Source: Bauldia sp. (lineage in GTDB: Bacteria > Pseudomonadota > Alphaproteobacteria > Rhizobiales > Kaistiaceae). From it: a stretch of 64,000 nt of DNA. The notes beneath the pieces are model-generated. The model did not search any database. It was not told where the DNA came from and saw nothing but the letters and a program-made list of their open reading frames with translations. The stretch covers positions 3,872,543-3,936,542 of the forward strand of contig NZ_OZ246980.1 of NCBI RefSeq assembly GCF_965232525.1, given 5' to 3'. Below, piece by piece: positions 1 to 64,000 of the stretch (positions within the stretch are counted from its first letter, which is position 1; the number at the start of each line of letters is the position of its first letter). The translations under genes and the position numbers were made by a program.

Positions 1-432
1 CACGTCCCGTTGTCGACACGCCGCGGCAAGACCGACGAACGTATCGCGCGTGCGGTGGCACATCATGAACGGCCCGGCGACGATGTTCTCCTGGCGTCGA
101 AGCCAGTCGTTGTAGAACGCGGTCTTGAACAGTTCGCGCCGTTCCAGTGCCTGGTCCGATGTGCCGACCTGGCCGGCGGGCATCATCAGATTCATGTGCA
201 TCCAGGGGTTCTGGTCGGCGAAGTGCTCGTGATACCGGTTGACCTCGGACGGATCGAGCCCACCGGCGACGATCCCAAGGCTTTCGTTCCTGGCGAGGTT
301 ATGGCCGAACATCATGATCGGCACAGACAGAACGTGGTTCAACTCCTCACAGACCGCCCGCCACACAGTGCGATCGGTCTGTGTCGCATAGACCAGGGAG
401 AGCAACCGATCCGGGATACCGCCTCCGCGCAT
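1..432 (-). CDS. Partial (runs off the left edge) probable GAF/PAS-LuxR-type transcriptional regulator, N-terminal sensory region
   Basis: Not in the ORF track. Manual translation from ATG at 432 gives MRGGGIPDRLLSLVYATQTDRTVWRAVCEELNHVLSVPIMMFGH...YHEHFADQNPW...LFKTAFYNDWLRRQ, open to base 1. The pattern resembles the N-terminus of LuxR-CTD regulators; the HTH would lie outside the window. Confidence 0.6.
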   Translation of the reverse strand, partial: MRGGGIPDRLLSLVYATQTDRTVWRAVCEELNHVLSVPIMMFGHNLARNESLGIVAGGLDPSEVNRYHEHFADQNPWMHMNLMMPAGQVGTSDQALERRELFKTAFYNDWLRRQENIVAGPFMMCHRTRDTFVGLAAACRQRDV

Positions 433-523
433 GCCTTTCGCTCGCCTTTGGCCGGCAAGAATGGCACGGGCTTGGCGCCGGAATCAAAAACCTGCGGTGG
501 TTCCCCAGCCGAGCGTGTTGCGG

Positions 524-2599
524 CTACTCCTCAACCGCGTCACAAGGCGGAGGCGGCGGCACCCGAACATAGACATCGGCGACCGTCACCCAGCCGTCCG
601 GCGCGATGTCGAGGATCCAATCGCACATCGTATCGGCGTCGACCGGCACGACTTCGATCAGTCCGGTGGGGACGGGGCCGTAACCGGTGTCGATCTCCGC
701 GTCGAACAGTGGCGCGTTGCCCGAGGCCATGGCGACCGCCGCGTCCACCGCCTCACGCGCCATGCGCTCGATTTCGGTCCACACCGTCATGGTGATCGTC
801 CCTTCGACGATCAACTGATCGTTGGGGATGTCCGCGTCGAGTCCGGAGACGAACACCTCGCCATCGCGCCCGACGTCGTGAAGTGCCCCGGCAACCCCGA
901 GGGCGAGCGTGTCGTTGGAGACGACGAACGCGTCGACGTCCGACTGGATCAGCGCGATCTCGGCGGTCTGGCGAGCATCGTACGATGACCAGTCGGCATG
1001 CCACCGATCGGTGGTGATCTCGATCTCGCCAGCCTCAGCCAACGGCCCGAGAACGGCGTCGTAGACATCGGCCATTTCGCGGGCCACGGCGTTGCCACGA
1101 TCGCCCTTGATCAGGGCATAGCGCGGCGGATCGGCCGCGTCTGGCGGCGCGAAGGCGAGCGCCGCGTCGACCTGTAGTTGGGCGGCCGCTGCGTTGTCGC
1201 GGGTGACGAAATAATCGATTCCCGCGCTTTCCACCGGAATGTCGTAAACGACGATCGGTATGCCGACGCTGTTGGCCCGCTCGACGAAGCGGCGTGCCGC
1301 GCCGCCGTCCACCGCGACAACGATCAGCGCATCGACCTTGTTGGCGATCAGAATGTCCACCTGCCACAACTGATCGATGGCGTCGCCATACGCCCATTGG
1401 ACCATCAGTTCGGCGCCGATCTCGTCGGCGCGTTCCTGCATCGCCGCCACGTCGAAGTCCCAGCGCGGCTGCGCCCTGGTCGCCATCGCCACGCCGATGG
1501 TAACGACTTGGTCATCCGGCGGCGGCACGACCTCGCAGGCGGCCGGGCGGGGCAGTCGGCCATAGACATCGTCCGGCGTGGCCCAGCCATCCGGCGCGAT
1601 GTCGAGGATCCACTCGCACATGTTGTCGGCGGTGACCGGCACCACCTCGATCAATGCGGTCGGAATCGGGCCGGCGCCGAGATCGACGGTGGTGTCGAAC
1701 CGCGGCGGCTCGCCCTTGGCGAGGGCCACCGCCGCGTCGATCGCCTCCTCCGCCATCACCTCGATCTGCGTCCACACCGTCATGTCGATGACGCCCTCGA
1801 CGATCAGCGTGTCGTTGATGATGTCGGCGTCCAGCCCCGATACGAACACCCCGTCGTCCTGCTGCCGCGCATCGATCAGCGCGCGGGCGACCCCCACTGC
1901 CAGCGTATCGTTCGACGCGACGAAAGCATCGACACCGCGGATGATGGCGGCCTCTGCGGTGGTACGCGCCTCGAGCGAGGACCACTCCGCGTGCCATCGG
2001 TCGAAGACTATGTCGATCTCGCCGGCATCGGCCAGCGGCCGCAGCGTTTCTTCGTAGACATCGGCAATCGCCCGCGCGACCGGGTTGGATTGATCGCCCT
2101 TGATCAGGGCATAGGCCGGCGGATCGTCGGCATTGGGCGGCGCGGCGGCAAGCGCCGCCTCGACCTGCAGCCGCCCGACGGCCTCGTTGTCGCGGGTCAG
2201 GAAGTAGTCGATGTTGGCGTCGGCAATGCCGATGTCATAGGCGATGATCGGAATGTCCGCGTCGTTCGCCTCGGTGACCAGGCGTTGCGACGCCGCGTCG
2301 TCGACGGCGACGACGATCAGCGCGTCGACATGGCGGTTGATCAGGGTCTCGACCTGCCAGAGCTGCCCTGCGGCATCGCCATAGGCCCAGTCGACGATCA
2401 GTTCCGCGCCGACCTCCTCGGCGCGTTCTTGCATCGCGGCCACGTCGAAAGTCCAGCGCGGCTGCGCCTTGGTCGCCATCGCGACACCGATCGTGATCGG
2501 TCCGTCATCGGACTGATCCTGCGCGCCTGCACCACCGGTGAACCCGGCCCAAGCGAACGCCGCGAGTAGGAAACCGATCGTCAGTCTTGGCATCGTCAC
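524..2599 (-). CDS. Periplasmic sugar-binding protein (XylF/ChvE-like), two tandem SBP modules in one polypeptide
   Basis: Signal peptide, then two copies of TIGVAMAT.AQPRW.FDVAAMQERA.E.GAEL...VDALIVVAVD...D.FV.SNDTLA.GVA...VSGLDADI. Confidence 0.85.
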   Translation of the reverse strand: MTMPRLTIGFLLAAFAWAGFTGGAGAQDQSDDGPITIGVAMATKAQPRWTFDVAAMQERAEEVGAELIVDWAYGDAAGQLWQVETLINRHVDALIVVAVDDAASQRLVTEANDADIPIIAYDIGIADANIDYFLTRDNEAVGRLQVEAALAAAPPNADDPPAYALIKGDQSNPVARAIADVYEETLRPLADAGEIDIVFDRWHAEWSSLEARTTAEAAIIRGVDAFVASNDTLAVGVARALIDARQQDDGVFVSGLDADIINDTLIVEGVIDMTVWTQIEVMAEEAIDAAVALAKGEPPRFDTTVDLGAGPIPTALIEVVPVTADNMCEWILDIAPDGWATPDDVYGRLPRPAACEVVPPPDDQVVTIGVAMATRAQPRWDFDVAAMQERADEIGAELMVQWAYGDAIDQLWQVDILIANKVDALIVVAVDGGAARRFVERANSVGIPIVVYDIPVESAGIDYFVTRDNAAAAQLQVDAALAFAPPDAADPPRYALIKGDRGNAVAREMADVYDAVLGPLAEAGEIEITTDRWHADWSSYDARQTAEIALIQSDVDAFVVSNDTLALGVAGALHDVGRDGEVFVSGLDADIPNDQLIVEGTITMTVWTEIERMAREAVDAAVAMASGNAPLFDAEIDTGYGPVPTGLIEVVPVDADTMCDWILDIAPDGWVTVADVYVRVPPPPPCDAVEE

Positions 2600-2714
2600 C
2601 CCCGTTTCAAGGAGAGCGCCCTAACCGCCGGCCCGTTGATCCGCACCCGGCTTGCGCCCTCGCATCTGCCGGTTTGTCTACCGGAGACCATCGCAACAGT
2701 GAAGCCGTCGCGGT

Positions 2715-3422
2715 TCATCCACTCAACAGCCAGCCGCCGTCGACATCGACGGTCGTTCCCGTCACGAAGTCATTCTCGATGAGGAATATGATCGCCATCG
2801 CGACCTCGTCCGGTGCTCCGCCGCGCGGAATGATGTGGCCGGCGGAGCGTTCGTTGACGGCGGCGGTGCGCTCGGATCCCGCCGGGCCGAACATCGGTGT
2901 GTCGATGAAGCCAGGCGAGACCACATTGATCCGCCGCGGCGCGATTTCCGGGGCGAGGCCACGCACGAAGGCTTCGACTGCACCACCCACGGAGGCCAGC
3001 GAGATTTGGCCCGGCTTTTTCCGCCGCGCCGGGGCGCCGCTGACCAGCACGATGCAGCCGTCCGGCGGCAGGAACTCCGCGCCGAACCGAACGGCATTGG
3101 CATAGCCCCAGAGCTTGTTGAACGACCCGCGATAGCCGGCCATGTCCATCTCCAGAAACGGCCCGACCGCCCGGTCGCCGCCCGTCGCGGCGTTGATCAG
3201 AATATCGTAGGGCGCCGTCTCGGCGCAAAGCTTGGCGACTGCCGCCTCATCGCGCACGTCGCACGACGTGAATGTGACACCCGGCGGTGGGTCACCGGCC
3301 CGATCCGGATTGCGGCTCGCTGCCACCACCGTCGCGCCGCGTTCCACGAGTTGGCTCGCCGCGGCAAGCCCGATCCCCGATGTTCCGCCGAAGACCAGTG
3401 CCTTCTTTCCAGCAATGTCCAT
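2715..3422 (-). CDS. Short-chain dehydrogenase/reductase (SDR)
   Basis: GGTSGIG Rossmann motif, RINVVSPG.IDTP, C-terminal VTGTTVDVDGG. Confidence 0.9.
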   Translation of the reverse strand: MDIAGKKALVFGGTSGIGLAAASQLVERGATVVAASRNPDRAGDPPPGVTFTSCDVRDEAAVAKLCAETAPYDILINAATGGDRAVGPFLEMDMAGYRGSFNKLWGYANAVRFGAEFLPPDGCIVLVSGAPARRKKPGQISLASVGGAVEAFVRGLAPEIAPRRINVVSPGFIDTPMFGPAGSERTAAVNERSAGHIIPRGGAPDEVAMAIIFLIENDFVTGTTVDVDGGWLLSG

Positions 3423-3500
3423 CCGTCACCCCTCTTTTCCTGATGTCTCCGCGTGGTCAGCACCTAGAACGCCGACGCCGCCATTGCAAACGCAGGGCGC

Positions 3501-4514
3501 TCAAGTCCGCGGAATCGTTGCGGCCGCGCGGTCCCAGGTGTCCACGATCTCGTCGACCACAACGCGCCCCACAGCGTAGGCCGCTTCGACCGCCGCGCCC
3601 TTGGCCGAGAACGATGCGCTTTCGACCGCGAGGCTCTCCGCCGCGGTCTGCTCGTCCGGCTGAGCGGTGAAGTTGCTCGTCGTGCGCAGCACCAGGACCC
3701 GGTCGCGGTCGACCCGCCCCGCCACCGCCAGCCGGGTCAGCGCCGCCAGCGTACCGGTGTCTTCCATCGCGCTGGTTGCGAAAGTGCCGGCCCCGTCGGT
3801 CCAGTAACGCACCCAATCGCTGGCCCAGTCGTTCATCCAGTGCCCGTGCCAGAAGGTCGCCGTCGACAGCGTATCGCCCTTCATGACAATCGGCGGCTTG
3901 GCCGCCGCTTCGGACGCCGAGAAGGTCGCGAGCCACGCCTCCAGCCCGACCGGCGGCGTGATCGCCACGTTGCGAGTCAATTGATACGCCCAATCGACCA
4001 GCCCCGGGTCGAGGTGATAGACGTTGCCCCATTGGTCGGACGGCCGCGGCTGTTCATAGGGCCGCGACCGGAACAAGGGGATGAACCCCGTGTCCCAGTC
4101 GGCAGGGATCTCCCGCCCGTCGATCTGATGGGCGAGATCGCCGTCGACCACCCACTCGGCCCAGCACGCCGAGGCAAGTGGCACGAGCCGGGCATTGCCG
4201 CCGGCCACACCCGCCACCAGCCAGTAGCTCCGGGTGAGATCGAAACGCGGATCGAGGCCGAGCGCCGTTATGGTTGCCGCCGCCCGCGCCGTGCCTACCC
4301 CGGTATTGACCACCAGCACTCCGCGCGATCGGTCGAGCGCCAGCGGCTCGTCGCTGATCGGAAACGGAAGCCGTTCGGCGAAGGCCGGCCGGTCGGCCCA
4401 GATGCGATACTCGCCGACTTCGGTGTCGGTCTCGCCGATCGACTCATACATGGTCACGATCACGACGCGGATCGGGATCGGTTGAGCGTCGCCGTCCGCC
4501 GCTGCCTCGGTCAT
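3501..4514 (-). CDS. Purine nucleoside permease (NUP) family protein, nucleoside-phosphorylase-like fold
   Basis: Motifs [11 protein letters not shown]...[31 protein letters not shown]...FWHG, SAMEDTG, VLVLRT.SNF. Start reassigned to ATG 4514, which overlaps the upstream stop (ATGA). Confidence 0.8.
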
Positions 4515-5086
4515 CCGTCTTCTCCGTCGCGGGTGGCAGTCGCCGGTGTCTCCCCCGGCCACGCGACGACGTGGTTCTCAAGATCCTCGGGCGCGAGTCC
4601 CTCCTCGCTGATCGTCCGCCCCCGCACCGAGATACCGGCATAATGAACGGTGTCCGGATCGCCGGACACCAGCGGGTGCCACCAGTAGAGGTCGCGCCCC
4701 TCCGCCACCAGCTTGTAGGCGCAGGTTGGCGGCAGCCACGTCAGCCGCGGCACGTTTTCCGGGGTAAGCGGTTGGCAGTCCGGCACCCGGGCCGTCCGAT
4801 TGGGATAGTCGGTGCAGGTACAGGTCTCGTCGTCGAGCAGGCGACAGACCACCTCGGTCCAGAAGATCTCGCCGGTGTCCCAGTCCTCGAGCTTGTTGAG
4901 GCAGCAGCGCGCACAGCCGTCGCACAGCGACTCCCACTCGTCTTGCGACATCTCGCTCAAAGATAGCCGCCGCCAGAACGGAATCTCCTGATCCCCCGCG
5001 GAAGGCGCCGCGAGGTCCGTCGGGGGGTCCGCTTCGGCCGGCCAATCGCTGGGCCCGGTGGGCGGTCTGTTTTTGTTTGAATCCAT
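4511..5086 (-). CDS. ycgN: YcgN family cysteine-cluster protein (UPF0260)
   Basis: [29 protein letters not shown]...[20 protein letters not shown]. Start moved to ATG 5086. Confidence 0.88.
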
Positions 5087-5256
5087 GATCTCTCGATACA
5101 TCACGGCTGTGGCGCGGACCAGCCGATGCCCACTTTGAGCTGTCATCGGGGCCGCCTGCGACTGATGGGCGAGGCCTTCCTTCTCAAGCGCCCCTTGCCT
5201 ATCCTGCGCCAATCGGCGACACCGTCTCAACCAGTCACGTCGTCCGGACAGATTCT

Positions 5257-7464
5257 GTGCCCTTGCGTGATCCTTTCCAGTCGACCAACCGCAAACGGCG
5301 GTCCATCCGCCTGATCGACATCGATTCCTGGGTCGATACCGGTCTCTTCCGCATCGGTCGCTTCATTGCCGGCTGGGCCGAATCCTTCTCGGTATTCATG
5401 CGTCGGTTCCGCCTGACCGGCGTCTCCCGTGCGACCGCTGAAGTCGGGTCCGACGTGCTCACCCTTGGCCTCGGCGGCGCCATTCTCGCCCTCGCCCTGG
5501 CGCTTCCCGCCTTCGACGCCACTCGCCTCGGCTGGCGGGCGCAGGGCGACTATTCGGTGACCTTCCTCGACCGCAACGGCACCGAGATCGGCAAGCGCGG
5601 CATCAAGCGCAAGGAGACGGTGCCGCTGGAGGAAATGCCGGATCATCTCATCAAGGCGGTTCTCGCCACCGAGGACCGGCGCTTCTTCGAGCATTTCGGC
5701 ATCGACGTCTTCGGCACGATCCGCGCTATGAACGAAAACCTGCGCGCCGCGGCGGTGGTCCAGGGCGGCTCGTCGATCACCCAGCAACTCGCCAAGAACC
5801 TGTTCCTGTCGAACGAACGGACCATCGAGCGCAAGGTCAAGGAAGCGTTTCTCGCCCTGTGGCTCGAGGCCAACCTGTCGAAGGATGAGATCCTCAAGCT
5901 CTATCTCGACCGGGCCTATATGGGTGGCGGCAATTTCGGTGTCGAGGCGGCGTCGGAATTCTATTTCGACAAGGCGGTGACGGACGTGAACCTGGCGGAG
6001 TCGGCGCTGCTCGCGGGCCTGTTCAAGGCGCCGGCGCGCTACGCCCCGCATATCAACCTGCCGGCGGCCCGGGCCCGCGCCAACGAAGTGCTCACCAATA
6101 TGGTGCAGGCCGACTTCCTCACCGAGGGCCAGGTGATCGGCGCCCGCCGCCGTCCCGCCAACGTCATCGAGCAGCCGGATGTCGCCGGCTCGCCCAACTA
6201 CTTCATGGACTGGGCCTTCGAGGAGGTGAAGAGGCTCAGTCCGCGCGGCGATCGCAGCCTGACAGTACGCACCACCGTCGACGTCTCGTTGCAGACCGCG
6301 GCCAACGAAGCCGTCGAATCGATCTTGCGCGAGAACAGCGACTCCTACCGCGCCCGACAGGCGGCGCTGGTCGCGGTGGAGCCGGACGGCGCCGTCCGCG
6401 CGATGGTCGGCGGGCGTGACTATGGCGAGAGCCAGTTCAACCGCGCCACCGACGCGCTTCGCCAGCCGGGTTCGTCGTTCAAGCCGTTCGTCTACGCCAC
6501 CGCCATGCTGAACGGCTTCAACCCGGGCAGCGTGGTGCGCGACGCGCCGATCTGCATCGGCGGCTGGTGCCCGCGCAACTATAACGGCCGCTTCTCCGGC
6601 CCGGTGTCGCTGACCACCGCGCTGGTGAAGTCGATCAACGTGGTGCCGGTCCGGCTCGCCCAGAACATCGGCCGCGACAAGATTGTCGATGTCGCCAAGA
6701 AGATGGGCCTGTCCACCGAGCTTTTGATCACCCGCTCGCTGCCGCTCGGCGCGGCCGAGGTTCGGGTTGTCGACATGGCGGGCGCCTACGCGGTGTTGGC
6801 GAATGGCGGCTACCGGGCGACGCCCTACGCCTTCACTCAGATCATCACCAGCCGCGGCGATGTCATCTACGACCGCCGCGAGGACGCGCCGCCGCAGGAG
6901 CGCGCCCTGCCGGACGAAGCGGTCGCCGCGATGAACGAGATCCTGGTTCAGGTGCCAGAATGGGGGACGGGTCGCCGGGCGAAGCTCGAAGGCATCCGCA
7001 CCGCTGGCAAGACCGGCACGACATCGGCTTATCGCGACGCCTGGTTCGTCGGCTACACCGGCAACTATGTCGCCGCGGTGTGGATGGGCAACGACAACTA
7101 CCAGCCGACCCGGCGGCTCACCGGCGGACGGCTCCCGGCGATGACCTGGAACCGGTTCATGACCTTCGCCCACGACGGCGTGGAGATTAAGCCGATCCCG
7201 TTCGTCGACGATCCCGAGGCCGAGACGGACGACGGGGCCGCGGCGGTCGCCGACGCCACCGCCGACGAAAACGCCGTCCGCGCGCCATCGAGCCTGTCGG
7301 CGGCGACCACGACACGGCTGATCCGGCTGCAGGATCTGATGCGCGACGCGCCGAAGGTCGGACCAGTCGCCGACTTCAAGCCCTCGGCGCCGCCCGCCGC
7401 CTTCGGTGTCGCCGGCGGCGAGACGGTCGTCGACGTCCTGCCGCCGTCGCCGGTCGCCCAGTAG
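5257..7464 (+). CDS. Class A penicillin-binding protein (PBP1A family, transglycosylase/transpeptidase)
   Basis: TM anchor, [35 protein letters not shown] (SxxK), SIN, KTGT. Confidence 0.95.
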
Positions 7465-7531
7465 ACGTCGGCCGTCGGCGCCGCCGATGTCGCCGGGTCC
7501 CGCGAAACCCCAGCAAGCCGGGATACGCTGA

Positions 7532-8107
7532 TTGCGACCGCTCACCGACATCGCGATAGCCATCGCCATTGCCGCAGTCGTCGGTCTGACCAGCGCCTGG
7601 TTCGCGATCGAGCGCGGCTACATCTTCGGCGCCGTGTCGAGCGGCGAGTGGACTGCCTGGCTCTCCGCCGGCGCTTCCGATGCCGACCCCTATGCCATGG
7701 CCCATCTGGCCCGCACTGGTGAGGTGCCGCTCGGCGCCGGCGAAGGGCTCGCCTTCAACACCGCCGTCGACCATGACGGTGAACCGCTGACTGGCGGCTG
7801 CACCTACCGGATCGTCGGCCAGACCCCTGCGGCTCGGCTCTGGACGCTCACCGCCTACGATGCCGAGGGGCGGCTGATGGCCAATCCCGCCCAGCGGTCC
7901 GGGTTTCACTCCCGCGAGATCGTCCGCCGCCCCGACGGCAGTTTCGACATCGCCGTATCCAGCGACGTCCAGTCGGGCAATTGGCTGCCGGTCGATCCGA
8001 GCGGCGACTTCACCCTGACCCTGCGGCTCTACGATACGCCGCTCACCACCGGGGGCACCCTCGTCGACTCCGACATGCCGGCAATCCGCCGCGAGGCATG
8101 CCGATGA
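7532..8107 (+). CDS. DUF1214 domain protein
   Basis: N-terminal TM, DPY..A, D.DGEPL.G.CTYRI.G..P.ARLWTLT.YD; usual partner of PBP1A and DUF1254. Confidence 0.75.
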   Translation: MRPLTDIAIAIAIAAVVGLTSAWFAIERGYIFGAVSSGEWTAWLSAGASDADPYAMAHLARTGEVPLGAGEGLAFNTAVDHDGEPLTGGCTYRIVGQTPAARLWTLTAYDAEGRLMANPAQRSGFHSREIVRRPDGSFDIAVSSDVQSGNWLPVDPSGDFTLTLRLYDTPLTTGGTLVDSDMPAIRREACR

Positions 8108-8649
8108 ACCGCACCTGGCTCTATGTGGTTGGGGGCGTGCTGCTGGCCGGCGTCATTCATATCGCCACTGTGGTGATGGTCCCCTACTTCGCCACCGACG
8201 ATGCCTGGTCGGCGATGACCACCTTCGGCCGCGAAGACACCTTCCACACCCTGCCGCGCACGGAAGCTGGCGCCGAGCCGCTCGCTTCGCTTGACCCGCA
8301 TATGCTCTACGCCGTGTGCCGCTTTTCTCTGACCGACGGGCCGTTGCGGATCACCGCGACGTTGCCCAACGACTTCTGGTCGATCGCGGTGTTCGACCGG
8401 CGCGGCCGCAACCGGTTCAGCCTGAACCAGCGCTCGGCGGAACGCTCCGAACTCGACATGGCGGTGATCACGCCGGTGCAGATGGCCCAGCTTCGCCAGG
8501 ACCCGCCGTCCGCGCTCGAGACCGCAATCGTGGTCGAGATTCCGCTTCAGCAGGGCTTCGCATTGATCCGCGTGTTCGTCGCCGACGAAACACTGCTGCC
8601 GCAGGCCCGCGCCGCCCTCGACACCGCCGATTGCGCCGGATCGCTCTAG
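8104..8649 (+). CDS. DUF1254 domain protein
   Basis: ATG 8104 overlaps the previous stop; MNRTWLYVVGGVLLAGVIHI, DP...YAVCRFSL..GP, FWSIAVFD..G.N.FSLN. Confidence 0.75.
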   Translation: MNRTWLYVVGGVLLAGVIHIATVVMVPYFATDDAWSAMTTFGREDTFHTLPRTEAGAEPLASLDPHMLYAVCRFSLTDGPLRITATLPNDFWSIAVFDRRGRNRFSLNQRSAERSELDMAVITPVQMAQLRQDPPSALETAIVVEIPLQQGFALIRVFVADETLLPQARAALDTADCAGSL

Positions 8650-8654
8650 AAGCC

Positions 8655-10229
8655 TCAGCTCCGTCGCGGATCGAGCGTCACCGCATAGAGTTCGTTGTCG
8701 TCGCGATCCATCAGCCGCACGGTGAGCTGCCCTGTCGGTCCGTCGATGTCGACCAGGCCGAAGAACTGGAGGCCGTCTGTCGGCGGCAGGTTGACGCCCT
8801 GGCCTTCCGCCGGTGCCTTCACGAACTTCACTTCCGGACCGAAGGTCATGTCGAGTGCGTTGGGGCCGAAGGTGCCGGCGTGGATCGGACCGGAGACGAA
8901 CTCCCAGAACGGGGTGAAGTCCTGGAACTGCGCGTTTGACGGATCGTAATAGTGCGCCGCCGTGTAGTGCACGTCGGCAGTCAGCCATACGGTATTGTTG
9001 ATCCCGGCATTCTTGATGAAGCGGAGCAGGTCGGCGACTTCGAGCTCGCGCCCCTTGGCCGGGCCGCTGTCGCCATTGGCGATCGCTTCGGCACCCGCTT
9101 GTTCCTGCCAGTTGTCCCATACGATCAGGCCGATCGGCATGTCGGAGGCGATCACCTTCCAGGTCGCATCGGAATTCGTCAGCTCGCGCTTCAGCCACGC
9201 TACCTGCCTGGCGCCGAGGACCCGCGCTTCCGGCGTCAGTTCGGTCTCCATCGACGGACCGTTCGGACCGCGATAAGAGCGCAGGTCGAGGAAGAACACG
9301 TCGAGATGCGGGCCGTAGGCGATCTTGCGGTAAACGCGCGCCGGATCGGTCGGCGTAAACCGGATCGGCATCATCTCATGGAACGCCCGCGTCGCGCGGG
9401 CGATGAGCAGCGGCACCGATTTTTCGGTGTAGCGGTCATCGCCGGAGAGGTCCTTGGCGCTCGACCAGTTGTTGACCACTTCATGGTCGTCCCATTGGGC
9501 GAAGGTCGGCACCTCGGCGTTGAACGCCCTGAGGTGCGCGTCGAGCATGTTGTACTTCCACTGGGCGCGGAACTCTTCGAGGGTTTCGGCGACCTTGCGC
9601 TTTTCGTCGATCAGCACGGTGTTCACCCATTGGGTGCCGTCGTCGAAATCGACCTCGTCCACCATCGGCCCGTCGGCGTAAACCGTGTCGCCGGAGTGGA
9701 TGAAGAAATCCGGCCGATGGCTGAGCATCGTCGCGTAGGTCTTCATGCCGGTTTCGTCGATGCCCCAGCCCTGCCCGGCGGTATCCCCCGACCAGGCGAA
9801 GGTAATGCTCCGCTGCGAGGTTGGCGCGGTTCTGAATCGCCCGACGATCGGCTCCGACACGGCGTTGACGTCGGATAGATCGGTGGCCGTCAGCCGATAG
9901 AAGATCTCCTGGTCAGAGGGAAGGCCGGTCACCAGCCGCTTCACCGCCATGTCCCCCTCGGGCAGCGCACCGAGCGGCGGCAGCGTGATCGCATCGTCGA
10001 ATCTGTCCGTCGTCGCGATCTCGAACACGACGTTGGCGGGCCGATCGACGCGGGTCCAGATCATGCCTGAGCTCATGTCGACGTCGCCCGACTGCACGCC
10101 ATGGGTGAAGACCGGCCGGGTGTTGGCCCGTGAATAATACGGCATGGCGATCCCGGAGGCGGCGACAAGACCGGCGGCACCGGCTGTGGTGAGGAACCCG
10201 CGACGGCTGACGGCAAGGCTCTTTTTCAT
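8655..10229 (-). CDS. phoD: Alkaline phosphatase D family, Tat-exported
   Basis: Tat motif SRRGFL, HGVQSGD, HSGDTVYAD, WDDHEVVNNW, DLRSYR, WLTADVHY. Start moved to ATG 10229. Confidence 0.92.
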   Translation of the reverse strand: MKKSLAVSRRGFLTTAGAAGLVAASGIAMPYYSRANTRPVFTHGVQSGDVDMSSGMIWTRVDRPANVVFEIATTDRFDDAITLPPLGALPEGDMAVKRLVTGLPSDQEIFYRLTATDLSDVNAVSEPIVGRFRTAPTSQRSITFAWSGDTAGQGWGIDETGMKTYATMLSHRPDFFIHSGDTVYADGPMVDEVDFDDGTQWVNTVLIDEKRKVAETLEEFRAQWKYNMLDAHLRAFNAEVPTFAQWDDHEVVNNWSSAKDLSGDDRYTEKSVPLLIARATRAFHEMMPIRFTPTDPARVYRKIAYGPHLDVFFLDLRSYRGPNGPSMETELTPEARVLGARQVAWLKRELTNSDATWKVIASDMPIGLIVWDNWQEQAGAEAIANGDSGPAKGRELEVADLLRFIKNAGINNTVWLTADVHYTAAHYYDPSNAQFQDFTPFWEFVSGPIHAGTFGPNALDMTFGPEVKFVKAPAEGQGVNLPPTDGLQFFGLVDIDGPTGQLTVRLMDRDDNELYAVTLDPRRS

Positions 10230-10302
10230 CGAGTTATTCCTCGAGGCTGGTGAGAGTGCTCTTAGAGTTGGTCTAATTTGATTGCACGCGATTGTCCAAG
10301 CC

Positions 10303-10320
10303 GTGACGATTCGGTGAACG
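10303..10320 (-). promoter_or_regulatory. Possible Pho box upstream of phoD
   Basis: CGTTCAC-cgaa-TCGTCAC on the minus strand, two 7-mers at 11-bp period, each with 2 mismatches to CTGTCAY. Confidence 0.3.
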
Positions 10321-10367
10321 CCTGTCGCGCGCGACAAGACGCGCCGTCGGGTCGCGGGATATTTGAA

Positions 10368-10571
10368 CTAGGACGTCTTGCGCGGCCGGTTGGTGCCGAG
10401 GTGATCGAACTCGCGGCGGCCGACGCTGTCCCTCAGGCGATAGCTGAGGTCGACCGCGGGGCGTTCGATCCGCACGCCCGGAAAGATCACCACCCGGCAC
10501 GGTTCTGACGTGCGCCTGGGCGCCGTGCGCCTGGCGGCGGACCGTGGATCGAACCTCAGAATCGTGCCCAT
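10368..10571 (-). CDS. Small conserved-type hypothetical protein (67 aa)
   Basis: MGTILRF...VVIFPGVRIER pattern that I recognise from small Rhizobiales proteins; fills the intergenic gap in normal orientation. Confidence 0.6.
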   Translation of the reverse strand: MGTILRFDPRSAARRTAPRRTSEPCRVVIFPGVRIERPAVDLSYRLRDSVGRREFDHLGTNRPRKTS

Positions 10572-10663
10572 GCGACCTCTGCGAGATCGGTTCGCCGGAT
10601 TCTTCGCCCCGGCCGGTGGCGAACGCTTCGGTTTGACTGGAGCCGATTAAGCTGCCGCTATGG

Positions 10664-10678
10664 TTAACAGCGTGCTAA
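10664..10678. promoter_or_regulatory. Candidate CtrA box
   Basis: TTAA-CAGCGTG-CTAA, one mismatch to TTAA-N7-TTAA, about 95 bp upstream of the 67-aa gene. Confidence 0.4.
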
Positions 10679-10734
10679 CCGGAGTGTCGCAAAGTCGTCA
10701 TCGGCCGGCACGCCGCCGATCCTCAATCCGCATG

Positions 10735-11070
10735 TCAGATATCGTCGACAAAGGAACGGCCGTCGCGGTCCTCTACCGCGACGATCCAGACATCCGGGTC
10801 GAACTTGGTTTCGCGCGCGATCCGCTCTGTGATGGCCGCTGCGTCCGCGCCTTCCGCCACCCGCTCGAAGCGGCGGTCTGTCGGCCGTTCGTCGTCGAAG
10901 ATGGCCTGCGGCGCCGGCGCATAGAAGTCCGAGGTTCCGTCGAGCCGATCGACGACGATGAAGATCGCGCCAGCTTCGCTCGCCCCCTTGCGCATCACCA
11001 CGGCCATCGCGCCGGCAGCGAAGCACCGGCGAACATAAGCGCCGACCCACAGGGCGCTGGTAACCCGCAT
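10735..11070 (-). CDS. DUF1491 family protein
   Basis: MRVTSALWVGAYVRRC...KG..EAGAIFI.VDRLDG...LY.PAPQ...DPD.WIV.VEDR.G. Confidence 0.85.
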   Translation of the reverse strand: MRVTSALWVGAYVRRCFAAGAMAVVMRKGASEAGAIFIVVDRLDGTSDFYAPAPQAIFDDERPTDRRFERVAEGADAAAITERIARETKFDPDVWIVAVEDRDGRSFVDDI

Positions 11071-11075
11071 CGCCG

Positions 11076-12014
11076 TCAGGTGGATTGGAGCGCACCGATG
11101 GCGATCAGCCGCTCGAGCACGCCGTCATCTGGAGTTCCGGTGATCGGCAATCCGTTGTCGAGTTCGAAACGGCGGATCGCATTGTCGATCGCGTCGCCCG
11201 GCCGGCCGTCTTCGGCGACCGGCCCGTAGCCGATCTGGTTGAGGGCCCTCTGCACGGAGAGATAACGATTGCGCTGGGCGATGTCGGCTGCCGTCGGTAT
11301 CGGCTCCGGCTGTTCCGCCACCGGTTCGCCGACCACCGCTTCGATCGTCTGCGGCGGCTCTGCGGCCGGCGCGGGATTGACCGCGACCGGGGTCGGCTCG
11401 GGCGCCTTCGCCGCCGTCTCGACCGAGGCCGTGGTGATGTGGTCGAGGATGTCGGCGGTTGGCTTGCCGGTCACCGGCAAGCCCTGCGCCTCCTGATAGG
11501 CGACGATCGCGGATTGGGTCCGCGATCCGGAGATACCGTCGATCTTGCCGGAGTAGAGTCCCTGCTCGGCGAGCCGGGCCTGCAGGTCGCGGACCAGTTT
11601 GCGTTCCGGCGCGGGCTCGGGCGGTTGCGGTGCCGGCGTCGGGACCGGAACGGCGGCCTCGATCACCTCCCGCGGTTCGGGTGACGCCTGCGGCTCTACC
11701 GCATCGACCGCAGTCTCGACCCGTGGCCGCGGCACGGGCGGCGCTGCCGCCGGCGTCGTATCCGGCGACACCTCTGCCGTGGTGCCGGGCCGGGTCATGA
11801 ACAGCGGCTCGGGGTGATCGGCGGTCTGAAGGAAGACCGCGTTCGACACAACCGCGATGGCGGTGAGTGCCATGACGACGAATCCGCCGGACATCGCCGG
11901 ATTGTCCATGACTCGGTCGACCAGGCGATCGACCAGGCCGCTCCCGGCGACGATCTCGTCAGGTTCGTCGATCATCTCGACAGGCTCTGCCCGGCTGGCT
12001 CGTCTTTTCGCCAA
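11076..12014 (-). CDS. Membrane-anchored peptidoglycan-binding domain protein (two PG_binding_1 domains)
   Basis: TM segment, Pro/Ala linker, LQARL...GLY.GKIDG..G..T..AI.AYQ...GL.VTG and VQRAL...GYG...DG....AIRRFE...GL.ITG. Confidence 0.85.
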   Translation of the reverse strand: MAKRRASRAEPVEMIDEPDEIVAGSGLVDRLVDRVMDNPAMSGGFVVMALTAIAVVSNAVFLQTADHPEPLFMTRPGTTAEVSPDTTPAAAPPVPRPRVETAVDAVEPQASPEPREVIEAAVPVPTPAPQPPEPAPERKLVRDLQARLAEQGLYSGKIDGISGSRTQSAIVAYQEAQGLPVTGKPTADILDHITTASVETAAKAPEPTPVAVNPAPAAEPPQTIEAVVGEPVAEQPEPIPTAADIAQRNRYLSVQRALNQIGYGPVAEDGRPGDAIDNAIRRFELDNGLPITGTPDDGVLERLIAIGALQST

Positions 12015-12082
12015 GGTTCGATCCTGTTCAGCGACACCCGTTCAGGTGTTCGATATTGGCATAAAACCATGGTCGGTTATGC

Positions 12083-12097
12083 TTAAGGAAAGCTAAA
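12083..12097. promoter_or_regulatory. Candidate CtrA box in the divergent promoter region
   Basis: TTAA-GGAAAGC-TAAA, one mismatch to TTAA-N7-TTAA, about 70 bp upstream of the PG-binding gene. Confidence 0.35.
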
Positions 12098-12227
12098 GAC
12101 GTGGTGGACGCCGCGAACCGACAATGGTTACAATTTTAGACAAATTGCGCCGGAAGTCTGAACCGCACCTTCAGGTGGCGACCCTACGATCGGTGCCACA
12201 TCTCACACGGCGCGAAGAGACGGGCGC

Positions 12228-12572
12228 ATGTTTCTGATCAGGATAGTGTTCTGGCTGTCGATCGTGGTTCTGCTGATGCCGGCGAACCCGGAAACCGGCG
12301 AAGCGCCGCGGGTGACGGTGATGAACGCGATGCTCGCCGCGCGGGCGACGGTCACCGACCTCTCAGGCTTCTGCGAGCGCAACCCCGATGTGTGCGTCAC
12401 CGGCCGGGCCGCGGCTGAGGTTTTTGCGGAGAAAGCCGAGAACGGCGCGCGCATGATCTACCGGTATCTGAGCGACATCCAGGGGAACGAGACCGACACG
12501 CCCCAGGGGACGCTGACCGACGACGATCTGATGCCGACCTGGATCGAACCGACCGACGAAACCGCCGCCTGA
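12228..12572 (+). CDS. DUF5330 domain protein
   Basis: MFLIRIVFWLSIVVLLMP...A...D.SGFCERNPDVC.TG. Confidence 0.8.
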   Translation: MFLIRIVFWLSIVVLLMPANPETGEAPRVTVMNAMLAARATVTDLSGFCERNPDVCVTGRAAAEVFAEKAENGARMIYRYLSDIQGNETDTPQGTLTDDDLMPTWIEPTDETAA

Positions 12573-12642
12573 GGCAAACCGCGGCCGCCGATCGGGCCCC
12601 GCATCGTTTGCGCCGGCTTATGGTTCGGCCTATATCGCCAGA

Positions 12643-13107
12643 ATGGACCAGGCGGTTACTCAGTCACCGGCGATCGACGACATCGTTGCGGATTTCGAGC
12701 TTCTCGACGAGTGGGAGGACCGTTACCGCTACGTGATCGAGTTGGGGCGCAGCCTTGCGCCGCTTGCCGACGACGATCGCACCGAGGCCAACAAGGTGCG
12801 GGGGTGCGCCAGCCAGGTGTGGCTCGCCACCGAACAGGACGGGGCCGGGCCGGACGCGGTGCTTTGCTTTCGCGGCGACAGCGACGCTATGATCGTGCGC
12901 GGGCTGGTCGCCATCGTCATCGCCCTGTTCGGGGATCGGACCGCCGATGAGATCCTCAAGACCGACGCCGAGGCCCTGTTTCAGCGGCTCGATCTCCGCA
13001 GCCACCTGACCGCCCAGCGATCGAATGGCCTCCGGTCGCTGGTCGACCGCATTCGCGCCGACGCGGCTTCAGCCATAGGCGACGCGCCGACCGCGGCGAC
13101 CGGTTAA
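12643..13107 (+). CDS. sufE: SufE family Fe-S sulfur acceptor
   Basis: WEDRYRYVIELGR, NKVRGCASQVWL, GDSDAMIVRGL, HLTAQRSNGL. Confidence 0.92.
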   Translation: MDQAVTQSPAIDDIVADFELLDEWEDRYRYVIELGRSLAPLADDDRTEANKVRGCASQVWLATEQDGAGPDAVLCFRGDSDAMIVRGLVAIVIALFGDRTADEILKTDAEALFQRLDLRSHLTAQRSNGLRSLVDRIRADAASAIGDAPTAATG

Positions 13108-13159
13108 TCCCGGCCGGCGAGCGCGACCGGGCAAGGGTTGGTCGCACTGTCCGACGCCA

Positions 13160-13915
13160 TCACCTGATCGACGGCCGGTAGTCCGCCGTGCCCCAGTGCA
13201 CCTGCCCGCCCTGCAACGGCCCACGGCCGGCCTCGGCAAAGCCGTAGTGCCGGGCGAGGCTTGCGAGCGCCAGACGGATCACCAGCTTGGCCGAGCGTGC
13301 TGGCCAGGATCGTTCTCGCTCGATCCGATCGATCCCTTTGAGGAAGCCGCAGAAATCGACCAGCAGGCCGGCATAGTCCGGCCCGACCGCGTTGAGTGCC
13401 GCTTCGACCCGCCGCCGGGCGGCGATCGTCGCGTCGGCGAGATCGGCGATGCCCTGCCCCTTGCCGCCCCGCCCGCCGCCGCCGAACGCCGACCAGTTGG
13501 TGGTCACGCTCGGCATCAGTTGGCCGCGAGTGAAGTCGGACCGGAACCGCTCGCCGGCGGCGAACTCGGCATCGTTGATCAGCGGCTTGCCCCCACGTCC
13601 GCGACTACGCCGCAATCGCGCCAGCGGGCTTTCGCCCGCGTTGCGCATCACCTTACGCCGACCGACATTCGGCTCTTCGATGACGGTGGCTTCGACATCC
13701 TGGCTGGGAGCGTCATAGCCGCGCAGCGCCTCGCGCCTGAGATGGGAAAGGCCGGCCGGCGTCAGAACGACCGAGTCGCCCTCCCGACGTAACAACCCCC
13801 GGGCGATTAGGTGCGGCACGCCAACACCGTCTTCGCCCGAACCGTTTCGATCGTGCGCGCCGGCTCCCTTGATCGCCGCCTTCAGCGCCCTGGTGATCGC
13901 GTTGTTGTCAGCCAC
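13160..13915 (-). CDS. DUF6456 domain protein
   Basis: N.GESPLARL, AAGERFRSDF, VT.NW, ERERSWPARSAKLVIRLAL..LARHYG. Confidence 0.8.
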   Translation of the reverse strand: MADNNAITRALKAAIKGAGAHDRNGSGEDGVGVPHLIARGLLRREGDSVVLTPAGLSHLRREALRGYDAPSQDVEATVIEEPNVGRRKVMRNAGESPLARLRRSRGRGGKPLINDAEFAAGERFRSDFTRGQLMPSVTTNWSAFGGGGRGGKGQGIADLADATIAARRRVEAALNAVGPDYAGLLVDFCGFLKGIDRIERERSWPARSAKLVIRLALASLARHYGFAEAGRGPLQGGQVHWGTADYRPSIR

Positions 13916-14321
13916 GGTGACGCACCTCCGCGACCATCGGGATCACCAGCGGGCATGAATCGAGCGCGCGCTCCAGATAGGCGACGATGGCGTCGATTCT
14001 CGGATCGTCGCGACTCTCCTCGACCTGCCGGCAGCCATGGCGGGCCGTGGTCCGGTCGCGATCGAACAACCGGCCTGCGCCGACATAAGATAATCCGAAC
14101 CGGGTGTAGGCCAGGTACATGGCCACTTGTCGGGCGAAGGCGACGTCGGCGCGCCCCCGGCCCGGCTCGCCGAGCACGTCCGGATGCAGGCCGAACGCCG
14201 CTGCCACGATGGTTTGTAAAAAAGGGCGCATGGCGCCCGGGCTGTGTCTCCATATCCGGCAACCGCCATTTCCGACCGCTGCCTCGCGTCGTAATTCAAG
14301 ACTCGACATACGCTTCCCCAA
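13908..14321 (-). CDS. Helix-turn-helix protein with DnaA C-terminal-like domain
   Basis: RGRADVAFARQVAMYLA...G.LF.RDRTTARHGCRQVE..RDD; start uncertain. Confidence 0.75.
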   Translation of the reverse strand: MGKRMSSLELRREAAVGNGGCRIWRHSPGAMRPFLQTIVAAAFGLHPDVLGEPGRGRADVAFARQVAMYLAYTRFGLSYVGAGRLFDRDRTTARHGCRQVEESRDDPRIDAIVAYLERALDSCPLVIPMVAEVRHRG

Positions 14322-14541
14322 CTCGCACCAGATTGTTGCAGGATTTTATTCCTTGCCTACAATAACCCATACGGCGGCAACGGGGATAACTTTCAATATA
14401 TATACTTACCGAACACAACCTGAGGTTTCTTCAGCGCCACGTCGATACCGACGCAATCCGTCGTTTCCTGTGGAAAATGGATAGACGGGCCACCCCATCT
14501 CCCGCCGAATCGCAATTCCGGTAGCGCCGGCGCAAAAACAA

Positions 14542-14568
14542 AACCGCCGCCAAATTTTGGCGGCGGTT
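14542..14568 (-). terminator. Rho-independent terminator downstream of mucR
   Basis: AACCGCCGCCAAA-T-TTTGGCGGCGGTT inverted repeat followed on the minus strand by TTGTTTTT. Confidence 0.75.
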
Positions 14569-14596
14569 AAGCAGAGTTTGCCGTGTCGAGCTGGGA

Positions 14597-15013
14597 TCAG
14601 CTACGACGCCGACGCTGTTGGCCGAGGCCCATTTTCTTTGCGAGTGCTGAGCGAGCTGCCGCATAGTTCGGCGCCACCATGGGATAATCGGCCGCCAAAC
14701 CCCATTTTTCGCGGTACTCTTCCGGCGAAAGATCGTAATGGGTCCGAAGATGACGCTTGAGTGACTTGAACTTCTTGCCGTCCTCAAGACAAATGATGTA
14801 GTCGGGGAACACCGACTTCTTCGGATTCACCGCCGGCTTCGGCGGTTCAGGCTCTGGTTGATTCATCCCCTGATGTGTGCTGCTGAGCGCTCGATGAACC
14901 TCAGATATAAGCACCGGCAATTCTTGAGCCGGTACCGGATTATTGGTAACATACGCTGATACTATTTCAGCCGCCAAGTCTATCAGGTCGGCATCAGCAG
15001 TTTGATCGTCCAT
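14597..15013 (-). CDS. mucR: MucR/Ros zinc-finger regulator
   Basis: [41 protein letters not shown]...[29 protein letters not shown]. Confidence 0.97.
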
Positions 15014-15342
15014 GGTTCACCTTGTCCTTTTTGAGCACAATTTCGACATAATGCCTCAACGGGCGGCATCGAAAACTTGAGGTCTCGATTGCGTGTTGAA
15101 CCCCACAACAACACGATTCACCCGTAAGACATCAGTCGCACGGTCCGTATAGTGTCAATCTTTTACAAATACAAGGCCCGCTAAGCGACTTTTATAAGTT
15201 TTAATGTTAGTTCCGCACACTATGCAAATTGCACAAATAGTTGGCGAAAAGACAATCTCTCATGAAGTCCACTGACGCAATGATGTTCTAGATCCTTGAT
15301 TAAGCGAATCGGAAAGCACCACGATAGGTCACACGTCGATCG

Positions 15343-17043
15343 CTATCTGAGGTAGTAGAAGAGCATATAGGCTGCGAGTAAAAACACCGCCCAGAAGGCC
15401 ATGCTTCCCGTCGGCCAAGCCCTCGCCAGAACACCGGCCGGGCCGTGATGACGATAGATCGTCTGTACCGCCCGCTCTGCTGTTCGCCGGACACGGCCCA
15501 CAGCACTTACCGCGGCCCGTCCTGACTTGCCATTGAGGAGACGGACCAGAGCCGGCCCGCCGCGCCGCCAAAACCAGTCGACGTCAAGAGTCACTGTCGC
15601 CGCTGGTCTCAGCCAGCCAAGCATTAGGACGAACGCGAGCGCCGCGAACAAGAGAAGCTGCAGTTGGGTGATGACGTGGCTGGCGGAGTACGGCGCGGAA
15701 TCGACTGGGAACGGCAGAATCGCAAACAACGCGGCCGGGAAGATGCCGATCCCGATACACAGGGCCGAGAACAGGATCATTGCGGCGCGCATGGTCAGTG
15801 GCGGATCCGGAGGTCTGAGGTCAGACGTGCGATTGAAGAACACGAACCAAGGGAGCTTCAGCCCGGCATAAAGAAAGCTACCGGCCGAAGCGGCGGTCAG
15901 CAACAACCAGACTACCATGTTCTTGTCGAGCCCGACACCGTCGGAGATCATCGACTTGGAGATGAATCCCGAGGTCAGTGGAAAGGCCGAGATCGATAGG
16001 GCGCCGATGATCCCGCAGATCGCGGTGATCGGCATCGTGGCGTACAGACCACCGAGCTCTGTCATCTTGGTCCGCCCGGTCATCATCATCACCGAGCCGG
16101 CCGACATCAGAAGCAATGCCTTGTAGATGATGTGGATGAAGGCGTGCGCCGCGGCTCCGTTCAGCGCGAGTTCGTTGCCGACGCCGATCGCGGTCACCAT
16201 GAATCCCACCTGGCTGACGATGGAATAGGACAACAGCCGCCGGATGTCGTTTTCGCGAATGGCGTAGATGATCCCGTAGAACATCATGATCAGGCCGAGC
16301 CAGATCAGGATTTCGGCGCCGGGGAAACCGCGCAGCAGGACGTAGACGGCAGTCTTTGTCGTGAAGGCCGACAGGAACACCGTGCCGGACCACGTCGCCT
16401 GGGGATAGGCGTCCGGGAGCCAGGCGGAGACAGGCCACGCTCCGGCGTTGATCAGGAAGCCGGCGAGGATCAGCCACGCCGCCGGTGACTCGAGGCTCAT
16501 GGCGGTGAAGGCGATCGAACCGGTATCGCCGATGTGGCCGGCGATGCCGGCCATCAGCAGCACACCGCCGAGCAGATGGATGACGATGTAGCGCTGGCCG
16601 GCGGCGCGGGCGCTCTTGCCGGCGATCCACACGATCATCGTCGAGCAGATCGCCATCAGTTCCCAGAACACGAAGACCGTGATCAGGTCGCCGGCGAAGA
16701 TCACGCCGAGCGACGACCCGCCATACATGAAGGCGAGCGGGATCTCGACCAGTCGCTCTTGACGCAGCGCGAACAAGCCGCCACCGAACACCGCCAGACA
16801 GAACACCGTGCCGAACAAGCGACTGAGGGCATCGGAGCGGAAGGGGACGAGTTCGTAGCCGAGCCAGGCGATCGGGCGGGCGCCGTCCGGCAGCGACCAG
16901 ATCAACGCCAGCACGACCAGCGGCGCAGCCAGGATGACTGCGTCGCGGACGGTACCCCGGAGCCAGATGAGAACGATACCGGCCGCAATCAGGACAAGCC
17001 CTGGCAACAGCACCGGCAGGAGCAGGCCGAGGCTAGGTGTCAT
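15343..17043 (-). CDS. Mrp/Mnh antiporter subunit D-like (proton-conducting transporter), third paralog
   Basis: Multi-TM; FWELM, LPDAYP...G.VFLSAFTTK, RRLLSYS..SQVG. Start moved to ATG 17043. Confidence 0.88.
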   Translation of the reverse strand: MTPSLGLLLPVLLPGLVLIAAGIVLIWLRGTVRDAVILAAPLVVLALIWSLPDGARPIAWLGYELVPFRSDALSRLFGTVFCLAVFGGGLFALRQERLVEIPLAFMYGGSSLGVIFAGDLITVFVFWELMAICSTMIVWIAGKSARAAGQRYIVIHLLGGVLLMAGIAGHIGDTGSIAFTAMSLESPAAWLILAGFLINAGAWPVSAWLPDAYPQATWSGTVFLSAFTTKTAVYVLLRGFPGAEILIWLGLIMMFYGIIYAIRENDIRRLLSYSIVSQVGFMVTAIGVGNELALNGAAAHAFIHIIYKALLLMSAGSVMMMTGRTKMTELGGLYATMPITAICGIIGALSISAFPLTSGFISKSMISDGVGLDKNMVVWLLLTAASAGSFLYAGLKLPWFVFFNRTSDLRPPDPPLTMRAAMILFSALCIGIGIFPAALFAILPFPVDSAPYSASHVITQLQLLLFAALAFVLMLGWLRPAATVTLDVDWFWRRGGPALVRLLNGKSGRAAVSAVGRVRRTAERAVQTIYRHHGPAGVLARAWPTGSMAFWAVFLLAAYMLFYYLR

Positions 17044-17287
17044 AATAGGTGTCCCTTCGCCCCAGAACGACGCCCAGCACCCTGGCCACGACGACAATCG
17101 CGATGCTGCTCAGAAAGCCGAACCAGGCGTAGAAGCCGAGGGTTCCATCGATACCGAACTTGCCCTCCCGTTCGACGATCAAGAACTCGAAACCGACCAG
17201 CGCCGCCAGAATGACGACGAAGACGATCCCGAACACGCGGAGCGGACCGGGGCGGATCAGTTGACGGTCGTCGTTATTCATCGACAT
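17033..17287 (-). CDS. Small two-TM membrane protein of the mrp operon
   Basis: Two hydrophobic segments, GFYAWFGF, overlaps both neighbours. Confidence 0.7.
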   Translation of the reverse strand: MSMNNDDRQLIRPGPLRVFGIVFVVILAALVGFEFLIVEREGKFGIDGTLGFYAWFGFLSSIAIVVVARVLGVVLGRRDTYYDT

Positions 17288-18746
17288 CGGGTGACAGCTC
17301 CCCGGTTAGGCGTTCGGCGAGATCGAAGGGTACGTCCGGCACCAGGAACAAGACGACGGTCAGGATCGCCGTGAAGGTCAGCGAAACGACCATCGGCCAG
17401 GGTGACTCGGTCACGTTCTGCTTGCCACCGCTCCCGCGAAACGCGCGATAGACAATCGGCAGAAAGTAGCCCGCGTTAAGTACCGTCGAAAAGACAATGA
17501 CCGCGACCGCGAACCACTGCTCGATGGATACGGCAGCGATCAGGATGAACCATTTGCCGAGGAATCCGGCGGTCGGCGGCACGCCGATCATCGACAGGGA
17601 ACCGATGGCAAAGGCCCCCATGGTCCATGGCATCTTGCGCCCGACGCCGTTCATCTCGCTGATGTTGTCGACATGGGCGCCGACATGGACCGAGCCGGCG
17701 GCAAAGAACAGGGTGATCTTGGAGACCGCATGGGCGGCGATATGGAGCACTGCGCCGAGGATCGCCAGCGGCGTGAACAGCGCTGCGCCCATTACCACAT
17801 AGGACAATTGGCTCACGGTCGAGTAGGCCAGTCGTCGCTTGAGATTGTCCTGCTGCAGAGCGATCAACGAGGCGGCGACGATCGTGACGCCCGCGACGTA
17901 GAGTAGCCAGTCGCCGGTACCCGCCTCCGCCAATGTCTCGACACCGAAGACATAGACGATCACCTTGACGATCGTGAACACGCCGGCCTTGACCACGGCG
18001 ACGGCATGGAGGAGCGCCGACACCGGCGTTGGCGCCACCATCGCCGCCGGCAGCCAGAGGTGGAGCGGCATCACCGCCGCCTTGGCGATGCCGAACACGA
18101 ACAGCGCGAGCAGAATGCCGAGCGAGACGTCCGACATGGTCCCGCCCAGAATGCCCCCCGGCTCGAAGTCCAGGGTTCCGGTCGCAACCAGCGTCCAGGC
18201 GATCGCCGGGAAGAGCAGGATGGTCGACGCACCCAGCAGGAACATCATGTAGACCCGGCCGGACTTGCGCGCGTGCTCGGTGCCCTTGTGGGTGACCAGC
18301 GGATAGGTGGAGATCGTGAGGATCTCGTAGAAGACAAACAGCGTGAACAGATTGCCGGCGAACGCGACACCCATGGTCGCGGCGAGCGCGATCGCGAAAC
18401 ACACATAGAAAAGGGTCTGCCGGTGGGCGGCCTCGGCCCGCATATAGCCGATCGAATAGACCGAGTTGGCGATCCACAGACCCGACGCGATCAGCGCGAA
18501 GAGCATCCCCAGCGGCTCGACGGAAAAAGCGATGGTCAGCCCCGGCACCACCGTCCAGACCTCGAGCGCCGGTTCGCCACCGGCAAGCACCTCAGGCAGC
18601 AACTGGACGACGACGTAGAACAGCGCCACTGCCCCCGACAGGGTCACCGCCTCGCGGATGTTCGGCCGTCCGTCGAATAAGGGCAGCAGCACCGCGACGG
18701 CGGTGGGGACGATGAGGGCGAGTGCGATGAGGGTTGCCGGCGTCAT
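17274..18746 (-). CDS. mrpD: Mrp/Mnh antiporter subunit D family, second paralog
   Basis: FYEILT..TYPLV.H, WLPAAMVAPTPVSALLHAVAVVKAG, KRRLAYSTVSQLSY. Confidence 0.9.
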   Translation of the reverse strand: MTPATLIALALIVPTAVAVLLPLFDGRPNIREAVTLSGAVALFYVVVQLLPEVLAGGEPALEVWTVVPGLTIAFSVEPLGMLFALIASGLWIANSVYSIGYMRAEAAHRQTLFYVCFAIALAATMGVAFAGNLFTLFVFYEILTISTYPLVTHKGTEHARKSGRVYMMFLLGASTILLFPAIAWTLVATGTLDFEPGGILGGTMSDVSLGILLALFVFGIAKAAVMPLHLWLPAAMVAPTPVSALLHAVAVVKAGVFTIVKVIVYVFGVETLAEAGTGDWLLYVAGVTIVAASLIALQQDNLKRRLAYSTVSQLSYVVMGAALFTPLAILGAVLHIAAHAVSKITLFFAAGSVHVGAHVDNISEMNGVGRKMPWTMGAFAIGSLSMIGVPPTAGFLGKWFILIAAVSIEQWFAVAVIVFSTVLNAGYFLPIVYRAFRGSGGKQNVTESPWPMVVSLTFTAILTVVLFLVPDVPFDLAERLTGELSPDVDE

Positions 18747-20224
18747 CGGATCCCCGCCAGCAGCGCTTCGGCCGCCCGTTCGGACATGGCGGCGGTCAGC
18801 TCGGTGTCGATGCCGAAATAGATGGTGGCCAGCGACAGGATCCAGATCGGCGCCAAGGTCCCGAACGATGCCTCCTTGGCCTCGGCCGCCGGCCCGGTCG
18901 GCTCACGGAACCAGACGCATTCCATGAAACGGCCGACATAGATGACGGTCAGCATCGACGAGAGCACGATCAGAAAGGCCAGCCACCACCAGCCGACCTC
19001 CCACGACGCCACCACCAGGTACCATTTGGAGATGAAGCCGGCGGTTCCCGGTACGCCGACCAGGCTGAGACAGGCGATCATCACCGCGCTCATCGTCAGC
19101 GGCATGCGGCGGCCGATCCCCGCCGCGCCGGAATAGTCGATCGCCTGGATGCGGTAGAAGATCGCCCCGAGCCCCATGAAGATCGCCGCCTTGACCATGG
19201 CGTGGTTGAGCAGGTGCACCAGGCCGCCGGTCAGGCCGGTGACCGTCGCGATGGCGAAGCCGAGGGTGATGTAGCCGACCTGACCGACCGACGAATAGGC
19301 GAACATCCGCTTCAGGTCGGACTGGAAGATCGCCACCGTCGAGGCGCCGAAGATCGCGGCCACCGACAGCCCGATCAGGATCGGGGTGACCGGCAGCTCT
19401 GAGAAGACGAAGCCGGCGCCGAACACCGAGAAGACGTAGCGGGCGAACAGGTAGAGCGCGACCTTGGTCGCCGTCGCCGCCAGGAACACGGTGGTGAACG
19501 ACGGCGCGTAGGCATAGGCATTCGGCAGCCAGACATAGAGCGGGAATAGCGCGATCTTGAGGCTCAGCCCGACGACGATGAACGCCAGCGCCACCAGCAC
19601 CGGTCGTGTGGTCTCGACGTCGACGATCCGCTCGGCGATGAGCGAGATGTTGAGCGTCCCGGTCATCATGTAAAGGAGGCCGACGCCGATCACGTAGAAC
19701 GACGCGCCCATCGTGCCCATGATCAGGTACTGGTACGCCGCGACCAACGACCGGCGATCGCGCCCCATGGCGATCATCGCGTAGCTCGACAGCGACGAGA
19801 TCTCGAGGAACACGAACGCGTTGAAGGCGTCGTTGGTGATGGCGATGCCAAGCAGCCCGGCCATCGCCGTAAGGTACATGGAGTAGAACCACGCGACCCG
19901 GCCTTCCGGTACTTCGGAGAGCACGCTGAGGCGGGCGAACGGCGCGATCACCCCGGCGACCGCCGAGACCAGCAGCAGGATCAGCGCATTGGCGATGTCG
20001 ATCCGGTACTCGATACCGAGCGACCGGTCCCAGCCGCCGAGCTCGTACGTCACCACCCCTTCGTTGAGCACGCGCAGGAACAGCATCGCCGAGATGACCG
20101 GCATGGCGATGCTGACCACCATGGTGACCAGCCACGCCGGACCGGGCCGACGCACCATCGCGGCGAGAAGTGCCCCGAATAGCGGTACGATGACCTGAAG
20201 GGCGGGCAGTTGCTCGCCGATCAA
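18743..20224 (-). CDS. mrpD: Mrp/Mnh antiporter subunit D family
   Basis: TTG start at 20224 overlapping the mrpC stop (TTGA); FNAFVFLEISSL, WLPNAY..AP, KRMFAYSSVGQ. Confidence 0.9.
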   Translation of the reverse strand: MIGEQLPALQVIVPLFGALLAAMVRRPGPAWLVTMVVSIAMPVISAMLFLRVLNEGVVTYELGGWDRSLGIEYRIDIANALILLLVSAVAGVIAPFARLSVLSEVPEGRVAWFYSMYLTAMAGLLGIAITNDAFNAFVFLEISSLSSYAMIAMGRDRRSLVAAYQYLIMGTMGASFYVIGVGLLYMMTGTLNISLIAERIVDVETTRPVLVALAFIVVGLSLKIALFPLYVWLPNAYAYAPSFTTVFLAATATKVALYLFARYVFSVFGAGFVFSELPVTPILIGLSVAAIFGASTVAIFQSDLKRMFAYSSVGQVGYITLGFAIATVTGLTGGLVHLLNHAMVKAAIFMGLGAIFYRIQAIDYSGAAGIGRRMPLTMSAVMIACLSLVGVPGTAGFISKWYLVVASWEVGWWWLAFLIVLSSMLTVIYVGRFMECVWFREPTGPAAEAKEASFGTLAPIWILSLATIYFGIDTELTAAMSERAAEALLAGIR

Positions 20225-20598
20225 GGTTCGTCTTCCCGCTCGAAGATTTCGTCTTCCTCGATCGTGCCGTACGCCTCGTTGATGCGCACCACCAGGGCGA
20301 GACCGACCGCGAGCGTCGCGATGCCGACGACGATCGCCGTCAGGATCAGGACGTGCGGCAGCGGATGGGTATAGACGGTGAAGTCCTTGTCGATGATCGG
20401 CGGCGTTCCGCCCAGAATCTTGCCGGCCGACAGGTAGAGCAGGAAGACCGAGCTCTGGAACATGGTGAGCCCGATCAGCTTCTTCACCATGTTGCCGCGG
20501 GCGATCACGATGTAGAGGCCCGAGACCATCAGGAACACCGTGACCCACTGGTTGTAGTGGGCGACCAGCCCGCCGGCGAGATTGACGAGTTCGTTCAT
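20221..20598 (-). CDS. mrpC: Mrp antiporter subunit C
   Basis: ATG 20598 (ATGA overlap); N.VKKLIGL..FQ.SVFL, PLPHVLILTAIVVG.AT.AVGLAL. Confidence 0.9.
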   Translation of the reverse strand: MNELVNLAGGLVAHYNQWVTVFLMVSGLYIVIARGNMVKKLIGLTMFQSSVFLLYLSAGKILGGTPPIIDKDFTVYTHPLPHVLILTAIVVGIATLAVGLALVVRINEAYGTIEEDEIFEREDEP

Positions 20599-21014
20599 TT
20601 CCGCCCTCGCCCGGCGAATGCGTAGAAGATCGCCACCATGGTCGAGCTGACGGTCACGAAGACGCCGATCTCCACCAGAAACACGCCCCATTCCTGGCTG
20701 TGGGGCATGTCGTAGGAGAGCTTGGAGTAGTCGAGATAGTTGAGGCCGGTGAGCCATCCGAGCACGCCGACGCCGGCGAAGATTAAGACGCCAAGCGGGA
20801 TCATCGCCTCGACCAGCCCGGGGCGCACCAACCGCATCGCCGCGTTGAGGCCGTAGATGAGCGCGTAGAGAATGACGCCCGCGGCCGCGATCACCCCGGC
20901 CTGGAACCCGCCGCCGGCGCTGTAGTCGGCGTGGAACTGCACATAGAGCGCGAACACGAAGACAAACGGCAGGATGAACTTGGTAACGACCCGGAGGATG
21001 ACGTCCAATCGCAT
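20595..21014 (-). CDS. mrpB: Mrp antiporter subunit B
   Basis: H..YSAGGGFQAG, VEIGVFVTV. Confidence 0.9.
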   Translation of the reverse strand: MRLDVILRVVTKFILPFVFVFALYVQFHADYSAGGGFQAGVIAAAGVILYALIYGLNAAMRLVRPGLVEAMIPLGVLIFAGVGVLGWLTGLNYLDYSKLSYDMPHSQEWGVFLVEIGVFVTVSSTMVAIFYAFAGRGRK

Positions 21015-21018
21015 GGCG

Positions 21019-21546
21019 CTACGCCCCCGGCCGCGTGCGCTTCAGCAGCATCAGCACGGCGATGCCGGCGACGAACACCACGGCGGTTTCGCCCAGCGTA
21101 TCGAGACCGCGATAGCTGCCGAGCACGGCCGACACCACGTTGTAGATCCCGGTCTCGGGCAGCGACCGGTCCATGTAGTCGGGACCGGCGAGCTGCACCG
21201 GCGTGTCCGCCGCGCCGAAGGGCGGCGTTCCGGTCACGCCCCAGATCAACACGCCCGCGGTGGTGACAGCCAGAATGAGCGGCAGGATCGGCGAGTGCCG
21301 CGGTTTCGCCTCCTCGGTCTTGGTCAGATAGAGCGTTCCGAGCAACAGCACCGTGCCGATACCGGCGCCGACCGAGGCTTCGGTGAGCGCAACGTCGACC
21401 GCGTCGAGTACCAGCATCACGCTGGCAATCAGGAAGCTGTAGATGGTCGATAGCACCACGACGGCGAACAGATTGCGGACCCGGACGATGCCGATCATCG
21501 TCACTGCCAGCAGCGTCAGCAGCACGAAGTTGATCAGGGCTTCGAT
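21019..21546 (-). CDS. DUF4040/MnhB-related subunit (homologous to the MrpA C-terminal region)
   Basis: A.DVALTEASVGAG..T, N.VSAVL.SYRGLDTLGE..V; start codon ambiguous (ATC 21546, CTG 21537 or an internal GTG). Confidence 0.8.
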   Translation of the reverse strand: MEALINFVLLTLLAVTMIGIVRVRNLFAVVVLSTIYSFLIASVMLVLDAVDVALTEASVGAGIGTVLLLGTLYLTKTEEAKPRHSPILPLILAVTTAGVLIWGVTGTPPFGAADTPVQLAGPDYMDRSLPETGIYNVVSAVLGSYRGLDTLGETAVVFVAGIAVLMLLKRTRPGA

Positions 21547-21899
21547 GACGTCGCCTCCTCGACCGGCGGATCGACGTCCTCGATCTCCCGCCCGGTCTTG
21601 TCGCGGGGCTTGAAGCCGGCGTGCAGCGCCGCGCGAGCGACGGCATGGGTCGCGGTCGGGCTGGTCAGTGCGATGAATAGAACAAGAAAGATCAGCTTGA
21701 CGCTGACCAGCGACCAGCCGGAGAAGAATACCAGCCCGATCAGCACCAGCGAGACGCCGAGCGTGTCGGTCACCGATGCCGCATGCATCCGGGTGAAGAT
21801 GTCCGGCATGCGGACGATGCCGAGCGCGCCGATCGCCATCAGCAGGGCGCCGGCCAGTGTCACGATGCCGCCGATCAAGGTGACGATGTCGCCGGTCAT
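21534..21899 (-). CDS. mrpG: Mrp antiporter subunit G
   Basis: ATG 21899 (ATGA overlap); G.VRMPD.FTRMHAAS..DTLG, TSPTATHA.ARAA. Confidence 0.9.
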   Translation of the reverse strand: MTGDIVTLIGGIVTLAGALLMAIGALGIVRMPDIFTRMHAASVTDTLGVSLVLIGLVFFSGWSLVSVKLIFLVLFIALTSPTATHAVARAALHAGFKPRDKTGREIEDVDPPVEEATSSKP

Positions 21900-22183
21900 A
21901 GCGACCCTTCCTCCTCGTCCTCGCCGCCGTAGCCGAGCGGGCCGTAGCGGAAATATTTGAGGACGGCGAACACACCGATGACGTTGAGCAGCGCGTAGGT
22001 GATGGCGATGTCGAGGAAGTCGGGCCGGCCGGTGATGAAGCCGAACAGCGCGAGAATCACGATCGCAGCATTGCCGACCGAGTTCATGGCGACCAGCCGG
22101 TCGAATACGGACGGCCCCTTCAGCGCCCGCACCAGTATCAGCGCCAGCGCCACCAGCGCCGCGATCATCGCTGCCGCCAGCAT
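21896..22183 (-). CDS. mrpF: Mrp antiporter subunit F
   Basis: ATG 22183 (TAATG overlap); R.L.GPS.FDRLVA.N, DIA..YALLN..G. Confidence 0.9.
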   Translation of the reverse strand: MLAAAMIAALVALALILVRALKGPSVFDRLVAMNSVGNAAIVILALFGFITGRPDFLDIAITYALLNVIGVFAVLKYFRYGPLGYGGEDEEEGSL

Positions 22184-22665
22184 TACCGGCTCCCTTCGAA
22201 CGCGGTGACCCGGCGATCCATTTCGCCGCCTTCGACCTCGGCCGCGCTGGCTTCGGTGAGCGCATGGACGACGAACTTCGGCGCGTTGCGATCGACCTTG
22301 GCACTGATCGTCGCCGGCGTCAGTGTGATCGAGTTGGCGTAAGTGGCCATGCCGACGGCGGTTTTCTGGGTTGGCCGGATGCCGATCAGCTTCGGCGAGA
22401 CCGGCAGTGACGGCGTCAGGATGATGCGCGCAACATTGAGGGTCGACTTGACAATCTGGACGGCGAGCCACGGCCAATAGAGTAGGCCCGGCAGGACCAG
22501 CTCGGCCGGGTGGCCCTCCTCGTCGGCGTAGCCGAACGAGCGGCCGAACAGCGCGATGACCACCGCGATGATGAACCCGAGCGAAATGAACCAGGCGGTG
22601 TAAAGCCCGGATAGCAAAAGCCAGAAAATGAACAGCGATACCGCCAGGCTGATGGTGCGGAGCAC
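22183..22665 (-). CDS. mrpE: Mrp antiporter subunit E
   Basis: FWLLLSG, ANSITLTP.T, VHAL. Confidence 0.9.
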   Translation of the reverse strand: MLRTISLAVSLFIFWLLLSGLYTAWFISLGFIIAVVIALFGRSFGYADEEGHPAELVLPGLLYWPWLAVQIVKSTLNVARIILTPSLPVSPKLIGIRPTQKTAVGMATYANSITLTPATISAKVDRNAPKFVVHALTEASAAEVEGGEMDRRVTAFEGSR

Positions 22666-23134
22666 GCGATGGGAACCCCTCTTGTCAACGGGCTCACATT
22701 ACCCAGCCCGCCCCGCCGATCAACAGAAACCGGGCGCGCGCCTTTGCCACGGTTCAAGAGCACGTCCAGGCGGTTGGCGGGGCGATTACTGGCGAAGCGG
22801 AGGCCGGACACCTGACGCATGGCTTCAAACACCGTTTCCGTCGGGTTCCGGCGTTCCTTCAAGAGAAGCGCGACGGCACATAGAGTTACGTCGCCGTATG
22901 AACATCCGTCTTCCACGCTAAGACAAAGTACGATCCAAGTCCCCGGAAAGTTGGGCGCCAGCGCAGGAAGCGTATCCGCTCACGCGTGATCCTTGATATC
23001 TCCGTTTTCATACAGCCTAACCTCGAACATATCGAAAATTTCCCGATCATTCGCCGAGAACCATAGTTGTACTATCTTGCGTATATAATATATAAAAACA
23101 ATTTGAATCAATACACGGGAGGGAAGCCATATCG

Positions 23135-23386
23135 TTGATTGCAAAAAAGAACAAGATCAGTAAACCCTTCATTGACAAGATCAAGAAGGACACTCGAGTC
23201 CTGTCCGACGACTTCGGCCGGATCACCCTGACGCCGGCCGGCGCGGCGGCCGCGGCCAACGACTGGGAGAACGGTGTTGCAGTCGCCGTCGGTCGACTGG
23301 ACGGTGAGGTGAAGGCGTTGGGGGTCGCAGCCGATACCCGCCGCGATGATCAGGGCCGCGGCGGGCGGAACCTCGCGGTGACGTGA
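23135..23386 (+). CDS. Hypothetical 83-aa protein or gene remnant
   Basis: TTG start after GGAGG and an AT-rich stretch containing TATAAT; no recognisable family. Confidence 0.3.
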
Positions 23387-23483
23387 AGCGGCCGCGCGTT
23401 GTATGGACGGAACGGCGACAGCATATAGGACGGTGCGCCGCTCCCAGGCGCCGCTTCAAGTAACAACAACAATAGGTCCGGCA

Positions 23484-23903
23484 ATGACCGCCTCACCGCC
23501 CAACAAGATTCGCAAGACCGACTCCGAATGGCGCGCCCAGTTGACGCCCGAGCAGTATCGCATCACCCGCCAGGCCGGCACCGAGCGGCCGGGCACCGGC
23601 CCATATCTCAATGAGAAGCGCGACGGCACATACCGATGCGTATCGTGCGGCACGCCCCTGTTCCGTTCCGAGACCAAGTATGAGTCCGGCTCCGGCTGGC
23701 CGAGTTTCACCGCGCCGGTCGACGCGGCAATGGTTGAGGAACTGGCCGATCACTCCCACGGCATGACGCGCACCGAGGTTCGCTGCGCCGCCTGCGAGGC
23801 CCATCTCGGCCACGTCTTCAACGACGGCCCGGGTCCCAACGGCCTGCGCTACTGCATGAACGGCTGCGCCCTGGACATGGACCCCGATGACGACAAGACG
23901 TGA
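23484..23903 (+). CDS. msrB: Peptide methionine-(R)-sulfoxide reductase
   Basis: [47 protein letters not shown]. Confidence 0.97.
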
Positions 23904-23904
23904 T

Positions 23905-26091
23905 GTGACCGCGTCGCCGGCGCTCTCCGCCGGCGGCGCGTTGAAGCCCCCTGTCGCCGAGCGCCGGCCGGTCACCGACACCCGCCACGGCATCAGCCGC
24001 ACCGACGATTACGCCTGGCTCCGGGCCGACAACTGGCAGCAGGTGATGCGCGAGCCGGCAGCGCTACCGGCCGACATCCGCGCGTATCTGGAAGCCGAGA
24101 ACGCCTACACCGACGCGGAGATGGCGGACGAAGAGGCGCTCCGGGAGACGCTCTTCAAGGAGATGCGCGGTCGGATCAAGGAAGACGACTCGTCGGTTCC
24201 GGTGCCGGACGGACCGTATGCCTACGGCGTCCGATATACTGAGGGCGCCGAGCATCCGATGATCGTGCGCACCGACCGCGACGGACGCAACGAGATTGTC
24301 CTGCTCGACGCGAACAAGCTCGCCGAGGGCAAGGCCTACCTCCATCTCGGCGGCTCGGCCCACAGTCCCGACCACACGCTGCTCGCCTACTCGGTCGACG
24401 AAATGGGCTCGGAGTACTACGAGCTCCGCATCCGCGACGTCGCCACCGGTGAAGACCGCGCCGATCGGATTCCCAACACCACCGGCGGCGCCGTCTGGGC
24501 AGCCGACGGTCGCAGTGTCTTCTATATCTGGGTCGACGAAAACCATCGCCCCGCCAAGGTGTTTCGCCACACGGTCGGCACCGACGCCAACGAAGACGTG
24601 CTCGTCCACGAGGAAACCAACCCGGGTTATTTCCTCGGAGTCGGTAAGACCCAGTCGGACGCCTTCGTCGTCATCGACAGCCATGACCACGAAACCTCGC
24701 AGTCGTGGCTGATCCCCGCCGACCGACCGGACGCGCCCCCGCGGCTTGTCGCCGAGCGCCGGGACGCCGAGCGCTACTCCGTCGAGCACAATGGCGACCG
24801 GCTCTACATCCTCACCAACGCCGACGGGGCCGAAGACTTCAAGATCGTCAACGCCCCCGTCGACAGTCCTGACCGTCCCAACTGGACGGACCTCGTGCCC
24901 CATCGGCTCGGCCGGTTGATCCTGTCCGGCACCGCCCACAAGGATTACCTGATCCGGCTCGAGCGCGAGGCCGGCCTGCCGCGAATCGTCATCCGCCATC
25001 TTGCCGACGGCGCCGAGCACGCCATCGCCTTTGACGAGGAGGCCTATTCGCTGGGGACCATGCCCGGCTACGAGTTCGACACCACCACGCTGCGTTTCAG
25101 CTACTCGTCAATGACGACGCCGGGCCGGGTCTACGATTACGACATGGCGAACCGCACCCGGGTCCTGCGCAAGGAAGACGAGATCCCGTCCGGCCACGAT
25201 CCGGCCGACTACGAAACCCGCCGCATCTACGCCGCCGCGTCCGACGGCGCCGAGGTGCCGATCTCGCTGCTCTATCGCCGCGGCACCCCGGTCGACGGCA
25301 CCGCGCCGTGCCTCATCTACGGCTACGGTGCGTACGGCATCGCCATGCCGGCGTCGTTCTCCACCACCCGGTTGTCGCTTGTCGATCGCGGCTTCGTCTA
25401 TGCCATCGCCCATATCCGCGGCGGCAAGGACAAAGGCTTCCACTGGTACGCTGACGGCCGCCGCGAAAAGAAGGTCAACACCTTCACCGACTTCATCGCC
25501 TGCGCCCGCCATCTCGTCGCGGAACGCTACGCCGCCGCCGACAAGGTCGTCGGCTGGGGCGGCTCCGCCGGCGGCCTACTGATCGGCGCGGTCGCCAATA
25601 GCGCCCCCGATGCCTTCGCCGGCCTGATCGCCGAGGTGCCGTTCGTCGACACCCTCAACACCATGCTTGACGACACCCTGCCGCTGACTCCGCCGGAGTG
25701 GCCGGAGTGGGGCAACCCGATCACAAGCGCCGAGGACTACCGCACCATCGCCGCCTATTCGCCCTACGACAATGTCGGCGCCCATCCCTACCCCGCCATT
25801 CTCGCCTTGGCCGGGCTCACCGACCCGCGGGTGACCTATTGGGAACCGGCCAAGTGGGTGGCGAAGCTCCGCGCCACCCAGACCGGCGATCACCTGCTGC
25901 TGCTCAAGACCAACATGGACGCCGGCCACGGCGGCGCCGCCGGCCGCTTCGACCGGCTCAAGGAAACCGCCTTCGCCACCGCGTTCGCGCTGAAGGTGGT
26001 CGGCGTGGCCGACGCCCCGTCAAAGGTGCGATCTCGGCACAAAGTCGGCAGCCGTCCCGGCGTCACATGGAACCCGCTCATTCCCGAGTAG
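23905..26091 (+). CDS. ptrB: Oligopeptidase B (S9A)
   Basis: D.YAWLR, GYGAYG, HIRGG, GGSAGG (catalytic Ser), DPRV.YWEPAKW, GHGG; probable GTG start just after the msrB stop. Confidence 0.93.
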   Translation: MTASPALSAGGALKPPVAERRPVTDTRHGISRTDDYAWLRADNWQQVMREPAALPADIRAYLEAENAYTDAEMADEEALRETLFKEMRGRIKEDDSSVPVPDGPYAYGVRYTEGAEHPMIVRTDRDGRNEIVLLDANKLAEGKAYLHLGGSAHSPDHTLLAYSVDEMGSEYYELRIRDVATGEDRADRIPNTTGGAVWAADGRSVFYIWVDENHRPAKVFRHTVGTDANEDVLVHEETNPGYFLGVGKTQSDAFVVIDSHDHETSQSWLIPADRPDAPPRLVAERRDAERYSVEHNGDRLYILTNADGAEDFKIVNAPVDSPDRPNWTDLVPHRLGRLILSGTAHKDYLIRLEREAGLPRIVIRHLADGAEHAIAFDEEAYSLGTMPGYEFDTTTLRFSYSSMTTPGRVYDYDMANRTRVLRKEDEIPSGHDPADYETRRIYAAASDGAEVPISLLYRRGTPVDGTAPCLIYGYGAYGIAMPASFSTTRLSLVDRGFVYAIAHIRGGKDKGFHWYADGRREKKVNTFTDFIACARHLVAERYAAADKVVGWGGSAGGLLIGAVANSAPDAFAGLIAEVPFVDTLNTMLDDTLPLTPPEWPEWGNPITSAEDYRTIAAYSPYDNVGAHPYPAILALAGLTDPRVTYWEPAKWVAKLRATQTGDHLLLLKTNMDAGHGGAAGRFDRLKETAFATAFALKVVGVADAPSKVRSRHKVGSRPGVTWNPLIPE

Positions 26092-26103
26092 TCGGGAATC
26101 CAG
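26076..26103. repeat. REP-like hairpin (TCATTCCC...GGGAATCC family) containing the ptrB stop
   Basis: ATTCCCGA-GTAG-TCGGGAAT; a related half-site GCGGGAATGAGCGG lies at 35176-35189. Confidence 0.55.
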
Positions 26104-26170
26104 CGAAAGAGTCAGGATACCAGTCTTGGCCGGCCCTTCTCGCCGATCGTTGAGGCTCGCCCTTGCCGCC

Positions 26171-26701
26171 TCAGCAGCTCAGCGAAAACGCGAAGGTCTT
26201 CTCCAGCGGGCGGCCGCTGGCGCCATGGCGCTCGACCACGTCTTCGAGCATGAAGCCCTGAGCCGTGCGATAGGCGCCGGTTCCGGCCACGATCGCCCGT
26301 TCGCCACTGGTGACCGAGACCGATTGGGTGTTTTCCACCGCCGAGGCCGGCTCGTAAACGGCTTCGGTCATGATCATGCCGTCCGGCAGAAGGAAGTACC
26401 CGCGATAAAGTGCGGCGCCCGTCGATCCTGCCGGCGGGGCGGGATCGATCGAGGTGATGTACCAGCGATAGAGCCCAGCGGGTTCGCCTTCTTCGTCGAT
26501 CAACGACCGGACCCCAACACGTACATCGCCGAGGCTGACCCCCGCGTCTCCGCCGTCATGGAAGGCGACCACGCGGTTCTCGCCGGTGCTCATGAGTGTG
26601 AACTTCCCGCAGCCGTCGCCTTCGGCCGCCCCGGCCAGGCTCGACCCAACCAGGACCGCGACCGCCGCGAAAACTGAACGACGAACCATCATTCTCGTCA
26701 T
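26171..26701 (-). CDS. Exported protein with allene-oxide-cyclase/dirigent-like barrel
   Basis: Signal peptide; D.G..G.SLGD...G...L.DE.G...G and AIVAGTGAY..A.G resemble AOC-like/dirigent barrels. Confidence 0.55.
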   Translation of the reverse strand: MTRMMVRRSVFAAVAVLVGSSLAGAAEGDGCGKFTLMSTGENRVVAFHDGGDAGVSLGDVRVGVRSLIDEEGEPAGLYRWYITSIDPAPPAGSTGAALYRGYFLLPDGMIMTEAVYEPASAVENTQSVSVTSGERAIVAGTGAYRTAQGFMLEDVVERHGASGRPLEKTFAFSLSC

Positions 26702-26803
26702 GGCGCTTGCCCTGTCCCGCTTTTTCGATGTGCGACGATGCTGCACACGAGGGCGGTGGTCAAGCACCGCGATGGAGCCCTGCTCCGTTCCGTCGCCGCC
26801 GCC

Positions 26804-29536
26804 TCACAGCACCAACTCGTCGATGACCGCGAAGTCCTTGTATTTGAGGACCGCTTCGAGCTTGGCGAACATCACCATATCGTCGCCGCCCTTGCCGTCG
26901 ACGTCGTAGTAGAGCTTGTTCTTGTTCTCGCCGAGCTTGAGGATCAGGTGGTCGTTGTCGTCCTTGGCCTTGTTGCCGACAACGAACTCGCCCTTGCCGA
27001 CCTTGTTGCCAACCGCGTCGAAGATGTCATCGAGGAGGACGATGGTGTCGCCCTGCTTGCGACTGAAGTCCTTGATGCCGTCGACATTGGTGCGCGCGTC
27101 GAGTTCGGCGGTGAACACGAACTGGTCGGCCTTCTTGCCGCCCTTGAGCCGATCGTCGCCGCCCTCGCCGATGAGGATGTCCTTGCCCTTGCCGCCGAAC
27201 AGTTCATCGCGGGCGCCGACGCCGATCAGGATATCCTTGCCATCCTTGCCTTTGACCACCGCACCGTCGACCGCACTGGTCAGCACGTCCTTGCCGTCGG
27301 TTCCCTTGATCACGGTCCCGTCGCGGAAGTCGTAGATCGCGCCGAACAGGCCGTCAGTGCCGGAGCGATCGGCGGCCCCCGTGAAGACGCGGCCATCCTC
27401 AAGCGTCGCGATGATTGGGTCGCCGGGCAGGCCGAAGGCGTTGGCGACGAAGATCCCGCCGACCGCATTGCCATCGGCATCGTAGCGCTGGCCCTCGGCG
27501 GTTTCGGCGATATCGTTGTCCCACAGCACAACAAAACCGCCATCCGGCAGCGCCGTCACCGCCGCCTCGTTGTCCTCGCCGATGAAGTTGCCATCGACAC
27601 TGGTCGGGCCCTGAACAACATCGCCTGCGGCGTCATAGACGGCGAAGAGCACGTCACCGTTCCCGTCGGCATAGCGCTCGTTGAAGGCGACAACGAAACC
27701 GCCGCCGGCAAGTGCGGCGATAGCGGCGCCGGACTGATCGAGCGCGTCGTCAGTCACCTGGATCGGCGCACTGACGATACCGGCAGCCGAGACCGTGTGA
27801 ACGACGATGTCGTCGTCTGAGGTCACGGCGACAGCGAAAGAGCCGTCGACCAACGCCGCCGCCGAAGGACCATGAGCGTCGGCGTTGACGATGATCTCGT
27901 CGCCGATGCTGCCGTCCGTCGCGACGATCTTGGCCTTCACCGCGTCACCGGCGGACTCCCTGTAGGTCACCAGAAACCGCCCATCGGTCGCGCCGACGAT
28001 GGCCGGTGTGTCGGCATCCTCGGCGACGACGGTGGGAAGCCCACCGATCTCGTTGCCATCGATATCGAACGTCGCGATCCGAACGAACTGATCGGCACCG
28101 TCAAAGGTCTCGTAGACGGCTACGAACCCGCCGCCGACCCGACCCGCGACCGCCACGTCCGTGGCGCCGCCGTCGACCGTCGGCACGTTGATTTGAAACG
28201 CATCGCCGACCGGGTTGCCGCGTGCATCGAAAATCTGCCCGGCGACGTCGTTGCCGTCCCGGTCAAACAGCGGGTCGGTGGCATCCCCGTCATCGGTCCA
28301 GGCGACGAGAAACCGGCCGTGGCCGATCGCCGCGACAGCGGGAACGTCCTGGTCCGCGCCGTCAGTCTTGGGGAGTTGGAATTCCGGTTTCCAGATTGCC
28401 GAGGGGTCCAGCGGTTCACCGGGTGCGACCCCGCTCCCCGCGACGCCATCGATGTCGAAGACGGTGCCGAACATACCGTCGCTTCCGCCAACCGCTTCGT
28501 AGACGACGAACAAGTTTCCGTCGGTGGAGACCGCCGCCGTCATGTCCGAAACCGGCTCGGTGTCGCCGGCAACGAACTGATCGCCGACCGGGTCCCCGGT
28601 CGGGTCAAAGCGTTGGCCGTAGGCGGTTTCCTCGGTGGCGTTGTTCCAAAACGCGATGAAGTCGCCGTTGGCAAGCGGAACCAGGGTTGAGTCTTCGGTA
28701 TTGTCGCCGACATCCGGCGTGATCGTCTCGAGCACCGTCCCGTTGCTGCCGAAGATGACAATCTTGACAGTGCTCGACGTGACGCCTTCGACCTCGGTGT
28801 AGGTCACAACGAAGCCGCCGGTCGCGAGGCTGATGATCTTAAGGTCTTCGTACTGGTCGTTGCCCTCGTCGACGGTGATCAGTGAGCCCACCGGGGCTTC
28901 GGCGGCAGGATCGTAGCGTTGGAACACCACGTTCGCATTGCCCAGCGCGTCATCGACGGTGGCGGCGACCACGACGGTGTCGTCACCCAGGACGGCAAGC
29001 GATGTTTCAATAACATCGGTAAAGCCGGTGATGACCGGAACCTCGATCGGATCGCCTAGTTCATCAAAATTGAACAGGAACAGGAAGACGTCATTGTCCC
29101 GATCGAAAACCACATTAAGGCCGCCGGTTGCGGTCGGATCGATTTGAGGCGTATTGCCAACAATAATTGGAGAGCTTGAGTCCACCGCATCGTCGAGGAT
29201 CAAAGTGAAAATGATCTGGTCTTCGACCGGTTCCTCATCCTCAAATAACACGGCAACGGCGGAGTTGGGCGAAGCGAGAGCCACCGGATCGACCTGGTCG
29301 CCATCTTCAAAAGTCACGTTAACCTGGAACGGGTCGCCATCGGGCGTTCCGTCGGCGCCGAAGAACTGCCCGACGATGTCCTCGCCGTCGGCGGTGATGA
29401 ACTCGTTATCGCCATTGTCATCCACCCAGACGACGAAAAATCGCCCATCCGGCAATGCGATGACATTCGGGTTATCCTGGTCGGTACCAGCTTGATAGGG
29501 GAGCTGAAATTCGGGGGTAATCACTGTCGGGGTCAT
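26804..29536 (-). CDS. Large acidic RTX/T1SS-type Ca-binding protein with two tandem repeat (propeller-like) modules
   Basis: Two modules beginning EFQLP...G.DQD.P, repeated ..L..G.F.V.W blades, GG.G.D nonapeptides, serralysin-like C-terminus (YYD.DG.G, KDFAV). Confidence 0.85.
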   Translation of the reverse strand: MTPTVITPEFQLPYQAGTDQDNPNVIALPDGRFFVVWVDDNGDNEFITADGEDIVGQFFGADGTPDGDPFQVNVTFEDGDQVDPVALASPNSAVAVLFEDEEPVEDQIIFTLILDDAVDSSSPIIVGNTPQIDPTATGGLNVVFDRDNDVFLFLFNFDELGDPIEVPVITGFTDVIETSLAVLGDDTVVVAATVDDALGNANVVFQRYDPAAEAPVGSLITVDEGNDQYEDLKIISLATGGFVVTYTEVEGVTSSTVKIVIFGSNGTVLETITPDVGDNTEDSTLVPLANGDFIAFWNNATEETAYGQRFDPTGDPVGDQFVAGDTEPVSDMTAAVSTDGNLFVVYEAVGGSDGMFGTVFDIDGVAGSGVAPGEPLDPSAIWKPEFQLPKTDGADQDVPAVAAIGHGRFLVAWTDDGDATDPLFDRDGNDVAGQIFDARGNPVGDAFQINVPTVDGGATDVAVAGRVGGGFVAVYETFDGADQFVRIATFDIDGNEIGGLPTVVAEDADTPAIVGATDGRFLVTYRESAGDAVKAKIVATDGSIGDEIIVNADAHGPSAAALVDGSFAVAVTSDDDIVVHTVSAAGIVSAPIQVTDDALDQSGAAIAALAGGGFVVAFNERYADGNGDVLFAVYDAAGDVVQGPTSVDGNFIGEDNEAAVTALPDGGFVVLWDNDIAETAEGQRYDADGNAVGGIFVANAFGLPGDPIIATLEDGRVFTGAADRSGTDGLFGAIYDFRDGTVIKGTDGKDVLTSAVDGAVVKGKDGKDILIGVGARDELFGGKGKDILIGEGGDDRLKGGKKADQFVFTAELDARTNVDGIKDFSRKQGDTIVLLDDIFDAVGNKVGKGEFVVGNKAKDDNDHLILKLGENKNKLYYDVDGKGGDDMVMFAKLEAVLKYKDFAVIDELVL

Positions 29537-29651
29537 TGGTGCCCATTCCGTTTGGTGTTCGGCGCGCCAATGCTGAGAAGCCGGATCGAACGGGTTGCTG
29601 CTGACGATCGACGGCGGCGCCGGTGCTCAGGGGAGCGGCGACCTGAACTGC

Positions 29652-31268
29652 TCAGATCACCAGCTCGTCGATGACGGCGAAGTCCTTATGCTTGACCTTG
29701 GTGTCGAGCGTGGCGAACAGGACCTGCTTGTCACCGCCCTTGCCGTCGGCGTCGTAGTAGAGCTCGGTCCCCTTGAGGATCAGGTGGTCGTTGCCATCCT
29801 TGGCCTTCTTGCCGACCACGAACTCGCTCTTGTTGACCTTCTTGCCGACCGCATCGAAGACATCGTCGAGGAGAACGATCGTGTCGCCCTTCTTGCGGTT
29901 GAAGTCGACGATCTGATCGACATTGGTGTTCTTGCTGAGCGCGGCGCTGAATACGAACTGGTCGGCGTTCTTGCCGCCTTCGAGGATGTCGTTGCCCCGG
30001 TCGCCGATGAGGATGTCCTTGCCCTTGCCGCCGATCAGTTGGTCCTGCGCCTCGACGCCGATGAGGATGTCCTTGCCGTCCTTGCCCTTGACGACGGCAC
30101 CGGTCACCTTCGAGGTCAGCACGTCTTTGCCGTTGGTGCCCTTGATGACGTCGCCTTCGCGGAAGTCAAGGATGGCGGCGAACACATCGTCGGTCCCGAA
30201 CGGCTCCTCGTGTCCGACCAGAACGCGGCCGTCTTCGAGCAGGGCCGAGAACGTGTTGGTGGTTTCGCCAAACCCGAGGGCCAGGAAGACGTCTCCGACC
30301 TTGTTGCCCTCGCTGTCGAACCGCTGCGCATAGGTATCTTCGACATCGTCATCGTCCCAGGTTACGAGGAAGCCGCCATCGGGAAGCGCGGCAATCGACG
30401 GATCGTCATGATCCACGTCGCCGGGCGGGCTGACCCGAACCCCGGATTTGATCACCACGCCGGTGTCATCAACCACCGCGACGCTGATGGTCCTGTCAGT
30501 GTCACGGTAGACGACGGCGAAGCCGCCGCCAGAAAGGGCAACGACTTCAGGGACGCGCCCGTTGCCGGCCGAGTCGTCGACAAGGATCTCAGGGCCGACA
30601 GTTGGCGGATCGCCGGACGTCACAAGGCGCGCGACGATGTCTTTGTTGACGGTCCCGCCCTCTTCGTCGATCTCATAGACGACGGCGAAGGAACCGTCGG
30701 CCAGGGCCGTGACGACGGCGTTGTTGCCGTCACCGGCGATCTCGAACTCCGAACCCACGACACCGGCAGCGTCGACAAAGACGCCGAGAACCGGCTCGTC
30801 TCCTGGTGTGCTGCGGCTATAAGTGACAAGAAAACCATTCTCGCTGGAGGCGATGTCCGGGGTCTCCGGCGCTCCGCCCGTAGCGTCGGTCACAATCGCC
30901 CCGTTCAAGAGAGCGCCGTCGCCGTCGAAGACCTCGATACGGATCGCCTCTATATCGCCAACCTTGTCCGTGTCGTCTTCATAAACGACGGCAAATCCGC
31001 CATCCGGCCCAGGCGCCAGTCGTTGCGCCTCCTGATCGCCGGCGGTGAATGTTGGGTTGAGCTGAAATTCGCCGCCGACGCGATTGCCGAGCGCATCGTA
31101 GATTTGGCCGACGATGTCGCGGCCGTCGGACAGGGCGACCGGCCCACCATCGCTTTCAGTCCAGGCGATGACAAAGCCGCCGCCATCAAGCGTCGTCACC
31201 GTCGGCGAATTCTGGTCGGCGCCATAGGTCGGGTTGGTTTGGTAGTCAGCCTTCCAAACGAAAGTCAT
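29652..31268 (-). CDS. RTX/T1SS-type Ca-binding protein, one-module paralog of the 910-aa gene
   Basis: Same module and a very similar C-terminal ~170 aa ending KDFAVIDELV; start moved to ATG 31268. Confidence 0.85.
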   Translation of the reverse strand: MTFVWKADYQTNPTYGADQNSPTVTTLDGGGFVIAWTESDGGPVALSDGRDIVGQIYDALGNRVGGEFQLNPTFTAGDQEAQRLAPGPDGGFAVVYEDDTDKVGDIEAIRIEVFDGDGALLNGAIVTDATGGAPETPDIASSENGFLVTYSRSTPGDEPVLGVFVDAAGVVGSEFEIAGDGNNAVVTALADGSFAVVYEIDEEGGTVNKDIVARLVTSGDPPTVGPEILVDDSAGNGRVPEVVALSGGGFAVVYRDTDRTISVAVVDDTGVVIKSGVRVSPPGDVDHDDPSIAALPDGGFLVTWDDDDVEDTYAQRFDSEGNKVGDVFLALGFGETTNTFSALLEDGRVLVGHEEPFGTDDVFAAILDFREGDVIKGTNGKDVLTSKVTGAVVKGKDGKDILIGVEAQDQLIGGKGKDILIGDRGNDILEGGKNADQFVFSAALSKNTNVDQIVDFNRKKGDTIVLLDDVFDAVGKKVNKSEFVVGKKAKDGNDHLILKGTELYYDADGKGGDKQVLFATLDTKVKHKDFAVIDELVI

Positions 31269-31585
31269 GAGTGCTTCCTGTTTCGTTATTAATTTGGTTG
31301 TCGAACTGCCGAGCAGCGGGGCGTCATCAACGACTCTCCGCCCGGGTGCCTTCACGCCGCAGCAAGAACGCACCCGTTGCTATGTTTTTACTTCCTGCAA
31401 CCGATCTTTCGCCCACCAGACCAGATGTCGCGGCGTAACTAGAGCGCTGAAGGAAAAATCAACACCTGGGACGTGAATAAAACCGCGATCAGGCGTTTTT
31501 TTTGTCGAGCTTGACTCGTAATGACCTGAAATCGCGCGTTTTTCGCGACTTTCTCAATATGTCGGCAAATTTTATTGTAAATCTT

Positions 31586-33085
31586 TTACAATAAGGGACT
31601 GATCAACCGCGCCGCGTTTTCGGTGAACCGCTCGCTCGGTCGCCGTCTGGCCCACCGTTCGGGATCGAGCCGGTCGCTGTCGCGAATGTAAGAGTCCTGC
31701 AGATCGGCCAGCTCGCCGGCGAAGCCGGCATCGTAGACGAACAGCGTCACCTCGTAATTGAGCCACAGGCTGCGCATGTCGAAATTAGCGGTGCCGAACA
31801 TCGCCCGCGCCCGGTCGATGGTGATCGATTTGGTGTGGAGCAGGCCGCCCCGATAGAGATGCACGGCGATCCCCGACCCCAACAGGTCGTCGTAATAGGA
31901 CCGGGCGGCATAGCGGGCGAGCACGGAATCGACCCGCTCCGGCACCACGATCCCGACCTCCACCCCCCGCCCGGTGGCGCGGGCGAGCGCCCGGAGCAGC
32001 GAGACGTCAGGAACGAAGTACGGTGTCGTCAGCACCAGGCGCTCGCGTGCCGAGTCGATCAGCGCGATCATCATCTGCAGGAGCCCGTCGCCGGAGATGC
32101 CGGGGCCGCTGGGAATGACCTGCATGTCGACCGTACCGACCGGTGCATTGAGGTGCAGCCCGGCGCTCTGCACTAGTTTGACCACCGGCTCGCCGGTTTC
32201 CAGTCGCCAGTCGGCGATCGCGGTCGCCGCAAGCGGGGCCACGGCCGGCCCTTCCAGCCGCACCATGGCGTCGATCCATTCGCCGACCCCAGCGTCGGTC
32301 TTGAAGTAGCGCGGATCGACCATGTTCATGCTGCCGGTCCAGGCGATCGTGCCGTCGATCACCACGATCTTGCGGTGCAGGCGGAGGTCGGTGCGTCCGA
32401 CGAAACTGCGAATGAGGCCGGCTGGCAATGCCGCGCGGACCTCGACCCCGGCGGCGCGGAGGCGCGACGGGACGCGGCTGCGCCACCATGGCCGCGCGCC
32501 GAGCGCATCGATCAAGAGGCGGCATGACACGCCGCGCTTGGCAGCCCGGACGATCGCTTCGGTCACCGCGTCGGCCGCGCCGCCCTCGCCCCAGATATAG
32601 AAGACCATGACCACGCTGGTTTTCGCCGCGTCGACCTCGGACGCGATCCGGTGAAGCACCGTCTCGGTATTGTCGAACAGTTGGTAGGCGTTGCCGCCGA
32701 CCGCGTGGCTGCCGGCCAGGTTGCCACCGAGCGCGTCGAGCCGGCGCGTGGTCGGGTCCTCGTGGATCGCTTCGCCTTCGACCGGCCCGTGCACCTTCTC
32801 CGGTCCGAACAGCCGGCGGTAACCGCGATGGAGCGTGATCATCTCGCGCTCACGAGCCGGATCGATACGCCGCTCGCCAATCAGCAGATAGATGAGCGCG
32901 CCCGCGTAAGGCACGAGCGCGACAAGGAAAAGCCACGCCAGGGCGACGCCCGGCTGCGGTCGCTTGTTGATCACTCGGACGCCGATGCCGACGACCAACA
33001 TCCAGTGGATCACCACGCCGATGCTGACGGCGTTCAGCACCAGCGCGGCTCCTCGCGCAACGGCTTCGTCGGTTTCATGCGCCAC
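31586..33085 (-). CDS. cls: Cardiolipin synthase
   Basis: N-terminal PLDc_N TM hairpin, two HKD motifs (HRKIVVID, HTKSITID). Confidence 0.93.
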   Translation of the reverse strand: MAHETDEAVARGAALVLNAVSIGVVIHWMLVVGIGVRVINKRPQPGVALAWLFLVALVPYAGALIYLLIGERRIDPAREREMITLHRGYRRLFGPEKVHGPVEGEAIHEDPTTRRLDALGGNLAGSHAVGGNAYQLFDNTETVLHRIASEVDAAKTSVVMVFYIWGEGGAADAVTEAIVRAAKRGVSCRLLIDALGARPWWRSRVPSRLRAAGVEVRAALPAGLIRSFVGRTDLRLHRKIVVIDGTIAWTGSMNMVDPRYFKTDAGVGEWIDAMVRLEGPAVAPLAATAIADWRLETGEPVVKLVQSAGLHLNAPVGTVDMQVIPSGPGISGDGLLQMMIALIDSARERLVLTTPYFVPDVSLLRALARATGRGVEVGIVVPERVDSVLARYAARSYYDDLLGSGIAVHLYRGGLLHTKSITIDRARAMFGTANFDMRSLWLNYEVTLFVYDAGFAGELADLQDSYIRDSDRLDPERWARRRPSERFTENAARLISPLL

Positions 33086-33145
33086 CCTTTCCGTCCGTGC
33101 CGCTTACGATAAGCCGCGGCGGCATGGGCGGAAAGGGCGCGAGCG

Positions 33146-34216
33146 TCAGCGGCCCCGGCGTGCCGCCACCGCGTCGGCGAGCGTATCGAGCACCGCGACC
33201 GAGGCGTCCCAATCGATGCAGCCGTCGGTGATGCTTTGGCCGTAGGTGAGCGGCTCCCCTGCCTTCAGGTCCTGCTTGCCGCCGACCAGATGGCTTTCGA
33301 TCATCGCCCCGACGATCCGCTGGTCGCCGGCCGCGACCTGTTCGGCGATCGCGTCGATGACCTTAGGCTGGTTCTCCGGCTTTTTCGCGCTGTTGGCGTG
33401 ACTCGCGTCGATCATCACCATCGGCCGCTGGCCGGAGCCTTCGAGCACCGCGCAGGCGGCCTCGACGCTGGCAGCGTCATAGTTCGGCGTCTTGCCGCCG
33501 CGCAAGATGATATGACAATCCGGATTACCGGCGGTCGCTGCGATCGCCGACTGGCCGCTCTTGGTGACGGCGAGGAAATGGTGGGGCATCGACGCCGATT
33601 TCACCGCGTCGGCGGCGATCTTGACGTTGCCGTCGGTGCCGTTCTTGAAGCCAACCGGACAGGAGGTTCCCGACGCCAGTTCCCGGTGGACCTGGCTCTC
33701 GGTGGTGCGCGCCCCGATCGCCGCCCAGGAGACCAGATCGGCAATGTATTGCGGCGTCGTCATGTCGAGGAACTCGCAGCCGGCCGGGAGCCCCATGTCG
33801 TTGACGTCGGCCAGCAACGCCCGGGCGAGCCGCAGTCCCTTGTCGATCGCGAAGCTGCCGTCGAGGTCGGGATCGTTGATCAGCCCCTTCCAGCCGACCG
33901 TGGTTCGCGGTTTCTCGAAATAGACCCGCATGACGATTTCCAGCCGGTCGGAGAGCCGCGCCCGAACCTCGGCGAGGCGGCGCGCGTAGTCGCGCGCGGC
34001 GTCCGGATCGTGAATCGAACACGGTCCGATCACGACGATCAGCCGATCGTCGGCGCCGGCCAGGATGCGGTGGATCGCAGCACGGCAACCCACGACCGTG
34101 GCGGTCGCCTTGGCATCGCGCGGGTACTCGGCGATCACCGCGTCGGGCGGACTGAGCTCCTTGATCGCGGTGATCCTGAGATCGTCGGTGGTATCGGTTT
34201 CGAGGGTCGTCAGCAT
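33146..34216 (-). CDS. aroG: Class I DAHP synthase (AroF/G/H family)
   Basis: GPCSIHD, MRVYFEKPRTTVGWKGLINDP, IGARTTESQ.HRELASG, GFKNGTDG, HIILRGG, DASHANS.K, YGQSITDGC; isoenzyme type cannot be fixed from sequence. Confidence 0.96.
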   Translation of the reverse strand: MLTTLETDTTDDLRITAIKELSPPDAVIAEYPRDAKATATVVGCRAAIHRILAGADDRLIVVIGPCSIHDPDAARDYARRLAEVRARLSDRLEIVMRVYFEKPRTTVGWKGLINDPDLDGSFAIDKGLRLARALLADVNDMGLPAGCEFLDMTTPQYIADLVSWAAIGARTTESQVHRELASGTSCPVGFKNGTDGNVKIAADAVKSASMPHHFLAVTKSGQSAIAATAGNPDCHIILRGGKTPNYDAASVEAACAVLEGSGQRPMVMIDASHANSAKKPENQPKVIDAIAEQVAAGDQRIVGAMIESHLVGGKQDLKAGEPLTYGQSITDGCIDWDASVAVLDTLADAVAARRGR

Positions 34217-34257
34217 GGGTCACGGTTCCTTGGCTTTGCGCCCGGCCGGCGACCAAC

Positions 34258-34288
34258 AAAAAAAGCCGCCGGAAGGTCCTGGCGGCTT
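34258..34288 (-). terminator. Attenuator terminator upstream of DAHP synthase
   Basis: AAGCCGCC(A)GGA-CCT-TCCGGCGGCTT followed by a run totalling 7 T on the minus strand, about 40 nt before the ATG. Confidence 0.85.
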
Positions 34289-34313
34289 GTCGGTGGTCGT
34301 TTCTCGGGTGAAA

Positions 34314-34394
34314 TCAGATCGAACGAACCCCTGCCTCCGCCATGGGCTGCGGATAGCTAAACCAAAAGTAATAGAAGGCGGCGGCGCGGTTCAT
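34314..34394 (-). CDS. Aromatic-amino-acid leader peptide MNRAAAFYYFWFSYPQPMAEAGVRSI (26 aa)
   Basis: Manual translation; 7 aromatic codons within 8 positions, directly upstream of the terminator and the DAHP synthase gene. Confidence 0.85.
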   Translation of the reverse strand: MNRAAAFYYFWFSYPQPMAEAGVRSI

Positions 34395-34829
34395 GGCGCG
34401 CGTCATAGCCGAAGCCCGCACCGTTGTCACCCCGTCAATGTTGGCCCGCTGTGGCGGTCACCGCAGATCGGGGTCGATGGAACACAAGCGTCAACGCCGT
34501 GAATCCCGCCCGTTGTCGAATCCTCTGCGGAGTGTAGTTGGTATTTCGGGAGAACGCGTGCGGCGGTGCGTGCTTCGAGGCTCGGGCTGAAGCCCTCGCA
34601 CCTCAGCATGAGGGGGGTGGGCGAAGATCAAGTCGGGACAGCCCGCTTGGGCTGATACAACAGACCTCATCTTGAGGTGCGAGGCCGCCCTGAGCGGCCG
34701 AGCCTCGAAAGACGCAGCATCGGTGCAGCTTGCACCGACCCGCGTGCTTCGGGACCGTCTTCGGGTACCTCTGCATCAGGAGAGCGGACCACTGATACAT
34801 CGCAATTCAACAACGACAACACCGCGGAT

Positions 34830-34982
34830 CCCTCCCCGGCACCGGGGAGGGGGGGACCACCCGAAGGGTGGTGGGCGGGGTGAACCCTAACCCACCCCCC
34901 AACACACCGACCTCCAGACGCCGATGGTCAACCCCACCCGACCGCCGCTTCGCGCCGGCCACCCTCCCCAGATTGGGGAGGG
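34830..34982 (+). mobile_element. Gene-less copy of the DUF559 element (left end, ~50-bp spacer, right end)
   Basis: Left end 34830-34880 and right end 34932-34982 match the ends flanking the DUF559 gene. Confidence 0.65.
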
Positions 34983-35280
34983 ATGGCGGTTGGAGCGCCA
35001 TTTCCGAGCAGCCCTCCGATCGCTACGACAGGCGAGGCCGCCCAGACACCAACGATCGCGACGACGAGACACGACGCCGACACCGCGGTCCCTCCCCGGC
35101 ACGGGGAGGGGGGACCACCCGAAGGGGTGGTGGGTGGGGTCCTTGCGAGATTTCGACCCTACCCGGCCAACCTTCGCGGGAATGAGCGGAGGTGGTGACG
35201 ACTGTACAGCAACAACGCCGATCCACCCGTCCCAGCGGAGCGGACTCCCGGTCCGCGCCGCCCGTCTCCACCCGCTCCGC

Positions 35281-35412
35281 GTCGTCCTCTGGCTTGACCA
35301 GAGGACCCATCGAAACCGTTGCTCCGATGACGACCGCGATACCGGCTTTCGCGCTTCAGTGCCCAGCCGCGCACCACTGATACCGGGTCCTCTGGTCAAG
35401 CCAGAGGACGAC
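35281..35412. repeat. 132-bp REP doublet (family R3) with 28-bp perfect inverted ends
   Basis: GTCGTCCTCTGGCTTGACCAGAGGACCC ... GGGTCCTCTGGTCAAGCCAGAGGACGAC; second copy at 51322-51453. Confidence 0.9.
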
Positions 35413-35652
35413 GGGGTGGAGGCTCAACGGTCATCGCCCTCATGCCGAGAGCCCGCCCCTCGACCTCGTCCAGGACCCGCCCCCCGACCTCATCTTGAGG
35501 TGCGAGGCCGCCCTGAGCGGCCGAGCCTCGAAAGACGCAGCATCGGTGCAGCTTGCACCGACCCGCGTGCTTCGGGACCGTCTTCGGGTACCTCCGCATC
35601 AGGAGAGCGGACCACTGATGCATCGCAATTCAACAACGACAACACCGCGAAT

Positions 35653-36137
35653 CCCTCCCCGGCACCGGGGAGGGGGGACCACCCGAAGGGTGGTGGGTGG
35701 GGCTCGCGAGTCGCACGATCAAAAATGCCGTGTACAGTGACTATCATGGCAAGCAACCGCGCCCGCCAACTCCGAAAGACTATGACCCCGCAAGAGGTTA
35801 AGCTGTGGGTTCATCTGAGAACGTGGCGCGCGGGTGGCGTCCACTTCCGGCGACAGGCGCCGGTCAACGGTTATGTGGTTGACTTTCTGTGTCGCAGAAA
35901 CCGCCTCGTTATCGAAATCGACGGGAGCGGCCACACGCGGTTCCGCCAGGCGACAAACGACCGCACTCGCGATCAAGCTCTCGCAGCAGCCGGCTATCGT
36001 GTCGTTCGCTTCTGGAATAGAGAAATCGACACCAATCTGCCGGGCGTGCTTCACGCCATACGGTTCGCAGTTAACGAAACCAGAAACCCCACCCGACCGT
36101 CGCTTCGCGCCGGCCACCCTCCCCAGATTGGGGAGGG
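35653..36137 (+). mobile_element. Candidate autonomous element: double-hairpin inverted ends enclosing a DUF559 nuclease gene
   Basis: Left end CCCTCCCC-n6-GGGGAGGG-GG-ACCACCC-GAA-GGGTGGT-GGGTGGGG (35653-35702); right end CCCCACCC-GACCG..CCGGCC-A-CCCTCCCC-AGATT-GGGGAGGG (36087-36137). Mobility is inferred, not shown. Confidence 0.6.
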
Positions 36138-36141
36138 ATAA
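35746..36141 (+). CDS. DUF559 (Vsr-like / very-short-patch-repair-like) endonuclease domain protein
   Basis: ARQLRKTMTPQEVKLW..LR, HFRRQAP..GYVVDF.C....LVIEIDGSGH, D..RD..L...GYRVVRFWN; start at ATG 35746 or 35725. Confidence 0.92.
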   Translation: MASNRARQLRKTMTPQEVKLWVHLRTWRAGGVHFRRQAPVNGYVVDFLCRRNRLVIEIDGSGHTRFRQATNDRTRDQALAAAGYRVVRFWNREIDTNLPGVLHAIRFAVNETRNPTRPSLRAGHPPQIGEG

Positions 36142-36207
36142 GACGCGCGTTACCCAATCGTCACCGCAGATCGGGGTCGATGGAGGCGTACGCAGCGCAA
36201 CCGCGAT

Positions 36208-36359
36208 CCCTCCCCGCTTGTCGGGGAGGGGGGACCACCCGAAGGGTGGTGGGTGGGGCGAACCCTAACCCACCTCCCAACACACCGACCTCCAGACACC
36301 GTTGATCAACCCCACCCGACCGCCCTTCGCGCCGGCCACCCTCCCCAGATTGGGGAGGG
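36208..36359 (+). mobile_element. Second gene-less copy of the DUF559 element
   Basis: Left end 36208-36258, spacer nearly identical to 34881-34931, right end 36310-36359; a further left end at 36467-36516. Confidence 0.65.
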
Positions 36360-36608
36360 ATGGCGGTTGGAGCGCCATTTCCGAGCAGCCCTCCGATCGC
36401 TACGACAGGCGAGGCTGTCCAACCACCGACGATCGCGACGACACGTCACGACACCGACACCGCGGTCCCTCCCCGGCACCGGGGAGGGGGGACCACCCGA
36501 AGGGTGGTGGGTGGGGTGAGCCCCCCAACTCAACCGCCGACACGCGAACCCAAGTGAGCCGACATAGCCAGAAGGCCGGCCGCCATGAGCGCGGCCGGCC
36601 TCGCCGGT

Positions 36609-36998
36609 TCAGCTCGCGTAGCTAATGAACGCGAGGTTGGCGCCGAACGGGTCCTTGATCGTCGCCATGCGGCCGACGCCGGGGAAGTCCGCCGGCTCCG
36701 CCACCGAGTTCGCGCCGGCTTTCAGCGCGTCTTTGTAGCGGGCGTCGACATCGTCGACAGTGACATAGACCAGCCAGTGGCCATTGGTGTTGGGCTGCGG
36801 GTTGAAGCCGCCGACTCCCTTCTCGCCGACCATGATACCGGGATAGGCCGAACCGTCCTTCATCGGCATGTCGACTACGTTCCAGCCGAGAACGCTCTCA
36901 TAGAACTTGCGGGCGGCCGCAGGGTCGGCTCCATTGTGGCCGATCCAGCTCGGGGCGCCATGGGTTGCCATCGGGTCGTTGCTCATCATCACCTCCAT
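36609..36998 (-). CDS. VOC/glyoxalase family protein
   Basis: D..AARKFY..VLGW, W.VYV.VDDVDA, PGVGR.A...DPFGA. Confidence 0.88.
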   Translation of the reverse strand: MEVMMSNDPMATHGAPSWIGHNGADPAAARKFYESVLGWNVVDMPMKDGSAYPGIMVGEKGVGGFNPQPNTNGHWLVYVTVDDVDARYKDALKAGANSVAEPADFPGVGRMATIKDPFGANLAFISYAS

Positions 36999-37064
36999 CA
37001 GAACCGCCGCACCATTGCGGCGGCATCGGAAGGGTGACGAACGACCGTCGCCCGATCCGACAGC

Positions 37065-38321
37065 TCAGGCGATTTTTTTGGCAAGCGCGGCGACCCGTTC
37101 GGCGATGAACGCCCGCTCCGGTTCGGTCGGCGCCATCGCCAGCGCGCGATCGTAGGCCGCGGACGCCGCCGCGTAGTCGCCGCAGTCTTCCAGGAACGCC
37201 GCCCGGGTCGAGTGGTAGGGCTGGTAGTGTCGCAACGCGTCGGCCAGCGGCTCGATCAATTCAAGCGCCGCCCGCGCGCCCTTGATCCGTGATACCGCGA
37301 CCGCTCGGTTGAGCGTGATCACCGGGCTCGGCTGGATCGCCTCGAGCGCCTGGTAAAGCCGCTCGATCTCGGCCCAGTCGGTGGCCGCCGCGGTTGTCGC
37401 CGAGCAGTGGACGGCGGCGATCGCCGCCTGGATCTGCAGGGCGCCCGGGCGTCCCTTGCGCAGCGCCTTTTCCACCAGCACCAGCCCCTCGGCGATCATC
37501 TCCCGATCCCAGAGGCCGCGATCCTGCCGGTCGAGCGCGACCAGATGGCCATCCGCGTCGAGGCGGGCATCGCGCCGGGAATGCTGGAGCAGGCACAGCG
37601 CCAGCAGCCCCGCGACCTCGCCCTGCCCCGGAAACAGATCGAGCAACAGTCGCGCTAGGCGAATGGCCTCGTCGCAGAGCGCCAGGCGGATGTGATCGTG
37701 GCCGCCGCCTGCCGAGTAGCCTTCGTTGAAGAGTAGATAGACCATCGTCACCACCGCGTTCAGCCGCACGGTGCGTTCGGTCCGGGTCGGCGGATCGAGC
37801 CGCGTCGCCACCTCCGCAGCGCGGCGCTTGGCCCGGGTGATGCGTTGTTCCATCGCCTTCGGCGAGACGACAAACGCCCGCGCGATCTCCGCGACCGAGA
37901 AGCCGACCACTACCTTCAGCGCCAGCGCCAACTGGTCGGCGGTCGACAGCTCCGGATGGCAGCACATGAACATCAGCCGCAGCACATCGTCGCGGAATTC
38001 GGCGTCGTCGATCGCCGCCGCCATTTCGGCCTCGCGATCGTCGTCGAAGGTCAGGGTGTCGAGCACCTGCTCGGCCCCGACCGACGCGGTGAAGCGGCGT
38101 CGCCGGATCTGGTCGAGACCGGCGTTGCGGGCGACCCGGATCAGCCAGGCGACCGGATCGCGCGGCACGCCCTCCTCCGCCCATTTCTGCGCGGCGCGCA
38201 CGCAGGCTTCCTGGAACATGTCCTCGGCGAAATCGATATCGCGAAAGCTGCGCACCAGCGCGGCGACCGCCCGCGGCCGGCTCGCGGCGAAAACCGCCCG
38301 GGTGAGCCCGCCGCCGCTCAT
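37065..38321 (-). CDS. ECF sigma factor with C-terminal TPR extension (ECF42-like)
   Basis: D...AED.FQEA, P.DP.AWL..VARN, DD.LRL.F.CCHP, EQRITRAK, YL.FNEGY, LNRAVA; adjacent to a DGPF/YciI gene. Confidence 0.88.
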   Translation of the reverse strand: MSGGGLTRAVFAASRPRAVAALVRSFRDIDFAEDMFQEACVRAAQKWAEEGVPRDPVAWLIRVARNAGLDQIRRRRFTASVGAEQVLDTLTFDDDREAEMAAAIDDAEFRDDVLRLMFMCCHPELSTADQLALALKVVVGFSVAEIARAFVVSPKAMEQRITRAKRRAAEVATRLDPPTRTERTVRLNAVVTMVYLLFNEGYSAGGGHDHIRLALCDEAIRLARLLLDLFPGQGEVAGLLALCLLQHSRRDARLDADGHLVALDRQDRGLWDREMIAEGLVLVEKALRKGRPGALQIQAAIAAVHCSATTAAATDWAEIERLYQALEAIQPSPVITLNRAVAVSRIKGARAALELIEPLADALRHYQPYHSTRAAFLEDCGDYAAASAAYDRALAMAPTEPERAFIAERVAALAKKIA

Positions 38322-38686
38322 CCCACCGGCTGTTGCAATCCGCCGGCCCAGTTGACCGGGCGCACTTCATAGTGGGCGACACCCTGCGGCAGCGCCTTCG
38401 CCGCCGCCAGCGCCTCGTCCATCGTGTCGCACTCGACCAGATAGAGGCCGAGCACCTGTTCCTTGGTCTCGGCGAACGGCCCGTCGAGCACCGTGACGAT
38501 ATCGCCCTGCCCACTGACGTTCATCGCCGTCGACGGTTCCATCAGCCGGATAGCGCCGCGATAGACATCCTTCTCGCTGAGGTCCTGCTGCACCGCGCGG
38601 TGAACGGCGAGGTGCGCTTCCTGTTCGTCGTCCGGCAGGCGCGCGAAAACGCCGGGAACGCCGTAGATCAGAATGGTGTAGAGCAT
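38318..38686 (-). CDS. YciI/DGPF family protein
   Basis: DGPFAETKEQVLG.Y..EC...DEA...A, EVRP. Confidence 0.9.
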   Translation of the reverse strand: MLYTILIYGVPGVFARLPDDEQEAHLAVHRAVQQDLSEKDVYRGAIRLMEPSTAMNVSGQGDIVTVLDGPFAETKEQVLGLYLVECDTMDEALAAAKALPQGVAHYEVRPVNWAGGLQQPVG

Positions 38687-38782
38687 CGGATCCTCCGCCG
38701 GTGGCCAGAGTATAAGACGTTTGACGAACCTGCGATCCGACCGGGTGCGTGATCTTTCCCGAAAGTGGGATCAGAGCCTTTT

Positions 38783-38802
38783 GGTTTTTCAGAAAACCTT
38801 CA
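38783..38802. promoter_or_regulatory. Palindromic motif upstream of RTX paralog 1
   Basis: GGTTTT-TCAG-AAAACC-TTCA, repeated at 39946-39965. Confidence 0.5.
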
Positions 38803-38929
38803 GTTTTCGTGCCACCAGACGGCCTCAATCCTTTATCACTAGGCGCCATCGCATCGGCGCTGAACGGCGACCGGCGCAACCCAATTTATCGCACGACGCA
38901 ACGCAACGACACGGATACGGAGAGAACCA

Positions 38930-39736
38930 ATGGTCAAATTTGTCGCGAAGAAAGGCGTGAACCTGGAAAGCCTCGAGGAGCTCGAACTCCTGATAGGCAA
39001 CCCGAAGATAAAGAATAAAAAGAAGGACAGCTTCACGTTGAAGGACGGCGACCTGAAACTCGAGATCGAAGGTAGCGGCTTCGACTATATCGGCGGTATC
39101 CCGGTTTCCGGCAAGATCGAGAAGATCGAAGCCTTCCAGTCGGGCAAGCTCGCCTACACCCTGAAGAAACTGAATCTGAAGATCAGCGATCTGGGATCCT
39201 TCGGCAGCGTCGAGGACGCGCTGGCCTCGATTCTCAAGGGCGACGACCGGCTGATCGGCTCGGACAAGAAGGATACCCTTCTCGGCTTCAACGGTGACGA
39301 CGTCATCAAGGGGAACAAGGGCGGCGACACCCTCGGCGGCCAGAAGGGCAAGGACACCCTGAAGGGTGGCAACGGCAAGGACGTCCTTGACGGCGGCGAG
39401 AACAAGGACACGCTCGAGGGCGGCAAAGGCAAGGACAGCTTTGCCTTCACCACCGCCGCGGACGGAAAAGGGGACAGGATCCTCGACTTTGAAGCGGGCG
39501 AGCGGATTCTTCTCGACAACAACGTTTTCGATGTCGGCGCCGCCGGCGCGACCTTGGACCCGTCGCTTTTCGTCGAAGGGTCGGAGGCCACCAACGCCAA
39601 CCACCGGATCGTCGCTTTGGAATCAAAGGGAAAAATCTGGTACGACGACGATGGTGATGGAGCCAACGCCAAGGTTCTCCTTGCCAAGGTGACACCCGGC
39701 ACCAACCTCGACGCCGACAACTTCTTCGTCATCTGA
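38930..39736 (+). CDS. Small RTX-type Ca-binding secreted protein (paralog 1)
   Basis: GGxGxDxL repeats and T1SS-type C-terminus (WYD.DG.G, DADNFFVI). Confidence 0.85.
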   Translation: MVKFVAKKGVNLESLEELELLIGNPKIKNKKKDSFTLKDGDLKLEIEGSGFDYIGGIPVSGKIEKIEAFQSGKLAYTLKKLNLKISDLGSFGSVEDALASILKGDDRLIGSDKKDTLLGFNGDDVIKGNKGGDTLGGQKGKDTLKGGNGKDVLDGGENKDTLEGGKGKDSFAFTTAADGKGDRILDFEAGERILLDNNVFDVGAAGATLDPSLFVEGSEATNANHRIVALESKGKIWYDDDGDGANAKVLLAKVTPGTNLDADNFFVI

Positions 39737-39798
39737 CGCCGTTCCTGGTCGCGCTACCCGTTGCGTACGAGCGCCGGGTAGCGCCGCCAACTCTTCGA

Positions 39799-39850
39799 TC
39801 ATAACCACCGCTCCACCAGCCGGAGGCTCGCGTCGCCGGGCGCCGAACGC
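39799..39850 (-). pseudogene. Stranded copy of the last ~16 codons of the Pat-like gene
   Basis: Encodes RSAPGDASLRLVERWL-stop; the intact gene ends RPAPGDASLRLVERWL-stop. Confidence 0.8.
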
Positions 39851-39945
39851 AACGGGACGACCGGCGTCTGCCCCCGCGCTCGTCGACTACGATCGCGGTC
39901 TGGCCCGTGAGCCACTTGCCGACGAGTTTTGTATCGCGGACTTAA

Positions 39946-39965
39946 GGTTTTTCAGAAAAACTTCA
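39946..39965. promoter_or_regulatory. Palindromic motif upstream of RTX paralog 2
   Basis: GGTTTT-TCAG-AAAAAC-TTCA. Confidence 0.5.
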
Positions 39966-40064
39966 CTTGTAAACGCGACCGACCAGTGCAATTTCCATCG
40001 TTATAGCAACGCTTTCGCGTCATCACCGATTATTCGGTAAAACGATCGACTATGGAGACAACTA

Positions 40065-40868
40065 TTGGTCAAACTCGTCGCTGAAACCAGCGCATTCACC
40101 AATCTCAAAGAGCTTGAACTTCTCATCGGCAGCCCGGATCTCAAAAATCCGCGCTCCGATAGCTTCAATTTGAAAGACGGCGACGTCAAGCTGAAAGTCG
40201 AAGGCAGCGGCTTCACCTATGACTCTGGTTTCCCCACCGGTGGCAAGATCACCGATGTGGAAATCTTTGTGTCGGATAAGCTTGCGTACAGCTTGTCCGA
40301 CATGAATCTGAAAATTAGTGATGTGCTCTCTTTCGAGAACGTCGGCCAACTGGTCGCCAGGATTTTCAAAGGCAACGACGAACTCATCGGATCGACGGAA
40401 GGAGACGTCTTATCCGGCCACAAGGGCGCCGATGTCATCAAGGGTAAGAAAGGTGATGACGCGCTTCTCGGCCAAAAAGGCGACGACAACATCAAGGGCG
40501 GCAACGGCGCCGATATCCTCGACGGCGGCGCAGGCCGCGACAAGCTCGACGGCGGTCGTGGCATCGACAAATACGTCTTCACTGCGGCGCCCGGGAAAGG
40601 GGTCGACAAGATCGTCGACTTCCAGGCCGGCGAGCAGATCGCGCTCGACGATGCCGTGTTCAACGTTGGTCCGACCGGCGTCCCGCTGTCCCCGACCGCG
40701 TTCGTGGAAGGGTCGAAGGCCACCACAGCCGACCACCGGATCGTCTACAAAGAGTCCAACGGTAAAATCTGGCACGACGACGATGGCATCGGCCCAACGA
40801 AAAAGGTGCTGATCGCCAAGGTCACCCCCGGCACCGATCTCGACGCGGGCGACTTCTTCGTCTTCTGA
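40065..40868 (+). CDS. Small RTX-type Ca-binding secreted protein (paralog 2)
   Basis: TTG start after GGAGA; collinear with 38930..39736 (LELLIG.P, LKDGD.KL..EGSGF, KVTPGT.LDA..FFV). Confidence 0.85.
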   Translation: MVKLVAETSAFTNLKELELLIGSPDLKNPRSDSFNLKDGDVKLKVEGSGFTYDSGFPTGGKITDVEIFVSDKLAYSLSDMNLKISDVLSFENVGQLVARIFKGNDELIGSTEGDVLSGHKGADVIKGKKGDDALLGQKGDDNIKGGNGADILDGGAGRDKLDGGRGIDKYVFTAAPGKGVDKIVDFQAGEQIALDDAVFNVGPTGVPLSPTAFVEGSKATTADHRIVYKESNGKIWHDDDGIGPTKKVLIAKVTPGTDLDAGDFFVF

Positions 40869-40931
40869 CGCCTCGCCGAACAACGCTGCCCGCCGTGTGA
40901 ACCGCGTCGGGCGGCGTCTCGGGCTTCACGG

Positions 40932-43616
40932 CTACAACCAGCGCTCGACCAGCCGCAGGCTCGCGTCGCCTGGCGCCGGGCGCACCGAGAAGCCGAGCGT
41001 ATCCATCAGCTCCAGCATGCTGTGGTTCTCGGCGAGCACGCCGCCCTCGATTGAGCGCAGGCCGTTGCTCCGCGCCGCCTCCATCAGCCCTTTCATCAGC
41101 CGCGAGCCGATCCCCTGCTTCTGCCGGCGATCGTCGACGACAATCGCGAATTCGCATGACCTGCCGTCCGGGTTGATGGTGTAGCGGGCGACGCCGACCT
41201 GGCGGTCCTTGCCGCCGTCGCGGATCACCGCGATCAGCGCCATTTCGCGGCTGTAGTCGATCTGGGTGAAGCGGACGAGCATCTCCGGCGTCAATTCGTC
41301 GATGCTCTGCATGAAACGGAAGTACTTCGCCTCCGCTGACAGGTCGCGAACGAACGCCTGCTCGATCTCGGCGTCTTCCGGCCGGATGGGGCGGATGGTC
41401 AGCTCGGTCCCGTCGGGCAGCAGGCTCGTCCCGGTGAGTTGCGTCGGATAGGGATGGATCGCCATGTGCGCATAAGGCTCGGGCGTCGTGACCGGCCGCC
41501 GGACGCTGATCCGCGCGTCGATGGCGATCGCCCCGTCCGGATCGACGAACAACGGGTTGATGTCCATTTCGTCGATGTGCGGCAACTCGCAGACCAGTTC
41601 CGATATCCGCAGGAGCACGTCTTCCAGGACCTCGCGGTTGACGGCCTTGAGATTGCGGAAGGCGTCGAGCGCCTTCGAGATCCGGGTCCGCGTGATCAAT
41701 CGGCGGGCGAGCAGATGATTGAGCGGCGGCAGGGCAACAGCGCTGTCGCGCAGGAGTTCGGTCATCGTGCCGCCGGCGCCAAACGAGATCACCGGTCCGA
41801 ACACCGGATCGTTCTTGACGCCGACGAGCAGCGATCGTGCGTGTGGCGACTTGACCATCGCCTCCACCGTCACGCCGCGGATCGTCGCTTCCGGCCGCGC
41901 CGCCGCCACATCGCGCATCAGCGCGTCATAGGTTGGACGGATTTCGGCGGCCGACGTGATGTTGAGCCGCACGCCGTCGACATCGGATTTGTGCGAGATA
42001 TCCGGCGACCAGATTTTCATCGCGACCGGAAAGCCGAGCGTCTCGGCCGCCACCAGGGCTTCAGCCGCCGAGTGCGCCTGACGGGTCGGGTTGGAGCGGA
42101 TGTGGAAGGCGCTGAGAATCGCCTTCGATTCGGTATCCGACAGCATCGTCCGCCCGTCGGCGAGCACCGCCTCGACCACGAGCCGCGCCCCTTCGACATC
42201 GGGAAGCTTGCGGTCGTCGGAGAAGGGGCCCGGCGTCTGCAGGAGCAGTTCCTGGTTGCGGCGGAACTGAGCGAGATAGGAGAACGCCTCGACCGCCCGC
42301 TCCGGCGTGGTGAAGTCGGGGATGCCCTCTTGCGACATCCGCACCCGCGCGTCCGCCACCCGGGTCTCACCCATGAAGCAGGCGAGCACCGGCTTGCTCT
42401 CGTTCGCTTGCATCGCCGCGATCAGGGCGTCCGCCGCCGCCTCCGGCTCGGTCATCGCCTGCGGCGTCAACATCGCCAGCAGCCCGTCGACCGACTTGTC
42501 CTCCAGGCACGCGGTGACCGCCGCGCCGTAGACGTCGGGTCCTGCATCGCCGAGGACGTCGACCGGGTTACCGCGCGACCAGAACGGCGGCAGCAACGCA
42601 TCGAGCTTGGCCAGCGTCTCCGGTTCGAGCGCGGCGAGTCGCACCCCGAGGTCGCCGACCCGGTCGGCGGCTAGCACGCCCGCGCCACCGCCATTGGTTA
42701 GAATCGCCAGGCGATTTCCCTTGACCCGCCGGTTGTGGGAGAGAATCTCCGCCGCCGCGAAGAGCTGCCCGAAGGTCATCGCCCGGACGACACCGGCCCG
42801 CTCCAGCGCCGCGTCGAACACGTCATCGGAGCCGATCAGGGCGCCGGTATGGGTCGCCGCCGCCTTCGAGCCGCTCTCGTGCCGGCCGGCCTTGAGCACG
42901 ATCACCGGTTTCGACCGCGCCGCGATCCTGAGGCCGCTCATGAAGGCGCGGGCGTCCTTGACCCCCTCGACATAGAGCAGGATCGCATCCGACTCTGGGT
43001 CCGTGGCGAGGTAGTCGAGAATGTCGCCGAAGTCGGTATCGAGTGCGTTGCCGAGTGACACGATGGTCGAGAAGCCGAGATGGTGGGGCGCGGCCCAGTC
43101 GACGATCGCCGTGCACAACGCGCCGGACTGCGAGACCAGCGCCAACCGCCCGGGCGGCGCGCTAGCGTCGAGGAACGTCGCGTTCAGCCCGATCCCCGGC
43201 CGCATGACGCCGAGGCAGTTGGGGCCGATGAAGCGGATTTCGGCGCGGCGTGCGGCGTTGCGCAATCTCGCGGCGAGCGCCTTGCCGGCCTCGCCATGTT
43301 CGCCGAAGCCAGCCGAGAGGACGATCGCGCCGCCGACCCGCTTCTCGCCGCACTGGGCCATGATGTCGGGAACCACCTTGGCCGGCGTGGCGATCACCGC
43401 CAGGTCGACCGGTCCCTCGACTTCCGTGATCGTGTCGAAACAGCGCCGTCCGCGGACTTCGTCATATTTCGGGTTAACCGGGATGACCTCGCCCTTGAAA
43501 TCGCCATTGGTGAGGTTGGCGAAGACCCGGCCCCCAACCCTTTCGGGATTCTCGCTGGCGCCGAGAACGGCAATCGTCCGCGGACTGAAGATCGTTTCGA
43601 GGCGATGCGGTCCCAT
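40932..43616 (-). CDS. Acetate-CoA-ligase-like/GNAT fusion (Pat/PatZ-type protein lysine acetyltransferase)
   Basis: CoA-binding, ligase-like and ATP-grasp-like regions (GPNCLG, SQSGA, TNGGG.GV, FGPVI.FG.GG, E.DINPL) plus a C-terminal GNAT (RPIRPED, EFAIVV.D..Q..GIG..L). Confidence 0.9.
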   Translation of the reverse strand: MGPHRLETIFSPRTIAVLGASENPERVGGRVFANLTNGDFKGEVIPVNPKYDEVRGRRCFDTITEVEGPVDLAVIATPAKVVPDIMAQCGEKRVGGAIVLSAGFGEHGEAGKALAARLRNAARRAEIRFIGPNCLGVMRPGIGLNATFLDASAPPGRLALVSQSGALCTAIVDWAAPHHLGFSTIVSLGNALDTDFGDILDYLATDPESDAILLYVEGVKDARAFMSGLRIAARSKPVIVLKAGRHESGSKAAATHTGALIGSDDVFDAALERAGVVRAMTFGQLFAAAEILSHNRRVKGNRLAILTNGGGAGVLAADRVGDLGVRLAALEPETLAKLDALLPPFWSRGNPVDVLGDAGPDVYGAAVTACLEDKSVDGLLAMLTPQAMTEPEAAADALIAAMQANESKPVLACFMGETRVADARVRMSQEGIPDFTTPERAVEAFSYLAQFRRNQELLLQTPGPFSDDRKLPDVEGARLVVEAVLADGRTMLSDTESKAILSAFHIRSNPTRQAHSAAEALVAAETLGFPVAMKIWSPDISHKSDVDGVRLNITSAAEIRPTYDALMRDVAAARPEATIRGVTVEAMVKSPHARSLLVGVKNDPVFGPVISFGAGGTMTELLRDSAVALPPLNHLLARRLITRTRISKALDAFRNLKAVNREVLEDVLLRISELVCELPHIDEMDINPLFVDPDGAIAIDARISVRRPVTTPEPYAHMAIHPYPTQLTGTSLLPDGTELTIRPIRPEDAEIEQAFVRDLSAEAKYFRFMQSIDELTPEMLVRFTQIDYSREMALIAVIRDGGKDRQVGVARYTINPDGRSCEFAIVVDDRRQKQGIGSRLMKGLMEAARSNGLRSIEGGVLAENHSMLELMDTLGFSVRPAPGDASLRLVERWL

Positions 43617-43747
43617 CCGACTCTCCAGGCATAGTGCACTGCGGCGGGGTATACCGCACCGCAGCGCACGCTGTTTGACACAAGTCGGATCGCCGGCCGT
43701 CTTTTTCCAGTCGGCCGGCGGGGTAAATCGTCGCTGGGATCGGCGCG

Positions 43748-44239
43748 TCAGACGCCGATCGGAATCTTGAGGACTTGGCCGGGGAAGATCAGATTCGGAT
43801 CGCTGATGATCAGCGGATTGGCGCGTGAAATATTGGTGAAAGCACTCGAGTCCCCATAATTGGCGGCGGCGATCGCCGACAAGGTGTCGCCGGGCTGCAC
43901 CACATGCTCCCGGTAACCGATGTAGTCCGGCACGATCCGCGGACCGAAGATCACCGGGACCGTTACCTTGTTGATTTCCGAACCGTCCTTGGCGCTTTCT
44001 TCGTAGACCTCGACGAACAGCCGATCGAGCTGAAACGCCGCACCCGTCACGTCGACGGCGAGTTGAAACTGCCCGTGCTCGCCGGTGCCGCCGCCGACAT
44101 TGAAGAAGCCGGTCCGCTCGTCATGACCGTCATGGACGCGGTACTGAAGGGTTGCCTCGAACCCCTGGCCGATCCCGCCGATCAGGACCGGATTGCCGAC
44201 CAAGTCGTAAGGTGCCGGTTGTTGAATAATGTTTGTCAT
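43748..44239 (-). CDS. Gmad2-like Ig domain plus LysM domain protein
   Basis: P.....V.NPV.I.G....FEA..Y resembles Gmad2; LysM HVVQPGDTLSAIA...YG......I..AN...ISDPNLIFPGQVL.IP; start moved to ATG 44239. Confidence 0.75.
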   Translation of the reverse strand: MTNIIQQPAPYDLVGNPVLIGGIGQGFEATLQYRVHDGHDERTGFFNVGGGTGEHGQFQLAVDVTGAAFQLDRLFVEVYEESAKDGSEINKVTVPVIFGPRIVPDYIGYREHVVQPGDTLSAIAAANYGDSSAFTNISRANPLIISDPNLIFPGQVLKIPIGV

Positions 44240-44414
44240 CGTCGCCTCCACTTTGCCGGACTTCATCGGTCCGGACCTGCCCACTAAAGCCCCCCTTCCC
44301 GGCTAGCGCTGCAAAACGGTGGATGTTGGGCAGTTATCGCCTCGCCGGGATCATCATTGACATGTAATCTGTAGCTGACATATAGAAGGTCGACCGCCCC
44401 CAATGGAGAGACCC

Positions 44415-44990
44415 ATGTTCCGCACCGTCCTGGCCGCCGCCTGCGCCGTATGCGCCACCGCCGCTTCCGCCGCGACCCTCACCCAGACCGCCCACTTCCC
44501 AGGCGCCGACGCCGGTGACCTGTTCGCCATGTACATGTCGACCGACGGCCACGCGGCGATCACCGGTTTGCCGGCCCGCTTCGTCAACACCGGAGGCGAC
44601 CCTGTCGAGACCGCGGGGATCGGCGATCGCCTCGCCGCCTTCTGCTTCACGCCCGACCAGTGCGGCCTTGATGCGCGGATCATCGACGTCCAGAAAGCAC
44701 CGGGCGCCCACACCGTTGTGATGTCGTGGTGGAATTTCGGTTGGGTCTCCGCCGTCAATCCCGACGACGTCGCCGCCAGCCCGCGCGGCGCGCTCGACTC
44801 GACCCTGGTGCTCACGTTCCGCGACACGCCGACCGGCGCCCAGATCGAACTGGTGCAGGCCAACGTGCCCGACTACAAGGTGCGCATACCGAACCCGGAC
44901 GGCTCGGAGGAAATCGGTCCGCTCAGCCAGATCGTCAACACCCACTGGAACACGCTCTATTGGGACAGGATCCGCGGCTTGACCGAGTAG
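44415..44990 (+). CDS. Exported SRPBCC/Aha1-like protein
   Basis: Signal peptide MFRTVLAAACAVCATAASA; Q...F......LF..YM...H..ITG, L.L.F, I.LVQ.NVP, HW...YW. Confidence 0.6.
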   Translation: MFRTVLAAACAVCATAASAATLTQTAHFPGADAGDLFAMYMSTDGHAAITGLPARFVNTGGDPVETAGIGDRLAAFCFTPDQCGLDARIIDVQKAPGAHTVVMSWWNFGWVSAVNPDDVAASPRGALDSTLVLTFRDTPTGAQIELVQANVPDYKVRIPNPDGSEEIGPLSQIVNTHWNTLYWDRIRGLTE

Positions 44991-45015
44991 CCGTCCGGCG
45001 ACGATCGGAGGGGCC

Positions 45016-45351
45016 TTGACCTATCGGCTGCAAGGGGTGTTCACGGCGATTGCCGACCCGCACCGCCGGGCGATGCTCGATTATCTGGCGGCCGGCGAAC
45101 TATCGGCCGGCGAGCTTGCCGCCAAGTTCGACATCTCGCGGCCGGCGGTCGCCAACCACCTGAAGATTCTCGAAGACAACCGGCTGGTGCGGATCACCCG
45201 GCGCGGCCGGCGGCGCATGCATAGCCTCGACCCGCACGGTCTGCTCGAGGTGCGCGACTGGCTGAACCGCTACGCCGCGTTCTGGGACGACCGGCTCGAC
45301 ACCCTGAAGGCGCTGGTCGAGGCGGAAGGCAAAGACGAGGCGACCGAATGA
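45016..45351 (+). CDS. ArsR/SmtB family regulator
   Basis: F.AIADPHRR..L..L, ISRPAV..HL..L, L.EV.DW...Y..FW..RLD.L. Confidence 0.9.
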   Translation: MTYRLQGVFTAIADPHRRAMLDYLAAGELSAGELAAKFDISRPAVANHLKILEDNRLVRITRRGRRRMHSLDPHGLLEVRDWLNRYAAFWDDRLDTLKALVEAEGKDEATE

Positions 45352-45800
45352 CCGACACCGACGCCATCCACCGCACCATCACCATCGCCGCCCCCATCGA
45401 CCGGGTGTGGGCCTACCTCACCGAGCGCGACAAGATCGCCGCGTGGTTGATGCCCAACACCTTCGTGCCGGAGACCGGCCGGCGCTTTACCATGGATTGC
45501 CCGCCCGGCATCGGCTCCGGCGCGCCGATCGCGTGCGCGGTCACCGAATGCGTGCCGCCCGCCGACGGCCGCGCTCGCCTCGCCTATACCTGGGCGATCG
45601 ACCGGCCGCCGATCGAAACCCTGCTCACCATCGAGCTCACCGGAACCGCCGCCACCACCCGCCTCGATTTGGTCCACTCCGGCTGGTCCCAGCTCGACCC
45701 GGCCGATGCCTACGTCCGCGACCGCCACGAACAGGGCTGGGACGTGCTGCTCACCCAGCACCTGATGCCGCTGGTGGTGGGCAAGGCGCCCGGCGCATAG
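45348..45800 (+). CDS. SRPBCC (AHSA1-like) domain protein
   Basis: I.APIDRVW.YLT....IA.WLMPN.F, TRL.LVHSGW, H..GW; coupled to the ArsR gene. Confidence 0.88.
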   Translation: MTDTDAIHRTITIAAPIDRVWAYLTERDKIAAWLMPNTFVPETGRRFTMDCPPGIGSGAPIACAVTECVPPADGRARLAYTWAIDRPPIETLLTIELTGTAATTRLDLVHSGWSQLDPADAYVRDRHEQGWDVLLTQHLMPLVVGKAPGA

Positions 45801-45866
45801 ACATCCCCCAATCCGAATCACCGCCGTCGTGCTAGACAGGGTCTGACCTGAGGTCGGAGGCCCGAC

Positions 45867-47318
45867 TTGGAGCAGCACGTCGTCGACCTGACCGGCATCG
45901 CCTTCGTGATGGCGATCGCCGCGTTGCTCGGCTTCCTGCTGATGCGCTTCCGCCAGCCGCCGATCGTCGGCTACATCCTCGCCGGAATCGTGCTCGGCCC
46001 GACCGGTCTCGGCCTCGTCTCCAACACCGAATCGATCACCATCCTCGCCGAGCTCGGCGTGATCATGCTGCTCTTCCTGATCGGCATGGAGATGTCGGTC
46101 CGCGCCTTCCGCACTGTCGCCGGCATCGCCTCGATCGTCGCCGGCGGGCAAATCGCCGCGAGCCTGGCGGTCACTGTCCTCCTCGGCCTGGTGTTCGGCT
46201 GGGCGATCGAGGCGATCGTCGCCCTCGCCTTCGTCCTCGCGATTTCCTCGACCGCCGTCGCCATGCAGATGCTGGAGGAAATCGGTCAGCTGCGCACCGC
46301 CACCGGCCGGATCACCGTTGGCGTGCTCATCGCCCAGGACATCGCGGTGGTGCCGATGCTGGTGCTGCTTGGCTCGTTCGGCGCCGAGACCGACGTCGGC
46401 GCGTTGGTGATCAAGCTGGCGGTCGCCGCGATCCTGATCGTCGCCCTGCTTCGCTACCTCTCGGTGCGGCCCGGCAAGCTGCCGATCCCCTTCGCCGAGC
46501 GTATCCGCGAACGGATCGACATGGTGGCGGTCGCGAGCGTCGCCTTCTGCTTCGGGGCCGCGGCGCTCACCAGCGTATTCGGCCTGTCGGCCGCCTTCGG
46601 CGCCTTCGTCGCCGGCCTGGTGATCGCCGGCTCGAACCTGCGCGCCGAGGCGATCGCTGCCACCCATCCGATCCAGAGCCTCCTGATCGTCGTCTTCTTC
46701 CTGTCGATCGGCCTGCTGATCGATCTCACCTATGTGGTTGCCAATCTCGGCACGGTGATTGTCGTCGTGCTCGCGGTGCTTGTCGCCAAGACCGTTGTCA
46801 ACGTGCTGCTGCTCCGCGCGGTCGGACGACCATGGGAGCAGGCGTTCCCCGGCGGCCTGATCATGTCGCAAATCGGCGAGTTCTCGTTCGTGCTGGCCGC
46901 GAGCGGCCTCGCCGCCGGCGCCGTCGACGCCGACACCTACCGCCTGGCCATCGCGGTGATCGCCATCTCGCTGCTGGTCAGTCCGCTATGGATGGTGTCG
47001 CTGCGCCGTTTCCAGATCACCGCCAGCCACGGAATCACCAGCTTTCGCGAGGCTTTAGCCGAAGTTTATGCCACCGAGATCGAAGAGATCGTCCGGGGCC
47101 GGCTCGCCGTCACCCGCGGTCTCGATCGCGGCCGGCGACAGGCTCGTGCGCTCCGCATCGTCTGGCGGAGACGGCGGCGAGCCAGGCGAAGCCGGCGTGG
47201 GGCGGACGCCGCACCGGAGGAAGCCCCGTCAATCGCGACCGCGGCACCGGACGACGTCAGCCCGGACAAACCGCCCGAGTCCGCGGAGCCACCAGCGCCG
47301 CCAAAATCCAGGCCCTGA
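45867..47318 (+). CDS. CPA2 cation:proton antiporter without a KTN domain
   Basis: P.IVGYILAGI.LGP, AELGV..LLF.IG.E, SSTAV, QDI.VV, FGAF.AG, QIGEFSFVL. Confidence 0.9.
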   Translation: MEQHVVDLTGIAFVMAIAALLGFLLMRFRQPPIVGYILAGIVLGPTGLGLVSNTESITILAELGVIMLLFLIGMEMSVRAFRTVAGIASIVAGGQIAASLAVTVLLGLVFGWAIEAIVALAFVLAISSTAVAMQMLEEIGQLRTATGRITVGVLIAQDIAVVPMLVLLGSFGAETDVGALVIKLAVAAILIVALLRYLSVRPGKLPIPFAERIRERIDMVAVASVAFCFGAAALTSVFGLSAAFGAFVAGLVIAGSNLRAEAIAATHPIQSLLIVVFFLSIGLLIDLTYVVANLGTVIVVVLAVLVAKTVVNVLLLRAVGRPWEQAFPGGLIMSQIGEFSFVLAASGLAAGAVDADTYRLAIAVIAISLLVSPLWMVSLRRFQITASHGITSFREALAEVYATEIEEIVRGRLAVTRGLDRGRRQARALRIVWRRRRRARRSRRGADAAPEEAPSIATAAPDDVSPDKPPESAEPPAPPKSRP

Positions 47319-47348
47319 CCGCTGACAATGCTCGGGCGCGAGCGCCCG

Positions 47349-48159
47349 CTATCGGCCGAACGCCGCGTTGGACAGCGACCGGATCGCCTCGAACACCCCC
47401 GGCGCGCCGGCGATCGCAACGGTACCGTCGGCGACCACTGTTCGTGGATTAGGCGGGACGACCTTGCCGCCCGCCTCTTCGACGAGACAGAAGCTCGCCA
47501 GGCAGTCCCACGCATTCATGTGCGGTTCGCTGTAGCCGATCAGACGCCCGGCGGCGACATAGGCCAGCATGAGGGCGCCCGAGGCGTTCCGGTAGAACAC
47601 GCCACCCTGGGAGAGAAGGGCGTCGATCAGGCCGACGACCTGGTGCTGTTCGGCGCGGTTCGACGACCCGACCCCGAGCGTTCCCTCGCCGAGCGATTGC
47701 GACGACGACACCCGGATCGGCTCGCCGTTGAGGAACGCTCCACCGCCCCGTCGGGCATGGAACGTCTCGCCGACCGATGGCTCGTGCACCACACCGACCA
47801 CCGACACGCCATCGCGCACGCACGCGATCGCAACGCACCAGGCCGGAATGCCCGCCACGAAGTTCGCCGTTCCGTCGATCGGATCGATCACCCAGACGAA
47901 ACCGGATTGTCCTTCGACCGGCGGATGCTCCTCGCCGACGATCGCGTCGTCGGGATAAGTGGCGGCGATCGCCGCCCGGATGACGAGTTCGACCTCGCGG
48001 TCGGCCTCCGACACCAGATCCTGGTGCCCCTTGGATTCGATCGTCAGCGTGTCGCGGGCCCTGAAGTGGCGTAGCCCGATCTTTCCCGCCGCGCGCCGTC
48101 TCGACGGCGAACGCGACCCTTTGATCGAGGTTTTCGGGCGAATGGGTCACGGGGTCCAC
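47349..48159 (-). pseudogene. Inositol monophosphatase family gene split by a frameshift near 48090
   Basis: N-terminus MDPVTHSPENLDQRVAFAVETAR is in one frame; AGKIGLRHF...KGHQDLVSEADREVE...GEE...WVIDPIDGTANF...WD.LA is in another. Pseudogene or sequencing error. Confidence 0.75.
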
Positions 48160-48240
48160 TCCAAGCGTACTGGAAGAAAAATCACCGCGGCCTCGGATAA
48201 GGCCGCGGTGAGCAATGCAGGCTTCTGGAAGCGATCGCCG

Positions 48241-48846
48241 TCAGCTCGACATCGCGCTCTCGTAGAGCTCCAGCACGTAGTCCCAGTCGATGAGGTTGTC
48301 GAACCACGCTTCGAGATATTTCGGCCGGGCGTTGCGATAGTCGATGTAATAGGAGTGCTCCCACACGTCGCAGCCGAGGATCGGCGTCGCGCCATGGACC
48401 AGCGGGTTCTCGCCGTTTGGCGTCTTGGAGACCTGCAGCTTGCCGTCGGCGACCGAAAGCCAGGACCAGCCCGAGCCGAACTGTGTGGCACCGGCCTGCA
48501 GGAAATCGGTCCGGAACTTGTCGAACCCGCCGAGTTCGCTGTCGATGGCCGTCGCCAGCGCGCCGGGAACCGAGGTGCCGCCGCCACCCTGCTTCATCCA
48601 TTTCCAGAAATGGATGTGGTTGTAGTGCTGGGCGGCGTTGTTGAAGAGGCCGGCATTCTTCGAATAGCTGAGCTTGACGATCTCCTCGAGGCTCTTGTCC
48701 TCCAGCCCCGACCCTTCGAGCAGTTTGTTGCCGTTGGTGACGTACGCCTGATGGTGCTTGTCGTGGTGATACTCCAGCGTCTCTTTGGACATGTAGGGCT
48801 GGAGGGCTTCGTAATCGTAAGGCAGGGGCGGCAGTTCGAACGCCAT
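48241..48846 (-). CDS. sodB: Fe/Mn superoxide dismutase
   Basis: MAFELPPLPY.Y.AL.P, HHDKHH..YV, FGSGW.WL, DVWEHSYYIDYRN; metal specificity not certain. Confidence 0.95.
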   Translation of the reverse strand: MAFELPPLPYDYEALQPYMSKETLEYHHDKHHQAYVTNGNKLLEGSGLEDKSLEEIVKLSYSKNAGLFNNAAQHYNHIHFWKWMKQGGGGTSVPGALATAIDSELGGFDKFRTDFLQAGATQFGSGWSWLSVADGKLQVSKTPNGENPLVHGATPILGCDVWEHSYYIDYRNARPKYLEAWFDNLIDWDYVLELYESAMSS

Positions 48847-49069
48847 GACAAGCTCCTTTTTTCTCTGGTTGGTGACGCAACCCTGCCGTCGCCCGGCACG
48901 ATCACGGGTGCAGCGATAACCGCCGGCAAGATAAGCATGCGCGGCGGTTGCCACAACTAGGATCGGCAGGGCGAACCGGCGACAGTCGGCAACCGTTTTC
49001 GCCCCTGGGCGGGACGAAGGGAAAAATCGCCTCATCGCCGCCGGATGCCGCCGGTCACGAAAAGTTTGA

Positions 49070-49086
49070 TTTGGACCAGTTCCAAT
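49070..49086. promoter_or_regulatory. Candidate Irr box (iron control element)
   Basis: TTTGGACCAGTTCCAAT matches TTTRGAAYNRTTCYAAA at 15/17; lies between divergent SOD and cytochrome c' genes. Confidence 0.5.
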
Positions 49087-49252
49087 ATCCGGTGTCGCCG
49101 GTTTATCGTTCTCCCTTCGCGGTGCTGCGGCTACGGCCGGAGCGCGAGTGAACGCACAGGGTCGCGATCGGCACCTTCGTTCGCGGTGCGCGGATCGAAT
49201 AGGTTCCAGCTTTGAAGTGTTCTAGCTGGTGTCACCATCGACGGAGGACGGG

Positions 49253-49690
49253 ATGAAACTGAAAATGGGATTGGCGGCGATTGCTTTCGTTGTCGGCGCG
49301 ACCGGTTTCGCCATGGCGAACCAGGACATAATCGATCTGCGCAAGCAGATCATGAAGACCAACGGCCAGGCGGCCAAGGTCTCGGGCATGATGCTTCAGG
49401 GCCAGATTCCCTTCGATGCAACCGTGGCGGCCGCCGCCGCTTCGTCGATCGCGGGGTCCAACGCCGTGTTCGCTGACTTTTTCCCGGAGGGGACGGAGAC
49501 CGGCGACACCAAGGCGCGCGACACCATCTGGAGCGATCCGGAAGGATTCGCCGCCGCCTCGCAGGCCACCGTTGTGGCCGCCGAAGCGGCCGCTGCCGCC
49601 GCGGCGGACGGCCCCGAAGCCTTCGGCGCTGCGTTCCAGGCGCTCGGCGCGACTTGCGGCGCCTGCCACGAGGATTACCGCGTCAACTGA
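49253..49690 (+). CDS. Cytochrome c' / c556 (class II cytochrome c)
   Basis: Signal peptide, R...MK, FP.G....T.A...IW.D...F, C-terminal CGACH. Confidence 0.93.
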   Translation: MKLKMGLAAIAFVVGATGFAMANQDIIDLRKQIMKTNGQAAKVSGMMLQGQIPFDATVAAAAASSIAGSNAVFADFFPEGTETGDTKARDTIWSDPEGFAAASQATVVAAEAAAAAAADGPEAFGAAFQALGATCGACHEDYRVN

Positions 49691-49711
49691 CCTCCATGAT
49701 CATGTGACGCG

Positions 49712-49737
49712 AGCGGCGCGGCGCAAGCCGCGCCGCT
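49712..49737. terminator. Hairpin between convergent genes (probable bidirectional terminator)
   Basis: AGCGGCGCGGC-GCAA-GCCGCGCCGCT. Confidence 0.7.
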
Positions 49738-49744
49738 TTCGCGT

Positions 49745-51121
49745 TCAGGTCGCCAGTGCAGCCAGCACCCGTGCCCACGAGCGGATTCCGCCCCGGAAGC
49801 TCGACACGTCGTACTTCTCGTTCGGTGAATGAATCCGGTCGTCGTCGAGGGCGAAGCCGATCATTAGCGAATCGATCCCGAGCGCCTGCTTGAGTTCGCC
49901 GACCACGGGAATCGACCCGCCGGAGCCGACCAGCGCCGGCTCCATCCCCCACTCGTCGGTGAGCGCCGCCCGCGCCCGCGACAGCGCGTCGCCGGTGAAC
50001 GGCAGCCGCAGCGCCTGCGCCCCGCCATGTTCGGCGAAGGTGACGCTGCAGTCCGCGGGCAAATGCCCCTCGACGAAATCGCGAAAATTCCGCCGAATCT
50101 GGTCCGGGTCCTGCCCACCGACCAGCCGAAACGAGATCTTCGCCGACGCCTTGGCCGGGATCACGGTCTTGAACCCCTCGCCGGTGTAGCCGCCGGTGAT
50201 ACCGTTGACCTCACAGGTCGGCCGCGCCCAGATCTGCTCTAGCACGGAGCGCCCGGTCTCGCCGGCGGGCAGCGACAGTCCCACGTCCCCGAGAAAGGCG
50301 TCCGAGTCGAAGCCGAGCGAATCCCACAGCGCCTTGACGTCGGCCGGCAGGTCGTCGACCCCGTCATAGAAACCGGGGACCGTCACCCGGCCGTCGGCGT
50401 CGCGAAGTCGCGCGATGATATCGGCGAGTACGTGGATCGGATTGCGGGCGGCACCGCCATAGAGGCCCGAGTGCAGGTCCCGGTCCGCGGCAGTGATGGT
50501 GATCTCCTCGCCGACCAGGCCGCGCAGCATCACCGTGATCGCCGGCCGCTGCCGGTCCCACATGTCGGTGTCGCAGACCAGCGCCAGGTCGGCGCGCAGG
50601 TCCTCGGCATTGGCTTCGAGGAACGGCTTGAGACTCGGGCTGCCGGATTCTTCCTCGCCTTCGAACAGCACCGAGACCCTGATCGGCAGGGACCCGGTCA
50701 CCGCCTTCCACGCCCGGCAGGCCTCGACGAAGGTCATCAGCTGCCCCTTGTCGTCGGAGGCGCCCCGGGCAACGATCTGTTCGTGACCGTCGACGGTTTC
50801 GATCCGTGGTTCGAACGGTGGCGAATCCCATTCGTCGAGCGGATCGACCGGCTGCACGTCGTAGTGGCCGTAGAACAGGACATGCGGCCCGCCGGCATCG
50901 TCCGGATCGTGGGCGACCACCATCGGGTGCCCGGTCGTCGGCCGCACCGACGCGGCGAACCCGATCCCGTCGAGCTCCCCCGACAACCAATCGGCCGCCG
51001 CTCGCACCTGCTCGCGATAGGCCGGGTCGGTCGAGATGCTCTCGATCCTGAGGAGATGGAACAGCCGGTCGAGGCTCGCCGGCAGATTGGCGTCGATATG
51101 GGACAGAACGTCGTCGAGCAT
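49745..51121 (-). CDS. M20/M25/M40 family dipeptidase
   Basis: YGHYDVQPVDP...W, RGASDDKGQ, EGEEE.GS, DLHSG.YGG, IHSPNEK; start moved to ATG 51121. Confidence 0.92.
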   Translation of the reverse strand: MLDDVLSHIDANLPASLDRLFHLLRIESISTDPAYREQVRAAADWLSGELDGIGFAASVRPTTGHPMVVAHDPDDAGGPHVLFYGHYDVQPVDPLDEWDSPPFEPRIETVDGHEQIVARGASDDKGQLMTFVEACRAWKAVTGSLPIRVSVLFEGEEESGSPSLKPFLEANAEDLRADLALVCDTDMWDRQRPAITVMLRGLVGEEITITAADRDLHSGLYGGAARNPIHVLADIIARLRDADGRVTVPGFYDGVDDLPADVKALWDSLGFDSDAFLGDVGLSLPAGETGRSVLEQIWARPTCEVNGITGGYTGEGFKTVIPAKASAKISFRLVGGQDPDQIRRNFRDFVEGHLPADCSVTFAEHGGAQALRLPFTGDALSRARAALTDEWGMEPALVGSGGSIPVVGELKQALGIDSLMIGFALDDDRIHSPNEKYDVSSFRGGIRSWARVLAALAT

Positions 51122-51321
51122 GGTCACCGGTTGTCTCCTGTCAGGCGGCCGTTGTCGTCCTTCGATATCCGAAAACCGCTCCGAATGCGCGGACCGTGTG
51201 ACGCGGCTGTCTCCCCACCCTGCGGAACTCCTCTGCGTAGGTGCTGACCGCACGCACCACCCCTCTCCCCCTGCGGAAGTTTGGTTTGGTGTTCGCGCAC
51301 GACAGCGGGATCTCGTCACCG

Positions 51322-51925
51322 GTCGTCCTCTGGCTTGACCAGAGGACCCGGTATCACCGGCACACGGCCGGGCCATGAAGCGTCAAAGCCCGCATCGCGA
51401 TCATCACCGGAGCGGCGGTTTCGATGGGTCCTCTGGTCAAGCCAGAGGACGACGTGGAGCGAGTTTGCCCGCCGCTCGTCTGCCGTTAGCAGAATTCTCG
51501 TGACGCTTTCTCCCTGTCGGAGTCGATCGGACCCGCGTGCTTCGAGGCCGCCTTTCGGCGGCTCCTCAGCATGAGGAGGGTTAGTATCGTTCCGACGCAT
51601 CACAGGAGGCACCGCCCGCAGGGTGGTGGGTGGGGAATCCGCGAAAGACAAACAGCTTCTGTTGGTCTTCAACCCCACCAGTTTCTTCACCGAACCCCAC
51701 CCGTCCGGCGCTTCCGCGCCGGCCACCCTCCCCGCGCCGGGGAGGGACTCGCGGTTGCCACGCCGGCGACAAAATGAGCCGAGCCTCAAGAAGTCACAGC
51801 CAGATGCAACGAACGCACGACATCGCTGCGACGACACAATACCGGTATCGGCGAGACATGACGTCGATACCGCCATCCCTCCCCGCGCCGGGGAGGGGGG
51901 ACCGCCCGCAGGGTGGTGGGTGGGG
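51322..51925. repeat. Second mixed REP array (R3 doublet, R2 copy, DUF559-element ends)
   Basis: R3 at 51322-51453, R2 at 51534-51576, partial left end 51611-51635, right end about 51695-51746, left end about 51877-51925. Confidence 0.85.
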
Positions 51926-51992
51926 TCAACACCGCTGGTCCGAGCGCGGCACCTCCGGTACGCTCGTGTTCACGGGATCAGGAGCACCGCCC

Positions 51993-52340
51993 ATGGATGA
52001 CCTCGTTGCCGCCATCGCGACCGATTGCGGGCTCGACACCGACACCGCTCGCACCGTGGCGGTCGTGATCCTCAAATTCCTGGAAAGCGCCGGCCCGGCC
52101 GACCAGACGCGGGCGCTGATCGACGCACTGCCCGGCGCGCGGGAAGCGATGGCGGCGAACGCGGCGGGCAGCAGCCCGGGCCTCCTCGGCGCGTTCAGCG
52201 ACCTGAGCGCCGCCGGCCTCGGCACCGAGCAGATCCAGACCGCGGCCCGAAGTTTTGGCACATTCGCCCGCGGCCAGGCCGGCGACGAAGCCGTCGATGC
52301 CGTCGTGTCGTCGATCCCCGGCCTCGGACCGTTCGTCTGA
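51993..52340 (+). CDS. Conserved Rhizobiales small protein (DUF2267-like)
   Basis: MDDLVA.I....G.D...A...V..IL.FL...GP......L...LPGA...L...GL...QI......AG..AV......IPGL..FV; ATG after GGAG. Confidence 0.7.
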   Translation: MDDLVAAIATDCGLDTDTARTVAVVILKFLESAGPADQTRALIDALPGAREAMAANAAGSSPGLLGAFSDLSAAGLGTEQIQTAARSFGTFARGQAGDEAVDAVVSSIPGLGPFV

Positions 52341-52406
52341 GCCTCCGTTTGCCCGTCCGGCGGCCCGCCGCCTATAAGACGCGGCAGACCAACTGCCGGG
52401 ACTCCC

Positions 52407-52772
52407 ATGACGCCTGAGGATTTCAACGCCTTCTGTGGCACCCTTCCCGCCACCAGCCACGTGGTCCAATGGGGCAATGCCGATGTCTGGAAGGTCGGCG
52501 GCAAGGTTTTCGCCATCTGCGGCTGGAGCGACGATGGTCGCGCGGTCACCTTTAAGGTCTCCAAGCTCACCTACGAGATCCTGAAGGAACAGGAGGGCCT
52601 GCGGCCCGCACCGTATCTCGCCTCACGCGGCATGACCTGGATCCAGAACTATCGCGAGCCCGGCCTAGACGACGATGCGCTCCGCGATTACTTGCGCGAA
52701 TCCCACCGGATCGTCTCTCTCGGCCTGACGAAAAAACGTCAGAAAGAGCTCGGGCTCAACCAGGACGGATGA
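52407..52772 (+). CDS. MmcQ/YjbR family protein
   Basis: VWKVGGKVFAI, RPAPYLASRG..WI, L..S...V..GL.KK. Confidence 0.88.
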   Translation: MTPEDFNAFCGTLPATSHVVQWGNADVWKVGGKVFAICGWSDDGRAVTFKVSKLTYEILKEQEGLRPAPYLASRGMTWIQNYREPGLDDDALRDYLRESHRIVSLGLTKKRQKELGLNQDG

Positions 52773-54478
52773 CCATCACCAAAGACATCCCCACGGACCT
52801 GATCGCGGCCGCGAAGGCGCTCGCCGCGCGGACCAAGGGCGTCGACCCCGCCGACCTGATTGCCCGCACCGACGACGGGCTTTCCCTCGGCCCGATCTAT
52901 CCGGCCGCGACCGCGACGTCGGGTCTGCGGAGCAACGCCTGGTCCGTCTATCAGCGGATCGACGCCACTGACCCGGACGCCGCTGCCATCGCGATCGCGA
53001 TCAGCGGCGGCGCGCGGGGGGTGACCCTGGTGTCAGTGCCCGACGACTGGCCGGCCTTTTTGCGGCGTTTGCCATTCGAGACCTTCGACATCCGGATCGA
53101 TACATCTGTCGTCCCCGCGGTCGACAACGACCTGTCGGCGATCCTCGTGGATTCAGGTCAACTTCAGAATATCGTTTCCGTCGTCCATGATCCGGTCACG
53201 GCTGTTGCGATTGGTGACGCGCCCCGAATGGCGCCAACCGAGGCCTTCGACGCGTTCCTGAAGGTGAGCACCGCGATCACCGCCCATGAGGCATTTGGCT
53301 TTACGATCGTCGCCGACGGACGGCCGTGGCACAACGCCGGTGCATCGGAAGCCCAGGAATTCGCCGCGGTCCTCGGTTCGGTCGTGGCCTATCTCCGCCA
53401 CGCGGAGTCCCGCGGCGCTGATCTCGAGAAAATAGCCCACCAGCTCGGCGTCATGCTCGCCGCCGATTGCGATCAGTTCGTCACAATCGCCAAGTTCCGT
53501 GCCGCGCGCCTGCTGTTGGCGCGGCTTGCCGAAGTCCTGGCATTGCCGGTGGACGCCATATCGATCCACGCCGAGACCGGTTGGCGGATGATGTGCCGCC
53601 GCGACCCGTATCTGAACCTCTTGCGCATGACCACCGCGACACTGGCCGCGGCAGCCGGCGGCGCGGCCAGCATCACTACGCTGCCCTACGACTTGCGCGC
53701 ATCGCCGTTTGCCGACCGCATGGCCCGCAACCTGCAGACCGTGGCGCGCGACGAAGCCGCCCTCAACCGTGTCGCCGATCCCGGCGCCGGGTCGGGCGCG
53801 GTCGAAGCCCTTACCGACGAGATCGCCTCCGCTGCCTGGACCGCGTTTCAGCAACTGGAGACCGAAGGCGGTCTGCTCGCCTCGATCGAAGCCGGCGCGG
53901 TCCAGAAACGCATCGCCGAGATGGCGGCGCAGCGCCGCGACCGCGTCGCCCGCCGCGAGATCGAGATCGTCGGCGTTAACACCCATGTCGACCGCACGGT
54001 CCCGCTACCCCCGCCGGTTGACGCACCATCGGAGGCCAATACGGGCGCGCGCACGCTCCATCCGGAGCGCCTCGCCGAGCCGTTCGAGCGGCTGTGCGAC
54101 CGCGCCGCCACGATGGCCGAGACCGGCGTCCGGCCGGCCGTGTTCGTGGCGGCGCTCGACGGCGCTGACACCGGACCAACCTCCGATGCCCTCGCCACCT
54201 TTGGTTTGACCGTCCTCGACGAAGGCAGGGTCGACGGCACACAAGAACTGATCGCCCGCTTCGCGCAATCGGGAGCAAAGGCGGCAGCCATCATCGCCGG
54301 CAACGATGCCGTGGACATCGCCGCGACGGTCACGGCCCTCAGAGACGCCGGCGCCGCCTTCGTGGTTGTGGCCGGCGATGCCGAGGTCCCCGGTGCCGAC
54401 GCTACGCTCGGTCCGACCACCGACTTGCCGGCGCTGGGAAGCCGCATCCTCGACGCCATCGTCGCGGCCCCGAACTAG
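52769..54478 (+). CDS. mutA: Methylmalonyl-CoA mutase small (beta) subunit
   Basis: T.DG..L.PIY, H.AGA.EAQE, F..IAKFRAARLL, DP..N.LR.T.A..AA..GGA, RMARN.Q, V.DP.AGS..VE.LT, VGVN. Confidence 0.8.
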   Translation: MTITKDIPTDLIAAAKALAARTKGVDPADLIARTDDGLSLGPIYPAATATSGLRSNAWSVYQRIDATDPDAAAIAIAISGGARGVTLVSVPDDWPAFLRRLPFETFDIRIDTSVVPAVDNDLSAILVDSGQLQNIVSVVHDPVTAVAIGDAPRMAPTEAFDAFLKVSTAITAHEAFGFTIVADGRPWHNAGASEAQEFAAVLGSVVAYLRHAESRGADLEKIAHQLGVMLAADCDQFVTIAKFRAARLLLARLAEVLALPVDAISIHAETGWRMMCRRDPYLNLLRMTTATLAAAAGGAASITTLPYDLRASPFADRMARNLQTVARDEAALNRVADPGAGSGAVEALTDEIASAAWTAFQQLETEGGLLASIEAGAVQKRIAEMAAQRRDRVARREIEIVGVNTHVDRTVPLPPPVDAPSEANTGARTLHPERLAEPFERLCDRAATMAETGVRPAVFVAALDGADTGPTSDALATFGLTVLDEGRVDGTQELIARFAQSGAKAAAIIAGNDAVDIAATVTALRDAGAAFVVVAGDAEVPGADATLGPTTDLPALGSRILDAIVAAPN

Positions 54479-54643
54479 TGGAACGAATTTGACATTTGAG
54501 TCCCATGTGCGGCCAAGCTCTCGCTCAAATGTCGAATTCAAAAGTTCCACTAGAAACATAGACTTGCTAGTGGTTCTTATGACTCCGACATTTGCCTGAG
54601 CGGGTGTTGCAAGGGGTAGCAAATGTCGGAGTCGAACCACTAG
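54475..54643. repeat. Two ~78-bp CTAG-ended hairpin (MITE-like) elements in opposite orientation
   Basis: 54475-54553 and 54567-54643; each has a 10-bp outer stem, a 4-nt bulge and a 15-16-bp inner stem containing GACATTTG/CAAATGTC. Confidence 0.8.
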
Positions 54644-54849
54644 TGTGTTCAGTCCGGTCATTTGCGGGATTGGACCGAGGTTGAACCGACAATGAGACGT
54701 CTAGGAGATATCAACGTACATTGCCCAGACCACCAGGTGCTGGCATGATCACGTCAACGAGACCATCCAACGGGTGGGTATCGGATTGAGGCCACTCGAT
54801 ACGAAGGGCCATCCTGTGAGTATTGAGGCATAACAAGGCGGAAACAGCG

Positions 54850-55206
54850 ATGAGAGATTTGGTCGCGATTCTTATGGTGGGCGGCTGCTCATTGTTGTGG
54901 TCGGGCGCCGTGGCCGTCAGCGGAGAAGCCGAGCTACACTGCGGTGGGCGGAGTTGCAATTGGACCGAAGAAATCGGGCCGTCCGGGTCGAAATCGTTTA
55001 ATGGATATTGCGACGGATTGGGCAACACCCAGTTAACCGCCAGTAACTCGGCCTTGATCTGTCACAAGGCAAAGGGTCTGACCTGCACGGCTGCATGGAT
55101 CGTAGTCAGCACCGACCCGCACTACTGGAGCTGCACGTGCACCAATTGGAACGACAAGCAGGAGGCTCACCCGGACATCGATATTTCTTGCCCCGCCCCG
55201 AGCTGA
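54850..55206 (+). CDS. Cysteine-rich exported hypothetical protein
   Basis: Signal-like N-terminus, 8 Cys in the ~90-aa mature part, lower GC than the flanks. Confidence 0.6.
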   Translation: MRDLVAILMVGGCSLLWSGAVAVSGEAELHCGGRSCNWTEEIGPSGSKSFNGYCDGLGNTQLTASNSALICHKAKGLTCTAAWIVVSTDPHYWSCTCTNWNDKQEAHPDIDISCPAPS

Positions 55207-55290
55207 GTCTCGGGCAATGGGCACGGTTCGTCCGTTCCACACCTGGGTGTTGACGCGCCCGCGAAGACTCCAAAGCCGCCCCGCCCTCCC

Positions 55291-55746
55291 TTACTCGACG
55301 ACGGTGATCTGCGTCCGCTTCATGCCGACGGTCTCGACCGCCTGGTAGAACAGAGCCGAATGCGCCAGCGACAGGCGGACGCAGCCGTGCGAAGCCGGCG
55401 CGCCGAGCTTGTCGACCTCGCCGGTGCCGTGCACCGCATAACCGGGGCTATAGAACACCGAATACGGCATCGGCGCGTTGTCGTAGGTGTCGGAGCGATG
55501 ATCCCGCGCCATCCACGAGGCGCGCCACGTGCCGGTCGGTGTCTCGAAGCCTTCCTTGCCGGTCGAGACCGGAAACACGTGGTTCTGGCGCCGGCCGCGC
55601 TTGTCGCGGATGACCAGCTTCATCGTCTGCTGCGACAGCGAGACGGTGGCAACCACCTTCGATCGGTCGCGGAACCAGCCCGCCTCCGCCGGCATCGACC
55701 ACAGTGCCAGGGCGATCAACGTGAACGCGACAGCAACCAAACGCAT
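55291..55746 (-). CDS. L,D-transpeptidase (YkuD family)
   Basis: VSTGK.G..TP.G, APMPYS.F...GYA.HGT, ASHGCVRL. Confidence 0.93.
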   Translation of the reverse strand: MRLVAVAFTLIALALWSMPAEAGWFRDRSKVVATVSLSQQTMKLVIRDKRGRRQNHVFPVSTGKEGFETPTGTWRASWMARDHRSDTYDNAPMPYSVFYSPGYAVHGTGEVDKLGAPASHGCVRLSLAHSALFYQAVETVGMKRTQITVVE

Positions 55747-55949
55747 GACACTTGCCTTCCAGAACTGACCCGCCAACTCGCCCAGCGGGACGCTCCTTTT
55801 TATCATAATGCGCCGGCAGCCGGAGTCACGACCCCGCGAGGTTCGGGCCGGCGCGACCGCAAAGCGCGAATTTGATCGACGCGATTGCGATTACTGGCAA
55901 AAACAGGCAGAATCACCGGAGACATCCAACGACAGTTCCCGGGGGCAAG

Positions 55950-56345
55950 ATGCCCGTGAATCCCTCCCGTGCAATCCGATTGATGTTCGCCCGTGCCTTG
56001 GCCGTCGTCGCGGTCGTGGCCCTTGCCATCCCCGTCGCCACCGACACTGCCGCCGCCGGTCGGTTCGACGGAGATTGGAAGGTCTACGTCTATGGCGCCC
56101 CCGGCAAGTGCGCGTTCGGCTACCGCCTGCCGCTCACCATCGATGATGGCGACGTCCTCTACAAAGGCCGCAAGGTTCACCCGCGGGTGATCGGCGTATC
56201 GTCGGCCGGCGCCGTGGCGATCCAGCTCGGCAGCGGCCGCAACGTCGTCACCGGAACCGGCGCGCTCAATGCCCGGCGCGGGTCGGGCAAATGGTCGGCG
56301 CCCCGCTTCCGCTGCACCGGCTGGTGGCGCGCCGTGAAGCAATGA
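55950..56345 (+). CDS. Exported hypothetical protein (Rhizobiales beta-rich type)
   Basis: Signal peptide, FDG.W.V.....G.C...Y, G.G.L....G.G.W.....C.G.W.A; stop overlaps the mutB start. Confidence 0.65.
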
Positions 56346-58603
56346 CCGCTTCGGCCGGCCCGGCCGAGGCATCCCAGCACCGTCGCCGCGACGCGCGCCG
56401 CATTCCCGACTTCACCGGCATCGACTGGCGGCGTCCTGACCTGTCGGCAACGCCTGAGATCCGTGACCGCGATTGGGACACGCCCGAGGGCATCCGCGTC
56501 CGCCGGGAATATCGCCCGTCGGACATCGCGGACCTGCCGGCCGTCGATGGCTGGCCCGGCGAACCGCCTTATCTGCGCGGTCCCTACCCGACTATGTACA
56601 TCACCCGGCCATGGACGGTGCGCCAGTATGCCGGCTTCTCCACCGCCGAGGATTCCAACGCCTTCTACCGCCGCAACCTCGCCGCCGGCCAGCGCGGCCT
56701 ATCGGTCGCCTTCGACCTGCCGACTCATCGCGGCTACGATTCCGACGACCCCCGCATCGCCGCCGATGTCGGCATGGCCGGCGTCGCCATCGATTCGATC
56801 CTCGACATGCGCACCCTGTTCGACGGCATCCCGCTCGACCGGATGAGCGTGTCGATGACCATGAACGGCGCGGTGCTGCCGATCATGGCGCTTTACATCG
56901 TCGCCGCGGAGGAACAGGGCGTGGCGCCGGCGGCGCTGACCGGGACCATCCAGAACGACATCCTCAAGGAGTTCATGGTCCGCAACACCTTCATCTATCC
57001 GCCGGCGCCGTCGATGCGCATCGTCGCCGATATCATGGCCTACACCGCCGAGCATATGCCGCGCTTCAACCCGATTTCGGTGTCGGGCTACCATATGCAG
57101 GAGGCTGGCGCGTCGGCCGATCTCGAACTCGCCTATACGCTCGCCGACGGCCTCGAATACGTGAAAGCCGCGCGCGACCGCGGGCTGCCGGTCGACCGCT
57201 TCGCACCGCGTATCTCCTTCTTCTTCGGCATCGGCATGAACTTCTTCATGGAGGTCGCCAAGCTCCGCGCCGCGCGGGTGCTGTGGGCCGACCTGATGAC
57301 CGAGCGCTTCGATCCGCAAGACAAGCGCTCGCTAATGCTCCGCGCCCATTGCCAGACCTCCGGCTGGTCGCTTGCCGCCCACGATGTCTTCAACAACGTC
57401 ATCCGCACCGCGATCGAGGCGATGGCCGCGACCCAGGGCCAGACCCAGTCGCTCCACACCAACGCCCTCGACGAGGCGCTGGCACTGCCGTCCGATTTCT
57501 CCGCCCGCATCGCCCGCAACACCCAGCTCTTCCTCCAGAAGGAAGCCGGCACCACCCGCATCATCGACCCGTGGGGCGGCTCCTACTATGTCGAGCGGCT
57601 GACCGCCGACCTGATCGCCCGCGCCCGCGAACATATCGCCGAAGTCGACGGCCTCGGCGGCATGGCCCGCGCCATCGAGGCCGGCGTGCCCAAGCGGCGG
57701 ATCGAGGAGGCCGCGACCCGCACCCAGGCGCGGATCGACTCCGGCCGCCAGGTGCTGGTCGGCGTCAACCGCTACCGCCCGGAAGACGAGCCGCCGATCG
57801 AACTCCTGCGGGTTGACAACTCGGCGGTACGCGCCGCCCAGATCGAGAAGCTGAAGGCGCTGCGCGCGGACCGCGGCGAAGCCGCCTGCCTCGCTGCCCT
57901 GGGCGCCCTGACCGCAGCGGCCCGCGACGATACCGGCAACCTGCTCGACCTTGCCGTCGGCGCGGCCCGGGCCCGGGCCACCGTCGGCGAGATCAGCGAT
58001 GCACTCGAAGCCGCCTTCGGACGGTTCCAGCCCGACACCTCGGTCTCCACCGGCATCTACAGCGAGGAGGCCGGTCCCGACCCGTCGCTCCGGGCCGCTC
58101 GCCATCTCGCCGAGAAATTCGCCGACGACGACGGCCGTGCGCCGTCGATCCTGGTCGCCAAGATCGGCCAGGACGGCCACGACCGCGGCCAGAAGGTGAT
58201 CGCCTCAGCCTTCACCGATGTCGGTTTCGACGTGGTCCTCGGTCCGCTGTTCCAGTCGCCGGAGGAGGCCGCCGCGCTTGCCATCGAAAAGGACGTCCAC
58301 ATCGTCGGTATCTCGACGCTCGCCGCCGGTCACCTGATCACCGTGCCAGCCGTCAAACGCGCGCTCGAAGCCGCCGGCCGGCCGGACATCATGGTGGTGG
58401 TCGGCGGCGTCGTCCCGCCGGAGGATTATGAGGCGCTCCGCGACGCTGGTGCTGCTGCCATCTTCGCCCCCGGCACGCCGATCGCCGGCGCCGCCGCCAC
58501 GCTGATCGACACCCTCAACCAGCGCCTCGGCTACGAGCCGCCACCGCGGCTCAACGAACCGCAGGGCGACCTGACCTGGCGAATCGTCTCGACTGACCGC
58601 TGA
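56342..58603 (+). CDS. mutB: Methylmalonyl-CoA mutase large (B12-binding) subunit
   Basis: [64 protein letters not shown]. Confidence 0.97.
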
Positions 58604-58681
58604 CGCCGCCCCCTCCCAATTGAGATGCCACGGCGATCGACATAGGCTGCCATCGACGGAAGACGAGGGCCCTCAGGCGCA

Positions 58682-60178
58682 ATGGAAATCGACACGCTCA
58701 CGATCGCCGGCGCGCTTGACCAGTTCGCGTGCGGCGACCTCAGTGCCGTGGAACTGTGCCAGGCCTGCCTCGACCGCATTGCCGAGATCGACACTGCCGG
58801 CCCGACCTTGCGAGCGGTGCTCGAATTGAACCCGGATGCGCTGACCGATGCCGAGGCCTGCGATCGGGCCCGCCGGAGCGGCGCACCTGTGCCGCCGCTC
58901 AACGGCATCCCGATCTTTGTCAAGGACAGCATCGACACCACCGGCCACATGATGACCACAGCCGGATCGATTGCCATGATCGGCAACTACGCGCCACGCG
59001 ATGCCGTGGTTGTTGCCCGGCTGAGACAGGCCGGCGCGGTCGTTCTCGGCAAGACCAACATGACCGAGTGGAGCTACATGCGCTCCGCCCGCACCTGTAG
59101 CGGCTGGAGCAGTCGCGGCGGCCAGATCCGCAACCCGCACGTCCTCGATCGGACCCCGTCCGGTTCCAGTGGCGGCTCCGCCGTCGCGGTGGCAACCAGC
59201 ATGTGTCTCGGGGCACTTGGCGCCGAGGTCGACGGCTCCGTGGTTCGACCATCGTCGGCGAACGGCATCGTCGGCATCAAGCCGACGGTTGGCCTCGTCA
59301 GCCGCACCGGCGTGATGCCGGTGGCAGCACCCCAGGACACGGTCGGCCCGATGGCCCGCACGGTTGCCGACGTCGCGCGCCTGCTGACGGTGCTCGCCGG
59401 CCCCGATCCGGAGGATCCGGCAACCATGGTCGACGCCACACCGCAGGCGCCCGACTTCACCACGTTCCTGGTCGACGGCGCGTTGAAAGGCGCCCGGATC
59501 GGCGTCGCCCGGGACCTGATGGGAACCCACGAGGGGGTCGACAAGGTCATCGATGACGCGATCGACACGCTGCGCGATCTCGGTGCCGAGATCGTCGATC
59601 CGGCGATCGGCGCGTGGACGCCATTCTTCGGCGAAGCGGAGACCGAGCTCTGTCTTTACGGGTTCAAGGACGGGATCAACCGCTACCTGGCGGCTCACCC
59701 AAAATCGCCGATGAAGAGCCTGGCCGACGTCATCGCCTTCAACCGGGCCAACGCCGATCGGACGCTGCAGTACTTTCCGCAGGATCTGTTCGAACGCGCC
59801 GAGGCCAAGGGTGGGCTTAACGATGAGGCTTACCTGAAGGCAAAGGAAGAATGCCGGCGCATGTCCCGCACCGACGGCATCGACAAGGTCCTGGCCACCC
59901 ACCGCCTGGACGCCATCGTCGCACCGACCGACGGGACGCCGCCCTGGGCCATCGATCTGCTGGTCGGCGATCACATCGTCGGCGGTTGTTCCGCGCCGCC
60001 GGCGATGGCGGGCTATCCCCACGTCACCGTCCCGGCGGGTAAGTGCCACGGGCTGCCGGTCGCCCTGTCCTTCTTCGGACCCGCCTGGCAGGACGGCAAG
60101 CTGCTCGGCTATGCGTATGCCTTCGAGCAGGCAACCCACGCCCGCCCGGTGCCGGCCTTCAAGCCAACGGTGGCGTGA
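58682..60178 (+). CDS. Amidase (amidase-signature family)
   Basis: PIFVKD.I.T, GKTN.TEW, PSGSSGGSA.AVA, E.DGS...PS..NG.VG.KPT.G. Confidence 0.92.
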   Translation: MEIDTLTIAGALDQFACGDLSAVELCQACLDRIAEIDTAGPTLRAVLELNPDALTDAEACDRARRSGAPVPPLNGIPIFVKDSIDTTGHMMTTAGSIAMIGNYAPRDAVVVARLRQAGAVVLGKTNMTEWSYMRSARTCSGWSSRGGQIRNPHVLDRTPSGSSGGSAVAVATSMCLGALGAEVDGSVVRPSSANGIVGIKPTVGLVSRTGVMPVAAPQDTVGPMARTVADVARLLTVLAGPDPEDPATMVDATPQAPDFTTFLVDGALKGARIGVARDLMGTHEGVDKVIDDAIDTLRDLGAEIVDPAIGAWTPFFGEAETELCLYGFKDGINRYLAAHPKSPMKSLADVIAFNRANADRTLQYFPQDLFERAEAKGGLNDEAYLKAKEECRRMSRTDGIDKVLATHRLDAIVAPTDGTPPWAIDLLVGDHIVGGCSAPPAMAGYPHVTVPAGKCHGLPVALSFFGPAWQDGKLLGYAYAFEQATHARPVPAFKPTVA

Positions 60179-60231
60179 GGCCGCCGCAGGCCGAGCTTGG
60201 TGACGCGTGTTGTCGGTGCCACGCGGAACGA

Positions 60232-60494
60232 TGCGTCTTCGAGGCTCGGGCTCATAGCCCTCGCATCCCCGATCGGGTCGGGGACAGGCTCTCAAGATGA
60301 GGTCTGTAGTTTCCGGCCAGACACACGCACTAAGCTCCTCATGCTGAGAGCCTGCCCCCGACCCGATCGGGGGAGTCCCGGCGGAGCCGGGCCTCGAAGC
60401 ACGCAGAGCGACCGACGCAGCATTCCCTCTCCCCTTGTGGGAGAGGATAGCGAGGCTTGGCGGTGAAGCCGGTTTAGCCGAGCTTGGTGAGGGG
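60232..60494. repeat. Third REP array (R2 doublet plus CCCTCTCCCC..GGGAGAGG-type end)
   Basis: R2 pair 60232-60302 and 60337-60405; CCCTCTCCCCTTGTGGGAGAGG...GGTGAGGGG at about 60425-60494. Confidence 0.75.
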
Positions 60495-60557
60495 TGTTGG
60501 CGGTACCGCCAATCGTCGAACCTCCAACCTCTCATCCGGTTTGCCTAGAGTTCACGC

Positions 60558-61124
60558 TCAGCCTTTGGCGTCAACGATCGTCAACACCGCGATCTTGAAC
60601 GACCCGATCAGGCCATCCAGGTCTGCGCGACTTCGTGCGCCGGTCTTAAAGCCCATTGCGACTGTGACGATCAGATGCGCCACATCGGCTACGGATTGTC
60701 CCGACGCTTCGATTGGGTCTCGGTAGTCGTCCAGAAGCTCCGCGATCAGCGCCTCATGGCGTTGGTGAGAACGATCGATTTCGTCCTTGCCCGCCGCGTT
60801 GTGCCCACTGATCAGATCCTCCGGATCACCGGCAGTCTCCAGCAGTTCGAAGGACTTGACGATTGTCTCGTCGAAGTAGGCATCGAGCTTTTCAGCGAGA
60901 GTGGCGCAACGGCCCAACCGCTCGCGCACGCGGGCCAGGCTCTGGTCCGTAACGCTCCGGATCGACGCTCGGATCAATTCGTCCTTGGCGCCGAACAGGT
61001 CGTAGAGCGTCTGTCGCGACACACCCGCGTTCGATGCAATGTCGGCCATCGAAGCTTTTCGCGCCCCGTATCGGACGAAGACCCGGATCGCGGCTTCGAC
61101 AATCTTGTCTTCGGTTTCGGTCAA
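60558..61124 (-). CDS. TetR/AcrR family regulator
   Basis: KIVEAA..VF.RYG.RKASM.DIA..AGVSRQTLY..F..K.EL; probable TTG start at 61124. Confidence 0.9.
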   Translation of the reverse strand: MTETEDKIVEAAIRVFVRYGARKASMADIASNAGVSRQTLYDLFGAKDELIRASIRSVTDQSLARVRERLGRCATLAEKLDAYFDETIVKSFELLETAGDPEDLISGHNAAGKDEIDRSHQRHEALIAELLDDYRDPIEASGQSVADVAHLIVTVAMGFKTGARSRADLDGLIGSFKIAVLTIVDAKG

Positions 61125-61206
61125 GGGGGCGAATCCGCGAGCAACATTGCCCGATGATATCGGCGGATCGCGACTTGACAAGCTGAAGTGATCTGTAGGA
61201 TATAAC

Positions 61207-61223
61207 TCGACATATATCGTCAA
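61207..61223. promoter_or_regulatory. Possible TetR operator
   Basis: TCGAC-ATATATC-GTCAA imperfect palindrome between the divergent TetR and hydrolase genes. Confidence 0.35.
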
Positions 61224-61242
61224 ATTGTAAACGGAGGACTCA

Positions 61243-62145
61243 ATGGAAAAGGAGCAGGAAGATGCCTTGATCGACGCCTTGGCCAAGGGCGTCAGCTATT
61301 CCTTTCGTACGCCGATCCTGCGGCGGCCTTCCGATGTCGGCCTGGCGTATGAGGACATCTTTTTCCCGTCCATGGACGGTGTGATGTTGGACGGATGGTT
61401 GATCCCGGCGGCCGGCAGCGACAAGCTGGTCATCTGCAATCACTTCATCGGCGCCAACCGCTACGGTTATCCGGGACACCTGGAACCGTGGACTGGGCAG
61501 GGCGGGTTCGAGGTGAACTTCCTTGGCGCGTACAAGGCACTGAACGAGGCCGGCTACACCGTCCTGGCCTATGACCTGCGTGGGCACGGTCACTCCGCCA
61601 GTGGCGCTGGCGACATCACCGGTGTGGGCGCGATCGAGTGGCGCGACGTTGTCGGCTCGGTTCGCTACGCCAAGTCACGGCACGATATAGCGACGATGAA
61701 AGTCGCCCTGCACAGCCTCTGCATGGGCTGCAATTCGACGTTCATCGCCATGGAGAAGCACCCGGAGGAGTTCGACCACATACGCTGCATGATCGCGCTG
61801 CAGCCGCTGTCGGCGGCGCCATTCATCGAACGAGCGCTCATTGATGCCGGGATCGAGAATGCGGTCGAGCGGTTCGACGAGGCCTATACGCGATATTCTA
61901 GTTTCCGGCACGCGGACTCGAACGCCGTTGCACGCGCCGATGCCGTCAAATGCCCGACCATGGTCGTCCAGGTCCGTGACGACGCCAGCACCAAGCCCTG
62001 GGACGCTGAGCAAATCTACGAGCGGCTACCAAACCCGGACAAGAAGCTCTTGTGGATCGAGGGAACGCCTGTGCGCTACGAGGGCTACCGTTACTTCAGC
62101 CAGCATCCGGCCGAGATGGTCGCCTGGTACGACGCCCACGTCTAA
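61243..62145 (+). CDS. Alpha/beta hydrolase family protein
   Basis: F.S.DG..L.GW.IP, YDLRGHG.S, nucleophile elbow HSLCMG (Cys in place of Ser). Confidence 0.8.
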   Translation: MEKEQEDALIDALAKGVSYSFRTPILRRPSDVGLAYEDIFFPSMDGVMLDGWLIPAAGSDKLVICNHFIGANRYGYPGHLEPWTGQGGFEVNFLGAYKALNEAGYTVLAYDLRGHGHSASGAGDITGVGAIEWRDVVGSVRYAKSRHDIATMKVALHSLCMGCNSTFIAMEKHPEEFDHIRCMIALQPLSAAPFIERALIDAGIENAVERFDEAYTRYSSFRHADSNAVARADAVKCPTMVVQVRDDASTKPWDAEQIYERLPNPDKKLLWIEGTPVRYEGYRYFSQHPAEMVAWYDAHV

Positions 62146-62207
62146 GCCGGCGGTGGTCCCGATGTTTTGGACGGACGTTCCCGACCGCAACGACGGTGTT
62201 GTCCGAC

Positions 62208-63371
62208 CTACCGGTCCCCCACCCAGCGCGCGAGCCGCGCCACCGCCTCGTCGAGGACATCGTCCCGCTTGGAGAAGCAGAGCCGGATGAAGTGACCCGG
62301 TGCGTCGGAGCGGTAGAAGGCCGACACCGGCACCGCGGTCACCCCCGCCTCGATCGTCAGCCGCTCGCAAGTCGCCGCGTCGTCGTCGCCGAGATCGAAC
62401 GGGCGGGTGTCGACGGTGAGGAAGTAGGTGCCGGCGCACGGCGCCACACCGAAGCCGATGCGGCTCAAGCCCTCGGCCAGCCGGTCGCGCTTGGCCTGAA
62501 GATCGCCGGGGAGGCTGCCGTAATAGGCGTCGTCCTTGCCGAGCCCGAAGGCGACCGCGTGCTGCAACCCCGGCGGCGTTGTGAACGTGGTGAACTGGTG
62601 CGCCTTGGTGATCGGATCGAGCAGGTTCGGCGCGGCGGTGAGGTAACCGACCTTCCAGCCGGTCAGCGAGAACGTCTTACCCGCCGAGCCGATCCGCACG
62701 GTGCGCTCGCGCATCCCCGGCAGCGTCATCAACGGCCGATGACGACGACCGTCGAACAGGATGTGTTCGTAGACCTCGTCGCAGATCGCATAGGCATCGT
62801 GGCGGACGACAAGATCGGCGATCAGCGCCAGTTCGTCGTCACTGAAAACCTTGGCCGCCGGGTTCATCGGATTGTTGAGCAGGATCGCCTTGGTCTTCGG
62901 GCCGAACGCGGCCGCGAGTGCTTCCTGGTCAAGGCGCCAGTCCGGCGGCGTCACCCGAACCATCCGCGCCGTCGCCCCGGCCCGCTCGACCAGCGGCAGG
63001 TAGCAGTCGTAGAGCGGCTCGATCAGCACCACCTCGTCGCCCGGCTCGATCAGCGCCGCCATGCAGTCGGACAGCGCCTCGGTCGCCCCGGAGGTGACCA
63101 GCACTTCCGTCCGCCAGTCAACGTCGAGGCCATAGAACCGCCGGTTGGCGTCGGCCACCGCCTGCCGCAGCTCCGGCACGCCCATCATCGGCGGATACTG
63201 ATTCGGCCCGTTGACCACCGCCTCGGCCGCGACGCGCCGGATATCCTCCGGCCCATCGACGTCGGGGAAACCCTGGCCGAGATTGATCGCGTCGTGGGTC
63301 CGCGCGAGTTGGGACATGACCTCGAACACCGTGGTCGGCAGTCCCGTGTAAACCGGGTTGGTGGGTTTCAT
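62208..63371 (-). CDS. Class I/II PLP aminotransferase (YbdL-like)
   Basis: AINLGQGFPD, NQY.P..G.PELR, N.P.NP..KVF, DEVYEH, SAGKTFS.TGWKVG; start moved to ATG 63371. Confidence 0.93.
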   Translation of the reverse strand: MKPTNPVYTGLPTTVFEVMSQLARTHDAINLGQGFPDVDGPEDIRRVAAEAVVNGPNQYPPMMGVPELRQAVADANRRFYGLDVDWRTEVLVTSGATEALSDCMAALIEPGDEVVLIEPLYDCYLPLVERAGATARMVRVTPPDWRLDQEALAAAFGPKTKAILLNNPMNPAAKVFSDDELALIADLVVRHDAYAICDEVYEHILFDGRRHRPLMTLPGMRERTVRIGSAGKTFSLTGWKVGYLTAAPNLLDPITKAHQFTTFTTPPGLQHAVAFGLGKDDAYYGSLPGDLQAKRDRLAEGLSRIGFGVAPCAGTYFLTVDTRPFDLGDDDAATCERLTIEAGVTAVPVSAFYRSDAPGHFIRLCFSKRDDVLDEAVARLARWVGDR

Positions 63372-63842
63372 CGGCGTCGGCGAAATCGGCGAGGTGGGAG
63401 CATCGTGTTCACGGCCTTGTGATCGGCGAGCGGCGACGATGTCGCAAACCGGGTGGCCGCGCAATCCGTATCAGCGAATGAACGCGCTGACGACCATGGA
63501 GCGGAAAACGATGCCGCGATGACGTCACGGTTGCGCCGGGCGACGGCACGCTCCGCGGCCACGCGACAGCCTTTTCGCCGTCGTGTTGCGCGGATTTGCG
63601 CGATTGCGGCGGCAGCGTGGCAACTGAAGCGTCGATGATCAGCCAATGTGCCTGCGATGCAACAGCAACCGACTGATACGCAACGAGTAACCCGGAAACA
63701 GGGAGCACAACACTACTGACATATCTGGGCTAACCAATTTGCAATTGTGCGTTCAATTCCAGTGGTGCAGTCGCTATATGCTTCCAATCGCGAAACGGGC
63801 GCACCCAGATTGAAGTGGCAGCCCTTTGTCTGGTGATCACAG

Positions 63843-64000
63843 ATGGCTTCATCCATTTTCAAACCCAGTCGGGTTCTGTCTGTTCTTATCGTTCTCGCCG
63901 CCGCCGGCTGGATTGCCTCCGGTGCGCTCTCCCAGAGTGAAGGGGAAGAGACCGACGACCAGGCGATCCGCGAATCCGAGGTCGAGGCGCCGGTCCTTGT
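63843..64000 (+). CDS. Partial gene, probably an RND efflux periplasmic adaptor N-terminus
   Basis: MASSIFKPSRVLSVLIVLAAAGWIASG... runs off the right edge; not in the ORF track. Confidence 0.5.
   Translation, partial: MASSIFKPSRVLSVLIVLAAAGWIASGALSQSEGEETDDQAIRESEVEAPVL

Follow-up and report, generated by a model that had tools for sequence, protein, structure and literature searches.

A predicted leader-peptide attenuator conserved upstream of class I DAHP synthase genes in Bauldia and other proteobacteria

Introduction

Leader-peptide attenuation upstream of a DAHP synthase gene has been described in Corynebacterium glutamicum. The aroR leader was first seen before aroF in that species (PMC4046766), and attenuation by this leader, which carries Phe-Tyr-Phe, was tested experimentally, with only Phe limitation being effective (Neshat et al. 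2014, summarised in PMC11802643). Attenuation at aroF of Escherichia coli was hypothesised by Camakaris (1980; cited in PMC2659441 and PMC8632094). In Sinorhizobium meliloti, which belongs to the same order as Bauldia, trpL is leaderless, its mRNA starting at its AUG (PMC10117765).

A short ORF rich in aromatic codons lies upstream of a DAHP synthase gene in Bauldia sp. (Kaistiaceae), and is the subject of the present analysis. The route to Phe, Tyr, Trp and many aromatic products is entered through DAHP synthase, which catalyses its committed step. To our knowledge, control of DAHP synthase at the gene level is poorly described in proteobacteria outside the enterics. No description of a proteobacterial aroG-type leader was found in full-text searches, in line with the initial annotation of this locus, which knew of no characterised alphaproteobacterial case; an earlier prediction may be contained in a 2004 comparative study of proteobacterial attenuators.

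Results

The leader ORF and the downstream gene

The sequence analysed is a 64-kb stretch (the window) of a complete, 4.36-Mb genome. The leader and a class I DAHP synthase gene are both on its minus strand:

34314 to 34394, minus strand: leader ORF, 26 codons plus TGA, MNRAAAFYYFWFSYPQPMAEAGVRSI (from sequence; kept in relatives)
34353 to 34376, minus strand: candidate regulatory codon cluster F7 Y8 Y9 F10 W11 F12 S13 Y14 (from sequence and a window count)
34226 to 34231, minus strand: Shine-Dalgarno AAGGAA of the DAHP synthase gene (AAGGAG or AAGGAA is kept in relatives)
33146 to 34216, minus strand: class I (AroFGH-type) 3-deoxy-7-phosphoheptulonate (DAHP) synthase, 356 aa (TIGR00034)

The leader begins with ATG at 34394-34392 and ends with TGA at 34316-34314. 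It reads ATG AAC CGC GCC GCC GCC TTC TAT TAC TTT TGG TTT AGC TAT and, from codon 15, CCG CAG CCC ATG GCG GAG GCA GGG GTT CGT TCG ATC TGA. Codons 7-14 thus hold three Phe, three Tyr and one Trp codon in eight positions. The initial annotation had described this 26-codon minus-strand ORF with the same composition, and each of its coordinates is correct. Two longer ORF starts (GTG and ATG, at 34430 and 34406) were rejected: they lie inside the candidate promoter boxes and are unconserved.

The stretch of seven aromatic codons in eight is unique among the 127,954 eight-codon windows in the six frames of the 64-kb sequence, and the three windows with six aromatic codons are overlaps of the leader's own cluster. 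A chance origin of the cluster is excluded by this uniqueness.

The downstream gene product scores 525.5 bits with TIGR00034 (cut-off 173.2). With the AroG equivalog model NF006723 it scores 553.6 bits, just below the cut-off of 568, and with the AroH subfamily model it is above that model's own cut-off. A class II DAHP synthase is encoded elsewhere in the genome (contig 1, 3740845-3742158, L068; PF01474, 709 bits), and no aromatic mini-ORF was found within 500 nt 5' of that gene. Entry to the shikimate pathway thus does not depend on the class I enzyme alone, which is a second isozyme behind a predicted attenuator. This qualifies the initial annotation, which placed the leader at the first step of the pathway, since the class II gene is unattenuated.

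A cardiolipin synthase gene (31586-33085, minus strand; TIGR04265, 379 bits) lies 60 nt past the DAHP synthase stop codon, and this neighbour is also found in sister genomes.

Distribution and conservation of the leader

The class I gene type occurs in 11 of 41 relatives, in each case preceded by the same leader. A leader pattern search of a species-representative genome collection returned 54 places, about 48 of which are true leaders with a terminator; these are from Bauldia, Kaistia, many uncultured genomes and Thalassobaculum. The other pattern matches are chance occurrences inside long ORFs. A covariance model was built from 48 distinct leaders, and strong matches to it are found in five families in a 401-genome sample of the order. 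In this sample, 42 genomes have the AroG-type gene, with a model match directly upstream in 41; the 42nd gene sits near a contig start. The model also has matches in other alphaproteobacterial orders and in other classes of the phylum. At all of the strong matches inspected (22 loci from the order, 10 from the class and 12 from the phylum), there is an AUG-started aromatic leader ORF, with a class I DAHP synthase gene (58-77% identical) just downstream. Three weak matches without the gene (L109, L110 and L127) are terminators only.

Leader ORFs are 21-28 codons long at the inspected loci, and 23-28 codons long in the set of 78 distinct relatives. At least five aromatic residues in eight are found in 77 of 78 distinct leaders; every one of the 78 has both Phe and Tyr codons, and 73 have a Trp codon. 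Leaders without Trp occur in several other orders and classes. The frame and the aromatic cluster are constant while other residues vary (..FYWYFGFRRPLAEVGVRSI, ..YFWYFSYDSSLAAGGSRSI, ..FYFYFFWHLRPLADREG), and outside the cluster the peptides diverge widely (MTFASAPTFYWYFGFRRPLAEVGVRSI, MITVATSYFWYFSYDSSLAAGGSRSI, MNAAATRFYWYYFPKPLAEEGLRSP, MSAKFYFYFFWHLRPLADREG, MKFTRFFFFFYFSYSQPTAVEKR). An uncultured alphaproteobacterium (L055, contig_15243) has an otherwise typical leader, ..LFCYWFSYPLTLAEAGARSI, without an in-frame ATG; this could be a decayed copy, or one that starts at a variant codon.

Codon choice within the leaders is strongly biased towards the rare codons UUU and UAU. UUU makes up 70% of Phe codons and UAU 71% of Tyr codons in the leaders of the 78 relatives, against 10% and 40%, respectively, in long ORFs of the window. 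Part of this bias is forced by the pairing of region 1 (see below), and the remainder may make ribosome stalling sharper.

In all, the leader ORF, the aromatic cluster, the terminator and the mutually exclusive pairings are found upstream of orthologues in more than 100 genomes. Conservation of the aromatic cluster upstream of orthologues, which the initial annotation had put forward as a check, is thus confirmed. A chance ORF beside an ordinary terminator or structural element, with no regulation, is at odds with an aromatic cluster that is unique among some 128,000 windows, and is refuted by the conservation; we give it practically no credence.

The terminator and a predicted four-segment RNA switch

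Five further elements were identified by folding:

34258 to 34288, minus strand: intrinsic terminator, an 11-bp stem with one bulged A, loop CCU and 7 U (RNAfold; relatives)
34277 to 34299, minus strand: region 3, made up of the terminator 5' arm AAGCCGCCAGGA and the letters just before it, which can pair with GGGG of region 2 (folding)
34328 to 34341, minus strand: region 2, GGCGGAGGCAGGGG, codons 18-22, which pairs with region 1 or region 3
34349 to 34361, minus strand: region 1, the anti-antiterminator strand, UUUAGCUAUCCGC, codons 12-16, which pairs with region 2
34377 to 34385, minus strand: Ala codons GCCGCCGCC, an extra, semi-conserved partner of region 2 in this genome (minimum-energy fold)

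The terminator 3' arm and the U run make up region 4, so that regions 3 and 4 together are the terminator. Its hairpin has the form AAGCCGCC-A-GGA/CCU/UCC-GGCGGCUU followed by the U run (minus-strand letters of 34288-34258: AAGCCGCCAGGACCTTCCGGCGGCTTTTTTT), with an energy of -17.3 kcal/mol (RNAfold). A simple terminator scan missed it only through its rule on loops and bulges. The last U is 41 nt before the ATG of the aroG-type gene at 34216, which agrees with the GC hairpin and 7-U tract placed about 40 nt before the DAHP synthase ATG in the initial annotation.

The predicted antiterminator is formed by regions 2 and 3, and combines GGCGG of region 2 with CCGCC of the terminator 5' arm and GGGG with the C-rich stretch just upstream. 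The 2:3 structure has an energy of -21.0 kcal/mol in this genome. Mean energies across 48 sequences are -12.5 (1:2), -24.1 (whole 2:3) and -17.9 kcal/mol (3:4), and resemble those of the classic trp case. Both the GGCGG:CCGCC pairing and the second antiterminator helix were seen in all sequences folded.

Pairing is retained well above controls. For the 1:2 helix, 94-97% of cells are paired (48 and 78 sequences), compared with at most 59% in slid controls. For the OFF state (1:2 plus 3:4), 94.9% of cells are paired against at most 59% when slid, in a 78-sequence alignment that was fitted to that structure and so favours it. Compensatory changes occur in five OFF-state pairs, three of them in the terminator stem (GC to AU and others). 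In the second antiterminator helix, the two strands of one sequence complement each other better than strands taken from different ones of the 31 sequence types do (-7.30 versus -6.40 kcal/mol, permutation p = 0.007), and one clade has rewritten both of its strands together, GGCUAAUGCG with CGCAAGCC (GGCU..UGCG with CGCA..AGCC). Classical covariation of the 1:2 and 2:3 core helices is weak and not significant, because the GC-rich cores hardly vary; the invariance of the cores in the first 48 sequences was partly forced by the search pattern, and the set was then widened with the covariance model. Region 1 shows no synonymous change, and its one common variant, Ser to Gly, preserves pairing. 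Thus, the constraint on region 1 is on the RNA.

Two mutually exclusive pairings had been named in the initial annotation. UGGCGG (34342-34337) with CCGCCA (34285-34280) exists and appears in minimum-energy folds. The other, GCCUUC (34379-34374) with GGAGGC (34338-34333), is present in the minimum-energy fold of this genome, in which, without a ribosome, the GCCGCCGCC stretch pairs with GGCGGAGGC; however, it is unconserved, relatives having GCCACC and similar sequences at this place. The conserved partner of region 2 is UUUAGCUAUCCGC of codons 12-16, which had not been named.

Ribosome position and the presumed kinetic nature of the switch

When the full-length RNA is folded at equilibrium under ribosome masks, the terminator forms at every ribosome position. 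A switch at this locus would therefore need to work kinetically, like that of trp. In the classic trp leader too, the terminator is more stable than the antiterminator, and control is thus kinetic. Folds that allowed pairs to span the ribosome were dropped, as they gave physically implausible structures. Instead, nascent RNA was modelled by folding only the stretch between the 3' edge of the ribosome (A-site codon plus 12 nt) and the start of the terminator 3' arm.

With this model, 0.55-0.61 of the letters of the terminator 5' arm are sequestered as long as the A site has not moved beyond the last aromatic codon (78 sequences), and sequestration falls to 0.22 from three codons further on. The last aromatic codons thus mark the limit up to which, in the ribosome-mask model, a stalled ribosome does not block region 2. 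Masked folding had been suggested in the initial annotation; the nascent-RNA folds fit the stall geometry, while full-length RNA always gives the terminator. By position count, a ribosome whose A site holds W11, F12 or Y14 would hide all or part of region 1 and end before region 2, and stalls at F7-Y9 fail to extend into region 1. At the stop codon, a ribosome would hide GGGG of region 2 and not its GGCGG, so that termination would rely on fast re-pairing of regions 1 and 2.

The same geometry bears on the alternative that the switch is set by a protein (TRAP-like), by uncharged tRNA (T-box-like) or by a riboswitch, with the ORF being incidental. In favour of such a device, conservation is stronger in the RNA cores than in the peptide. 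However, the ORF keeps its frame, length, AUG and aromatic cluster from class to class although the surrounding nucleotides change, and the position of the aromatic codons coincides exactly with the limit at which a stalled ribosome would free region 2. There is also no Rfam riboswitch or T-box match, and no specifier or T-box-like anatomy. We regard a switch of this kind as very improbable, and the ribosome as the likely sensor.

A putative promoter and a probable leaderless start

Two hexamers upstream of the leader ATG resemble promoter elements:

34403 to 34408, minus strand: -10-like hexamer CTATGA, after a 16-nt spacer and 8 nt before the ATG (from sequence; conserved)
34425 to 34430, minus strand: -35-like hexamer GTGACA (from sequence; conserved), with a putative promoter role

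A (G)TGAC(A) hexamer starts 35-38 nt 5' of the leader ATG in about 65 of 77 relatives, and a CTATAT- or CTATAG-type hexamer is found in the same place in relatives, ending 7-9 nt before the AUG. A Shine-Dalgarno-like 4-mer upstream of the leader ATG is absent from 72 of the 77 relatives (present in 5). From the hexamer spacing and the missing Shine-Dalgarno sequence, the leader mRNA is probably leaderless or nearly so.

Directly upstream of the putative promoter there is a repeat-rich island (about 34458-36516) with near-identical stretches of about 217 bp. Sister genomes carry on that side a conserved ORF ending ...VECWL*, and the island thus looks inserted beside the promoter.

RNA runs deposited under the label of this species are poly-A libraries, with 0 reads on the leader locus, and assembled RNA-run contigs of relatives are too coarse at the leader loci. 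One relative with a 7.0-Mb genome has a reference-identical 155-nt RNA contig (L094:1504-1658) that ends at the leader U run; its depth is thin, and it starts 29 nt 5' of the predicted start.

A fifth conserved segment and possible action in trans

Beyond the terminator, one more conserved element is found before the gene:

34242 to 34253, minus strand: fifth segment GUCGCCGGCCGG, complementary to the terminator 3' arm (conserved; duplex energy)

The sequence between the U run and the Shine-Dalgarno AAGGAA is GTTGGTCGCCGGCCGG. The fifth segment is 2-4 nt past the U run in 61 of 78 relatives, and reads GCCGCCGG in most. Its duplex with region 4 has an energy of -14.3 kcal/mol, compared with -8.2 kcal/mol for shuffles. 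In the classical model the segment has no role, because it is transcribed after the termination decision.

This raises the alternative that the locus is a small independent gene, its RNA of about 137 nt and/or its 26-aa peptide acting in trans and cis control being secondary or absent. The promoter-like boxes of its own and the strong terminator would suit such a gene, and the A-E-x-G-x-R peptide tail and the fifth segment are conserved beyond the needs of a simple switch. There is also a precedent in the same order: Sinorhizobium has the trans-acting attenuator products rnTrpL and peTrpL (PMC6614838, PMC7298713). However, 42 class I DAHP synthase genes were found in the order sample and 41 of them are preceded by the leader; its other matches are weak, and those inspected are terminators only. 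In addition, the tail is fixed at the nucleotide level, including third codon positions, and coincides with region 2, which points to RNA pairing and not to peptide function, while the residues after region 2 vary freely (VRSI, ARSI, VRAV, SRSI). A trans role would, moreover, supplement attenuation and not substitute for it. An independent gene is thus an improbable explanation, and attenuation in cis remains the preferred one.

Discussion

The conserved ORF, codons, terminator and exclusive pairings support in outline the leader-peptide attenuator before DAHP synthase that the initial annotation had proposed. From these sequence features, the class I DAHP synthase gene is very probably controlled by a ribosome-mediated (leader-peptide) transcription attenuator. 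Where transcription starts, that the leader is translated, that transcripts end at the U run and that amino-acid supply matters are all deduced from the sequence, and the mechanism would be as follows.

The promoter GTGACA-N16-CTATGA would place the transcription start at the leader AUG or no more than about 2 nt from it, and translation would be leaderless. Given ample charged tRNA-Phe, tRNA-Tyr and probably tRNA-Trp, the ribosome would pass codons 7-14 and region 2. Behind it, region 1 (UUUAGCUAUCCGC), and in this genome also the GCC run, would re-pair with region 2 (GGCGGAGGCAGGGG). Region 3 would then be free to form the terminator with region 4, and the polymerase would halt at the U run (34258), releasing an RNA of about 137 nt. 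When aromatic aminoacyl-tRNA is scarce, the ribosome would stall at W11, F12 or Y14, covering region 1 and leaving region 2 free; stalls at earlier aromatic codons would be less effective. Two helices, GGCGG:CCGCC and GGGG:CCAC/UCCC, would then join region 2 to region 3 and keep the terminator from forming, and transcription would read through into the gene. The expected outcome is more of the shikimate entry enzyme when aromatic amino acids are short.

The initial annotation also held that one leader integrates all three amino acids. Joint sensing of Phe, Tyr and Trp is plausible in this genome because W11, F12 and Y14 are all in the effective stall window, and we judge the chances of it to be about even. 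The leader does carry all three kinds of codon, as the initial annotation had stated; however, the Trp codon is absent from 5 of 78 leaders, and in aroR of C. glutamicum, the only tested analogue, only Phe limitation had an effect. A broader proposal, of an ancient pan-proteobacterial "aroG leader" family that reports any aromatic shortage and in which the RNA, the peptide or the fifth segment has a second role, either in trans or on translation of the read-through mRNA, is speculative and appears unlikely.

If the predicted function is true, tRNA charging would tune nearly all class I DAHP synthase genes of Hyphomicrobiales, as well as those of many other proteobacteria. The family provides an annotation rule and a covariance model for a device that is missing from genome annotation. 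The leader would also be a natural test case for the mixing of three amino-acid signals, and could be of use in engineering aromatic production. It brings no change to how attenuation as such is understood.

Comparison with known systems

None of the leader families of Rfam 15 matched in the 64-kb window at E up to 10. In the loci of 16 relatives, no Rfam leader family reached its gathering score, the best being Phe_leader (RF01859) in an AT-rich relative, with 36.3 bits against 55. The Burkholderia sRNA BcKCsr2 matched over exactly 34258-34394 on the minus strand with 11.7 bits (gathering score 40); we take this to be a chance match, since the score is low and the match does not recur in the leaders of relatives from other classes. 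A match to RcsR1 covers the terminator only. In NCBIfam, five leader peptides matched 0 families at E up to 10. The leader peptides are almost never called as genes in public data and, where called, are named "hypothetical protein".

Among the closest described systems is aroR-aroF of C. glutamicum, in which there is likewise a short aromatic-codon ORF before a DAHP synthase gene, and stalling raises read-through. As in Bauldia, there are two DAHP synthase genes, with a leader described only before aroF (PMC4046766). The two systems differ in that C. glutamicum belongs to another phylum and aroR has three regulatory codons without Trp; the likeness taken from the literature is one of function. 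The Bauldia-type leader has 5-7 aromatic codons, usually including Trp, and looks leaderless. One of the two C. glutamicum DAHP synthases was matched by PF01474 in a control.

The enterobacterial trpL-trpEDCBA and pheL-pheA leaders share with the Bauldia leader the four segments (1:2, 2:3, 3:4), regulatory codons that overlap or precede region 1, and an intrinsic terminator. Unlike these, the Bauldia leader precedes a gene for the entry enzyme and not for a terminal branch, mixes three kinds of codon, and is without a Shine-Dalgarno sequence. In S. meliloti, trpL/rnTrpL is of the same order and likewise has a leaderless ORF, a ribosome-dependent attenuator and an intrinsic terminator (PMC6614838, PMC10117765). 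It differs in controlling trpE(G) and in having Trp codons only, and its RNA and peptide are proven to act in trans.

The uORFC-13-1 motif of Acholeplasma, identified computationally, comprises a uORF that contains Phe codons and lies next to a terminator; it occurs only in front of aroF (Brewer et al. 2021, PMC8632094). It is itself a prediction, from Mollicutes, and differs from the Bauldia leader in having an RBS, in a U run that codes for Phe, and in its unrelated sequence and structure.

The leaders described here are a large, well-conserved family of predicted proteobacterial attenuators that is found in neither Rfam 15 nor NCBIfam. The family extends beyond the alphaproteobacteria, and devices of its kind are already known at DAHP synthase genes in Corynebacterium and Acholeplasma.

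What the first reader, a model, noticed from the sequence alone, without database searches (positions are those of the whole stretch)
34830..36516. DUF559 endonuclease gene enclosed by double-hairpin inverted ends, with gene-less derivatives: candidate nuclease-driven repeat element
Seen in sequence: the DUF559 gene (35746-36141) sits between a left end (hairpin CCCTCCCC/GGGGAGGG, hairpin ACCACCC/GGGTGGT, then GGGTGGGG) and a right end with the mirror-image architecture (CCCCACCC, a hairpin, then CCCTCCCC/GGGGAGGG). The gene reads into the right end and stops 2 nt after it. The same end pair occurs twice around a shared ~50-bp non-coding spacer (34830-34982, 36208-36359) and again, more degenerately, at 51611-51746. 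Lone left ends occur at 35090, 36467 and about 51877, with a variant at 60425. Established: DUF559 is a Vsr-like PD-(D/E)xK-type nuclease fold with no well-defined cellular role, and REP/REPIN repeats in other bacteria are spread by RAYT HUH enzymes. Inference: this looks like an autonomous/non-autonomous pair in which a non-transposase nuclease is the cognate enzyme of a hairpin repeat family. No transposase is present in the window.
Basis: partly seen in the sequence, partly recalled or inferred. Interest (0 to 1): 0.85.

Follow-up and report, generated by a model that had tools for sequence, protein, structure and literature searches.

The report
DUF559 nuclease framed by BoxC triplex repeats
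A small DNA-cutting-enzyme gene sits between two inverted copies of a foldable repeat that is the long-known but unexplained BoxC/"triplex motif" repeat of bacteria, and because this pairing recurs from Rhizobiales to E. coli and gut Firmicutes, the enzyme is a testable candidate for what handles or spreads these repeats.

Summary
The ORF at 35746-36141 is a DUF559 (YcjD-type, Vsr-like) nuclease. It lies between a left end (35653-35702) and a right end (36088-36138) that are imperfect inverted repeats.

Each is a pyrimidine/purine hairpin followed by a G-rich block that mirrors the purine arm (GGGGAGGG then GGGTGGGG). That is the BoxC/PIT/TM intrastrand-triplex repeat known from E. coli, here with a second hairpin in the linker.

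- **Across loci:** such a motif stands beside the gene at 55 of 62 DUF559 loci from many phyla, against 3 of 334 control positions.
- **Across genomes:** in 301 genomes of the order, all 29 with 10 or more copies carry DUF559.
- **In this genome:** there is no RAYT, and three repeat subfamilies each go with their own DUF559 paralogue.
- **In E. coli K-12:** there are 23 copies and one DUF559 gene (ycjD), with a copy about 170 bp away.

The gene-repeat partnership is well supported. That the nuclease binds, cuts or spreads the repeats is inferred, not shown. I found no published description of the link.

The parts
34457..34481 (+). Left copy of a perfect 25-bp direct repeat (GTCACCGCAGATCGGGGTCGATGGA) that brackets the 1.7-kb block holding the nuclease cassette
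   Evidence: D7; only two copies in the genome
34830..34882 (+). Left-type triplex-motif end, subfamily A: hairpin CCCTCCCC/GGGGAGGG, second hairpin ACCACCC/GGGTGGT, third strand GGGCGGGG. It is the first half of a gene-less unit.
34883..34929 (.). 47-nt non-coding spacer of the gene-less unit. Two copies exist in the genome, both in this island.
   Evidence: query 'spacer'
34930..34984 (-). Right-type end, the same motif on the minus strand: CCCCACCC, a weak hairpin, then CCCTCCCC/GGGGAGGG
   Evidence: (D5)
35090..35140 (+). Lone left-type end
35653..35702 (+). Left-type end of the nuclease cassette. It ends 43 nt before the ATG; in most relatives the gap is 4-13 nt.
35746..36141 (+). DUF559 (YcjD-type, Vsr-like PD-(D/E)xK) nuclease gene, 131 aa. 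The domain is residues 3-107. Residues D46, E57, D59 and H63 are invariant among homologues. Residues 117-131, encoded by the right end, are modelled as disordered.
36085..36141 (-). Right-type end of the cassette, lying inside the 3' end of the ORF. The stop codon TAA immediately follows the hairpin.
   Evidence: (D5)
36160..36184 (+). Right copy of the 25-bp direct repeat
   Evidence: (D7)
36208..36361 (.). Second gene-less unit: left end 36208-36259, spacer, right end 36308-36361
   Evidence: (D4, D5)
36467..36517 (+). Lone left-type end
51611..51746 (.). Degenerate unit: truncated left end (51611-51636, without its first hairpin), spacer, right end (51693-51746)
51877..51925 (+). Lone left-type end
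60426..60493 (+). Triplex motif of subfamily C (CCTCTCCC/GGGAGAGG with third strand GGTGAGGG and a 39-nt linker). This is the subfamily that flanks the DUF559 paralogue at genome position 462594.

Best explanation
**What it is.** The stretch is a mosaic island of BoxC/PIT/TM-type repeats in alternating orientation. A YcjD-type DUF559 nuclease gene occupies the interior of one inverted pair.

**The repeat.** Each repeat is a pyrimidine arm, a loop and a purine arm, followed by a G/T-rich third block. That block mirrors the purine arm (G opposite G, A or T opposite A), which is the rule for a purine-motif DNA triple helix within one strand. In this lineage a second, freely co-varying hairpin forms the linker.

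**Shown.**
- The gene with its two ends is one conserved package found across phyla.
- End sequence co-varies with nuclease lineage.
- Repeat-rich genomes always carry the gene.
- Gene-less pairs are dispersed, sometimes as near-identical copies.

**Inferred.**
- Each DUF559 nuclease recognises the folded or duplex ends of its own repeat subfamily and nicks or cuts there.
- A PD-(D/E)xK nuclease cannot religate DNA. Host recombination and repair would therefore do the copying: gene conversion among units, occasional ectopic insertion, and homing of the gene into gene-less units.
- In layout this resembles REPIN/RAYT. In chemistry it resembles a homing endonuclease.
- Where the cassette sits at the same site in several genera, it is inherited vertically under purifying selection, as RAYTs are.
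For: **Identity of the gene.**
- Pfam DUF559 at E=7.6e-35; NCBIfam PRK09767/YcjD; PDB 3hrl at E=4e-31.
- The model's nearest folds are 3hrl, the homing endonuclease I-Bth0305I and Vsr.
- The catalytic residues are invariant among homologues.

**Identity of the ends.**
- The mirror rule holds with changes in all three blocks together across lineages: GGGGAGGG/GGGTGGGG, GGGGAAGG/GGATGGGG, GGGCGAGG/GGAGTGGG, AAAGGGAG/GAGGGTAT, GAGGGAGC/TGAGGGAG.
- The same pattern finds 23 copies in E. coli K-12. That is the number published for TMECO/BoxC (PMC4666352).

**Association.**
- Inverted-repeat score around 62 DUF559 loci: median 26.5 against 8.5 at control offsets; 53 of 62 exceed the control 95th percentile.
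- Triplex motif beside the gene at 55 of 62 loci, against 3 of 334 controls. All 20 further loci from an order-wide sample also have one.
- The peptides used to fetch the loci did not include the repeat-encoded tail.
- Of 120 homologues, 78 end in ..PPxGEG* and 18 read the same DNA in another frame as ..TLPxxGRD. The constraint is therefore on the DNA, not the peptide.
- 301 genomes of the order: 60 of 71 with the pattern have DUF559, against 62 of 230 without it. All 29 with 10 or more copies have it (Fisher p=4.6e-13).
- Within this genome, subfamily A goes with the paralogues at 3908294 and 761582, B with 2565009 and C with 462594. Genome G018 shows the same with 8 paralogues.
- On the nuclease tree the end type needs 48 changes, against 69.6 when labels are shuffled; 0 of 200 shuffles are as low.
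- No RAYT in the genome. No other protein family recurs beside the repeats.

**Mobility of the units.**
- G127 has 10 or more dispersed copies of a sharply bounded unit of about 165 bp, several with identical left ends.
- The hemE|hemJ site is filled in four genera and empty here.
- The gap at 51122-51993 is about 870 bp here and roughly 125-150 bp between the two start codons in same-genus species.
- E. coli has one DUF559 gene (ycjD), with a BoxC copy about 170 bp downstream.
Against: - No binding or cleavage data exist for any member of this family.
- 11 of 71 genomes with the pattern lack DUF559 at E<=1e-8. Most have 1-2 copies, but G095 has 6 and G176 has 5.
- The co-occurrence test is not corrected for phylogeny.
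- The gene copies in this genome are old (79% identical). At shared sites DUF559 diverges like its housekeeping neighbours (70-83% against 62-88%). There is thus no sign of recent gene movement.
- Geometry is not uniform. The order right end, gene, left end is found at 9 loci, plus 8 partial ones, of 94.
- No consistent short target duplication was found. Only occasional long flanking direct repeats of 18-26 bp appear.
- A PD-(D/E)xK nuclease cannot religate DNA, so any transposition must depend on the host.
- The one DUF559 protein with genetics, Caulobacter VsrA, is linked to cytosine methylation (PMC12907096).
- Sequencing runs gave no excision or insertion junctions that could be trusted.
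Confidence: 0.5

Rival explanations
1. **Passenger or bystander.** The triplex repeats spread or persist by some other route, such as replication slippage, host recombination or an unknown enzyme acting in trans. DUF559 is an ordinary Vsr-like repair nuclease whose gene happens to be a favoured landing place or cargo.
For: - Solo and gene-less repeats far outnumber genes: up to 90 copies against 2 genes in G134.
- 11 of 71 repeat-bearing genomes lack DUF559.
- Caulobacter VsrA, a DUF559 protein, behaves as a nuclease linked to cytosine methylation (PMC12907096).
- DUF559 at shared sites evolves like a housekeeping gene.
Against: - The fixed geometry is hard to get from random landings. The third strand lies a few nt before the ATG and the stop codon sits at the end of the right hairpin.
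- It holds across phyla with unrelated end sequences.
- Different paralogues in one genome carry different end subfamilies.
- No other recurrent neighbour gene was found.
- All 29 repeat-rich genomes have the gene.
- No cytosine methyltransferase ORF lies next to the gene.
Confidence: 0.2
2. **Homing parasite of pre-existing units.** The repeat units spread by another mechanism. The DUF559 gene is a free-standing homing endonuclease that cuts gene-less units and copies itself into their spacer, using the two ends as homology arms.
For: - The gene replaces the spacer of a left-spacer-right unit.
- The fold is closest, after 3hrl, to the homing endonuclease I-Bth0305I (PMC3239194).
- Many copies in relatives carry in-frame stops, as expected for a homing-endonuclease life cycle.
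- The distribution in the genus is patchy.
Against: - There are only two same-subfamily gene copies here, and they are 79% identical.
- Most units remain gene-less.
- Cassettes persist vertically at shared sites.
- This reading does not explain who spreads the units.
Confidence: 0.15
3. **Cis-regulatory structures of the gene's own expression.** The ends would act at the mRNA 5' and 3' ends, in translational control, or as terminators. The solo copies would be decayed cassettes.
For: - The left end abuts the start codon, and its G-rich block resembles a ribosome-binding site.
- The right end holds the stop codon.
- No promoter consensus lies inside the cassette.
Against: - The conserved mirror (purine-motif triplex) rule points to DNA. 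According to the introduction of PMC4666352 this triplex type does not form in RNA.
- Gene-less units have short spacers of 5-50 nt and occur as near-identical dispersed copies. They are therefore not decayed genes.
- No Rfam family matches.
Confidence: 0.1
4. **Invertible switch.** The inverted repeats are substrates of a site-specific recombinase that flips the nuclease gene.
For: DUF559 is enriched 14-fold among predicted programmed-inversion targets in a published survey (PMC9881135).
Against: - No recombinase gene lies nearby.
- No inverted form was seen in the available runs.
- The enrichment follows trivially from inverted repeats overlapping the coding sequence.
- The repeats are dispersed genome-wide.
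Confidence: 0.03

Closest known systems
BoxC / PIT (potential intrastrand triplex) elements / TM(ECO) motifs of E. coli and more than 260 other genomes (Holder et al. 2015, PMC4666352, and earlier work cited there)
   Same: - Pyrimidine arm, loop and purine arm, followed by a G-rich third block that mirrors the purine arm.
- Intergenic and multi-copy, on both strands.
- My pattern recovers exactly the 23 published copies in K-12.
- The loci are unstable between strains in the paper. Here they sit at synteny breaks and in expanded intergenic gaps.
   Different: - The linker here is a second hairpin of about 20 nt that co-varies freely. In E. coli it is 3 nt.
- Units occur as inverted pairs of 110-165 bp and in BIME-like arrays.
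- The paper reports finding no mobility genes near the motifs and never mentions an endonuclease. The link to DUF559/ycjD is therefore not in that paper.
REP/REPIN elements with their RAYT (TnpA-REP) enzymes
   Same: - Short structured repeats, often as inverted pairs.
- A low-copy gene flanked by its own repeats.
- Many more repeats than genes.
- Vertical persistence of the gene.
- Repeat type matched to enzyme lineage.
   Different: - The enzyme is a Vsr-like PD-(D/E)xK nuclease, not an HUH Y1 transposase.
- There is no Y1_Tnp match in this genome.
- The repeat carries a mirror third strand, not only a palindrome.
- No strand-transfer chemistry is available to the enzyme.
Insertion sequences and their MITE derivatives
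   Same: - An ORF bracketed by imperfect terminal inverted repeats of about 55 bp.
- The start lies just after the left repeat and the stop inside the right repeat.
- Gene-less derivatives have the same ends.
   Different: - The only protein is a nuclease domain of about 107 aa.
- No DDE, HUH, serine or tyrosine recombinase is present.
- No regular short target duplication was found.
- Some lineages have the reverse geometry.
Vsr-like homing endonucleases (I-Bth0305I, PDB 3r3p; PMC3239194)
   Same: - Related catalytic fold (Foldseek probability 1.0).
- Small selfish-looking gene with a patchy distribution.
- Frequent in-frame stops among copies in relatives.
   Different: - Not inside an intron or intein.
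- Flanked by dispersed repeats.
- No known target site.
Vsr and Caulobacter VsrA (DUF559) mismatch nucleases (PMC12907096)
   Same: - Same fold.
- VsrA carries the same Pfam domain.
   Different: - The TIGR00632 Vsr model scores far below its cut-off (18 against 98 bits).
- No cytosine methyltransferase gene is adjacent.
- The defining repeat context has not been reported for Vsr.

Membership tests
DUF559 / YcjD-like PD-(D/E)xK nucleases (PF04480) | Match to the family profile above its curated cut-off | tested here: met
   119.5 bits against a cut-off of 20.6, E=7.6e-35. PDB 3hrl at E=4e-31.
DUF559 / YcjD-like PD-(D/E)xK nucleases (PF04480) | Conserved acidic and histidine active-site residues on the core fold | tested here: met
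   D46, E57, D59, H63 and D72 are invariant in 17 homologues. The model superposes on 3hrl, 3r3p and 1vsr.
BoxC / PIT / TM intrastrand-triplex repeats | Hairpin of a pyrimidine arm and a complementary purine arm | tested here: met
   CCCTCCCC/GGGGAGGG at every end. It folds as single-stranded DNA.
BoxC / PIT / TM intrastrand-triplex repeats | Third G/T-rich block that mirrors the purine arm (G.G, A.A and T.A triads) | tested here: met
   GGGTGGGG against GGGGAGGG. The rule is kept with changes in all three blocks together in other lineages. The same pattern recovers the 23 published E. coli copies.
BoxC / PIT / TM intrastrand-triplex repeats | Multi-copy and intergenic, well above chance | tested here: met
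   77 motifs against 8 in the reversed genome. The order-wide pattern gives 0 hits in every reversed control.
BoxC / PIT / TM intrastrand-triplex repeats | Actual triplex formation (CD, NMR or footprinting) | not testable with these tools
   Shown in print only for the E. coli motif (PMC4666352). The long hairpin linker of this variant has not been tested.
REPIN/RAYT system | A Y1 HUH transposase (RAYT) flanked by the repeats | tested here: not met
   No PF01797 match in the whole genome at E<=0.01.
REPIN/RAYT system | Inverted pairs of a short structured repeat, dispersed, with a low-copy associated gene | tested here: met
Insertion sequence / MITE | A transposase of a known class inside the inverted repeats | tested here: not met
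   The only ORF with a family match between the ends is DUF559.
Insertion sequence / MITE | Regular short target-site duplication | tested here: inconclusive
   No common short duplication was found at unit borders. Occasional long direct repeats of 18-26 bp appear.
Vsr very-short-patch repair endonuclease | Match to the Vsr model and linkage to a cytosine methyltransferase | tested here: not met
   TIGR00632 scores 18.1 bits against a cut-off of 97.85. No methyltransferase-like ORF lies among the neighbours; these ORFs were not searched family by family.
Homing endonuclease gene | Lies in an intron, intein or defined target gene and cuts the empty allele | not testable with these tools
   Only fold likeness to I-Bth0305I and filled versus empty sites are available.

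The most novel reading that the evidence does not exclude
YcjD-type DUF559 nucleases are the missing partner enzymes of the BoxC/PIT/TM triplex repeats throughout Bacteria. Gene plus two triplex-forming ends would be a 450-600-bp autonomous cassette, and the dispersed gene-less pairs its non-autonomous form. Together they would make a class of mobile or self-homogenising element that uses a Vsr-like nuclease, a folded DNA triplex as recognition structure, and host repair in place of a transposase.
Probability: 0.3. Interest if true: 0.92.

Novelty: new variant of a known kind. Interest (0 to 1): 0.8.

Why it matters
**An orphan repeat gets a candidate partner.** BoxC/PIT/TM repeats have been known in E. 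coli since the 1990s. They form triplex DNA in vitro and mark unstable loci, yet no protein partner or means of spread is known. The 2015 survey states that no mobility genes were found near them.

**An uncharacterised family gets a candidate substrate.** DUF559 is a very large nuclease family with almost no assigned function. A specific, phylum-spanning, co-varying pairing of the two gives each a candidate explanation.

**It is testable in the standard laboratory strain.** E. coli K-12 has one gene (ycjD) and 23 repeats.

**If the nuclease acts on the repeats.** This would be a second, independently evolved repeat-enzyme partnership beside REPIN/RAYT, and the first known use of a DNA triplex fold as an element end.

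**What this genome adds.** It offers a built-in specificity test: three repeat subfamilies, each with its own paralogue.

Tried and rejected
- **Fuzzy regex over the genome** timed out and was replaced by BLAST and exact patterns.
- **Rfam:** nothing near any gathering score.
- **Promoter scan:** no consensus promoter in or before the cassette.
- **Empty site at the aroG side of the island:** aroG orthologues in four same-genus species have other neighbours. The island sits at a synteny break, so no empty site could be read there.
- **Sequencing runs:** only assembler contigs of three metagenome-like runs hold the region. They break at every repeat, and the 'joints' are repeat artefacts. This gives no evidence for or against excision.
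- **Defence-system reading:** only weak PADLOC hits to nuclease domains of DpdF and PDC-S37, so rejected.
- **Simple cut-and-paste transposon with terminal inverted repeats:** rejected as stated. The geometry is reversed in Beijerinckiaceae and Eubacteriales, and no short target duplication is seen.
- **Tail peptide as a functional protein motif:** rejected. The same DNA is read in two frames or lies after the stop, and the tail is modelled as disordered.
- **Exact insertion borders at 51122-51993:** the intergenic DNA of relatives is too diverged to align.
Full report
**1. What is in the sequence**

Between the DAHP synthase gene (33146-34216, minus strand) and a glyoxalase-family gene (36609-36998, minus strand) lies a gap of about 2.4 kb, most of it made of repeats.

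- The only ORF there with a family match is 35746-36141(+). It hits Pfam DUF559 at E=7.6e-35 over residues 3-107 and NCBIfam PRK09767, the E. coli YcjD family.
- Five copies of a left end and three of a right end alternate across the island (D3, D5).
- Left and right ends are imperfect reverse complements of each other, 73% over 59 nt (I1).
- Two gene-less units, each a left end, a 47-nt spacer and a right end, flank the gene-bearing unit.
- Larger duplications overlie this pattern: 34663-34854 matches 35486-35677 at 98%, and 34948-35140 matches 36325-36517 at 90%.

**2. What the ends are**

Each end has four parts:
- a hairpin, CCCTCCCC, a loop, GGGGAGGG;
- a second hairpin;
- the block GGGTGGGG.

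That block is the mirror image of the purine arm, with T opposite the A. This is the rule for a purine-motif triple helix folded within one strand.

The rule survives complete changes of sequence in other lineages. Purine arm and third block change together:

| Purine arm | Third block | Lineage |
|---|---|---|
| GGGGAAGG | GGATGGGG | several Alphaproteobacteria (for example Parvibaculaceae) |
| GGGCGAGG | GGAGTGGG | Hyphomonadaceae |
| AAAGGGAG | GAGGGTAT | Elusimicrobium |
| GAGGGAGC | TGAGGGAG | Eubacteriales |
| GAGAAGGG | GGGATGAG | Paceibacterota |

- The same pattern finds 23 copies in E. coli K-12, with none in the reversed control.
- That is exactly the number published for the 'TMECO' motif, earlier called BoxC and PIT (PMC4666352).
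- The ends are therefore members of a known repeat family. The local variant has a hairpin linker of about 20 nt whose stem differs from genome to genome while staying paired.
- According to that paper's introduction, this triplex type does not form in RNA. This argues that the conserved feature acts at the DNA level.
- No Rfam family matches.

**3. The gene-repeat link is general**

I fetched 73 loci that encode relatives of the protein. The peptide patterns used lay inside the domain, not in the repeat-encoded tail.

- Upstream sequence aligned to the reverse complement of downstream sequence scores a median of 26.5, against 8.5 at control offsets in the same loci. In 53 of 62 loci the score exceeds the control 95th percentile.
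- These loci include Elusimicrobium, Eubacteriales, Ruminococcus, Bacteroidota, Paceibacterota and Sphingomonadales.
- A hairpin with a mirror third strand stands beside the gene at 55 of 62 loci, against 3 of 334 control positions.
- It also stands at all 20 further loci taken from an order-wide sample.
- In the commonest geometry the third strand ends a few to about 20 nt before the start codon (4-13 nt in the closest relatives, median 14), and the right end starts about 23 nt after the domain. This holds for 39 of 94 loci, plus 24 with one side detected.
- In that geometry the ORF runs through the right end to a stop placed directly after the hairpin.
- Of the 120 best database homologues, 78 end in ..PPxGEG followed by a stop. 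Another 18 read the same DNA in another frame as ..TLPxxGRD.
- The tail is modelled as disordered. What is conserved is therefore the DNA, not a peptide.
- A published survey lists DUF559 as 14-fold enriched among predicted inversion targets, without comment (PMC9881135). That fits inverted repeats overlapping these genes.

**4. Genome-level co-occurrence**

In 301 genomes of the order:
- The left-end pattern occurs in 71, with up to 90 copies. The reversed control gives zero everywhere.
- A DUF559 relative occurs in 122.
- 60 of the 71 pattern-bearing genomes have the gene, against 62 of the other 230.
- All 29 genomes with 10 or more copies have it (Fisher p=4.6e-13). This test is not corrected for phylogeny.

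In this genome:
- There is no RAYT.
- The only protein family that recurs beside the repeats is DUF559 itself.

In E. coli K-12:
- There is one DUF559 gene, ycjD.
- A BoxC copy lies about 170 bp downstream of it, with a remnant of a second DUF559 3' end in between.

**5. Specificity**

- This genome has four DUF559 genes, and all are flanked by triplex motifs.
- The two 79%-identical copies, the window's and the one at 761582, carry subfamily A.
- The copy at 2565009 carries CCCTCTCCC/GGGTGAGGGG ends with a short linker (subfamily B).
- The copy at 462594 carries the long-linker subfamily C, to which the window's 60426 copy belongs.
- Genome G018 has eight paralogues with at least four end types. 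The paralogue closest to the window's protein (58%) has subfamily A ends.
- On a tree of 94 nuclease domains, end type needs 48 changes against 69.6 when labels are shuffled. None of 200 shuffles is as low.
- Host phylogeny contributes to this signal. The within-genome cases do not depend on it.

**6. Signs of movement and of stability**

Signs of movement:
- In G127 a unit of about 165 bp, with sharp borders (ttttCCCTCCCC ... GGGGAGGGagaaga), occurs at 10 or more dispersed places. Several copies have identical left ends.
- The hemE|hemJ junction holds a cassette in four genera and is empty in this genome.
- The divergent-gene gap at 51122-51993 is about 870 bp here and full of repeats. In the same-genus species read it is roughly 125-150 bp between the two start codons.
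- No species of the same genus has a close orthologue of the window's nuclease; the best match is 42-50% identical.

Signs of stability:
- At shared sites DUF559 is as conserved as its neighbours, 70-83% against 62-88%.
- That points to long vertical persistence under purifying selection, as described for RAYTs.

Unresolved:
- I found no regular short target duplication.
- Long flanking direct repeats do occur. A perfect 25-mer, present only twice in the genome, brackets 34482-36159. An approximately 18-bp repeat rebuilds the nuoD end and nuoE start in G302. A 26-bp repeat occurs in Methylocystis. Their meaning is open.

**7. How it most likely works**

Shown:
- The package is conserved.
- End type co-varies with nuclease lineage.
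- Gene and repeats co-occur across genomes.

Inferred:
- The nuclease recognises its own ends, folded or duplex, and nicks or cuts there.
- Such a nuclease cannot religate DNA. Copying would therefore rely on host recombination: conversion among units, occasional ectopic insertion, and homing of the gene into gene-less units.
- The fold is closest to 3hrl, then to the homing endonuclease I-Bth0305I, then to Vsr.
- The published instability of BoxC loci (PMC4666352) would follow from such cuts.

Rivals are listed with their odds. The strongest is that DUF559 is a bystander repair nuclease. It is supported by the Caulobacter VsrA work (PMC12907096) and by the minority of repeat-bearing genomes without the gene.

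**8. Novelty**

- In the paper library I found nothing that links DUF559 or ycjD with BoxC/PIT/TM or with REP-like repeats.
- The 2015 paper says no mobility genes were found near the motifs.
- Earlier notes of this scan, read only after I had reached the BoxC link, describe the same pairing in other genomes and in E. coli. They agree, but they are not independent evidence.
- This window adds four things: the three-subfamily specificity case, the order-wide statistics, the evidence of vertical persistence, and the hairpin-linker variant.

Noticed in passing
window 35270-35420 and 51322-51460: An unrelated palindromic element of about 140 bp, with 32-nt arms (CCGCGTCGTCCTCTGGCTTGACCAGAGGACCC) that are 97% complementary. 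It has roughly 25-30 copies or part-copies across the genome and is interleaved with the triplex repeats.
   Followed up: partly
window 34567-34720, 35478-35540, 51540-51580: A third hairpin repeat family (CCTCATCTTGAGGTGCGAGGC...GCCTCGAAAG and its complement), with about 15 short matches elsewhere in the genome. It forms part of the 192-nt duplicated block in front of two left ends.
   Followed up: partly
window 34457-34481 and 36160-36184: A perfect 25-bp direct repeat, present only twice in the 4.36-Mb genome, brackets the 1.7-kb block that ends 18 nt after the DUF559 stop. Similar long flanking repeats occur at DUF559 cassettes in G302 (nuoD/nuoE junction) and Methylocystis sp. B8.
   Followed up: partly
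window 51122-51993: The gap between two divergently transcribed conserved genes is about 870 bp here and filled with three repeat families. In the same-genus species read it is only about 125-150 bp between the two start codons.
   Followed up: yes
genome G000 C1:462594-462908 (outside the window): This DUF559 paralogue has a TGA at about codon 7 of the usual N-terminus. It is either a pseudogene or starts at the internal Met (MTPAEQ..), as some database homologues do. Many DUF559 hits in related genomes also carry one or two in-frame stops.
   Followed up: no
L098 (E. coli K-12 NC_000913.3, 1351205-1351760): Downstream of ycjD lies a remnant of a second DUF559 3' end (..ETVLENIRQGLNR..) followed by a BoxC copy. 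A published pangenome study shows that ycjD occupies the fabI-sapF gap only in strains that lack the eefRABCD operon (PMC12817139).
   Followed up: partly
L021, L022, L024, L039, L067 (Beijerinckiaceae); L051, L052 (Eubacteriales): The reverse geometry: a complete left-right unit or a right end stands before the gene and a left end after it. The gene therefore lies between units rather than inside one.
   Followed up: partly
L003 (uncultured proteobacterium), upstream of the cassette: A decayed copy of the last ~50 nt of a DUF559 gene with its right end stands just upstream of an intact cassette. Cassettes can therefore lie in tandem and decay.
   Followed up: no
The repeat island begins directly upstream of it. 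I did not examine it.
   Followed up: no
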